From a virus (taxonomy: Duplodnaviria; Caudoviricetes), in IMG/VR virus record IMGVR_UViG_3300032237_000599, positions 1-40,142 of that record: 40,142 nucleotides of DNA. The stretch is one strand, 5' to 3'. Shown one piece after another: positions 1 to 40,142 of this stretch. Each line of letters opens with the position of its first letter. The stretch's first letter is position 1. The position numbers were made by a program, and so were the translations under genes. The notes under the pieces were generated by a model, which was not told where the DNA came from, searched no databases, and saw only the letters and a program-made list of their open reading frames with translations.

Positions 1-1700
1 CAGTTTCAGAAGGAGCACTACTTACATTATCCGCACCAGATGGATATAAAATTGATCGTGTAGTATTTGCCTCATATGGAACACCAGTAAATTATACAAT
101 TGGAAAATGTCATGCAATAAATTCTTTACCTATTGTAGAGGCGGCTATTAAAAGTGAATCATTAACTATTTCAGCTACAAATGGTACCTTTGGAGATCCG
201 TGTCGTGGAACACCTAAGTCTTTATCAGTTATATTATCAATTCAAGAATTACAAATAGCTCCAGTTAACTCAACTCCAGAAATAATTACAATTGGTGCAC
301 CAAGAAATCTGTCCGTAATAGATGGCTCAACATCAACAATACTATCTTGGGATTCTCCAAATACTGGCACAAGACAACCAGAAAGATATGCAATTAGTTT
401 TAATTGTGACAAATGCAATGGTTGGGGTATTGCTACGGGTAATGCTGGAGATTCTAATGCTTTAAATACAAATATAACTATTAGTCATTCATTGCTTGAA
501 AGTTTAATGCCAAGCGGAACAGTATGGTCATTTAGCATTAGATCAGATAATGATACATTACATTTATACTCTGAGAATTCAAATGTAGTAACAATTAAAA
601 TAGGTAAAACTTCAAAAGAATTATCTGAAGAACAGGCTGTTATATTAGCAGAACAACAAAGATTAGCTGCGATTGCTGCAGCAGAAAAAGCAAGACTTGA
701 AGCGGAAGCTGCCGCAAAAATAGCAGCAGAGTTAGCAGCTAAAACAGAAGCAGATCGATTAGCTGCAATTGAAGCAGCAAAAATACAAGCAGAAAAAGAT
801 AAGTTAGCAGAAGAAGCTGCGGCATTAGCCGAACAACAAAGATTAGCAGCGGAAGCTGCTGCTAAGAAAGCAGAAGAAGATCGCATCGCTGCAGAGTTGG
901 CTGCTGCTAAAGCAGAAGAGGAAAGATTAGCAGCGGAAGCTGCTGCTAAGAAAGCAGAAGAAGCTAAATTAGCAGAAGAGGCTAAGCTAAAGTTTGAGGC
1001 GGAAGCAAAGGCAAAGGCAGAAGAAGATGCTAAACTTGAAGCAGAAAGAATTAAAGCGGAGCAAGAAAAATTAGCAGCTGAAAAAGCGGCAAAAGAAAAA
1101 GAAATAAAAGATTTAAAGGCTAAAGAAGATGCTCGTATAGCTGGAGAAAAAGCAATACAGGCAGAAAAAGACAAAGCTTTATCTGATGCACAAAAAGCAG
1201 CAGAATCTGGTAAAGAATTAAATAAAGAAGAAAAAATAGAAGTTGCAGCAATATTAATTGAAAAGGCATTTGAATCTGGTCAAGTAATTACTGCATCACA
1301 AATTCAATCTTCAGGAATTGAATATAAAGATTTACCACCAGAAACACCAGTTGAAGTTAGAACTTCAGAAAGTGGTGAAGCATTAGTTATTACTGCAGAA
1401 GTTGCAGCTAACGTAGCACTGGTAACAGATGCTGGAGCACTGCTAGACGCAGTATTTACAGACCCAGGAGCGGCACTACAAGCTCTTGGAAGCATTGGGG
1501 CAGATATGACTCCAGGAGAAAGAAAAGAGGCCACAGATATGGTCGTGGCAACAGTTGTGGCAGCAGGCGCAGCAATAAATGCTGTTGGAGCTGCAACAGG
1601 TTCCACTGGAGGATCTACATCAGGAAGAAGTTCTGGTGGCGGATCAGGTGGAGGAGGAGCCTCTGGCGAATCCAAGGGTGTAAGAAGGAGAAAGCCATGA
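1..1700 (+). CDS. 5'-partial surface/virion protein: SUEL (Gal/Rha-binding) lectin-like domain, FN3-like domain, Ala/Glu/Lys coiled coil, C-terminal hydrophobic segment
   Basis: The frame of ORF 492..1700 is open from nt 3 and reads FASYGTP..GKCHA..FGDPCRGTPKSLSV (SUEL signature), then APRNLSV..LSWDSP (FN3-like), then AAEAAAKKAEE repeats. Confidence 0.75.
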   Translation, partial: VSEGALLTLSAPDGYKIDRVVFASYGTPVNYTIGKCHAINSLPIVEAAIKSESLTISATNGTFGDPCRGTPKSLSVILSIQELQIAPVNSTPEIITIGAPRNLSVIDGSTSTILSWDSPNTGTRQPERYAISFNCDKCNGWGIATGNAGDSNALNTNITISHSLLESLMPSGTVWSFSIRSDNDTLHLYSENSNVVTIKIGKTSKELSEEQAVILAEQQRLAAIAAAEKARLEAEAAAKIAAELAAKTEADRLAAIEAAKIQAEKDKLAEEAAALAEQQRLAAEAAAKKAEEDRIAAELAAAKAEEERLAAEAAAKKAEEAKLAEEAKLKFEAEAKAKAEEDAKLEAERIKAEQEKLAAEKAAKEKEIKDLKAKEDARIAGEKAIQAEKDKALSDAQKAAESGKELNKEEKIEVAAILIEKAFESGQVITASQIQSSGIEYKDLPPETPVEVRTSESGEALVITAEVAANVALVTDAGALLDAVFTDPGAALQALGSIGADMTPGERKEATDMVVATVVAAGAAINAVGAATGSTGGSTSGRSSGGGSGGGGASGESKGVRRRKP

Positions 1701-1867
1701 TGAAAATAATGAAAGATATGATTGATCAATTATGGACACTCCTAGGTATGTTTATTGCCTGGGTTGTTCTAGATGGTTCAGCGAAAACAATAGTAGGATA
1801 TGCAATTATATGTACTTTAATTGCTTGGGCAATTACATATCCAATAAGAAATAGAGAAGAGGAATAA
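1697..1867 (+). CDS. small 2-TM membrane protein (56 aa)
   Basis: Manual translation MMKIMKDMIDQLWTLLGMFIAWVVLDGSAKTIVGYAIICTLIAWAITYPIRNREEE; ATGA overlap with upstream stop. Confidence 0.75.
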   Translation: MMKIMKDMIDQLWTLLGMFIAWVVLDGSAKTIVGYAIICTLIAWAITYPIRNREEE

Positions 1868-1868
1868 A

Positions 1869-2114
1869 ATGAAAAATTTAAATAATGTTTTAGCTAGAAT
1901 TGTTGCTGTATTTGCAGCCTCTGGCTTGTCAGTAATTGGTGCAGGTGCCGTTGTGGGAATTAGTACAGCAAAGGCAGTTGTTTTGGCTGGAACCCTAGGT
2001 GTAGCTACAGTAATTGAAAAACTTGCTCGTGGATTTTTGGATGATGGAAAACTTACAATGTCAGAAATTAATTTAGCATTTTCAGCAGTAGATAAAAAAG
2101 CTTCAAAATCTTAA
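1869..2114 (+). CDS. membrane protein, possibly holin-like
   Basis: Two hydrophobic segments, basic C-terminus, GAGGA RBS. Confidence 0.7.
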   Translation: MKNLNNVLARIVAVFAASGLSVIGAGAVVGISTAKAVVLAGTLGVATVIEKLARGFLDDGKLTMSEINLAFSAVDKKASKS

Positions 2115-2132
2115 AAATGGTATACTAGTATT

Positions 2133-2276
2133 ATGAACACTTACAGGGTAAAATTAGAAGTAGAGGCTGAAATACAAGCCTTTACTGAAGATGATGCCAT
2201 AGACTACATCAATGATATATTTGGTGTTGATGATGAAATTAAAAGTGTTAAATTAATTAATATAAAAGGGAAATAA
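2133..2276 (+). CDS. hypothetical protein (47 aa)
   Basis: MNTYRVKLEVEAEIQAFTEDDAIDYINDIFGV..., directly after an extended -10 (TGGTATACT). Confidence 0.65.
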   Translation: MNTYRVKLEVEAEIQAFTEDDAIDYINDIFGVDDEIKSVKLINIKGK

Positions 2277-2277
2277 G

Positions 2278-3027
2278 ATGGCAAAAGAGGGATACAAACC
2301 AACTTCAGGAATGCAGTCTGCTGCACGTAGAGCAATTAAATTAAAAGAAGATGGTAAGGCTAATGGTGCAGGAACTGCTGTAGGCTGGACTAGAGCTGGA
2401 CAATTGTCTAGAGGCGAAACATTAAGCCTATCTACAGTTAAACGTATGTATTCTTTTTTTTCTCGACATGAAGTAGATAAAAAAGGTAAAGATTGGGATA
2501 ATGCAGAAAGTCCATCAAATGGTAAGATTATGTGGCTTGCCTGGGGCGGGGACGCAGGATTTTCCTGGTCTCGTAAAATAGTTAATAGGGAGAAAAATAT
2601 GAAAAAATCACTAGAATTAAATGAGATCGTAGAAGAGATTAGAGACATGTTTGATGATGTAGTTAATCCAATTACTAAAACAATTACAGTTGAAGTTGAA
2701 GAAGATAATATGGCAGACGATACAGAAGACACTGCAGGGTGCGATTGTGCAGGTTGCATGGAATGTAAAGCAAACGGCGGATGCAATATGAAGAAGTGCC
2801 AAGGACATAATGGTATGAAAAAGGCACAAGAGCTTTCAGATGAAGAAATTTCAAAGAATTATGCCTCAGACAATGAAGAAGAAGATAAATGGGACAATAT
2901 TCAAAAAGCTTGCTGGACTGGGTATAAACAAGAAGGAATGAAAGAAAAGGGTGGCCGAATGGTGCCTAATTGTGTTCCTGTAGAAAAAGTACAAAAGTCT
3001 GTTTGGTCTGGTACATTCCTAAAATAA
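2278..3027 (+). CDS. hypothetical phage protein with Cys-rich insert and C-terminal ACWxGYxQxGMK..MVPNCVP motif
   Basis: ORF track; motif content. Confidence 0.8.
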   Translation: MAKEGYKPTSGMQSAARRAIKLKEDGKANGAGTAVGWTRAGQLSRGETLSLSTVKRMYSFFSRHEVDKKGKDWDNAESPSNGKIMWLAWGGDAGFSWSRKIVNREKNMKKSLELNEIVEEIRDMFDDVVNPITKTITVEVEEDNMADDTEDTAGCDCAGCMECKANGGCNMKKCQGHNGMKKAQELSDEEISKNYASDNEEEDKWDNIQKACWTGYKQEGMKEKGGRMVPNCVPVEKVQKSVWSGTFLK

Positions 3028-3030
3028 TCC

Positions 3031-3090
3031 TTGACACAGCCGTAGTTATTCCTGTATAATAATACTTGGGATGCTACGGTTTAGTGTTTA
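3031..3090 (+). promoter_or_regulatory. sigmaA-type promoter (TTGACA-18-TATAAT) inside an imperfect hairpin/terminator
   Basis: ttgaca cagccgtagttattcctg tataat; CCGTAG...CTACGG arms followed by TTTAGTGTTT. Confidence 0.7.
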
Positions 3091-3097
3091 GGAAATA

Positions 3098-3331
3098 ATG
3101 TTACATTTAAATCACCGTGGTGTAGAAATATTTATAAAAAAATATGGTAAAAATAATCAAGAGTCCTTCTGGGATAATTACAATCTTTTAATTTGGCATA
3201 AAGATCCAAACGGTTTTACAAGTAAAAGAGGTATGTTTAGAAAAAATTCCTGGGGTCAAGTTGATGTTATTCCAGTAAATAATGATGGCGTTTGGGCCTT
3301 ACCTAAAAAATATGTCAGATATTTTAAATAA
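3098..3331 (+). CDS. hypothetical protein
   Basis: ORF track, AGGA RBS. Confidence 0.75.
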   Translation: MLHLNHRGVEIFIKKYGKNNQESFWDNYNLLIWHKDPNGFTSKRGMFRKNSWGQVDVIPVNNDGVWALPKKYVRYFK

Positions 3332-3626
3332 TTTAGGCGTAGATAGAGACGATTTAAGTTGGTGGAACCTAGCTTTGTGTCAAAATATGGATGTAAATTT
3401 ATTTTTTGATAAATATGAAGCAGATTCAGAGATAGCCAAAAATATTGACGAGGCTTGCATTTCTTGTCCAGTAAATAAAATTTGTTATGAAACTGGCGTA
3501 GATAAAAATGAATATGGAGTATGGGGTGGAATTTATTTAAATTCTGGCTCTGTAGATAAAACAAGAAATGGGCATAAGTCTCCAGAAACTTGGAAAAAGC
3601 TGAAAGGTAAATATGGCATCAAGTAG
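3312..3626 (+). CDS. whiB: WhiB family Fe-S transcription factor
   Basis: ALC...CISCPVNKIC...EYGVWGG: four Cys plus the G(V/I)WGG turn. Confidence 0.92.
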   Translation: MSDILNNLGVDRDDLSWWNLALCQNMDVNLFFDKYEADSEIAKNIDEACISCPVNKICYETGVDKNEYGVWGGIYLNSGSVDKTRNGHKSPETWKKLKGKYGIK

Positions 3627-3930
3627 TTTTAAGGATGATGGACATTTCAAGCATGGTATGAATTTATGGACTGGTGAACCAAATAAACCAGTTTTTTATA
3701 CTAAAGAGATGGCTCAAAAGATTAGAGATATCAAATGTCCAGTAGGAGATCTTCAAATGAACATTGTTCAGTACCCTGAATTCTTAACCATTAGGTTGTA
3801 TGAAGATAATTTTCTTAAATATGATGGATCAATTAAATTAAGAGTTATTGATTATATTGAAATGGTTAAAAAACTCATAGAATCCTATGGAGTTAGATGT
3901 GAACTAGAAGGGGTCCCCGCCAAAAAATGA
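3613..3930 (+). CDS. hypothetical protein
   Basis: ORF track, overlapping operon arrangement. Confidence 0.75.
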   Translation: MASSSFKDDGHFKHGMNLWTGEPNKPVFYTKEMAQKIRDIKCPVGDLQMNIVQYPEFLTIRLYEDNFLKYDGSIKLRVIDYIEMVKKLIESYGVRCELEGVPAKK

Positions 3931-4121
3931 AAGAATGGTATGAGGTAATAAGTATTGTTTGGATACCAGAATTACAAATATACGGATCTGTTGAAAACTT
4001 AGGTGTTTATGGATCTATTGTTAAGTACCAAAAAGATGGCATAGAAGTAGAAGAACTTCTAGATAATGAAGATTTTACCGTTATGGATGAAATTGTTTTT
4101 ACAAGAGTTGAGGATAATTAA
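3927..4121 (+). CDS. hypothetical protein
   Basis: ATGA overlap. Confidence 0.7.
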   Translation: MKEWYEVISIVWIPELQIYGSVENLGVYGSIVKYQKDGIEVEELLDNEDFTVMDEIVFTRVEDN

Positions 4122-4357
4122 TGGAAAAGATATTGTGCTATTCATGCAATAAAACTAAGAATAAATTAAATATGAAGAAATCAAGTTTAATGCCTATTAA
4201 TTTGCTTATGTGTGAAACATGCATAAATGCAAAACTTGAACCAAGATGGGTAGTAATTTTAGCTGGAAGACAAAATAGCATGGAACATGTTCGTGATTTT
4301 GTTTTAAAGCGTAGATATTTGGGCAATGAAATTACAGCATCAGAATTGATTATTTAA
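4121..4357 (+). CDS. hypothetical zinc-binding protein
   Basis: CxxC...CxxC; TAATG overlap. Confidence 0.75.
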   Translation: MEKILCYSCNKTKNKLNMKKSSLMPINLLMCETCINAKLEPRWVVILAGRQNSMEHVRDFVLKRRYLGNEITASELII

Positions 4358-4385
4358 ACATATATTGCTGTATAATTAACCTATA

Positions 4386-4685
4386 ATGGATCTAATTTCT
4401 AGCTTGGGACTTGCCTTGGCCGCTTCAATTTTAAGCGGTTTTGGCACAGCCATAATTGCTGGAATAAGCGATAATAAAAAAGAACGAAATAGGCAAGCTG
4501 AACGTGAACAAGATCATCTTAAATTAGAATTAAAAGATCTTAAAATTCAATTATATCAACTTGAGCGTGACCTTATAGAATGGAAAGATAAATACTATCA
4601 GGCTATTACTGAATTAATTGAGGTCAAAGCTGAGCTTGAAGAAACATTAATTAAGTTAACACACGCTGAAATACACGAAGAATAG
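4386..4685 (+). CDS. N-terminal TM plus coiled-coil protein
   Basis: Hydrophobic N-terminus, heptad-rich C-terminus; TATAAT just upstream. Confidence 0.75.
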   Translation: MDLISSLGLALAASILSGFGTAIIAGISDNKKERNRQAEREQDHLKLELKDLKIQLYQLERDLIEWKDKYYQAITELIEVKAELEETLIKLTHAEIHEE

Positions 4686-4717
4686 CCTTTCGAATTTAAA
4701 AATAGTATACTATAGTT

Positions 4718-5275
4718 ATGACTTGTATAGTAGCTATTGCTCAAAATGGTATTGTTTATATGGGCTCCGACCATGCCGCATCCGATGAAAAAAGTGGTTG
4801 GATTATTTCTAGAAAAGAACCTAAATGTTTTAAGGTGGGACAGTATGGTGTTGCTTTTACTGATTCATTTAGAATGGGTCAGATCCTACAGTATTCTTGG
4901 AAACCACCAATTTACACTCCAACAAAAACAAACTCAGGACTTGATAAATTTATGAGAACTAAATTTATAGATTCAGTTAAAGATGCATTTAGGGCTGAAG
5001 GATTTGGAAGCGTATCACAAGCTGGACAGGAAGATGAAGGTGGAATATTTATAGTTGGACTTCAGGGTAGAATCTTTACTATAGATGAAGACTTTCATGT
5101 TGGAGAGAATGTAGTTAATTATATGGCAGAAGGATCTGGTGGGATGTTTGCCCTAGGCGCCTTGCATGCTACAAAAAATCAAAAGAATCCTAGACTTAGA
5201 ATAAAAGCAGCTCTTGAAGCGGCATCAGAATTTTCAATGAGTGTGGCACCACCCTTTACATACATTCAGGTATAG
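4718..5275 (+). CDS. HslV/proteasome-beta-like Ntn peptidase
   Basis: N-terminal MTCIVAI (Thr nucleophile), GSD, GSGG..ALGAL. Confidence 0.8.
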   Translation: MTCIVAIAQNGIVYMGSDHAASDEKSGWIISRKEPKCFKVGQYGVAFTDSFRMGQILQYSWKPPIYTPTKTNSGLDKFMRTKFIDSVKDAFRAEGFGSVSQAGQEDEGGIFIVGLQGRIFTIDEDFHVGENVVNYMAEGSGGMFALGALHATKNQKNPRLRIKAALEAASEFSMSVAPPFTYIQV

Positions 5276-5289
5276 AGTATAATACATAT

Positions 5290-5499
5290 ATGGATAAAAA
5301 CATGAGGCCTAACAATTATGATATGGCTATGGATCTTCGTGGAGTTCCAACTCATGTATGTCCCTGCGGATGTTATATTTGGAATGTTATGGTTACATTT
5401 GAAGATTATGAAATCGCACAATATTTTTTAGATATGGAATGTGCAAACTGTGGTAGTATTGCAACAGCACCAACACCAATAGATAGAGAAGGTACATGA
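5290..5499 (+). CDS. small zinc-ribbon protein
   Basis: CPCG...CANCG. Confidence 0.75.
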   Translation: MDKNMRPNNYDMAMDLRGVPTHVCPCGCYIWNVMVTFEDYEIAQYFLDMECANCGSIATAPTPIDREGT

Positions 5500-5666
5500 G
5501 AAAATCAGAAAGACTTAGAATACTTGAGTTAGAAATGGTGAGATTGGTTATGATGGTAGAGCTTCTACAGTCAACTTTAGAAAATTTTTTAGACATAGAA
5601 GAAGACAAACAATCTAATTTAGATTCTGGCAAATGGTATAACAGAAAGATGGGTAATAATGAGTAA
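5496..5666 (+). CDS. hypothetical protein (56 aa)
   Basis: Manual translation MRKSERLRILELEMVRLVMMVELLQSTLE...; overlaps both neighbours. Confidence 0.65.
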   Translation: MRKSERLRILELEMVRLVMMVELLQSTLENFLDIEEDKQSNLDSGKWYNRKMGNNE

Positions 5667-5868
5667 TCAACAAACAGTTTTAGAAGGCATAATTGAAGAT
5701 GTTGCCATGGATTTATACAATAAGTGGTCTGCAGCACTGCCAGAAGAAGAAAGAAATGATGTAGCGTTTCAGGCTATGTCTAAAAATGCACATGAAACAA
5801 CCTTGTTTGTTATTCAGAATTTTATGAATAAGTTTAATTCAGCAGCAGAAGCTTTAAAAGATCAATAG
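5659..5868 (+). CDS. hypothetical protein
   Basis: ORF track. Confidence 0.7.
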   Translation: MSNQQTVLEGIIEDVAMDLYNKWSAALPEEERNDVAFQAMSKNAHETTLFVIQNFMNKFNSAAEALKDQ

Positions 5869-5910
5869 TAGGTATTGACCTTACCCTTTTTATTTAGTAG
5901 AATAGGTATT

Positions 5911-6381
5911 ATGCAAACATTTTTACCAGAGGCGGATTTTGATCAAGTTGCCGAGCATCTTGATAGGAAAAGATTAATTAAACAAAGTGTTGAAAACTTA
6001 CAAATACTAAAGTCATTAGCTGGCATGTATGGAGAAACTGGCGCATGGCGCAATCATCCAGCAGTTAAAATGTGGCGGGGACATGAAGATTGGTTGTTTC
6101 TGTACAATGAATCCATCATTAAGGATATTATCCTTCGTGGGTATAAAAATACTACACACATCCAATTTGATGAGATATATCAAGAAAACTTCCTGGGGAT
6201 GGAGTCTGAAAAACCGTGGTGGCTTGGAAATAAAAAGCTCCACTATACTCATAAAGGAAGATTGTTTGAAAAGGATCCTGATCACTACTACTTCTATAGT
6301 GATTTTGCAGATTATAAAGAATCAGGCTATACATGTTGTGAGAAATGCAACTACTATTGGCCTACTCATGTGGAGGCATAA
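5911..6381 (+). CDS. pyrimidine-dimer DNA glycosylase-like protein (MSMEG_6728 family)
   Basis: MQTFLP..LDRKRLIKQSVENLQIL..WRNHPAVKMWRG; TTGACC-17-TAGAAT immediately upstream. Confidence 0.85.
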   Translation: MQTFLPEADFDQVAEHLDRKRLIKQSVENLQILKSLAGMYGETGAWRNHPAVKMWRGHEDWLFLYNESIIKDIILRGYKNTTHIQFDEIYQENFLGMESEKPWWLGNKKLHYTHKGRLFEKDPDHYYFYSDFADYKESGYTCCEKCNYYWPTHVEA

Positions 6382-6683
6382 TGATAGTAACAGATAGCAA
6401 TTTTGATGAAGTAATTAAAGAAAACCAAATAGTTCTTATAGATTTTTGGGCTGATTGGTGTGCACCATGTAAACAGATATCACCTATTCTAGATGAAATT
6501 TCAAATGAAACTGGTTTAGTTGTAGGAAAAATAAATATTGATGAAAATTTAATTAAGCCAAAAGATTTTTCAATTTCTTCTATACCATGTATGGTTTTAT
6601 TTGAAAATGGTGTTCCAGTAAAAACTATAATTGGAGCAAAGCCAAAGCATGCATTGATGAAAGATTTAGATTCATGGATCTAG
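6381..6683 (+). CDS. trxA: thioredoxin
   Basis: DFWADWCAPCK active site, SIP motif. Confidence 0.93.
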   Translation: MIVTDSNFDEVIKENQIVLIDFWADWCAPCKQISPILDEISNETGLVVGKINIDENLIKPKDFSISSIPCMVLFENGVPVKTIIGAKPKHALMKDLDSWI

Positions 6684-6844
6684 ATTTTGAATCTTGGCTT
6701 TTAGTTGGACATGAAAAAGGTTGGATATCAGATGTATTTTGCAATACACATGATGGGCCACCAATGTCAGACGAAGAAATGCAAGAATGGGATGAAGGCG
6801 GAGATCCGTGTTCATTTCAAGTTCGTTTAAACGAATTAAATTAG
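6674..6844 (+). CDS. hypothetical acidic protein (56 aa)
   Basis: Manual translation MDLDFESWLLVGHEKGWISDVFCNTHDGPPMSDEEMQEWDEGGDPCSFQVRLNELN. Confidence 0.7.
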   Translation: MDLDFESWLLVGHEKGWISDVFCNTHDGPPMSDEEMQEWDEGGDPCSFQVRLNELN

Positions 6845-6892
6845 AATTCTGTGCTCAATTTGAGGCAGATTGAAATAAGGAGAATAAATTAA

Positions 6893-8068
6893 ATGAAGTC
6901 ATTTAAAAAGGTAATTTTAGTCACCGCTGCAGCAGTGGCTAGTACAATGCTTTTTGCAACATCATCAAGCGCAGCGCCGCTTGTTGTTACGGTTGCAGGA
7001 ACATTAAATTCAACAACAACTGCAGCGCCACAAACTGTAGCAGTCCCATCATCAAATGTTATTGATGCTGGACGTTCAGTAGCTATTGTAGCAACAGCAG
7101 ATGCAGGAACAAGTGTTTCTTTTGCTGCATCATCAACAGTTAAACTGGTATCTGCACTTAATACTGTAGATGCTCCAAAAACAGTGACATCTGGAATTTC
7201 AGGATATACCGTAACATCTACTGGTACAACAATTACCGTGTATGCTTATACAACAACCACATCAGTTGGTTCTGTAACTGTTACAAATGGTTCATACTCA
7301 ACAATTGTATACATTGCTGGTTTAGCAGGTCCTGCATACAACCTAGCATTGTCTGTTCCTTCTGCAACAGCAGTGGGTACTATTCCAACTATTTCTTTGC
7401 TTACAACAGATGCTTTTAATAACCCAGTATCAGATGGAGCAACGGTAACATTAATTGGTTCAACATTTACTGGAGGTGCAGTTTCTTCATTGTTAACTAC
7501 ATCAACAGTAACTAATCCTAATATAGGTGCAGTTCTTGGAACTGCTACAGCATCACTTTCAACAGCAATTGCTGGTGAAGTTACAGTAGTTGCAACAGGT
7601 CTTGCAGCAACCAATGCAGTTACAGGTTTTAATGCTCCAATTAAATCTGTTATTGCTAAGTTTTCAGTATCTGATCTTTCAGCAACTATTGCTGGATTAA
7701 AGACTGAGTTGTCTGCAGAAAAAGCAGCACATGATGCTACTAAGGCTGCAAATGCTAAGGCGCTATCAGATGCTAAAGCAGCAGCAGATGCAGCAACTGT
7801 AATTGCTAAGGTAGCATCGGATAAGTCTCTAGCAGACGCTAAGGCAGCATCGGATAAGATCTTGGCCGATGTTAAGGCTGCATCAGATAAAGCAGCAGCA
7901 GATGCAAAGGCGGCTTCAGATAAGGCACTTGCAGATAAGGATGCACAAATTGTTAAGCTAACTGCAGATAACACTGCTGCTCTTGCTTCAATGAAGAAGG
8001 CATTCAACTCGCTTGCTACTAAGTGGAACAAGGCTAATCCAAAAGCCAAGGTAACACTGGTAAAGTAG
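6893..8068 (+). CDS. secreted Thr/Ala-rich surface protein with C-terminal ASDKALADAKA coiled-coil repeats
   Basis: Signal peptide MKSFKKVILVTAAAVAS..SSA, strong AAGGAG RBS, ~11-aa repeats. Confidence 0.8.
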   Translation: MKSFKKVILVTAAAVASTMLFATSSSAAPLVVTVAGTLNSTTTAAPQTVAVPSSNVIDAGRSVAIVATADAGTSVSFAASSTVKLVSALNTVDAPKTVTSGISGYTVTSTGTTITVYAYTTTTSVGSVTVTNGSYSTIVYIAGLAGPAYNLALSVPSATAVGTIPTISLLTTDAFNNPVSDGATVTLIGSTFTGGAVSSLLTTSTVTNPNIGAVLGTATASLSTAIAGEVTVVATGLAATNAVTGFNAPIKSVIAKFSVSDLSATIAGLKTELSAEKAAHDATKAANAKALSDAKAAADAATVIAKVASDKSLADAKAASDKILADVKAASDKAAADAKAASDKALADKDAQIVKLTADNTAALASMKKAFNSLATKWNKANPKAKVTLVK

Positions 8069-8076
8069 TCTATTGA

Positions 8077-8103
8077 TGTGGGGCAGGGCAACCTGCCCCA
8101 CAC
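8077..8103 (+). terminator. GC-rich hairpin after surface protein gene
   Basis: GTGGGGCAGG gcaa CCTGCCCCAC. Confidence 0.7.
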
Positions 8104-8116
8104 TATGGAGATAATT

Positions 8117-8260
8117 ATGGGAAAACATCACGATAAAATTAAAAAGGCATTGGAACAAAGAATTGCCTCAACTCCAAATAGTCCAGCATATAAAAAGCCA
8201 GGATCTATGAATAAGAAAAAAACTGGCTATAGAGGTCAAAAAGCTAAGGGATCTAGGTGA
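8117..8260 (+). CDS. small basic protein
   Basis: GGAG RBS, MGKHHDKIKKALEQR...KKPGSMNKKK. Confidence 0.7.
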   Translation: MGKHHDKIKKALEQRIASTPNSPAYKKPGSMNKKKTGYRGQKAKGSR

Positions 8261-8376
8261 ATAAAGAAATTTGTGAAATGCAGGAATGCAATAAACCTGC
8301 AACTAGATTAACAACAACAGAAAGCAAGTATATTCAAATATGCGAAGACTGTTGGCACGATAAGTATAGAAAATGA
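8257..8376 (+). CDS. small Cys-containing protein (39 aa)
   Basis: GTGA overlap; CEMQEC...CEDC. Confidence 0.6.
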   Translation: MNKEICEMQECNKPATRLTTTESKYIQICEDCWHDKYRK

Positions 8377-8438
8377 TATAATAGTAAGATAGGTGGACTT
8401 CTAGACCCATCTAAATATAACCCTATAGGAGTAATAAA

Positions 8439-8639
8439 ATGACAGACGGTATTAATTTAACAGGTTTTAATGAGACTAAAGGATACGAGGCATCACCTTG
8501 GCCAACAGAATCATATACAGAAGCACCAGCAGCAGCATTTCCAGCTAAGGATATGTCTGCACAGGGCAACGCAGGACTTGGACAAGAAGGTTCTTCAGGA
8601 TCTCTTCCAATTTCTGGCGCAGACGAATCGGATATGTAA
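8439..8639 (+). CDS. small acidic low-complexity peptide A
   Basis: AGGAG RBS; contains YTEAPAAAFPAKDMSAQG. Confidence 0.75.
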   Translation: MTDGINLTGFNETKGYEASPWPTESYTEAPAAAFPAKDMSAQGNAGLGQEGSSGSLPISGADESDM

Positions 8640-8641
8640 TC

Positions 8642-8794
8642 ATGGCTATAAATAATGTGCCACAGGTTGCCTATACAGAGCAACCATCAGCAGCTTTTCC
8701 ATCAACTGATATGTCCAATCAAGGACCATCTGGAACAACTGCAACAATGGTTAATTCTATTGAATCCATGAGAAACTTTGGGGCAGGTAAATAA
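8642..8794 (+). CDS. small peptide B, paralogue of peptide A (50 aa)
   Basis: Manual translation MAINNVPQVAYTEQPSAAFPSTDMSNQGPSGTTATMVNSIESMRNFGAGK. Confidence 0.75.
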   Translation: MAINNVPQVAYTEQPSAAFPSTDMSNQGPSGTTATMVNSIESMRNFGAGK

Positions 8795-8795
8795 T

Positions 8796-8945
8796 ATGTG
8801 CGCTATGTGTGGATGTGGAAAATCAGAATTCATGGGCGAATCAATGCCTATGCCATCTGTTGATAATGCAGGACGTGAGCAGGTAATTAGAACTGGCGAC
8901 ATGTTCGGTACAGATTCAATGGATCAAACAGCAGGTAAGGAATAA
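8796..8945 (+). CDS. small peptide starting MCAMCGC (49 aa)
   Basis: Manual translation; tightly packed in operon. Confidence 0.65.
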   Translation: MCAMCGCGKSEFMGESMPMPSVDNAGREQVIRTGDMFGTDSMDQTAGKE

Positions 8946-8948
8946 ATT

Positions 8949-9167
8949 TTGACAGATAATGGTACAGGTATGGATGCCCCAGCAAACAGCAATGCAGCAG
9001 GAGCAGTTACCTCACAAGAAGCAACAAGAAAAAAACCTTATCAGGGCAAGTTTAAGTCTGGTATAAATAATCAAAGAACAGCAACAAAAATTGATACCAA
9101 CAAGCATGGTATTAGAAGAGAAACAACTGTTCCGCCAAAAAAGACTGGAAAGCCCAAAAAGGTATAA
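8949..9167 (+). CDS. small basic low-complexity protein
   Basis: TTG start after AAGGA; followed by hairpin TGTGGCCTCA..TGAGGCTACA. Confidence 0.7.
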   Translation: MTDNGTGMDAPANSNAAGAVTSQEATRKKPYQGKFKSGINNQRTATKIDTNKHGIRRETTVPPKKTGKPKKV

Positions 9168-9229
9168 TTAAATAATAAAATGTGGCCTCATTCATTTTTG
9201 TTTGAGGCTACATTTATTTAAGGGGATTT

Positions 9230-9316
9230 ATGTGTAAAGAATGTGGATCATGTTCAAAAGAACATAACAGAACAATTGATGATTCAATAGATGAAGTATT
9301 AGATGCAGTCATATAG
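9230..9316 (+). CDS. micro-protein MCKECGSC... (28 aa)
   Basis: AAGGGG RBS; manual translation. Confidence 0.5.
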   Translation: MCKECGSCSKEHNRTIDDSIDEVLDAVI

Positions 9317-9382
9317 CTATTGACTGTAACAACAATTTATTATATACTTAAATAATAGAGTTACTAAAGAGAAGAGAAAATT

Positions 9383-9610
9383 ATGTGGTCGTGGATTTTA
9401 GCAGCAATTGGTGTAACTGGCATATTTTTTGTCGGAAGAAAAACTATATGGGGTTGGCTCATACTATTACTAAATGAATGTATTTGGATTGCGTATGCTA
9501 TTGCATCAAAACAATATGGTTTTATTTTTATGGCTACAGCATACTCAATAGTTTATATTAAATCTTATTTAATGTGGAGAGAAGAACAAAGAGCAGGGAT
9601 GTGGATTTAA
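9383..9610 (+). CDS. small membrane protein, PnuC-like
   Basis: Three TM segments, MWSWILAAIGVTG..WGW..QYGF. Confidence 0.65.
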   Translation: MWSWILAAIGVTGIFFVGRKTIWGWLILLLNECIWIAYAIASKQYGFIFMATAYSIVYIKSYLMWREEQRAGMWI

Positions 9611-9913
9611 ATGATTAAACCATTAGGTGGAATGTTATTGATTACAAAGATCGAGTCGGGAGAAAAGACAACCAAGACAGGTTTAGTTATTTCATCAGTG
9701 ATCTCGGACACAGGGCCTAAACTAGGTACAGTAATTGCAATGGGTCCAGGAGAAGCTAATTATAAAGGTGATCTTGTGCCTATTAATGGTATTTCTGTTG
9801 GAGATATTGTATATTATCCAGAATACAACGGTACAGACATAGAAGATGATGATGGCAATAAGTACCTTTTGATTCATTCTAAAGTATTACTAGCTATTAA
9901 AACAATTGACTAG
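9611..9913 (+). CDS. groES: co-chaperonin GroES-like
   Basis: IKPLG..TKTGLVI..GTVIAMGPG..VGDIVYY. Confidence 0.88.
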   Translation: MIKPLGGMLLITKIESGEKTTKTGLVISSVISDTGPKLGTVIAMGPGEANYKGDLVPINGISVGDIVYYPEYNGTDIEDDDGNKYLLIHSKVLLAIKTID

Positions 9914-9968
9914 AATATAGATCTAAATTGATCGAAAGTGCGAAAAGTGCGGCGAGAGAGAGAAGCAA

Positions 9969-10118
9969 TTGATTAATTCGGAACAATTTGATAGAGAGTT
10001 CGATCTTGAATCCATGCTAGACGCATGGAAAATAGATCCACAAACGCAGGAATTACTTAGCAGATTAGGTTCTGACTATGACGAAAATGGAATACCATAT
10101 TGGGAGAAAAATGATTGA
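9969..10118 (+). CDS. hypothetical acidic protein (49 aa)
   Basis: TTG start, manual translation INSEQFDREFDLESMLDAWKIDP... Confidence 0.55.
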   Translation: MINSEQFDREFDLESMLDAWKIDPQTQELLSRLGSDYDENGIPYWEKND

Positions 10119-10374
10119 TAGATTGGTCAACTTATTTTTTAGGTGGGGAAACCTAAGAGAAGCACTATTTGCTGAAGTTCATATGTATGATGAAGTAAGT
10201 AAAAGTATAAAAGAATATAAAGAAACGGGACCAACCAATCTAACTTGGTCTGAAGGTGATACTTGGTATGGATGGACATATAATAGTAACGCCAGACGTT
10301 ATTATTTTGATGATATTGGTAATAAATCTCTAATGGGCCTATGGGAAAATCAGTGGGAATGGGAGAAAAAGTGA
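10111..10374 (+). CDS. hypothetical Trp-rich protein
   Basis: ORF track; GGAG RBS before ATG 10111. Confidence 0.7.
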   Translation: MIDRLVNLFFRWGNLREALFAEVHMYDEVSKSIKEYKETGPTNLTWSEGDTWYGWTYNSNARRYYFDDIGNKSLMGLWENQWEWEKK

Positions 10375-10520
10375 ATCGAAAAGTGAAGAGAAGAACATCA
10401 TTTGCAGCATTTTTGTTATCTTCTGTATTGCTCATATTAGGAATATTTAAGATAGTACAAATTGATGAAATTGATCTCGATGGTGCATTTGAAGAGCCAT
10501 TGGATCATATAGATGATTAA
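10371..10520 (+). CDS. small single-TM protein
   Basis: GTGA overlap, hydrophobic core, acidic tail. Confidence 0.55.
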   Translation: MNRKVKRRTSFAAFLLSSVLLILGIFKIVQIDEIDLDGAFEEPLDHIDD

Positions 10521-10659
10521 GTCCTGGTTGACTAAGAATATTATATGTAGAATTAAAAATCACAATCTTAAAGATGTGGGATCTTGCCCATATAATGGAA
10601 ACGCCTATTATGTATGCATTAGGTGTTTATATGTATTTCCTAGAGAGAAGTTAGCATGA
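10513..10659 (+). CDS. small Cys/His protein
   Basis: CRIKNH..CP..CIRC; overlaps neighbours. Confidence 0.55.
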   Translation: MIKSWLTKNIICRIKNHNLKDVGSCPYNGNAYYVCIRCLYVFPREKLA

Positions 10660-11372
10660 AGCATGAAAATGAAACAATTACCCTAGCGTGGTGTGATGAT
10701 AATAAAGTTTTAGGTAAGTTTGCCTTTGGACTTATGAATATTTTAGTTGAGTCAGATCTGCCAATTGTTAAAGTAATTAGATCAACGGGCGGGTTAGTAG
10801 GAAAGCAACGTGATAATGTTATGAATACTTGGTATAAAAATAACACATCGGATTGGATTCTATGGGTTGATTCAGATGTTGTTTTAACTATAGATAAATT
10901 AAAGCTTCTTTGGGAACATGCAGATAAAGATACACATAAGATTATTAGTGGAGTTTACTTTATTTCATTCCAGAAAGAAGAGCCTATGATGGAACCAGTT
11001 CCTTGCATATTTAAGGAATTTGTAGACAATGGTGTATCTACCATGCGTCCAGTATCTGGAATTAGTATGGATCTAGAAGTTACTTCATTTAATGGATTTG
11101 AGCCAGACAAGTTGATCGAAATTGCAGCAGCTGGATTTGGATTTTTGCTGATTCATCGATCAGTCTGGGAAGAGGTTAAGAAAATATGTCCAGATAGATC
11201 CCCATTTGATGGAGGATTCTGGTCGACTGAAGATATTCCATTCTTTAGACATGTTAAAGATGCTGGAATTCAGTCATATGCTCATACAGGAGCTACAGTA
11301 GAACATATGAAGATATTCTCGTATGATGTCAATTACTACAATGAATTTTGGCGGGGAGTCATAGGTAAGTGA
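10656..11372 (+). CDS. GT-A fold (GT2-like) glycosyltransferase
   Basis: WILWVDSDV DxD motif, AGFGFLLIHRSV, EDIPFF. Confidence 0.85.
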   Translation: MKHENETITLAWCDDNKVLGKFAFGLMNILVESDLPIVKVIRSTGGLVGKQRDNVMNTWYKNNTSDWILWVDSDVVLTIDKLKLLWEHADKDTHKIISGVYFISFQKEEPMMEPVPCIFKEFVDNGVSTMRPVSGISMDLEVTSFNGFEPDKLIEIAAAGFGFLLIHRSVWEEVKKICPDRSPFDGGFWSTEDIPFFRHVKDAGIQSYAHTGATVEHMKIFSYDVNYYNEFWRGVIGK

Positions 11373-11782
11373 GAGAAGAATCTAAAGTCAAAAAGGCGGG
11401 GATTACCAAAAGAGTCAATACTATCCAATTAGCAAGAGGATGTTGGAACTGTGGATATAGAAAGAATACTAGATCATTAGACTGGGCACATATAGATCCA
11501 TTAACTAAGTATAGAACAAAAGATGGAAAACCAGTTCATATTTCCAAGATGGTAATCCAGGGAGGAAATGGATCTAGATACTCTGAAAGAACTATAATGA
11601 GAGAGATACCTAAATGTATCGTTCTTTGCAGAAATTGTCATGCTGAATTTGATTTCCCAGAGGCCAATACTGGCCTAGAAAATTATCCAATTTTGCATGA
11701 GACTGCTATATCCCCCGCCGACTTTATGGTCCTCTATGAGGCTTATAAGGGCTTATATGACCTATATATAGAGAAACCATAG
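11369..11782 (+). CDS. HNH endonuclease-like protein
   Basis: CWNCG..DWAHIDP..KCIVLCRNCH. Confidence 0.8.
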   Translation: MREESKVKKAGITKRVNTIQLARGCWNCGYRKNTRSLDWAHIDPLTKYRTKDGKPVHISKMVIQGGNGSRYSERTIMREIPKCIVLCRNCHAEFDFPEANTGLENYPILHETAISPADFMVLYEAYKGLYDLYIEKP

Positions 11783-12200
11783 GAAAATATTACTATCAAT
11801 TTACTATCGATTACTATCTAATTAGATATAGATATATATTCATGTAATTGAGCATCCCCCAAAACTCCCCATAATACTCCACTTTGCTCCACATAGACCA
11901 TATAGGCATATATATGCCATGTTGTCAATAGAGCATATGTTCAGGGATTTGTCAATACCTCTCGTAAATAGGAAAAATGGCCCACAATTTCATAGAAAAT
12001 TTTCACAGATTCTGATCTATATTATGTATATTTAAACAGATAATCATTTATATGGATCTTATTCTGTGAGATTTTATAGGAGCTTTCAGGGATTTTATTC
12101 ATGTGTTCGTAAAAGCAATAAGTCGCCCTCATTTTATCCACAAAAAAATCCACAGGCTGTGGATAACCTGTGGATAATTCTGGGCTAGATATGTTTAATT
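11783..12200. other. AT-rich non-coding junction with iteron-like repeats and DnaA boxes (candidate origin/terminus)
   Basis: TTACTATC x3 (11790, 11801, 11811); TTATCCACA-type boxes at 12134, 12158, 12169; convergent transcription. Confidence 0.5.
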
Positions 12201-12203
12201 GAT

Positions 12204-12470
12204 CTATACTATCTTATGTATATTGATTACTTCTGCAAGATGAGATGCTAACATTGTTCCCGCCGAAGTTTGACCATGCTCCCAGTCTGACTGGAATCTG
12301 CGGTCTTGTTGCTCAATGATTGCTTTCAGCAATTCCATAATTTCGTCCTGAGCATACAATGTATTATTATTTACTAATAGATTTGCTAGGATTGTGTAAT
12401 CGAATCTTACATCATGGATTGCTTCTGTGATTTTATCTGCTAACTTTTCTTCTGCTGTCTTCTTTGCCAT
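12204..12470 (-). CDS. hypothetical protein
   Basis: ORF track; likely start MAKKTAEEK. Confidence 0.75.
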   Translation of the reverse strand: MAKKTAEEKLADKITEAIHDVRFDYTILANLLVNNNTLYAQDEIMELLKAIIEQQDRRFQSDWEHGQTSAGTMLASHLAEVINIHKIV

Positions 12471-12559
12471 GGTCCGCCTGTCCTTTGTTAAGTTGTTAAT
12501 TCTACCATTTAAGAAGAAGGCTGGCAAGTCGCCCTGCCAGCCTCTTCGACCCAACCGCC

Positions 12560-12709
12560 TTACTTAGCCTTACTGACCTTTGGTTCCTCCGTGAAGGTTA
12601 TTCCCTTTGTAAGGGCCTCCTGTAGAGCTACCTTGGCTGCTCCTGAGAAACGGCCACGGGCACCAACTGTAATTCCTTGCTGCTTTAGATATTCACGCTT
12701 TGTAGTCAT
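12560..12709 (-). CDS. Lsr2 DNA-binding-domain-like mini protein (49 aa)
   Basis: MTTKREYLKQQGITVGARGRFSGAAKVALQEA...: RE(W/Y)..G..V..RGR motif; own TTTACA-17-TATAAT promoter and downstream hairpin. Confidence 0.75.
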   Translation of the reverse strand: MTTKREYLKQQGITVGARGRFSGAAKVALQEALTKGITFTEEPKVSKAK

Positions 12710-12792
12710 TTGTTTGTCCTTTCTAGACAAGTGTTTATATTTATTATATACGATATTTACGATTCTGTAAATACCCCGCCGATATTAAGTTG

Positions 12793-12999
12793 TTATAGGA
12801 TTTGCCCGTCTTGGGGAATTCCTAATTCTTCATTCATTTCTACTACGTCTATTACTTCAATTACGTAGTCATTTTCTACCTCAAACCAATCACTAGTTTG
12901 TCTTTGATTTGCTATGTCATATGCTTCAACTGGGTCGGCAGCAGAGACATCCATATAATAGTTTAATTCTTTATTCCCATATACCCTATACGTTGGCAA
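12793..12999 (-). CDS. hypothetical protein
   Basis: ORF track. Confidence 0.65.
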   Translation of the reverse strand: MPTYRVYGNKELNYYMDVSAADPVEAYDIANQRQTSDWFEVENDYVIEVIDVVEMNEELGIPQDGQIL

Positions 13000-13213
13000 G
13001 TTCTCGTTCCTCCCATTCCGCTAATGTTCTAACTGTAAAATCCTTACCTAGATTATAACAAAATTCAACTGCTTCTGTCAATAACTCTGTCTCAAATATT
13101 GGGACAGATACAGGATCAATTTCAGATTTATCATAGATCTCAAATGTCCTGACTCCCCCAGGTGAGACATCATATGCAATTTCCAGGATTTCTAGACTAA
13201 TTCCGTATGACAT
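12986..13213 (-). CDS. hypothetical protein
   Basis: ORF track, GGAG RBS. Confidence 0.7.
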   Translation of the reverse strand: MSYGISLEILEIAYDVSPGGVRTFEIYDKSEIDPVSVPIFETELLTEAVEFCYNLGKDFTVRTLAEWEERELANV

Positions 13214-13214
13214 G

Positions 13215-13355
13215 CTATGCTCCCTCAGTTTGTTCAATGCGATCTTTAATTAATTTACTAATGATGTTGTGTGCTTCAATGTTTTCAGTTTCGCTGCCAC
13301 CCCACAAAAGCTTTTGGGCTTGGGCCAACTGATCATTAATGTACGTGTCACTCAT
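13215..13355 (-). CDS. hypothetical protein (46 aa)
   Basis: Manual translation MSDTYINDQLAQAQKLLWGGSETENIEAH... Confidence 0.6.
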   Translation of the reverse strand: MSDTYINDQLAQAQKLLWGGSETENIEAHNIISKLIKDRIEQTEGA

Positions 13356-13662
13356 CTTCATCTTCGTCCTCTTCCTCCTCAAACATGGAATCTACCATGT
13401 AGTCACGATTTAACATCCATTCCATAACATCTTCATGATGTTGTTCAGCGCCATACTCTAGAGAGAACCCCATGCCTGCCTCTACAGCCTCACAGAGGTG
13501 TCCCCACATTTGGTCTTCAGTTGCCTTCATGACAAACGTTTCGTCTGTCATTAAATTCTTGATTGTACTCCATGTCCACAACCATACTAATGAGAGACCT
13601 AGGTCCGTGTCATCTAGAATCTCTAAACATTTGTTTAGTTTATCTTTGTCTTCAGGCTTCAT
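13348..13662 (-). CDS. hypothetical acidic-tailed protein
   Basis: ORF track, AAGGAG RBS. Confidence 0.75.
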   Translation of the reverse strand: MKPEDKDKLNKCLEILDDTDLGLSLVWLWTWSTIKNLMTDETFVMKATEDQMWGHLCEAVEAGMGFSLEYGAEQHHEDVMEWMLNRDYMVDSMFEEEEDEDEDE

Positions 13663-13915
13663 CCCGTGCTCCTTTCGCAAAAGCAATGTCATATGTCAAT
13701 TTGTACAAATCTCCTAGAGCGTCAAGGTACCCTTCTAGGTGTAAGCGGTCCACGGTTTGGTCATACTGTTCATCATCTTGATTTGTATATTCAGATAACT
13801 TGTTTTCTGTTTCAACCATTAGGACCTTTAGTTCGCCATGCATTATATCTGCTCCGTCCATGCCCAAGTTGACCATGCGTTGCATATGAGGCGGAAGTTC
13901 AAAAGTATCAGTCAT
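13652..13915 (-). CDS. hypothetical protein
   Basis: AACGAAAGG RBS, promoter at 13942-13963. Confidence 0.75.
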   Translation of the reverse strand: MTDTFELPPHMQRMVNLGMDGADIMHGELKVLMVETENKLSEYTNQDDEQYDQTVDRLHLEGYLDALGDLYKLTYDIAFAKGARDEA

Positions 13916-14207
13916 TGTTATACCTTTCGTTAGTTTCATTCATTATATCAGTTGCCACTGACAATAAATGTTCTGTTGCCTGGATTTGTCCCTTTAAATA
14001 ATCATATCCTTCACCTTGAAGAGCATTCTCCAAATCCTGGTTAAGACTAATTAGATGTATCTTCATATACTCTAGGAACTTAGAAGACTTTGTTTCTATT
14101 TTATTATATTCCTCTTGGTCACATCTATAGCATGTAACATTTTCATCCTCCGTATAAAGCATTCCTGCCCCACATGAGGAACACCATGATTGGTCATACA
14201 TTCCCAT
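13908..14207 (-). CDS. hypothetical zinc-ribbon protein
   Basis: CSSC...CYRC. Confidence 0.7.
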   Translation of the reverse strand: MGMYDQSWCSSCGAGMLYTEDENVTCYRCDQEEYNKIETKSSKFLEYMKIHLISLNQDLENALQGEGYDYLKGQIQATEHLLSVATDIMNETNERYNND

Positions 14208-14320
14208 TATGCTCCCAACCCATCTGACTTACCAGTTTCAATACACTCTTTGCATACATACCAACCACCTTCAATTGTTATGTAATCTGCTAATCCTTCA
14301 CAGATACAACATTCATCCAT
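14207..14320 (-). CDS. small Cys-rich protein (37 aa)
   Basis: MDECCICEG...CKEC; TAATG overlaps. Confidence 0.55.
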   Translation of the reverse strand: MDECCICEGLADYITIEGGWYVCKECIETGKSDGLGA

Positions 14321-14493
14321 TAGTCAAAATACCCTTCTGCCCATAGGCCTTGCATGAAACTAACAGACATTTCTAAATCTTTAACTAATTCAGCTTTGTC
14401 AATTAAATTGGACGGAGTTCTAAGATAGAATAACTTAGCATCATGTACAGCATTAATCATTCTATTTAGATCGGATTCAGTATAGCCTAACAT
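14320..14493 (-). CDS. hypothetical protein (57 aa)
   Basis: MLGYTESDLNRMINAVHDAK...GLWAEGYFD; TAATG overlaps. Confidence 0.65.
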   Translation of the reverse strand: MLGYTESDLNRMINAVHDAKLFYLRTPSNLIDKAELVKDLEMSVSFMQGLWAEGYFD

Positions 14494-14645
14494 TATGCTA
14501 CCTCATATTCATGTAAGTAGTTTAATACATTGTGAATAATACAATCACAATCTTCCCCGCCCATATTATCCATAAACTCTAGATGACTAGAATTTTCCTC
14601 ATACAGATAAAGAATTACTTTATCAAACATCTCTAACATTGTCAT
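14493..14645 (-). CDS. hypothetical protein (50 aa)
   Basis: Manual translation; GGAA RBS; overlaps. Confidence 0.55.
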   Translation of the reverse strand: MTMLEMFDKVILYLYEENSSHLEFMDNMGGEDCDCIIHNVLNYLHEYEVA

Positions 14646-15427
14646 GCTTCCACCTTTCTATATTCGGGTACTTTAGTGTCTAAGTATATCTTATGGGTCT
14701 GACATTCTGCGACAGCCTCTAGGTCTGCCTCGCCAAGCCAATTGCAGTTACTACAGATTTCACCACATTCATTTTCGCAGTAATCTAATGTATTATATGA
14801 ATCACAATCTCTGCATTGATTATCATATTCAACTAGTTCTGTTACATTACCACGAACAATCTCATATTCCCCACCCCAACCTGTCTCTTCCTCAAACTCT
14901 AAAGTAAGCAGGCAGTTAGGAACAAGATTAGATAGTTTAGTTAAGATAGTTACAGCAGGAGACCATGCAGTTTCATATTTATATACAAGCCAGTTGTCAT
15001 CACCTTCTGACTTATATTGAATTAGTTCTGTATTTGGATACTTGTCATCATCTGATACAGCAACATCCCACTTAGTTCCCCAATTAGAATTGTTCCAAGA
15101 ATACCAATCCTTCTGTGTCTTGGCATGTGCTACCTCTTGTGCAAACCAATTAGGGTCTTTCATGTCTGCACCTGAACGTGTTGGCTGGCAGGCATATTCC
15201 TCATCAGTAATGCCGTCATCTTTATATGAATGAATGTTGAAGAAAGCAAAGACAGGATTAGAATAAGTTACTTCTTTAATTTTGGTGGGGAAACCCATAG
15301 AACTAATATCACCCATACCATAAGTCTCTTGTGCTAATGTAAAAGGCTTATTCAGTCTATCCTTAATCATATCTATTTCATCCTTTGGACCTTGAATGGT
15401 CAAAGTGTTATATACCCAGTTTGGCAT
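14642..15427 (-). CDS. DUF1281/YubB (Api92)-like ferredoxin-fold protein
   Basis: MPNWVYNTL, WYSWNNSNWGTKWD, ETAWSP motifs. Confidence 0.8.
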   Translation of the reverse strand: MPNWVYNTLTIQGPKDEIDMIKDRLNKPFTLAQETYGMGDISSMGFPTKIKEVTYSNPVFAFFNIHSYKDDGITDEEYACQPTRSGADMKDPNWFAQEVAHAKTQKDWYSWNNSNWGTKWDVAVSDDDKYPNTELIQYKSEGDDNWLVYKYETAWSPAVTILTKLSNLVPNCLLTLEFEEETGWGGEYEIVRGNVTELVEYDNQCRDCDSYNTLDYCENECGEICSNCNWLGEADLEAVAECQTHKIYLDTKVPEYRKVEA

Positions 15428-15590
15428 TTGATATCCTTTCGTTGATATGGCTTAATTGTAACATGCACCACTGACAATTGTATATAGGATATTCGTGTGA
15501 TTCACACCACATGATCTCAAAGCTTGAGAATTCTGGGAAATATATTTGACATCCGTAAAACACTTATGATACCCTCATGTACTTGTGGGC

Positions 15591-15724
15591 AATAAAAAAC
15601 CCAGCTTGCGCTGGGTTAGATATTTGAGGCTGCTAGGACAAACGAAAGGAAGTAACCTGCCTTACTTAGCGACTAGGAGATCTCCTATTAGCCGCACCTC
15701 AATTTGAAAACAGGCCCCTGGCCT
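15591..15724 (-). ncRNA. candidate anti-RBS small RNA (~130 nt)
   Basis: TTGACA-18-TATAAT promoter (15760-15731), intrinsic terminator ACCCAGC gcaa GCTGGGT TTTTT, no ORF, stem UUGAGG..CCUCAA; carries UUCCUUUCGUUUGU. Confidence 0.65.
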
Positions 15725-15756
15725 AATATAATTATAGTCGACCAAGGGCTCAGTTG

Positions 15757-16161
15757 TCAAACGGAGAGAGTTACATCTGAATACTTTTCCACAAAGGCTG
15801 AAAGGTCCATTGTGAATAGCGCTTCATTCTTCATTCCCCGTACTTTATTGTCAGTATTAGCAAACGTGTCTTCCTCGTGAAGAGAGAAGGTTCGTCCCTT
15901 CCAATCAATGACTGGAATTTTGTGCTCATTATCTGCAATCTCATTTACCTGCAGGCCCCAGCCAGTCTCAGAGGACCAACCGTTTCCAATCATTTGTGAA
16001 ATTGCTATACGTGTTGCATATGATTCATCCGTCCACCGTGGCTCAGCCTTGGCTACAGCCTCAGCCAAGTTAGCAAGCATGCCATGACCTGCCCAGTGTC
16101 CATATAGTACAATTGTCTCGCCGTTGTTCTGCACAAACACGAAGTTCGCTCTATCTCCCAT
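15757..16161 (-). CDS. hypothetical phage protein
   Basis: MGDRANF..VLYGHWAG; ORF track. Confidence 0.8.
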   Translation of the reverse strand: MGDRANFVFVQNNGETIVLYGHWAGHGMLANLAEAVAKAEPRWTDESYATRIAISQMIGNGWSSETGWGLQVNEIADNEHKIPVIDWKGRTFSLHEEDTFANTDNKVRGMKNEALFTMDLSAFVEKYSDVTLSV

Positions 16162-16373
16162 TATATTTCCGCCGTTTCTGTTAGTTGGATTTCTTCTTCT
16201 ACTATATTCAATTGTATAACTTCATAGGCCACCTTGTCAAGGCCTGCCTTATTTTTATTGTAGTGGTGCCCACAAAATGCTAACTCACCATCAACTAGTT
16301 TAATTAGATACATTGCTTGAGCAGTCCTACATTGGTCGCAGCCAATCCATCTATTTAAATCTTCTGTAGTCAT
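16161..16373 (-). CDS. small zinc-finger-like protein
   Basis: CDQC..AQA..LAFCGHH. Confidence 0.75.
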   Translation of the reverse strand: MTTEDLNRWIGCDQCRTAQAMYLIKLVDGELAFCGHHYNKNKAGLDKVAYEVIQLNIVEEEIQLTETAEI

Positions 16374-16516
16374 AGTTTACCGCCTTCTATCATCTCAGAT
16401 AATCTATCTAGAATCCAAGAATCAATATCAGCGATGTCAATCTCTGCAAGCTTCTCCATGATTTCCTCACGGGCAAACTTATAACCATCTTGAAATCCAT
16501 CCTTGTAATCTGACAC
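16370..16516 (-). CDS. hypothetical protein (48 aa)
   Basis: GTG start after GGAG; SDYKDGFQDGYKFAREE... Confidence 0.65.
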   Translation of the reverse strand: MSDYKDGFQDGYKFAREEIMEKLAEIDIADIDSWILDRLSEMIEGGKL

Positions 16517-16517
16517 T

Positions 16518-16730
16518 TTATCTCCCTGTATATCCTGTTGGCTCGTAGTCCGAAATATATGATTCCTTTAAACCATATTTGTCACGAATGCGTGACACTT
16601 TCTCAATGCTACCAGTTCCTATATTGAATGTCAACGGTGATAATGCCTGTGGGTCAAGCCCAATCATTTGTGCGTCCCAATAGGCCATCTCCATGGATAG
16701 CCTATCGGGAGCGGTGAGTTCAAAGTACAT
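16518..16730 (-). CDS. hypothetical protein
   Basis: ORF track. Confidence 0.7.
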   Translation of the reverse strand: MYFELTAPDRLSMEMAYWDAQMIGLDPQALSPLTFNIGTGSIEKVSRIRDKYGLKESYISDYEPTGYTGR

Positions 16731-17191
16731 TAGTTCTCACGCACATTCGTAACTTCAGTATCGCAAACTTCAACGTTACCATTCTGAGATTCAACATAAA
16801 GGTTGTCGTAGATTTCCTGCTCAACATCTACATCACCTTCAAGCAAATCAACTGTAATAGTTCCGCTAACTTCAATTGTTGCAGACCATTCAATCTCTTT
16901 AACTAGAGGAATGTCTAGCGCTTCAGCAATTGCACGTAGTGTATCTTGGTCATCTGAATCAGCATAAGCCTCAGAAATAATATCTTTAACTGCACCAATC
17001 TTTGATTGAAGAGTTGATACTGCTTTAGAATTTGTGCGGGAATTATGAAGTTCCCATTCTATATTACGTACCTTATCTGTAGCATATGTTTCATCGGAGA
17101 ATCCTTTGATAACTTTATATGTAACTAGTAAATCAGGGTTGTACTTCTCTGAATCTGATAGTGGCAGATTCTCTGTTGTCATTCCGTCCAT
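16730..17191 (-). CDS. hypothetical acidic protein
   Basis: AAACGAAAGGAA RBS before MDGMTT. Confidence 0.75.
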   Translation of the reverse strand: MDGMTTENLPLSDSEKYNPDLLVTYKVIKGFSDETYATDKVRNIEWELHNSRTNSKAVSTLQSKIGAVKDIISEAYADSDDQDTLRAIAEALDIPLVKEIEWSATIEVSGTITVDLLEGDVDVEQEIYDNLYVESQNGNVEVCDTEVTNVREN

Positions 17192-17341
17192 TGTATTTCC
17201 TTTCGTTTGGGTTAATGGTGCAATTGTAGCATGCTCCACTGACATTCACAAGGATTTCGGGAAAAAATTTATGTGATCCGTAACACATGCTGCAGGCCCT
17301 TAAGTATGGGGGCATCTCATATATTGATATTATAATCTCAG

Positions 17342-17415
17342 CGACCTGTATGGGACTTGAACCCACGACCTCTACCGTGACAGGGTAGCGCTCTAACCAA
17401 CTGAGCTAACAGATC
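17342..17415 (-). tRNA. tRNA-Asp (GTC)
   Basis: GATCTGTTAGCTCAGTTGGTTAGAGCGCTACCCT-GTC-ACGGTAGAGGTCGTGGGTTCAAGTCCCATACAGGTCG; no encoded CCA. Confidence 0.93.
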
Positions 17416-17460
17416 AAAAAAATTGTGAGCAGTTTTAAATCATGCTCAGGATTTTTTTAT

Positions 17461-18465
17461 TTAGAAATTCATAACCAATTTCTTGATTTTGTTTTTCTCA
17501 GCAGTTAAAACTGGGTCAAAGCCACTTGCGCCAGCCATAAGAGTTTCAGAATTACCACGACCTGTGCGATAGTAATCAAGGCGTTCGGTTAGCGCATTAA
17601 ACGCACCCCATTTTGTTCCCTTGATTGTAGCGTTAGTAGGTGAGTTGTAATAAAGTTCATCAAGCAGAACAATTTTATTTTCCCACTTCTTTAGCGCACC
17701 CTTAGAATCTTTTTCAGGCTTAGGATAGATTGCTTGAACTAACTTAGAAAATTCTGCGTTAGTTATTTCTTGCTCAAACATGGCTTTTGCTTCTACTTCA
17801 AATTCATCAAAGTATCCAAGAGCAAGCCAAAGAGTTTCACGAGCAACAGCGATTCGACCTTCAACAGTTTGTGTATGACGAATCTTGAAAGATTGCTTAG
17901 CATTACGCATGGCAAGATTCAAAGTATTTTGGCAAACAACACGAACAGGTGTAACGGCTGCTTGAACAGCAACAGAGCCGTCATGTGATGTCCAAACAAT
18001 TAAATAAAGTTTAGTTTCATCATTAGCACCTTGTGGGTCTAATACCATTGTGCGTGGAATGTCCACAGTTCCGAAAACTACTTTACCCTTTTTCAAAGAG
18101 CCAGCAGATTCCCAACGGCAATTAGGGTCGGTATCGTGAATAGCGTCAGCAAACGCAAACAGTTCCTCATTTTGAACAGGAACATAACGCTTTCCAACAG
18201 TAGCAAGAACATCAGTTCCCCCATTGAATGGATTAGTACGAACAACTAATTGAGAATTAGAAACATCATTCCAAGACTCATCAATGTGATTTGTAATTGG
18301 AGAAAGTCGAACATTCCAATTAGATAGTTTTGCTTGTTCTAGCATTGTTGTGGTTGTAACGACCTCATCTTGTGTAAAGATACGATTAGCAAGATTGTGC
18401 CAAGCAGGTGCGCCACGCAAGGCGAAAGCAACTTCGCCATTTTCAGTTTCTAGATTATGAGCCAT
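17461..18465 (-). CDS. DUF932 (TIGR03299-type) phage/plasmid protein
   Basis: PAWH, VGKRYVPVQNEE, ESAGSL, SHDGS, PVRVVCQNTL, IRHT, GTKWGAFNALTE. Confidence 0.88.
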   Translation of the reverse strand: MAHNLETENGEVAFALRGAPAWHNLANRIFTQDEVVTTTTMLEQAKLSNWNVRLSPITNHIDESWNDVSNSQLVVRTNPFNGGTDVLATVGKRYVPVQNEELFAFADAIHDTDPNCRWESAGSLKKGKVVFGTVDIPRTMVLDPQGANDETKLYLIVWTSHDGSVAVQAAVTPVRVVCQNTLNLAMRNAKQSFKIRHTQTVEGRIAVARETLWLALGYFDEFEVEAKAMFEQEITNAEFSKLVQAIYPKPEKDSKGALKKWENKIVLLDELYYNSPTNATIKGTKWGAFNALTERLDYYRTGRGNSETLMAGASGFDPVLTAEKNKIKKLVMNF

Positions 18466-18672
18466 TTTTTTTCCTTTCGATTGGTTGATTGGATTTAGTA
18501 TAACATAGGGGTCTGACATTTACTAGTCTTGGGAGTCATTTGTCCAAATTATGCCATGTGATGAATCTCACAAATTTCTAGGCGTTTTCCACAGGCACCC
18601 GTAAGGCTGTGGATAACCCCCCACTATTGGGGGCAGGAAAGCTGGGGCAGGAATAAGATCCCGCCCCAAGAC

Positions 18673-18933
18673 TTATGCTAAACCAATTTCTTTAGCGGTT
18701 AATACTTTATACTTATTTATTTTATTTACAGTTGTTTCATCAATTATAAGAGCGGTTGTTTTCTTTTTCTTTATGCTATCAAAAACATACGCCTTTACTT
18801 GTCCTTGAAATCTGCGAAGGTTTGAGAATACAATTTCAGTTAAGTATTCTTTATCAACGCCTTGTTCTGAATAGATTGTTAAATCATTTGCTTTATTTGC
18901 GTCATAGATTTCTACACGAAAACGATTTTTCAT
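18673..18933 (-). CDS. hypothetical protein
   Basis: ORF track. Confidence 0.7.
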   Translation of the reverse strand: MKNRFRVEIYDANKANDLTIYSEQGVDKEYLTEIVFSNLRRFQGQVKAYVFDSIKKKKTTALIIDETTVNKINKYKVLTAKEIGLA

Positions 18934-19004
18934 TTTGTTACTTTCTGTTAGTAGGTATAAGAATTATAACATTGGGGGCTAGAGTTTGTCTAGCCCCCTA
19001 ATTA

Positions 19005-19187
19005 TTAAGCCCCGATTTTTACCATAGCCCAGCGAAGTCCGTTTTCTGTTTGTAGCCCTAGTTTAGTTAATGTTGGGCGGATAGAAACGATTTCGCTAAT
19101 TGTGCCAGTAATACCAGACTTTCCTGTTGTAAAGACATCTCCCTTTTTATAGAAGCGACCTTTAGCAGTATCTAGAATTGGTGACAT
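19005..19187 (-). CDS. small beta-barrel-like protein
   Basis: GDVFTTGKSGITGTI; similar to 19757 ORF. Confidence 0.7.
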   Translation of the reverse strand: MSPILDTAKGRFYKKGDVFTTGKSGITGTISEIVSIRPTLTKLGLQTENGLRWAMVKIGA

Positions 19188-19251
19188 TTTATTTCCTTTC
19201 GTTAGTTGGGTTGGTTGAGCAGTTTTAACACTTGCTCAGGTGTTGGTTTAT

Positions 19252-19674
19252 TTAGAGATACTGCGCTACTGCGTTGTAAGTTGAGGTATTTACAGTTTCC
19301 TCATCTGTCATTTTGAGAATACGAATTGCGTTTTCGATTTCGTTTTTCATCTCACGATAAGTGTGCTGATGAATTGTCTCAAAATCTTTTGTAGGCTCAA
19401 CAGGAAAATTGCTTTCCTCTGTGATGATGTCAAAATCTACATTGAGAGTCTTGTTCCATGAACGATAGTTTGTTCTGATGTTCTCAGCCTTTGAGAATTG
19501 ACCAATAGCCCACTTGCCGATTTCCTTCTGCCAAGCCTTGTACGCCTTTTGATACTTTGCTTCGTTTGCTTCTTGTGCTTCGTAGTCCTTAGTTAGTTGT
19601 GCTAACTTAGTTTCTAGTGCCTTGATGATTTTAGGTGTTGCGATTTTAACTGAGATTGCTTTTCCTCTAGCCAT
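19252..19674 (-). CDS. hypothetical helical protein
   Basis: ORF track, GAGGA RBS. Confidence 0.8.
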   Translation of the reverse strand: MARGKAISVKIATPKIIKALETKLAQLTKDYEAQEANEAKYQKAYKAWQKEIGKWAIGQFSKAENIRTNYRSWNKTLNVDFDIITEESNFPVEPTKDFETIHQHTYREMKNEIENAIRILKMTDEETVNTSTYNAVAQYL

Positions 19675-19756
19675 TTATTTTCCTCTTTCAGTAGGTTGGT
19701 TTGTTAGTTGTATTGTAGCAGGGGCTACTGACAATTTGGTAGCCCCTGCCATTTGA

Positions 19757-19915
19757 TTAGTTAGTTACGCTAGTCCAGCGTTCTGTTCCGCTTACATCAA
19801 GCAAGACACGGCTTACACCGCTTGGGTGATTGTCAATAGCCTTGACAATTCCTGTTACTCCGCTTGTTGTAGTTGTGTAGGTCTGTCCGACCTCTAGTGT
19901 TGATTGTGTTGTCAT
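19757..19915 (-). CDS. small beta-barrel-like protein
   Basis: GQTYTTTTSGVTGIV; AACGAAAGG RBS. Confidence 0.7.
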   Translation of the reverse strand: MTTQSTLEVGQTYTTTTSGVTGIVKAIDNHPSGVSRVLLDVSGTERWTSVTN

Positions 19916-19996
19916 TTTGTTTCCTTTCGTTAGGGGTTTTATTATACAGGGTAGGTCTGACATTTTCTACCCTAATCTCATTATTTAAGTGTGACT

Positions 19997-20263
19997 TTAG
20001 TCACACTCAGGTAGCCATGCGTGTAAGTGGTGTTGGTCAATAATCGCATGAGCGGGTGCGTGTTTTTCTCCACGATAGAATACGCCTTCAGGCATTTCGA
20101 TCAGTTTATTAAAGTCCTCATCATAGTATGCGTCAATAGCCTCAATACAAGGTTCGACCATAGAAAGCGGAACGGGAGGATAGTGGTTACTTTGTAAGTG
20201 AATAGATAAAGCCATTTCTAAGTCTAATTCCTCAGATAGGTCTAGTGCTGTGTTGTATCCCAT
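19997..20263 (-). CDS. hypothetical protein
   Basis: HLQSNHYPPVP..HHL; ORF track. Confidence 0.75.
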   Translation of the reverse strand: MGYNTALDLSEELDLEMALSIHLQSNHYPPVPLSMVEPCIEAIDAYYDEDFNKLIEMPEGVFYRGEKHAPAHAIIDQHHLHAWLPECD

Positions 20264-20266
20264 TTA

Positions 20267-20539
20267 TTAGTTCTCCTCTAAGATAGTTTCGGTTAGTTCG
20301 TCTAATTCCTGTATTGTATCGCATAGGTCTGACATTTGTTGTTCAGTTAGCAATACCTTAGTTACGCTATCTGCTACTTTACTAGCAAGAGCAGATGAAT
20401 ACATAAATAAGTATTTAGCATAAGTTTCATCGTCTAGGTCATTTCTGCGAGTGTGTAATTCTCCAGCTAAACCCATTATGTCCTCATTAAAGACAGATGA
20501 TTTGGTTGCGTCTAATAAAGCGGTTGCGGTTGATAGCAT
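20267..20539 (-). CDS. hypothetical protein
   Basis: ORF track. Confidence 0.75.
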   Translation of the reverse strand: MLSTATALLDATKSSVFNEDIMGLAGELHTRRNDLDDETYAKYLFMYSSALASKVADSVTKVLLTEQQMSDLCDTIQELDELTETILEEN

Positions 20540-20742
20540 TACTCTGCCACCTTTAGAATAGCGTATGAGCCATTTTCGTTAATCTCATCAAGGATGGGTT
20601 GTAGGCGTGGTGCTACTAAAGACTTCAGCATACCTTCGAGCATTTGGATACGCATTGACTCAGGTAAAGACATTACCTGTTCAGTAATTGGGTGTCCTTC
20701 GGCAAACTCTGTTACAAACTTAAGCGAGTGTTGGATTTTCAT
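20539..20742 (-). CDS. hypothetical protein
   Basis: AACGAAAGG RBS before MKIQHS. Confidence 0.7.
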   Translation of the reverse strand: MKIQHSLKFVTEFAEGHPITEQVMSLPESMRIQMLEGMLKSLVAPRLQPILDEINENGSYAILKVAE

Positions 20743-21151
20743 TTGATACCTTTCGTTGTTGGAATAAGAGTATTTTAGCATAGCCCACCGACATTTTTCG
20801 CAACACGCCCCTGTTTATTTGATTTATTTTTGTGATAAACCTCACAAATTCCAGGGTGTGTCGTAACTTGACGTAAGGCAAGTTTTGCCCCCACAACTAT
20901 GAGGGCGGTGTGAGAAATATCACATCGATTTAAAAATAGCCCATATAGCTACTAGGAAGGGCCCTACAATAATTCCAATAAGGCCCCCCAGTGTGATCAT
21001 AGCAGCGATATTAATAAACGTGTCCATTATTTATTTCTCCCAGGACAATCTTCATGAAAATAAGTTATTAGCATATGATCAGGATCCGTTGTTGTTGCTC
21101 CGCATGCATGACATGACCATGATTCTTTTTTGTTAGACATTTTATTTCTCC

Positions 21152-21874
21152 TTATTTTTTAGTTGCGCTAAATCTAATATCTGCTTTTCCATAAACACAC
21201 AATCCGCATGACACGCATGCAGACCCATTGCTTGAAATTAGCGGAATGCTTTTCATGTTCTCAGGACATTTAGCGCCAGGCTTTCCCGTTAATTCTTTCA
21301 TTGTGTTTTCGGTAACGGCGAAAGTCTTTCCCAAATATGCAAGGCGGATACCAGAATTTAGTTTTAAGTCATGAGCAATATCTTTATTATCATCATCCGT
21401 AGAATAGTACAGTGAGAGATTAGATATATCTTTTAGAATAATAGCAGCAGACTTAACACGAGTATATACCCAAAATTGAACATCAGGGTAATTAGCAATA
21501 ACAGTCTTCCATGCATATGCATAAGTATCGTTAAAGAAATCTCCGTCCCAGTGGATACGGAATAATTTAGGCGCATTCTTCTTATCACAATCATTGACAA
21601 AATCAACAATCATCTCATCAAGCAATAGCAACATGGTATCCATATCCGCATTGCGTAGCAATTCCCAATTGTGTAGCAGGTTAACCTTAACACCCTTGAA
21701 CAGTTTTTCTAACTTGCCTGCATAGCATACGCTTTCGCATATGCTAGTAGCGCCAGGGCATGAAAATTCTTTTCCTGCAGGCAATCCGAAAGTGTTAGCA
21801 ATTGCAGCCTGCTTGCCATTCTTAGTGACAAGGTTAGCGACTTTTCTATCGTTAGAGCGTTTTAGTTTAGACAA
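21152..21874 (-). CDS. Gp88-like (radical-SAM-like Fe-S) protein; start uncertain
   Basis: FGLPAG..CPGATSICESVCYA, FRIHWDGDF, FWVYTR, C-terminal CP..CVSCGLC. Confidence 0.8.
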   Translation of the reverse strand: MSKLKRSNDRKVANLVTKNGKQAAIANTFGLPAGKEFSCPGATSICESVCYAGKLEKLFKGVKVNLLHNWELLRNADMDTMLLLLDEMIVDFVNDCDKKNAPKLFRIHWDGDFFNDTYAYAWKTVIANYPDVQFWVYTRVKSAAIILKDISNLSLYYSTDDDNKDIAHDLKLNSGIRLAYLGKTFAVTENTMKELTGKPGAKCPENMKSIPLISSNGSACVSCGLCVYGKADIRFSATKK

Positions 21875-22028
21875 GGTGAAAGTAATCCTCTCGCTCAGAT
21901 AATTCCATAAATCCTTTTTCGGCAGACCATTCGAAATAGTGTTCCGCACACAATTCGTTAGGAATTACAGAATAGGAATTAGTAGTAGCATTACACACCG
22001 CACACAAGGCTTCGATTAAGTTACCCAC
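21867..22028 (-). CDS. small zinc-binding protein (53 aa)
   Basis: AAACGAAAGG RBS, GTG start, CAVC...CAEH. Confidence 0.6.
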   Translation of the reverse strand: MGNLIEALCAVCNATTNSYSVIPNELCAEHYFEWSAEKGFMELSEREDYFHLV

Positions 22029-22168
22029 AGTTTTTACCTTTCGTTTGAATTAAGAGAATAGTACCATGCGCCACCGACAAATAAAAATCGACACGCCGTG
22101 AATTTTGTGGGGAAAATCACAATGTGTCTTAAATCACATTTTGCCCCCACATCTTTGGGGGCAGCTGA

Positions 22169-22306
22169 TCATTGTGTCAAGTCAACACGCCGCTTGTGTT
22201 TTGTTTTTCTAGAATATTTTTTCTTATTGCGAACAGGCGTTGCGGCATTTGATCTCCGCAACTCCTGAATGCGTTTTACTTTATCTCGAAGTGAAGTTTG
22301 GAACAT
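22169..22306 (-). CDS. small basic peptide (45 aa), loosely ArfA-like
   Basis: MFQTSLRDKVKRIQELRRSNAATPVRNKKKYSRKTKHKRRVDLTQ. Confidence 0.55.
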   Translation of the reverse strand: MFQTSLRDKVKRIQELRRSNAATPVRNKKKYSRKTKHKRRVDLTQ

Positions 22307-22472
22307 TATAATTGCTCGCTTCATGAAATCGCTTTACATCAAATCTCGGATTATCTTTCGCAAACATTTCTGCGAAATCATTTACGATTTTAGAAAATAA
22401 AGCAGGGTGAGTTTTATTGCTCGCATACTTTAAAATTTCTGCGGTTGCTACATAGTCTTTGCGTGTCATCAT
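22281..22472 (-). CDS. hypothetical phage protein
   Basis: MTRKDY..A..DNPRFD..RF. Confidence 0.75.
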   Translation of the reverse strand: MMTRKDYVATAEILKYASNKTHPALFSKIVNDFAEMFAKDNPRFDVKRFHEASNYNVPNFTSR

Positions 22473-22473
22473 T

Positions 22474-22665
22474 TTAATTTTCCATTTCTTTTAGTAGTTT
22501 AGCATTTCCAAATCTATCTGACTTTAAAGATAGTTCGCAATCTTTACATTGCCACTCATAGCGAACGCCATTTGAGGCAATCGCCCAGTGTGACATTTTA
22601 CCAGAACACACGAAACAGTAAACAGCAATTTTTTGCCCTAATCCGCCTATTGTAATTGTAGCCAT
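22474..22665 (-). CDS. small zinc-ribbon protein
   Basis: CFVC...CKDC. Confidence 0.65.
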   Translation of the reverse strand: MATITIGGLGQKIAVYCFVCSGKMSHWAIASNGVRYEWQCKDCELSLKSDRFGNAKLLKEMEN

Positions 22666-22871
22666 TATTTAGTTACTACCTTTCGACCTTCACGATAAAA
22701 AACTTTTGTATACATTTTGCCAGTCGGCATTAAGAGATTAACTGTTGAGTATTCGTTAGCAAATCCCCAGTCGGTGAATGCTAAAAAATCAGTGAATGCT
22801 TGTAGGGCATCATCATAGTTTTTATTCCAGTGGATAGGCTTGCTATCGTAGGCAATAGTAATTTGATACAT
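22665..22871 (-). CDS. hypothetical protein
   Basis: ORF track, AAGGAG RBS. Confidence 0.7.
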   Translation of the reverse strand: MYQITIAYDSKPIHWNKNYDDALQAFTDFLAFTDWGFANEYSTVNLLMPTGKMYTKVFYREGRKVVTK

Positions 22872-23005
22872 TAGTAAATCTCCTTACCTTCAGCGCATTC
22901 GCATTGTTCTACATCATAATTATTTTCGTCACCGAAAAAAATAAATCCAGCACCACCGCATTCGTCACAAGCAACTGCGATAATTTCTTTTATGTCTTTA
23001 ACCAT
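22871..23005 (-). CDS. small Cys-rich protein (44 aa)
   Basis: CDECGGAG...CEC; AAACGAAAGGAA RBS. Confidence 0.65.
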   Translation of the reverse strand: MVKDIKEIIAVACDECGGAGFIFFGDENNYDVEQCECAEGKEIY

Positions 23006-23060
23006 TATTAGTTTTCCTTTCGTTTGTTTGTTTAGTTATTGTACCGCAAGGGTCTGACAA

Positions 23061-23261
23061 TTAGTCAGACACCTTAACGGCTACTGTGCGATAAGTATAA
23101 CCACCATAAGGCTTGCGTACTTCTACAAGATACGCTTCTGCGCCGTCATAGTGTAAGCAAGCAGGGTGTTTTTCCGCTGAGATAATTTCGCCTGTTAGTG
23201 TGCGAGAGTGGTATTGTGTTCCTACAAGTAGGTTTTCGATTGAGTATACATTTGCTGACAT
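23061..23261 (-). CDS. hypothetical protein
   Basis: AAACGAAAGG RBS before MSANVY. Confidence 0.7.
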   Translation of the reverse strand: MSANVYSIENLLVGTQYHSRTLTGEIISAEKHPACLHYDGAEAYLVEVRKPYGGYTYRTVAVKVSD

Positions 23262-23477
23262 AGTGTCACCTTTCGTTTGTTGATAGTCGCAATTATAGCC
23301 TACGGCACTGACATTTTTCAAATCCAAATTTAATTTTCTCAAATAGTAAGACGGCGTGTCGTGTGATTAATCTCACAAAAATTCCAGGGGGTGTGGATAA
23401 CTTTCCTTAACCTGTGGATAACCCCCACATCTTTGGGGGCGAATCAGCTTTTGTCAAGCCGACACGCCCAAGATTAG

Positions 23478-23687
23478 TTAATAATCTTCATCCATTCCAA
23501 ATCCAGCGGAAGCAAGGGCGTCAGAATCAGCCCAGCCAGTCAGTTCATAGAATTCCATTTCTTCGGAATCATAGCATTCAGCACAGGTGTAATCATCACC
23601 ATAGATTTCGTATTCTTCAATAGAATCGAAAGTTTCTTGAGCACCACAAATTTCGTAGTTCAAGCAAGCAACTGTAAATAGTTCCAT
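23478..23687 (-). CDS. very acidic small protein
   Basis: AAACGAAAGG RBS; ends DALASAGFGMDEDY. Confidence 0.7.
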   Translation of the reverse strand: MELFTVACLNYEICGAQETFDSIEEYEIYGDDYTCAECYDSEEMEFYELTGWADSDALASAGFGMDEDY

Positions 23688-23853
23688 TTTAAAGCCTTTC
23701 GTTTGATTTAAGGGAATAATAACATAGTCAACTGACATTTACAAGCGACACGCCCAAAATTCAGGGGATTTATCTATGTGATCTTAACCACATTTTCGCC
23801 CCCACATCTTTGGGGGCGCATTGCCTTTTGTCAAGGCGACACGCCGATAGATT

Positions 23854-24045
23854 TTAAATTCTTTCGTTTTCTTTTATCGCATCTTCAAAATCTAAAAGCG
23901 ATTGATGATAAGCAACGGGGTCACACTCTCGCAAAATTTGTGACGGATAAAATTTTAAATTTCCAATTTCAAAAACTGGATAAGATTCGTCAAGCATTTC
24001 ATCAAACCAAGTTTTTATTTCAAAAGCGATTTCAAAATCTAACAT
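23854..24045 (-). CDS. acidic hypothetical protein
   Basis: FDEMLDESY..SQILRECDPVAY. Confidence 0.7.
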   Translation of the reverse strand: MLDFEIAFEIKTWFDEMLDESYPVFEIGNLKFYPSQILRECDPVAYHQSLLDFEDAIKENERI

Positions 24046-24313
24046 TTATTTCTCCATTACTCTAATAATTATGTCAAAATCTTTTTCGGATAATAAAACT
24101 TTAGCAGACCCCCAAAGTGCTGACATCCAATGTTCAGCGTATTTTTCTGTTGCTAATTTTTCTGCTAAATTTCTTTTTTCATCTAAAGTCATTAGATAGC
24201 ACCTTCCTGAAATAAACCAATTTCAAAATCTAATAATTCTTGAGGAGTTGAGTCGGCTAAATCAACCCACTCAACGCCCATTTCGTCAATACGAGCAAAT
24301 TCGATAAATCCCA

Positions 24314-24427
24314 TTAGTTGCTACCTTCTTTCTTTTCTGTAATTGTAGCGGATAGGACTGACAAAGCCTGAGCCTTGCTTGCTTCACGTTGTGCGATAAC
24401 GTGAGCCTTGAATTCATCTAGGTTCAT
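24314..24427 (-). CDS. small hypothetical protein (37 aa)
   Basis: MNLDEFKAHVIAQREASKAQALSVLSATI; promoter at 24463-24484. Confidence 0.6.
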   Translation of the reverse strand: MNLDEFKAHVIAQREASKAQALSVLSATITEKKEGSN

Positions 24428-25252
24428 TTCTGACCTTCTTTCTGTGTTGTTGTTATAGTGGAATTGTAGCATGTGGGACTGACATTTTTGGGACTTTCTT
24501 CGGCGTGTCGGAAATCTTTTTTTTGTGTTTAATCTCACACAAATTCCAGGGGTTTTCCACAACTGTGTATAAAGCTGTGGATAACGCCCCCAAAAAGATG
24601 GGGGCCAGCTGTCGCCCTGTCAAGGCGACACGCCGTTACCCTAGTGTGATTTATCCCACTCTCGGAAATCCGCTACGATCTCCCGCCACATCATGCGCCC
24701 CATATATAGGGCGGGTACGATAAGGGCTATCTGTACTAGGCTAGTTAGTAAGCGATTAAGTGTCATTTAGTATCTACCTCTCTAATATTGTAAGTGAAAC
24801 CTTTACCTAATTTATTTAGTTCAGCAATTACCGCTAAGATTTCTTCAGGCTTACTAGCCTTTTGATTAACGGCTAATAGGTTAGAGCCTTGCCATAGTGT
24901 ATAAGTGATAGTCATTTATTAGTTATCCCAATCTAGTGTTAGTTCATCATCATCATCAAAGTTATCAGTTAAGACATCGCCATTAGCGATAGCCTCTTCC
25001 CATGCTAGGTTTTCTTCTAAGCCTAAGTACATATCGCTTACATCTAATTGGATAGTGTCCCATTTAGTCATCATTTATTTTATTCTTTCGTTAGTAGTTA
25101 TAGTAGGAATTGTAGCCGATAGGTCTGACATTTAGTAGCGACACGCCGTTAGGCGTTAGTGTGATTATGCTCACACTTAGCCTCTATCTCATGTCCAAAC
25201 TCTTCTACGAGTTCTTCATAGACATCATCTATGTAGTCTAGGTAATCGTTCA

Positions 25253-25504
25253 TTAGCGACCCTCCCAACTTCTAGTAGTAGCGTACACTACGCTATTGCG
25301 TGGTGTGTATTCAATTTCTACTAGATTAGTTTCTAGTATTGTGCCTCTAAGGGCTAAGAGGTCTAAGTAATTGTTAGCCTCAATTTCTGAATTAAAAATA
25401 ATTCCTAAGCAAGTGCTAAACTCTTTCATGAGAGGATAAGCAGGGTTAGTGTTGTATTCAACACGATAGGATAACTTGTATCCTTTTTCTTTTAATGAGT
25501 TCAT
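25253..25504 (-). CDS. hypothetical protein, first gene of the - strand island
   Basis: AAAGGAG RBS; promoter at 25551-25572. Confidence 0.7.
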   Translation of the reverse strand: MNSLKEKGYKLSYRVEYNTNPAYPLMKEFSTCLGIIFNSEIEANNYLDLLALRGTILETNLVEIEYTPRNSVVYATTRSWEGR

Positions 25505-25814
25505 TTAGAACTCCTTTCTTAGTAAGACTTTCTTACTTTCTAATAATTTAATACTAGCAGGGGGGTCTGACAAATTGGAGGGTACAATTCGGACATGTCG
25601 GACATTTCAAAAAATAATTGTGTGAGATACGCCACAAATAAGGGTATATGGGCGCACTATTTGGACAATTCGGACATTTAAAATGTGTGTATCATACAAA
25701 TAAAATCCCTATTAACATTTTATGAAATATGAAATACTAGTCGACTAGGATTATATGATCAAAATTTGGCGGGAACCCTTGACCTGGAAATATTTTAAAT
25801 GCTATCATAATAAC

Positions 25815-25975
25815 CTTGGACAGTTTTCGGAGATAATATCAAGGGGTTAAACTCCAAGTGCGATGATGACGGAAGTTGTATTTTACAATATCTTTCAGAT
25901 AATAGCTAGGCCTACTATAGGTTCAACCGATGAATGGCGGATTTATACTCTGATCATTTCGGGGTTCTCTTTTTC
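25815..25975 (+). ncRNA. candidate structured RNA
   Basis: TTGACC-18-TATCAT promoter upstream; several stems; alternatively a 38-codon ORF without SD. Confidence 0.35.
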
Positions 25976-26050
25976 TTAAAAAAGGGGTATAGGGGTTGTA
26001 TGCTTAAATTCTGGAAGTTATCACCTAAAATGCTATATTGATTTATTATT

Positions 26051-26314
26051 GTGACTGTACTGCCTTCAGGCAGTCCTTGGCGGATAGAAAGTTTGGCGGG
26101 AATGGCAAGATTTAAACATGAAGTAACCAATCGTAAAGTACATGCATATAATGCTGCAAGAGAATATATCACAGAAGATTGGAAACCTTTGAAGTGCATA
26201 TATCCATCTAAGTGTGCAGCATGCAAAGAATGGATTGCAAAAGGTGCACAGATTTTATGGCATGTCGATCACAAATTAGTAATGCATGCTGACTGTCCCA
26301 TATTTCAAAAATAA
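26051..26314 (+). CDS. hypothetical zinc-binding protein
   Basis: SKCAACKEWIAKG..MHADC; start uncertain. Confidence 0.6.
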   Translation: MTVLPSGSPWRIESLAGMARFKHEVTNRKVHAYNAAREYITEDWKPLKCIYPSKCAACKEWIAKGAQILWHVDHKLVMHADCPIFQK

Positions 26315-26464
26315 AATTTTATTAACATTTACATATATCTAATATCTTAGTCAACTAGAATAATATAGCTAATTAAAAAATAATTTTTAAAAAAGCGGGG
26401 GAGAATAGAAATTTCTCTTGCTATACTAGACCTATATGATCCTTGTTCTAGGTACAAAGTACCA

Positions 26465-26752
26465 ATGAAGACAGAAAAGGTCTCTATAGCCAAACAGAAG
26501 GCTCATTTGGCACAATATATCAGAGACTACAAGCAGAGGCATCCTTGTGCAGATTGTAAGATCCAGTATCCATACTATGTTATGGATTTTGATCATGTTC
26601 GTGGCACAAAACATGCCAATGTTATGGAATTGATTCCTACATTGTCTAAGAAGAAGATAGATGATGAAATTAAGAAATGTGAAGTCGTATGTTCTAATTG
26701 TCATCGTATTAGGACACATATGAGGAAGATAGCTAAAAGTGGTAAGAAATGA
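26465..26752 (+). CDS. HNH endonuclease-like protein
   Basis: PCADC..MDFDHVRG..EIKKCEVVCSNCHRIRT. Confidence 0.85.
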   Translation: MKTEKVSIAKQKAHLAQYIRDYKQRHPCADCKIQYPYYVMDFDHVRGTKHANVMELIPTLSKKKIDDEIKKCEVVCSNCHRIRTHMRKIAKSGKK

Positions 26753-26825
26753 ATGTTCTCTCTACCGCCGCACTTTTTCGGGCGCACTTTTCAAAACTCA
26801 CTTTATTTAGTATTATTAGATATAT

Positions 26826-26898
26826 TGGACCATAGCTCAGTTGGCAGAGCGGGAAGCTGTTAACTTCTAGGTCCCAGGTTCGAGCCCTGGTGGTCCAG
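26826..26898 (+). tRNA. tRNA-Asn (GTT)
   Basis: TGGACCATAGCTCAGTTGGCAGAGCGGGAAGCT-GTT-AACTTCTAGGTCCCAGGTTCGAGCCCTGGTGGTCCAG. Confidence 0.93.
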
Positions 26899-26948
26899 CT
26901 TAATAAATAAAAAAAATGTTCTTCTTTCGACGACGCACTTTTTTCGCA

Positions 26949-27674
26949 CTATGCGGATATGTATGTACCATTAATAAATAATTTAGAATTAGTAGTTAAA
27001 TTATATGGAGACACTCCAGTAAATAATTGTTCATTAACTGGTTTAGGATTAGCAGTTGCAGCTCCATACCAATGCATATCTAAAACTTTAGTATTAGGAA
27101 GATGATCTGCTTGTAGCACAACATGTCCAGGATCTGTATCTACTGGATTCCCAGAGTCATACCAAATCCATGCTGCAAAATGATTCATTGATCCGTTGAA
27201 TGGCATAAGTGGAAGTTCTACTTTTATTTGTCCTGTCCCTCTATTTGTCATAGTGGCAAAACTGCATTCTATATAAAAACTTACTAGTTTTCCAGCTTGA
27301 ACATAATAAGAGTTATATGTTGGATATGTAACGCCTGATCCAGTAAATGTTAATCCTGTTGCAGTTAAAGTTGGAGAATATCTAGTTGAAGATTCTAATC
27401 CTGAAGTTCCGCTTGATCCCGTATTTCCTGTATCGCCTTTTACTCCAGCAGCACCTTGAATGCCTTGTGGGCCAATTATATCTCCTGCATCAATCCATCC
27501 TTCTGTAGTTGAATAAACCATAAGTGATCCATCTGACTGAATTAACCAACAATCTCCTGGAGTTCCCGCAGATGCCCCAGCACCAGCATTAAATAATTGT
27601 AATGTTGCATAATTACCTTTAAGGTTAAATGATTGACCCGATGGACCAGCTGGCGATGTTATATTAAATGGCAT
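26949..27674 (-). CDS. collagen-like repeat (fibre/decoration) protein
   Basis: GPQGIQGAAGVKGDTGNTG Gly-X-Y run, beta-rich C-terminus. Confidence 0.8.
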   Translation of the reverse strand: MPFNITSPAGPSGQSFNLKGNYATLQLFNAGAGASAGTPGDCWLIQSDGSLMVYSTTEGWIDAGDIIGPQGIQGAAGVKGDTGNTGSSGTSGLESSTRYSPTLTATGLTFTGSGVTYPTYNSYYVQAGKLVSFYIECSFATMTNRGTGQIKVELPLMPFNGSMNHFAAWIWYDSGNPVDTDPGHVVLQADHLPNTKVLDMHWYGAATANPKPVNEQLFTGVSPYNLTTNSKLFINGTYISA

Positions 27675-27675
27675 T

Positions 27676-27936
27676 TTATCTTTCCAGTATTAAAATTGAT
27701 ACTGTTCCAGAACCAATGGCGTATAATTGATCATCAGAAGATAAATCAGCACTAAATATTTGTCCCGCTGCAAGTTTAATTCCATATGATGATGATGTTA
27801 CAGAAGACCCACCTAAATAAAGTGGATTTATAGAATCTGTATTTTGTATTGATATAGTATTTGGCGTGTCTACAATATCATTAATGGTTAACTCCTGAGC
27901 TGTTCCATTTAGTGTTAAATTTCTAGTTCTTAGCAT
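27676..27936 (-). CDS. hypothetical beta-rich protein
   Basis: IQNTD..LYLGGSSVTSSSYGIKL; TGTATAAT just upstream (leaderless-like). Confidence 0.75.
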   Translation of the reverse strand: MLRTRNLTLNGTAQELTINDIVDTPNTISIQNTDSINPLYLGGSSVTSSSYGIKLAAGQIFSADLSSDDQLYAIGSGTVSILILER

Positions 27937-27960
27937 AGATATATTATACACCTATATAAA

Positions 27961-28052
27961 CACAAAACCCAATCAGAGGCGGATCCGATTGGGTATGTGG
28001 CATCCTAAGATGCAATGTACAGGGAGCAAGTGGGATGCTACGACCTGTACAT
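27961..28052 (-). ncRNA. candidate small RNA (~90 nt)
   Basis: TTGACT-17-TACAAT promoter (28085-28057); stems ATGTACAGG/CCTGTACAT and GCATC/GATGC; terminator ACCCAATCGGA..TCTGATTGGGT TTT. Confidence 0.7.
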
Positions 28053-28100
28053 AACTATTGTAAAATAGACTAAATCTAAAGTCAATAGCTGTGATTTAGT

Positions 28101-28295
28101 CTATTCTTCGTTTGGTGTAAATGATGGACTTGGGCCAAGTAAAAATCCTTGTTCGTGATAATTTATCATTTTTGTAACATCTTCTGGATCTGCAACCTTA
28201 GTTGCTATTAATGTAAGTAAATCATAAATTCTGTGTAACATAATATAATTAACCATTGGTAGGTTATCTTCTAGATTTTGTGAGTCTTCAGACAT
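28101..28295 (-). CDS. hypothetical protein
   Basis: ORF track. Confidence 0.75.
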   Translation of the reverse strand: MSEDSQNLEDNLPMVNYIMLHRIYDLLTLIATKVADPEDVTKMINYHEQGFLLGPSPSFTPNEE

Positions 28296-28509
28296 CTTGT
28301 CCTGCCGCCTTTAATTTTTTAATAATATCATCATAGAAATCTATTCCTATGAATTTTTTGTATCTGCATGATAAACAATATAAAAAATCTCTTCCATCTA
28401 AATCTTGATTAGCAAAAAGAAGGCCTTGGTCTATTGGACATTCCAATTTAGACACAAGGCCCTCTTGTGAAAGCGCTATATATTTAGATACAGTTTGTAT
28501 CTGACGCAT
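28288..28509 (-). CDS. zinc-ribbon hypothetical protein
   Basis: CPID...CLSC; AGGAG RBS. Confidence 0.75.
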   Translation of the reverse strand: MRQIQTVSKYIALSQEGLVSKLECPIDQGLLFANQDLDGRDFLYCLSCRYKKFIGIDFYDDIIKKLKAAGQDV

Positions 28510-28524
28510 ATTCTCCTACTTCAT

Positions 28525-29073
28525 TTATGAAGGGAATCGCAATAGCCATTCCTTTGCCCTTGGGGTTAAACCCTTCCAGGCTGACCAATTTTTACCGCCA
28601 TCGGTCATATAATACGTTATCTCTGCGTTTATTACTGGGTCAAACAATGATATGTTTGATCTCAGGTTGAACTTCTCTTTACGATCAACACCTAGGTCTC
28701 CCAACATGTTAATCTGAAAAATTCCATAGGAACTGTCTCCAGTTTTCCTGTTACCATTATATGCTAGTGGTCGTCCATTAGACTCCCGCTTTGCAATGGC
28801 CCAAGCCGTTTTAAGTGCTTTCCCTTCAAAGCCTACTGTTGCTAGTAGTTGCTTCAGATTTTTATCTGAAAGCTGCTGTGAAGGCTTGTAAACAGTATTG
28901 CTGTACTTTTCTAAGGTTTCTTTCTTAAGTTGTACTTCTGTCTTTGGTTGTACTTTTAAAGCTTGAGCGGGTAATACAGTATTGTTTGTAAATAGAAACA
29001 ATGTTATCATTACTATTACAGTCCAGTGATGTACTAAATCACTAAAGCTTTGTTTTATATTCTCCATTGGCAT
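28525..29073 (-). CDS. secreted lysozyme-like / SLT transglycosylase
   Basis: N-terminal TM/signal; AIAKRESNG, SYGIFQINM, GGKNWSAW. Confidence 0.85.
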   Translation of the reverse strand: MPMENIKQSFSDLVHHWTVIVMITLFLFTNNTVLPAQALKVQPKTEVQLKKETLEKYSNTVYKPSQQLSDKNLKQLLATVGFEGKALKTAWAIAKRESNGRPLAYNGNRKTGDSSYGIFQINMLGDLGVDRKEKFNLRSNISLFDPVINAEITYYMTDGGKNWSAWKGLTPRAKEWLLRFPS

Positions 29074-29149
29074 TTCCTCCTTTAGAGATAACGAACTATA
29101 ATAATAACATTGTCAGTAAGTTACTGTCAAGTCAGTTGACTAGGAATAT

Positions 29150-30139
29150 ATGAATATATCTTTCTCTACAATTAGGGCAAACTTCAATAAATCCGTTGGA
29201 TATGGTCATGCTGCACAAATGATAGTTCAATCTTTAATTAAACTAGGACATGAAGTACCTTTTCAAAATTCAAAGGCTTCAGTTCAATTAAATTTTTCTC
29301 AACCTAATTTATTTAAATTACATAGAAATCAATATCAAATTGGTTATATGCCATGGGAATCAACTAAACTAAGGGATGATTGGGTAGATACATTAAAGTT
29401 ATGTGATGAAGTATGGACAACATCAACATGGTGTAAAGAAGTGTTTGAGGCACATGGATTAAAAGATGTGAAAGTTTTTCCTCATGGAATTGAAGATATA
29501 TGGAAACCACGTAAAAGAATTCCTGGAGATGTAATAAAGTTTTTACATGTTGGTGAGCCTGCTCCAAGAAAAGCAGGACAAATGACAGTAGATGCATTTA
29601 TAGAACTATTTGGCGGGGATCCAAAATATTCTTTAACTATTAAAGCATATAATAATAATACTACTAGAATATATAATAACTATATAGATAAAGAAATTAT
29701 TGGTTTACCCGATAAGATATATAGTAATATAAAGATTATAACTGAAGATTATAATGAACAACAAATGTTACAGCTTTATTATAATCATGATATATTAGTT
29801 TATCCAAGTTATGGAGAAGGTTTTGGATTTATTCCATTACAAGCTCTTGCTACTGGAATGCCCGTCATATCTACATATTCTTGGGCAGAATATTCTGATT
29901 TTCTTGGCCCTCTTAAATTACATTCAAAATTAGTAGACTCTCCATGGGATTTTACACACCCAGGAAAAGTATTTGAGCCAAACTATAAATATCTACTTGA
30001 GAAAATGAAAGATTTTACATTAAGACAAGATTATTTTGTAGATTATTATTTTAACCAGTCGACTAAGGTTCATGAAACATATAATTGGTTGCAGTTGACT
30101 GAGAATGCATTTGCAGATATTTTTAAAAAGTTTTCCTAA
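29150..30139 (+). CDS. GT-B (GT4 family) glycosyltransferase
   Basis: PWEST, PHGI, PRK, YPSYGEGFGFIPLQALATGMPVI. Confidence 0.9.
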   Translation: MNISFSTIRANFNKSVGYGHAAQMIVQSLIKLGHEVPFQNSKASVQLNFSQPNLFKLHRNQYQIGYMPWESTKLRDDWVDTLKLCDEVWTTSTWCKEVFEAHGLKDVKVFPHGIEDIWKPRKRIPGDVIKFLHVGEPAPRKAGQMTVDAFIELFGGDPKYSLTIKAYNNNTTRIYNNYIDKEIIGLPDKIYSNIKIITEDYNEQQMLQLYYNHDILVYPSYGEGFGFIPLQALATGMPVISTYSWAEYSDFLGPLKLHSKLVDSPWDFTHPGKVFEPNYKYLLEKMKDFTLRQDYFVDYYFNQSTKVHETYNWLQLTENAFADIFKKFS

Positions 30140-30229
30140 CCCCTTCCGTCTATAAATAAAGTTTGGTAGAATTAGATTCTTATTAATTTTAAATTAATCC
30201 ATAAGGTGGAAGAAAAGGTGTACACATAA

Positions 30230-32164
30230 ATGTCAAGAACTATTGAAAATCCATACGAAAACTTTATTGCGTTGTCAAGATATGCAAGGTGGTTGTCTGA
30301 AGAAAATCGCAGAGAAACTTGGGGAGAAACAGTAGATAGATACTTTGACTTTATGTTAAATCATCTAAAAGAAAATCATAGCTATAAGCCATCAGATAAA
30401 ATTATTAAAGAATTAAAAGAAGCAGTATTTAATAGAGATGTTATGCCTTCAATGCGTTCAGTCATGACTGCTGGAGCAGCATTAGAAAGAGATAATGTTG
30501 CAGGTTACAACTGTTCATTTGTACCAGTAGATAATCCAAGATCATTTGATGAAACGATGTATATTCTTATGTGTGGAACAGGTGTAGGATTCTCTGTTGA
30601 GTATAAGTATGTTAATAAGCTTCCTTCCGTCCCAGAAACATTTGAAAAATCTACAACTATCATTACTGTAGAAGATTCAAAGCAAGGTTGGGCAAAAGCA
30701 TATCGTGAGTTGCTTGCCTTACTTTGGTCTGGACAAGTTCCAGCAATTGATGTTTCAAAGGTTCGCCAAGCAGGTGCTCGCCTTAAGACAATGGGCGGAC
30801 GTTCATCTGGACCACAACCACTTATCAATCTTTTTGATTTTACTATTGCTAAGTTTAAGAATGCAGCAGGTCGTCAATTAAAGCCAATTGAAGCACATGA
30901 TATTATGTGTAAGATTGGAGAAGTAGTTGTAGTTGGTGGAGTTCGCCGTTCTGCAATGATTTCACTTTCTAATATCAATGATATTGAAATGGCTGCAGCA
31001 AAGTCTGGCAACTGGTGGGAAAATAATACACAACGTTCATTATCAAATAACTCTGTTGCGTATTCTCGCAAACCAGAGATGGAACAATTTATTGCTGAAT
31101 GGAAAAATTTATATGACTCGAAATCAGGAGAAAGAGGTATATATAATGTGGCCGCAGCTCAAGCCCAAGCAGCCAAATATGGAAGAAGAGATTCAGATAT
31201 TCACTACGGAACTAACCCATGTTCAGAAATTATTTTACGTCCTTATCAGTTTTGTAACCTTTCAGAAGTCGTATTACGTGAAAATGATACAAAGAAAGAT
31301 ATTGAGCGCAAAGTTGAACTAGCCACAATTTTAGGTACATGGCAATCTACTCTTACAGATTTTAAGTATCTTCGCAAGATATGGAAAGATAATACTGAAG
31401 AAGAGCGTCTATTAGGAGTTTCATTAACTGGACAGTTTGGTCATAAATTTATGTCAGGTAAACAAGATCTTGTTGCACTAGAATCATTTTTAATGACAAT
31501 TAGAGAATCGGCAAGAGCAATCAATAAAGATGAGGCTGGAAAAATTGGGATTCCTGAGTCTGCAGCTATTACATGTGTAAAGCCATCTGGAACAGTATCT
31601 CAATTGGTTGGGGTATCTTCGGGAATGCATGCTTGGCATTCCCCATATTATATTAGAACAGTACGTGGTTCAAAGGGAGATCCTATTTCAGTTTTCTTGA
31701 AAGAAGTTGGAATTCCAGTTGAAGATGATGTAATGAAACCAAATGATACTTATGTATTTTCGTTTCCAGTAAAAGCACCAGAAGGTGCAATTGTTAGAAA
31801 TGATTTAACAGCTATTGAACATTTAAATATTTGGTTAGTTTATCAACGTGCATGGTGTGAACATAAACCTTCAATTACAGTTTCTGTAAAAGAAGATGAA
31901 TGGATGGAAGTAGGGGCTTGGGTATATAAGCATTTTGATGAGGTATCTGGAATTTCATTCCTTCCTCATTCAGATCACACATATAAGCAAGCTCCATATC
32001 AAGAAATTTCTAAAGAGGAATATGATTCCTTAGTGGCAAAGATGCCTAAGAGCATTCGATGGGAAGATTTATCTTTCTATGAAACAGAAGATGGGACATC
32101 TACAAATGCTACATTAGCATGTAGTTCAGACGGAAATTGCGAACTTGTAGATATTTCAGCATAA
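30230..32164 (+). CDS. nrdJ: class II (adenosylcobalamin-dependent) ribonucleotide reductase
   Basis: GYNC, GTGVGFS, GGVRRSA, GTNPCSEI, TCVKPSGTVS, C-terminal CxxxxC; no beta subunit adjacent. Confidence 0.9.
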   Translation: MSRTIENPYENFIALSRYARWLSEENRRETWGETVDRYFDFMLNHLKENHSYKPSDKIIKELKEAVFNRDVMPSMRSVMTAGAALERDNVAGYNCSFVPVDNPRSFDETMYILMCGTGVGFSVEYKYVNKLPSVPETFEKSTTIITVEDSKQGWAKAYRELLALLWSGQVPAIDVSKVRQAGARLKTMGGRSSGPQPLINLFDFTIAKFKNAAGRQLKPIEAHDIMCKIGEVVVVGGVRRSAMISLSNINDIEMAAAKSGNWWENNTQRSLSNNSVAYSRKPEMEQFIAEWKNLYDSKSGERGIYNVAAAQAQAAKYGRRDSDIHYGTNPCSEIILRPYQFCNLSEVVLRENDTKKDIERKVELATILGTWQSTLTDFKYLRKIWKDNTEEERLLGVSLTGQFGHKFMSGKQDLVALESFLMTIRESARAINKDEAGKIGIPESAAITCVKPSGTVSQLVGVSSGMHAWHSPYYIRTVRGSKGDPISVFLKEVGIPVEDDVMKPNDTYVFSFPVKAPEGAIVRNDLTAIEHLNIWLVYQRAWCEHKPSITVSVKEDEWMEVGAWVYKHFDEVSGISFLPHSDHTYKQAPYQEISKEEYDSLVAKMPKSIRWEDLSFYETEDGTSTNATLACSSDGNCELVDISA

Positions 32165-32234
32165 ACTGTAGTACAATATAAGGATTGGGGTAAAACCCAA
32201 AATTCCTGGGCATACCGCCCAAGATGGAGGATCT

Positions 32235-32456
32235 ATGAAAAAAGATCTAAATAATGATGGAGTAGTTACTATGACAGAACAAGTTCTGGCAGCTCTTGCA
32301 AGCTATGGACGTGCATTTCTTTCTGCAGCCCTCGCCTTGTACATGACAGGAAATACAAATCCGAAGGACCTTCTAATGGGTGGAATTGCAGCAGTTGCAC
32401 CAGTTATTTTGAAGGCATTGAATCCAAACGATTCTTCTTTTGGTTTCAAGAAGTAA
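32235..32456 (+). CDS. holin-like membrane protein
   Basis: SYGRAFL, two TM segments, LNPNDSSFG. Confidence 0.65.
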   Translation: MKKDLNNDGVVTMTEQVLAALASYGRAFLSAALALYMTGNTNPKDLLMGGIAAVAPVILKALNPNDSSFGFKK

Positions 32457-32532
32457 TAATTTAATAATAGATTAGGATAGCTCCTGTGCTAAAATAAGCA
32501 TAGGAGTTTTCCTATTTAGGAGAGTTTAGCAA

Positions 32533-32880
32533 ATGGCAGGACAAAAGAATTTCGAAGTAGATCAGAACACTACCTTTACCTTTATTGTAGAATATAAGGA
32601 TAGTAGTGGAAATGCTGTTAATTTAACAGGCGCTTCAGCAAAAATGCAGGTACGTGATACACAAGGCGGAAGCAAAATTGCTGTAAGTTTAACATCTCCA
32701 TCTGGCGGAATTGTAATTGATCCTTTAATTGGCAAATTAACTATTAGAATGACTCCAACGCAAACAAATAAACTGTTTTATCCTAAATCTGCATATGATG
32801 TTATGTTGACACAGGATAGCGGAATAAAAACTAAGCTGTTGGAAGGATTTCTGACCTTATCAAGATCAGTAACAATATAA
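32533..32880 (+). CDS. virion structural protein (baseplate/adaptor-like)
   Basis: VNLTGASAKMQVR..AYDV..LLEG. Confidence 0.75.
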   Translation: MAGQKNFEVDQNTTFTFIVEYKDSSGNAVNLTGASAKMQVRDTQGGSKIAVSLTSPSGGIVIDPLIGKLTIRMTPTQTNKLFYPKSAYDVMLTQDSGIKTKLLEGFLTLSRSVTI

Positions 32881-33320
32881 TGACTGAAAATATTATAGTA
32901 AATGAAATAGTAAACCAAGTAATTGTTTCTTCTCCTGGCCCTCAAGGTGCTAGAGGAAAAACTATTTTAAATGGTATAGGAAATCCATCAAATAATTTAG
33001 GCATAGAGGGCGATTTTTACTATGATAGAATTACAACAAAATTTTATGGTCCAAAAATGTCAGATGAATCATGGAATGAAGCAGTAAGTTTTTCATTAAG
33101 TGCTGGAACTCTTACATATACCTGGGAGCTATCTCAAGTAGTAGGGCCAGTAAATAACATTTATTCCGTTTTTATTAATCATAATTTAGGCTATAACCCA
33201 AATGTAACAGTTAAAACAAGCGGTGGAGATGTTTTAGAAACAGGAATAACCTATAATAATAATAATCAATTAACATTGACAATGGCTCAGCCATTTTCAG
33301 GGACAGCGCACCTGTCATAA
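32880..33320 (+). CDS. virion structural protein
   Basis: GPQGARG, GIEGDFY, INHNLGYNPNVTV. Confidence 0.75.
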   Translation: MTENIIVNEIVNQVIVSSPGPQGARGKTILNGIGNPSNNLGIEGDFYYDRITTKFYGPKMSDESWNEAVSFSLSAGTLTYTWELSQVVGPVNNIYSVFINHNLGYNPNVTVKTSGGDVLETGITYNNNNQLTLTMAQPFSGTAHLS

Positions 33321-33334
33321 AGGAGAAATAAAAA

Positions 33335-35143
33335 ATGGCAAGATTATTCGCAACAAGTTTAGATTTAAACAAAAATGAATTACTTAATGCAAGAATTCAA
33401 AATTTAATCTCAGCACCATCATTCCCAGTAACGGGACAAGTTTACTATAACACAACAAACAATATCCTATATTTCTGGAACAATACAGACTGGATACCAG
33501 CCTCTGGAGACACAGAAACAATTCAAGATGTTGTTGGTAACTACACAGTAGCTGGAACTGGTATAACAAAGACATATAACGATGCAGCAAATACTCTCAC
33601 ATTTGCCATCGATACTTCCGTAGCAGCAGATCTATCAAGCTCACAAACATTAACAAATAAAAAGCTTTCTGATAGCACAACAACAATTGTTGATGTTACA
33701 GATGCAACAAAAACAATTAAGTTTGATGTAGGTGGATCAACAGCAACCACTGGTACAATTGCTACAGCATTTACAACTGCTAGAACACTAACTTTGCCAG
33801 ATGCAACAGATGTATTAGTAGGTCGAGATACTTCAGATGTACTTACTAATAAGACATTAACCTCTCCAACAATTAATACACCAGCATTAACATTATCAAC
33901 TACAACTTCTACTGCAGAAGGAAGAATTGCTTGGGATTCAACAAATGATACTATAAAGGTAGGCACTGGCTCAGCAACCAAAACAATTAGCCCAGATGAT
34001 GTTGCTGCAACTCTTAGTGGTAAATCTATTTCAGGTTCAGATAATACTTTTACAAATATTCCTGCTTCTGCCATTACAAATGGAACAATTTCTGGTATTT
34101 CAATTGGAAGCAATTTAGCAACATTAACAATTGGAACTGGTTTATCTGGAACTTCATATAATGGTTCTACTGCAGTAACAATTGCAATTGATTCAACAGT
34201 TGCTACACTTCTTGGAAGCCAAATTTTACAATCTAAAACATTAGGAACAGGAACAGTATTAGGTGCTAACTTAGCAGCTGGATCATTTAAGATCACAGGT
34301 CTTGCTGATCCAACATCTGCACAAGATGCAGCAACAAAGGCATACGTAGATGCAGCAGTTAGTGGACTTAATGTTCATGATTCTGTTTCAGCAGCAACTA
34401 CAGCAGCACTCGTTGGTACATATGCTGCAGGCTCTGCAGGTGCAGACGGTGGAACTGGTGTAGGTGCAACATTTACAATTACAGCTACAGGCGTTTTCAC
34501 AGTTGATGGATATACACCAATATTAAATGAACGTATTTTAATTAAAGACCAAGCAAATCAAGTACATAACGGTGTTTATATTGTAAGCACAGTTGGTGCA
34601 ACTGGAGTTTCTGCAGTATTTACTCGCTCTTCTTCAGAAGACAACAGTGTTGCTGGAGAAGTTACAGCAGGTGATTTTATATTTGTAGTAAACGGTACAA
34701 CAAATATAAAGAGTGGTTGGGTACAATCAAATCAAGGTACATCTACTTCACCAATTAAGGGAATTAAGATTGGCACAGATAATATTGCTTTTACACAATT
34801 CTCTGGTGCTGGAACATACACTGCAGGTTCTGGTTTAACCATATCAGGAACAACATTTAATGTTGGTGCAGGAACTGGTATTACAGTAAATGCTGACGAT
34901 GTGGCTATTGATACATCAGTAGTTGTTCGTAAATATTCTACTTCAGTAGGAGATGGATCTGCAACATCATATACCGTCACACATAACCTTGGAACAAGAG
35001 ATGTAACTGTTCAAGTTTATGATAATGCATCGCCATATGCACAAGTTGAAACAGATGTTGAGCATGCTACAACATCAACAATTACAATTAAATTTGCATC
35101 TGCTCCAACAAGCAATGCATATAGAGTTGTTGTACACGGTTAA
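33335..35143 (+). CDS. tail fibre-like protein
   Basis: Thr/Gly-rich; ITGLADPTSAQDAATKAYVD, RILIKDQ..NGVY, VTHNLGT. Confidence 0.8.
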   Translation: MARLFATSLDLNKNELLNARIQNLISAPSFPVTGQVYYNTTNNILYFWNNTDWIPASGDTETIQDVVGNYTVAGTGITKTYNDAANTLTFAIDTSVAADLSSSQTLTNKKLSDSTTTIVDVTDATKTIKFDVGGSTATTGTIATAFTTARTLTLPDATDVLVGRDTSDVLTNKTLTSPTINTPALTLSTTTSTAEGRIAWDSTNDTIKVGTGSATKTISPDDVAATLSGKSISGSDNTFTNIPASAITNGTISGISIGSNLATLTIGTGLSGTSYNGSTAVTIAIDSTVATLLGSQILQSKTLGTGTVLGANLAAGSFKITGLADPTSAQDAATKAYVDAAVSGLNVHDSVSAATTAALVGTYAAGSAGADGGTGVGATFTITATGVFTVDGYTPILNERILIKDQANQVHNGVYIVSTVGATGVSAVFTRSSSEDNSVAGEVTAGDFIFVVNGTTNIKSGWVQSNQGTSTSPIKGIKIGTDNIAFTQFSGAGTYTAGSGLTISGTTFNVGAGTGITVNADDVAIDTSVVVRKYSTSVGDGSATSYTVTHNLGTRDVTVQVYDNASPYAQVETDVEHATTSTITIKFASAPTSNAYRVVVHG

Positions 35144-35158
35144 AATAAATAGTATAAT

Positions 35159-35189
35159 AAAGGGGAGGAAGGAAACTCCCTCCCCTTTA
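35159..35189 (+). terminator. hairpin between tail genes
   Basis: AAAGGGGAGG aaggaaactc CCTCCCCTTT. Confidence 0.55.
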
Positions 35190-35204
35190 TAAAATTGGAG
35201 AATA

Positions 35205-36464
35205 ATGACTAGAGAATTTAAGGTACCAGTTCAAGCTCCTTCATATGTTAAAAATGGAGGAACTTCAGCTCAATATTTAATGGCTGACGGGTCAGTTTCT
35301 ACAGATAGTGCATCAACAAATGTTTTATATGTTTCTAAAAATGGAAATGATAGCAATAATGGAAGTTCAATTAATAAATCATTTTTAACTATTAAGGCTG
35401 CTTTAGCAGTAGCAACAGATGGCACCACGGTATTTGTTAAAAGCGGGGACTACACAGAGGCAAATCCAGTTACAATACCAACAGGAGTTTCAGTTGTTGG
35501 AGATAGTTTAAGAGCAGTAACAATTAGACCTTTAACAACAAATGCTCATATTTTTTATGTTAACAATGGAGTCTATATATCAGAAGTTACATTTAAGGGC
35601 CATGTAAATGGAGCTGCTGCAGTAGCATTTAATCCAAATGGATCGGCGGGAACAATTACAAGAAGTCCTTATGTATATAATGCTTCTTCAATTACAACAA
35701 CTGGAAAAGGTATGTATATTGATGGAAGTCTAGTATCTGGAAATAAATCAATGGTTGCTGGTCAGTATACTCAAATTAATTATGGCGGAATTGGAATACA
35801 TATAGTTAATCAAGGATATGCCCAACTTGTCGGCATATATACAATTTTTACAGATGTGGGGGTTCTTTGTGAATCAGGCGGATTTTGTTCTCTTATAGGA
35901 TCAGATACATCTTTTGGAAATTATGGATTAAAGGCGGTAGGAGTAAGTAGTCTATTAAATTCAGGAACCGTTTTTTCTAATAGTTCAATATCTCAAGAAA
36001 TAGTTATAAGTGGTTTAAGCGCAAGACCATATGCAAATAATGTAGTTACATTTGATGACGGAACAACGTGGTATACCTTAAATTCAGTAAGCACTTTAGT
36101 TAGTGGAAAAGTAACAATTACTTTAACTACTAATATTCCAACAAATTTAGTAAATGGCTCTACTTCAGCCAAATTTTATCAAAACAGTAGAATTACTGCT
36201 TCAGGACATACATTTGAATATTGCGGAAGTGGAACAGACCCATCTACTGCTTTGCCTCAATTAGGAGGACAGCCAATTCCAGCAAATGAAATAGTAATGT
36301 CTGGCGGAGGCGCAGTATTCTTTACTAGCACAGATCAAAAAGGAAATTTTAAAATTGGACCAGACTTAACAATTGAGCAATCTTCAGGTACAATTAGTGG
36401 TACAGCTTTCAATAAGAGTTTATTTGCAATAATGACACCATATATGTTAGCGTTGGAGGCATAA
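35205..36464 (+). CDS. tailspike-like protein with pectin-lyase-type beta-helix
   Basis: LYVSKNGNDSNNG..FLTIKAAL..VFVKSGDYTE..VVGDSLR. Confidence 0.8.
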   Translation: MTREFKVPVQAPSYVKNGGTSAQYLMADGSVSTDSASTNVLYVSKNGNDSNNGSSINKSFLTIKAALAVATDGTTVFVKSGDYTEANPVTIPTGVSVVGDSLRAVTIRPLTTNAHIFYVNNGVYISEVTFKGHVNGAAAVAFNPNGSAGTITRSPYVYNASSITTTGKGMYIDGSLVSGNKSMVAGQYTQINYGGIGIHIVNQGYAQLVGIYTIFTDVGVLCESGGFCSLIGSDTSFGNYGLKAVGVSSLLNSGTVFSNSSISQEIVISGLSARPYANNVVTFDDGTTWYTLNSVSTLVSGKVTITLTTNIPTNLVNGSTSAKFYQNSRITASGHTFEYCGSGTDPSTALPQLGGQPIPANEIVMSGGGAVFFTSTDQKGNFKIGPDLTIEQSSGTISGTAFNKSLFAIMTPYMLALEA

Positions 36465-36466
36465 TA

Positions 36467-36730
36467 ATGAAATTTGATCCTTCAACAATGCCAGATACGG
36501 TATCTCCAATTGTAAAAGCACTTCGTACAATGGTAGAAACAACTATTGATGATGAATTAGAAAAAGTGGAAAATCGTGATGGTAAAGATACTGCAAATAT
36601 TGTAGAAAAATCATTACGTGCAGTAACTATGAAAATATTTCATAATAATCCAAACGTTCATTCAGCGGTTGGGGAAAATATAAATGAATTTGATGAGTCT
36701 ATAAAACGTCTTTTCGGAATTGAGGTCTAG
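36467..36730 (+). CDS. protein resembling the glutamyl-tRNA reductase (HemA) dimerisation domain
   Basis: VSPIVKALR..DDELEKV..VEKSLRAVTMKIFH.P.V..SIKRLFG. Confidence 0.55.
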   Translation: MKFDPSTMPDTVSPIVKALRTMVETTIDDELEKVENRDGKDTANIVEKSLRAVTMKIFHNNPNVHSAVGENINEFDESIKRLFGIEV

Positions 36731-36733
36731 GAA

Positions 36734-37066
36734 ATGCCAACAATATTAAATCAATTTAAAACGGTAACAGCAGTTTTAACAACTAGCAATGTAAGTCTAT
36801 ATACTCCACCAACAGGATATACTGGAGTTATTCTTATGGCTCAAATAGCTAATATTACTTCCACCGCCAGTTCTGTTGATATGTCTTTTTATGATGGCAC
36901 ATCTTATACATCTTTACTAAAAGGATATTCAGTACCAGGAAATGATGCAACATCTGCAACAGTTGGAAAGCTTGTAATAGAACAAGGTAAATCACTTTAT
37001 GGACAAGCAGCAGCAAATACAACTTTACATGTCACTCTAAGCATCTTGGAAACCTTTAATGGCTAA
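36734..37066 (+). CDS. virion structural protein
   Basis: LYTPP..ILMAQIANI..GKLVIE..LSILE. Confidence 0.75.
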   Translation: MPTILNQFKTVTAVLTTSNVSLYTPPTGYTGVILMAQIANITSTASSVDMSFYDGTSYTSLLKGYSVPGNDATSATVGKLVIEQGKSLYGQAAANTTLHVTLSILETFNG

Positions 37067-37769
37067 AAATTTATCTGGTAGAGTAAAGAAAACACCTCCT
37101 ACTGGAGTATCTGCAGATAGATATAATTTTATTGGATTATCTGAAACAGAGCCAGATTTAGGTGTCCCGTCAGTTTCAGGTTATGTCTTATCTTCAAATA
37201 CAGCAGGTATACGTTCTTGGATTTCTGCTGGTTCCGCTTCTTTAAGTACTCTTACAATAGGAACAGGATTAAGTGGAACTTCCTATAATGGCTCTTCACC
37301 AGTTACGATTGCGCTTGCATCTGATCCTACAATTTCTGGTAATTTAACTGCCGCTTCATTTATTAAAACAAGTGGAACTTCAAGTCAATATTTAATGGCA
37401 GATGGATCAGTATCTACAGGATATGCATTACCAGAAATTACCCCCCTTGATGATATATCTAATTATTTTGACGGAACTACAAATAGATTTATTCCAAGAT
37501 ATCAAGGTCAACAAATAACAATATCAAATCCTTTTAGGCTTTTATTAAGCATAAATGGTATAATTCAAAGAGTACGTAATGCAGAGTATGTTTGGCAGTC
37601 CATGATTGCTCAAAATGGCGTTAGCGTGGACAATGATGGATATATTGTATTTCCAGAAGCCGTCCCAGCAGGGTCACAATTTGATGCAAGATTAATGGTG
37701 GGGCCAACAACAACTTCAACAACAACAACGTATCCATTTAGAGCAATGGATATAATCCTAGGAGGATAA
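37059..37769 (+). CDS. tail-associated protein
   Basis: Shares modules with the 33335 and 35205 proteins. Confidence 0.75.
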   Translation: MAKNLSGRVKKTPPTGVSADRYNFIGLSETEPDLGVPSVSGYVLSSNTAGIRSWISAGSASLSTLTIGTGLSGTSYNGSSPVTIALASDPTISGNLTAASFIKTSGTSSQYLMADGSVSTGYALPEITPLDDISNYFDGTTNRFIPRYQGQQITISNPFRLLLSINGIIQRVRNAEYVWQSMIAQNGVSVDNDGYIVFPEAVPAGSQFDARLMVGPTTTSTTTTYPFRAMDIILGG

Positions 37770-37773
37770 GAAA

Positions 37774-40142
37774 ATGGCAAGAAAAATTTTATTAGAAACA
37801 GGATATACATTTAATCCAGTAGCATCCGTTGTTTCTTCAACAGGTACAGTAGGGTCCCTTGTTGCTTCAGCAACAAGTCCATGGACAGCAACAATTACAG
37901 GAATGAGCTCAACTGCGGGATTAGCAGTAGGATCATTCTTTACAGCAACAGCAGGAGCGGGTTCTGTTGGATCTGGAGGTACCTACCGTGTTACAGCTAT
38001 TCTTTCCTCTACATCTGTTACATTTTCAGCAATTGGCGGAACTACACCAGTAGTAGGAGCAATTACTAATATTACTACATTAGCAAAACAATTAATTATT
38101 CCAAGATATATCCCAAGAGAGCGTCTTGTATTAATTACTAATGTTACTACAAATCAAGTAGTTTATAATTTCTCAGATCCATCACTTACTGCAACAACAT
38201 ATAATTCAATTATGTATGGTGCAAATGGATATACTTCATTAATTTTGAATTTTAATACAGTAGCAATGACTTCAACAGATAAGCTTCAAATTACTATTGA
38301 TGAATATATTGAAAAATTTGAACCAGGGGAAGCACAATTAGACCCAGTAAATAAATTTAGAACATCTCAACCACAAGCATTAATTGATACCGATTTTGAG
38401 TATGGTATTCAGGGAACAAAATGGGAAACAGCAGTATTAAATAATATGCGCCCATTTGCATATCCTTCAACAGTTCCAGTTCCATCAATTTCAGGTATTG
38501 CTCTTTCTCAAAACGGTAGAGAAGTAACTGTTTCATGTACAAATACAACTGGATTAGCAGTAGGTACACCAATATTTGTTCAAGATACACAATTAGCAAT
38601 TGCTAATGGTAACTTTGTTATTGAAAAATTAACTACAAATACTTCATTTACCTATACAGCAAAAGCTGTAAATCTTACAACAGTTACAGCTATTTATGAT
38701 TCAGGTAAAACAATTATTTATCCAGGAACACTTTATACTGGTGCACAAATTGGTGCAGCACCAACTTCTATAACACCAAGCGGAAATCAGCTTACTGTTG
38801 TTACTACAGTTCCTCACGGATTATCAGTTGGTAATGAAATAGCAGTAACAGGAATAACAGGAACAAATCCTCCAAATGGTAATTACACTGTTGCACAAGT
38901 TTTAACACCAACATCTTTTACTTATTTTGCAAATCCAATTTTAGGTGTTCCTTCAGGACTTACAGTAACATCTGCTGCAGTATATGTTCGCCCACAAGGT
39001 CAAGTAACTCATAGAGCATTTGATGGCGGAGTTCTATTTTCAACAAATTCATCTTCAAATAATAAACAAGCAATACGTCAAACACGACGTTATTTCCGTT
39101 ACCAATCAGGTAAGGGTATACAGATGTCTACAGGAACAATTATGCGTCCATACGCAACAGTTGATTCTTTAACATCTAACTCAACTACAGTAACAGTTCA
39201 AACTCGTGAACAACATAATATTCAACCAGGATCAACAATAACTATTGCAGGTGTAACAAATGATCCTGCGTATAATGGAACATTCACTGTTGCAAACGTA
39301 TTATCATCAACTAAATTTACATATACTGCTCTTTCTGCTCCAACTGCTACAACAGCAGCTGGTCTATTTACCTTAAGTGTTCTTAGTTGGTATGGAGCTG
39401 CAAATAGATTAGGTATTTTTGATATTCAAAATGGTATGTTTTGGGAATTTGACGGACAATCACTGTATACAGTTCGTAGAAACTCTGTATTTCAACTTGG
39501 AGGTAAAATATCTGTAACAAATGGAAGCAATACTGTAACTCAAACAAACGCAGAATTTCCAACAGCATTTTCTAAACAATTAGTTCCAGGAGATTATATT
39601 GTAATTCGTGGTCAATCTTATAAAGTTATGGATATTGCATCAGATACGTCTATGGTAATAAATCCACCTTATCGTGGAACAACATCAACTTTAGTTGTTG
39701 CTTCAAAAACACAAGATATTAAAACGGCACAATCATCATTTAACATTGATAAATTAGATGGAACTGGTCCTTCAGGATATAATATTGATCTATCAAAGAT
39801 GCAAATGTTCTATATTGATTATTCATGGTACGGTGCAGGATTTATTAGATTTGGTGTTCGTGGACCAAATGGAGATGTTATTTATGCACACAAGATTGCT
39901 AATAACAATGTAAATAATGAAGCATATATGCGTTCAGGAAACCTTCCCGCACATTATGAAACAAATTCAGAATCAATTAGAACTCAACTTGCTGCTTCAG
40001 TAGGTGCTTCTGATACATCCTTAACAGTTTCAGACACATCATCATTTCCTTCATCTGGAACACTTATAGTTAGACCAGGAAGTACAGCAAATCAAGCTTC
40101 ACAAAATATTGAATTTGTAAACTATACTGGAAAAACTACAAC
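37774..40142 (+). CDS. 3'-partial large virion structural protein
   Basis: GGAGG RBS, MARKILLETGYTFNP; open to window end; LIDTDFEYG, RQTRRYFRYQSGKG, DYSWYGAG. Confidence 0.85.
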   Translation, partial: MARKILLETGYTFNPVASVVSSTGTVGSLVASATSPWTATITGMSSTAGLAVGSFFTATAGAGSVGSGGTYRVTAILSSTSVTFSAIGGTTPVVGAITNITTLAKQLIIPRYIPRERLVLITNVTTNQVVYNFSDPSLTATTYNSIMYGANGYTSLILNFNTVAMTSTDKLQITIDEYIEKFEPGEAQLDPVNKFRTSQPQALIDTDFEYGIQGTKWETAVLNNMRPFAYPSTVPVPSISGIALSQNGREVTVSCTNTTGLAVGTPIFVQDTQLAIANGNFVIEKLTTNTSFTYTAKAVNLTTVTAIYDSGKTIIYPGTLYTGAQIGAAPTSITPSGNQLTVVTTVPHGLSVGNEIAVTGITGTNPPNGNYTVAQVLTPTSFTYFANPILGVPSGLTVTSAAVYVRPQGQVTHRAFDGGVLFSTNSSSNNKQAIRQTRRYFRYQSGKGIQMSTGTIMRPYATVDSLTSNSTTVTVQTREQHNIQPGSTITIAGVTNDPAYNGTFTVANVLSSTKFTYTALSAPTATTAAGLFTLSVLSWYGAANRLGIFDIQNGMFWEFDGQSLYTVRRNSVFQLGGKISVTNGSNTVTQTNAEFPTAFSKQLVPGDYIVIRGQSYKVMDIASDTSMVINPPYRGTTSTLVVASKTQDIKTAQSSFNIDKLDGTGPSGYNIDLSKMQMFYIDYSWYGAGFIRFGVRGPNGDVIYAHKIANNNVNNEAYMRSGNLPAHYETNSESIRTQLAASVGASDTSLTVSDTSSFPSSGTLIVRPGSTANQASQNIEFVNYTGKTT

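Follow-up and report, generated by a model that had tools for sequence, protein, structure and literature searches.

The window, a 40-kb virus record of 40,142 nucleotides, is DNA from an uncultured phage. Judged by covariation and conservation, its minus strand holds a real, conserved RNA element absent from Rfam. On balance we consider it probable that this element is a sigma-A-driven trans-antisense RNA that covers tagged Shine-Dalgarno sites and so represses translation across a whole gene class. The evidence in hand comprises conservation, a covarying three-way junction, an invariant seed, a class-specific tag, and promoter- and terminator-like sites. Features typical of a trans-antisense sRNA are present as sequence patterns: an own promoter and terminator, no conserved ORF, a conserved structure, and an invariant seed complementary to initiation regions at other loci. 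The coordinates are collected in Table 1.

Table 1. Features of the predicted small RNA, its neighbors, and the leaders it may pair with (window coordinates; lengths are exact matches to the loop unless stated otherwise).
Feature	Position	Strand	Remarks
Upstream 134-aa gene, phrog_31860	15757..16161	-	seed-independent anchor; 3' end overlaps -35 of RNA promoter
Sigma-A-type promoter TTGACA-18-TATAAT, 12/12	15731..15760	-	predicted start about 15724
Predicted 133-nt small RNA	15592..15724	-	5' hairpin, three-way junction, terminator; fold z -2.64
Three-way-junction core	15624..15702	-	P1; P2 with internal loop and P2b; 8-nt linker UAANUANN; P3 with one bulge
P3 loop with invariant seed CUUUCGUU	15638..15655	-	seed at 15641-15648
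Intrinsic terminator hairpin and U tail	15592..15617	-	stem 15617-15598
Convergent promoter-like site TTGACA-18-TACCCT with TGn	15546..15575	+	antisense start near 15582
PafBC-type box and tagged leader	13923..13963	-	9 nt
PafBC-type box and tagged leader, DUF1281_C gene	15435..15476	-	10 nt
PafBC-type box and tagged leader	17199..17244	-	13 nt
PafBC-type box and variant leader ATCGAAAGG, DUF932 gene	18473..18518	-	
Tagged leader without PafBC-type box	19195..19203	-	11 nt
PafBC-type box and tagged leader	19923..19962	-	11 nt
PafBC-type box and tagged leader	20749..20793	-	9 nt
PafBC-type box and tagged leader	22037..22079	-	11 nt
PafBC-type box and tagged leader	23016..23059	-	14 nt
PafBC-type box and tagged leader	23269..23313	-	12 nt
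PafBC-type box and tagged leader	23695..23737	-	11 nt
PafBC-type box and leader AACGAAAGA	25084..25130	-	8-nt seed match

The host of the phage is likely an actinobacterium, because relatives of the anchor gene occur in 39 cultured phage records whose hosts are all actinobacterial, an Lsr2-like protein is among those encoded in the window, and all five near-complete relatives (107-115 kb) encode WhiB. In none of these five was a tyrosine integrase found. The label "lake" used below is based on a freshwater tag on four RNA runs with small shares (0.05-0.09). The anchor gene is also present on three genome-bin contigs, and on two of these the RNA accompanies it. The window also codes for a pyrimidine-dimer DNA glycosylase (PF03013; 5875-6381, plus strand), which fits a UV-exposed habitat.

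From about 12.2 to 25.6 kb the minus strand carries a block of small genes with 17 TGTCRG-N10-TAnnnT boxes, compared with one elsewhere in the window. The published consensus of PafBC-dependent (RecA-NDp) promoters is tGTCgg(N10)tA(N3)T (PMC8635444), and the block boxes fit it by sequence. They share its spacing and consensus and lie on one strand, but they are on a phage and are putative sites. No WYL domain was found in the four near-complete relatives searched for one, so a PafBC-type activator would be the host's. The block is probably expressed early. ARAGORN found two tRNAs only in the window, tRNA-Asp within the block (17341-17415, minus strand) and tRNA-Asn outside it (26826-26899, plus strand), and a tmRNA identity for the RNA unit was thus rejected. 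Oriented intergenic boxes (GC hairpin, TTACG, AAATTTC) recur together with TTATCCACA boxes, which we take to be DnaA-like, ahead of PafBC-type promoters (15490-15590, 17240-17320, 18560-18640, 20830-20910, 23360-23470, 23780-23850 and 24520-24640).

The earlier note on this DNA had proposed a minus-strand RNA unit with its own TTGACA-18-TATAAT promoter and a U-tailed terminator. Both sites are present as sequence patterns. A TATAAT lies upstream of the RNA in 75 of 96 distinct relatives, compared with none of 98 coding controls, and a terminator-like hairpin follows it in 88 of the 96. Eight of the 96 have neither (L161, L162, L186, L189, L191, L204, L206 and L207) while keeping core and seed; in these the RNA would be either a processing product or a functional segment of a longer transcript. 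Overlapping the RNA promoter back to back is a TTGAAA-17-TATAAT (15704-15732, plus strand) directed antisense into the upstream gene. Among metatranscriptome contigs (four runs, unstranded), one spans 15633-15988 with three differences and another record spans 15639-15789 with two; both extend over the RNA promoter, and since strand, end and level are not readable from contigs, neither is taken as evidence for the RNA.

The three-way junction was aligned over 97 distinct sequences, one truncated core being omitted. Over its 18 pairs, 95.8% of cells are paired, against 20-45% in slid controls, and 10 of the 18 base pairs have changed on both sides, spread over all three helices. The seed forms eight invariant columns in the P3 loop with variable neighbors. 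Covariation thus identifies the proposed unit as a conserved structured RNA gene with the seed in a loop. A lone pair in the junction linker (alignment columns 55 and 59) closes a UAA triloop and is C-G in 59 sequences, U-A in 31 and another combination in 7 of the 97. An H-type pseudoknot between linker and loop was rejected for the family as a whole, the complement being present in only 47 of 97; a subgroup may adopt it as an alternative fold. The 3' end of the Lsr2-like gene (12548-12570) reads GCTAAGTAAGGCGGTT, a near-match to the RNA linker without a model match, and this likeness is probably chance arising from the AK-stop ending. The seed is partly unpaired in the ViennaRNA ensemble of the window RNA (unpaired probability 0.13-0.96). 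Relative to the MFE, in which the seed is not mostly unpaired, the conserved open-loop fold is less stable by 2.3 kcal/mol, and across 98 predicted single folds the seed is mostly unpaired in 57%.

Relatives were gathered via the upstream protein with the seed unused, keeping the best 80 of 112 and the best 80 of 386. The core, located with a pattern that likewise leaves the seed out, is present in 158 of 161 loci, the window included. Of the other three, one is at a contig end and two break off into unrelated sequence. All 158 cores contain CUUUCGUU, as do all 99 distinct ones. The covariance model found one copy of the RNA per genome searched. Two seed-free scaffold scans returned 43 distinct lake-type matches, 42 with the seed, 11 Streptomyces-type matches, and 20 chance-like matches without the anchor gene. 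A change of one seed base was found in the relative L401, where the seed reads CCUUUCGAU and four of five leaders still carry AACGAAAG. Two other scans were set aside: a seed-containing pattern scan was mostly noise (the model matched 10 of 100 loci searched), and a 17-nt exact scan gave seven matches, all unrelated.

In Rfam 15 no family matched the unit at the gathering threshold (best E 2.1), the tRNAs being the only matches in the window, and a blastn search with the unit among 50,697 cultured phage records yielded terminator-length matches only. Our literature search found no published description of the RNA. Six files of the supplement to PMC10690425 held no match; the motif could be among its candidates, three files being outside the search.

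The sequence complementary to the seed marks the starts of many block genes. GAAAGG is the actinobacterial Shine-Dalgarno motif. An extended form, AACGAAAGG, occurs 11 times in the window where 0.17 copies are expected, and none of 100 shuffles gets to 11. Ten copies are on the minus strand, each 6-10 nt upstream of an ATG or GTG, and the single reversed copy is on the plus strand at 15641-15649. Re-reading the sequence confirmed all 11 motif coordinates in the earlier note. It also confirmed the pairing lengths claimed there, which were 13 nt with the leader at 17199, 14 nt with that at 23016 and at least 9 nt with the others; for the other eight leaders the exact pairing is 9-12 nt. The reversed copy was said to have no start codon after it; there is a CTG 7 nt downstream, but it is unconserved.

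Nine of the ten exact leaders come with a TGTCRG-N10-TAnnnT box. AACGAAAG accompanies 10 of the 17 PafBC-type boxes in the block and ATCGAAAGG one, with CGAAAG missing at the remaining six; at best, then, some two thirds of the class would be within reach of the RNA. The position of the tag tracks the Shine-Dalgarno sequence rather than the -10 element, with CGAAAG beginning 11-18 nt past the -10. In three complete genomes AACGAAAG is found in 9 of 12, 5 of 12 and 8 of 10 PafBC-type leaders, and in the window in 10 of 16. At other starts, which were called by script with spurious frames included, the same four genomes have it in 1 of 175, 1 of 169, 0 of 179 and 1 of 83. The tag is almost confined to genes with PafBC-type promoters. 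Six to eight of the top ten predicted targets of the loop are PafBC-type genes, compared with 0, 0, 0 and 4 for a generic anti-Shine-Dalgarno sequence. The earlier description of the targets as the PafBC-type regulon is right in that the tag is nearly exclusive to such genes and overstated in that only 10 of the 17 units carry it.

We also examined whether loop and leaders change together. The loop reads ACUUUCGUUGG in 16 of the 99 distinct cores, by which pairing is lost 3' of GAAAG and gained 5' of it. Leaders were chosen by promoter, not by tag; the 118 loci came down to 81 after removal of near-duplicates (eight of the 81 from the seed-containing scan) and to 73 with at least five CGAAAG leaders. 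In the 22 phages with a shifted loop (ACUUUCGUUGG or UCUUUCGUUGG), the share of leaders in which GGAA follows is 0.21, as against 0.58 in the others; CAACG precedes in 0.37 as against 0.18. Among 10 tree-independent (path-independent) pairs, a phage's own loop pairs better than a swapped one in 8.7 on average (range 7-10), and it does so in six of six on a second tree built from six other genes in 55 phages. Tree-aware binary tests on well-supported branches gave median p values of 0.25 and 0.22 (8 pairs) and are not significant. On the second tree all shifted-loop phages fall in one 19-row clade whose unshifted members also have fewer GGAA, so lineage accounts for part of the signal. The joint shift of loop flanks and leader flanks is suggestive, not decisive. 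As a check on the pairing, seed and leader covariation therefore has a divided outcome: the flanks shift as predicted, but the binary tests are not significant and the seed change in L401 is uncompensated.

The nearest precedents are RNAs that pair through loops. In phages P1 and P7, translation of a phage mRNA is blocked when loops of the c4 antisense RNA pair close to its ribosome-binding site (PMC12197685, PMC8198154). Like the window unit, c4 (RF01695) is a phage-encoded structured RNA with a loop complementary to a ribosome-binding site. However, c4 targets the ant mRNA in its own operon in temperate proteobacterial phages, whereas the window RNA has about ten dispersed leaders that share one tag. 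Membership in the c4 family was rejected, with no RF01695 match and no ant/icd-operon genes among the 58 proteins scanned. The 6C sRNA provides an actinobacterial precedent for chaperone-free loop pairing (PMC6486639). Unlike the window RNA, whose seed is U-rich and set in a three-way junction, 6C is encoded by the host and has C-rich loops and host targets; without an Rfam match or C-rich loops in the window unit, membership in that family was rejected too. Actinobacteria are not known to have Hfq. The window RNA would work like c4 and 6C while being a member of neither family. Known phage small RNAs target one phage gene or host genes (PMC12197685), and our literature search found no small RNA that addresses a whole gene class via a shared ribosome-binding tag.

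Closest to the tag are the start-associated sequences (SAS). Cluster K mycobacteriophages and Cluster EF Microbacterium phages have an over-conserved asymmetric motif at the ribosome-binding site that precedes non-structural genes and frequently stands downstream of a promoter motif, with its function still open (PMC3203893, PMC11373665, PMC7302621). Pope et al. note a single reversed SAS copy in four K1 phages (PMC3203893). The window tag is likewise a motif at ribosome-binding sites with one reversed copy, though the SAS have another sequence and promoter type. In Adephagia, Anaya and Amelie we found that the reversed SAS occupies the open loop of a long hairpin between genes. In Adephagia this copy lies in the gap between genes 92 and 93 (L315:30683-30695), within a conserved region matched by 156 mycobacteriophage records; it is exact in three of six aligned phages (L315, L467-L471). 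It has drifted in Ekdilam, Tierra and Keshu (three of six), which keep 14-17 SAS copies, and no compensatory SAS change was found in the phages with a drifted loop. The mirror loop thus drifts in Cluster K phages and is invariant in lake phages. The Cluster K loop is a lead and also a caution for our reading of the window.

The scaffold appears to extend to cultured Streptomyces phages of cluster BE. The model's match to the terminal repeat of the Streptomyces phage Karimac (NC_048724.1) was weak (18.7 bits, E 0.06); the stretch concerned has matches in 86 Streptomyces phage records. In 11 of those records the stretch is preceded by a conserved TTGACA-17/18-TAnnnT, just past the last early-block gene. 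Over these 11 the BE fold has 99.6% of its cells paired, and covariation shows at 9 of 23 pairs. BoomerJR and a lake RNA are identical at 37 of 46 positions aligned over P1, P2 and the linker; the alignment score of 55 was reached by none of 300 shuffles, the best scoring 53. The BE P3 loop is A(A/U)GGUCGG, invariant within the group, and an invariant ACCUUUCAA lies directly 3' of P1. These BE RNAs (L320:640-900 in Karimac, L321-L330) lie in the terminal repeats, are unannotated and have ACCUUUCAA, a hairpin and CUAACUAAC after the loop; a box like the recurring intergenic boxes of the window follows. Three BE loci had no Rfam 15 match at the gathering score. In Karimac a tmRNA, not this RNA, comes after the anchor-gene orthologue (L314:3417-3695), and by eye the tmRNA has no likeness to the unit. 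The complement of the BE loop is not enriched in five genomes, which counts against that loop as antisense to BE leaders and suggests that the scaffold can have another job.

The tag is likewise found apart from the lake loop. Some BE early genes have AACGAAAGG or AACGAAGG despite their different loop. Phage DSL-LC01 has 22 forward and no reverse copies of ACGAAAGG and no match to the RNA model. Within a small-gene block of this phage (L309, record 24-43 kb) lie 21 of the ACGAAAGG leaders, and the three inspected are behind another promoter-like motif, CTAAAGATGTTATA. The tag thus occurs in the absence of the lake loop, and the scaffold with a seed other than that of the lake phages. In the simplest history the scaffold is likely older than the seed, and the lake lineage fitted its loop to a pre-existing leader motif. 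The proposal that the AACGA extension of the Shine-Dalgarno sequence serves as the address of the RNA is weakened by DSL-LC01 (22 tags, no mirror), by the BE loop and by L401.

The main rival to plain antisense action builds on this scaffold. The three-way junction would be a protein-binding platform and the P3 loop an exchangeable guide through which a nuclease, helicase or translation factor is recruited to tagged mRNAs, leading to decay or even activation. Unpaired and junction positions are kept between lake and Streptomyces phages (the 37 of 46 letters, along with the nine covarying BE pairs), the loop is swapped between groups yet invariant inside each, and the lone C-G/U-A pair closing the linker triloop suggests tertiary structure beyond what plain antisense pairing needs. 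However, the BE loop has no repeated phage target, and a compact fold may merely protect the RNA. We regard this reading as unlikely, if worth keeping in view.

We give a smaller chance to the loop mainly imitating the 16S rRNA tail and acting on host mRNAs for host shut-off, or to a leader-independent role of the fold, with the leader match arising from shared copying of GAAAGG. The CCUUUC of the loop presumably resembles the actinobacterial 16S 3' end, and both the invariant ACCUUUCAA of the BE RNAs and the occurrence of the tag without the RNA in DSL-LC01 are consistent with such a role. Yet the invariant part takes in CGUU, the counterpart of the phage-specific AACG extension, the CC-GG pairing is lost in 16 of the 99 distinct cores, and a generic anti-Shine-Dalgarno sequence fails to rank tagged genes first in the three complete genomes.

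Opposite the RNA, a convergent promoter-like site points into it from the 3' side; the earlier note had overlooked both this site and the wider scaffold family. It is found in 67 of 96 relatives (29 are without it), with TACCCT in 52 and TGn in 49 of the 67, and it is specific to this position: of the TTACG boxes, 43 of the 62 next to the RNA have it and none of the 218 at other places. Its transcript, fully complementary to the RNA, is likely an anti-RNA and less likely the functional strand. A plus-strand RNA whose AACGAAAGG acts as a decoy for a tag-reading protein would account for the site, but we think this very improbable. The conserved G-U pairs, one of them invariant, become mismatches on the plus strand, and the minus strand folds better in the window (z -2.64 versus -1.41) and in L001 (-3.49 versus -0.98), L007 giving no folding signal for either strand. 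The minus strand is also the one served by the TATAAT promoter (75 of the 96 relatives) and the U-tailed terminator (88).

The unit had also been called ORF-free. A 40-codon GTG frame does run on the plus strand (15585-15707), but it is unconserved, and no conserved reading frame was found in the unit among the relatives. Starts after the convergent promoter are present in 16 of 67, with unrelated lengths. This frame and the eight relatives without TATAAT and terminator might suggest that we are dealing with a small protein gene, a cis-acting element or a DNA signal instead of a trans-acting RNA. Any of these is hardly credible: core lengths are spread over all three frames (40/32/26), a frame free of stops is rare (5 of 98 cores in sense, 15 of 98 in antisense), and compensatory pairs, G-U included, point to RNA.

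We return to the trans-antisense reading, against which the seed change in L401, DSL-LC01, the six untagged boxes, the accessibility of the seed and the Cluster K drift count. From the patterns above we infer transcription, chaperone-free pairing, repression and timing as follows. The housekeeping-type promoter would have the 133-nt RNA made constitutively, so that it accumulates. Host PafBC, activated by single-stranded DNA, would turn the tagged genes on. The loop CUUUCGUU, the exact complement of the AACGAAAG tag, likely pairs with the leaders of genes with PafBC-type promoters; ribosome loading would then likely be blocked and this probably early gene class damped. The RNA may either set a threshold against leaky expression or shut the tagged genes off later, and the convergent-promoter transcript would neutralize the RNA and so tune the switch.

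If true, a translational off-switch would join a phage program seemingly switched on by a host DNA-damage activator, and there would be a concrete mechanism for start-associated sequences, which have lacked an assigned role since 2011. A broader idea, speculative and itself unlikely to be right, is that large actinophages share a guide-like RNA family with one protein-read scaffold and an exchangeable loop, the lake loop and its anti-RNA forming a DNA-damage-linked timer and the BE loop being aimed elsewhere, probably at host RNA. On this view, the over-conserved start-associated sequences of actinophages would serve such RNAs as address labels. Because a homologous scaffold is present in cultured Streptomyces phages, its expression, structure and protein partners are testable now.
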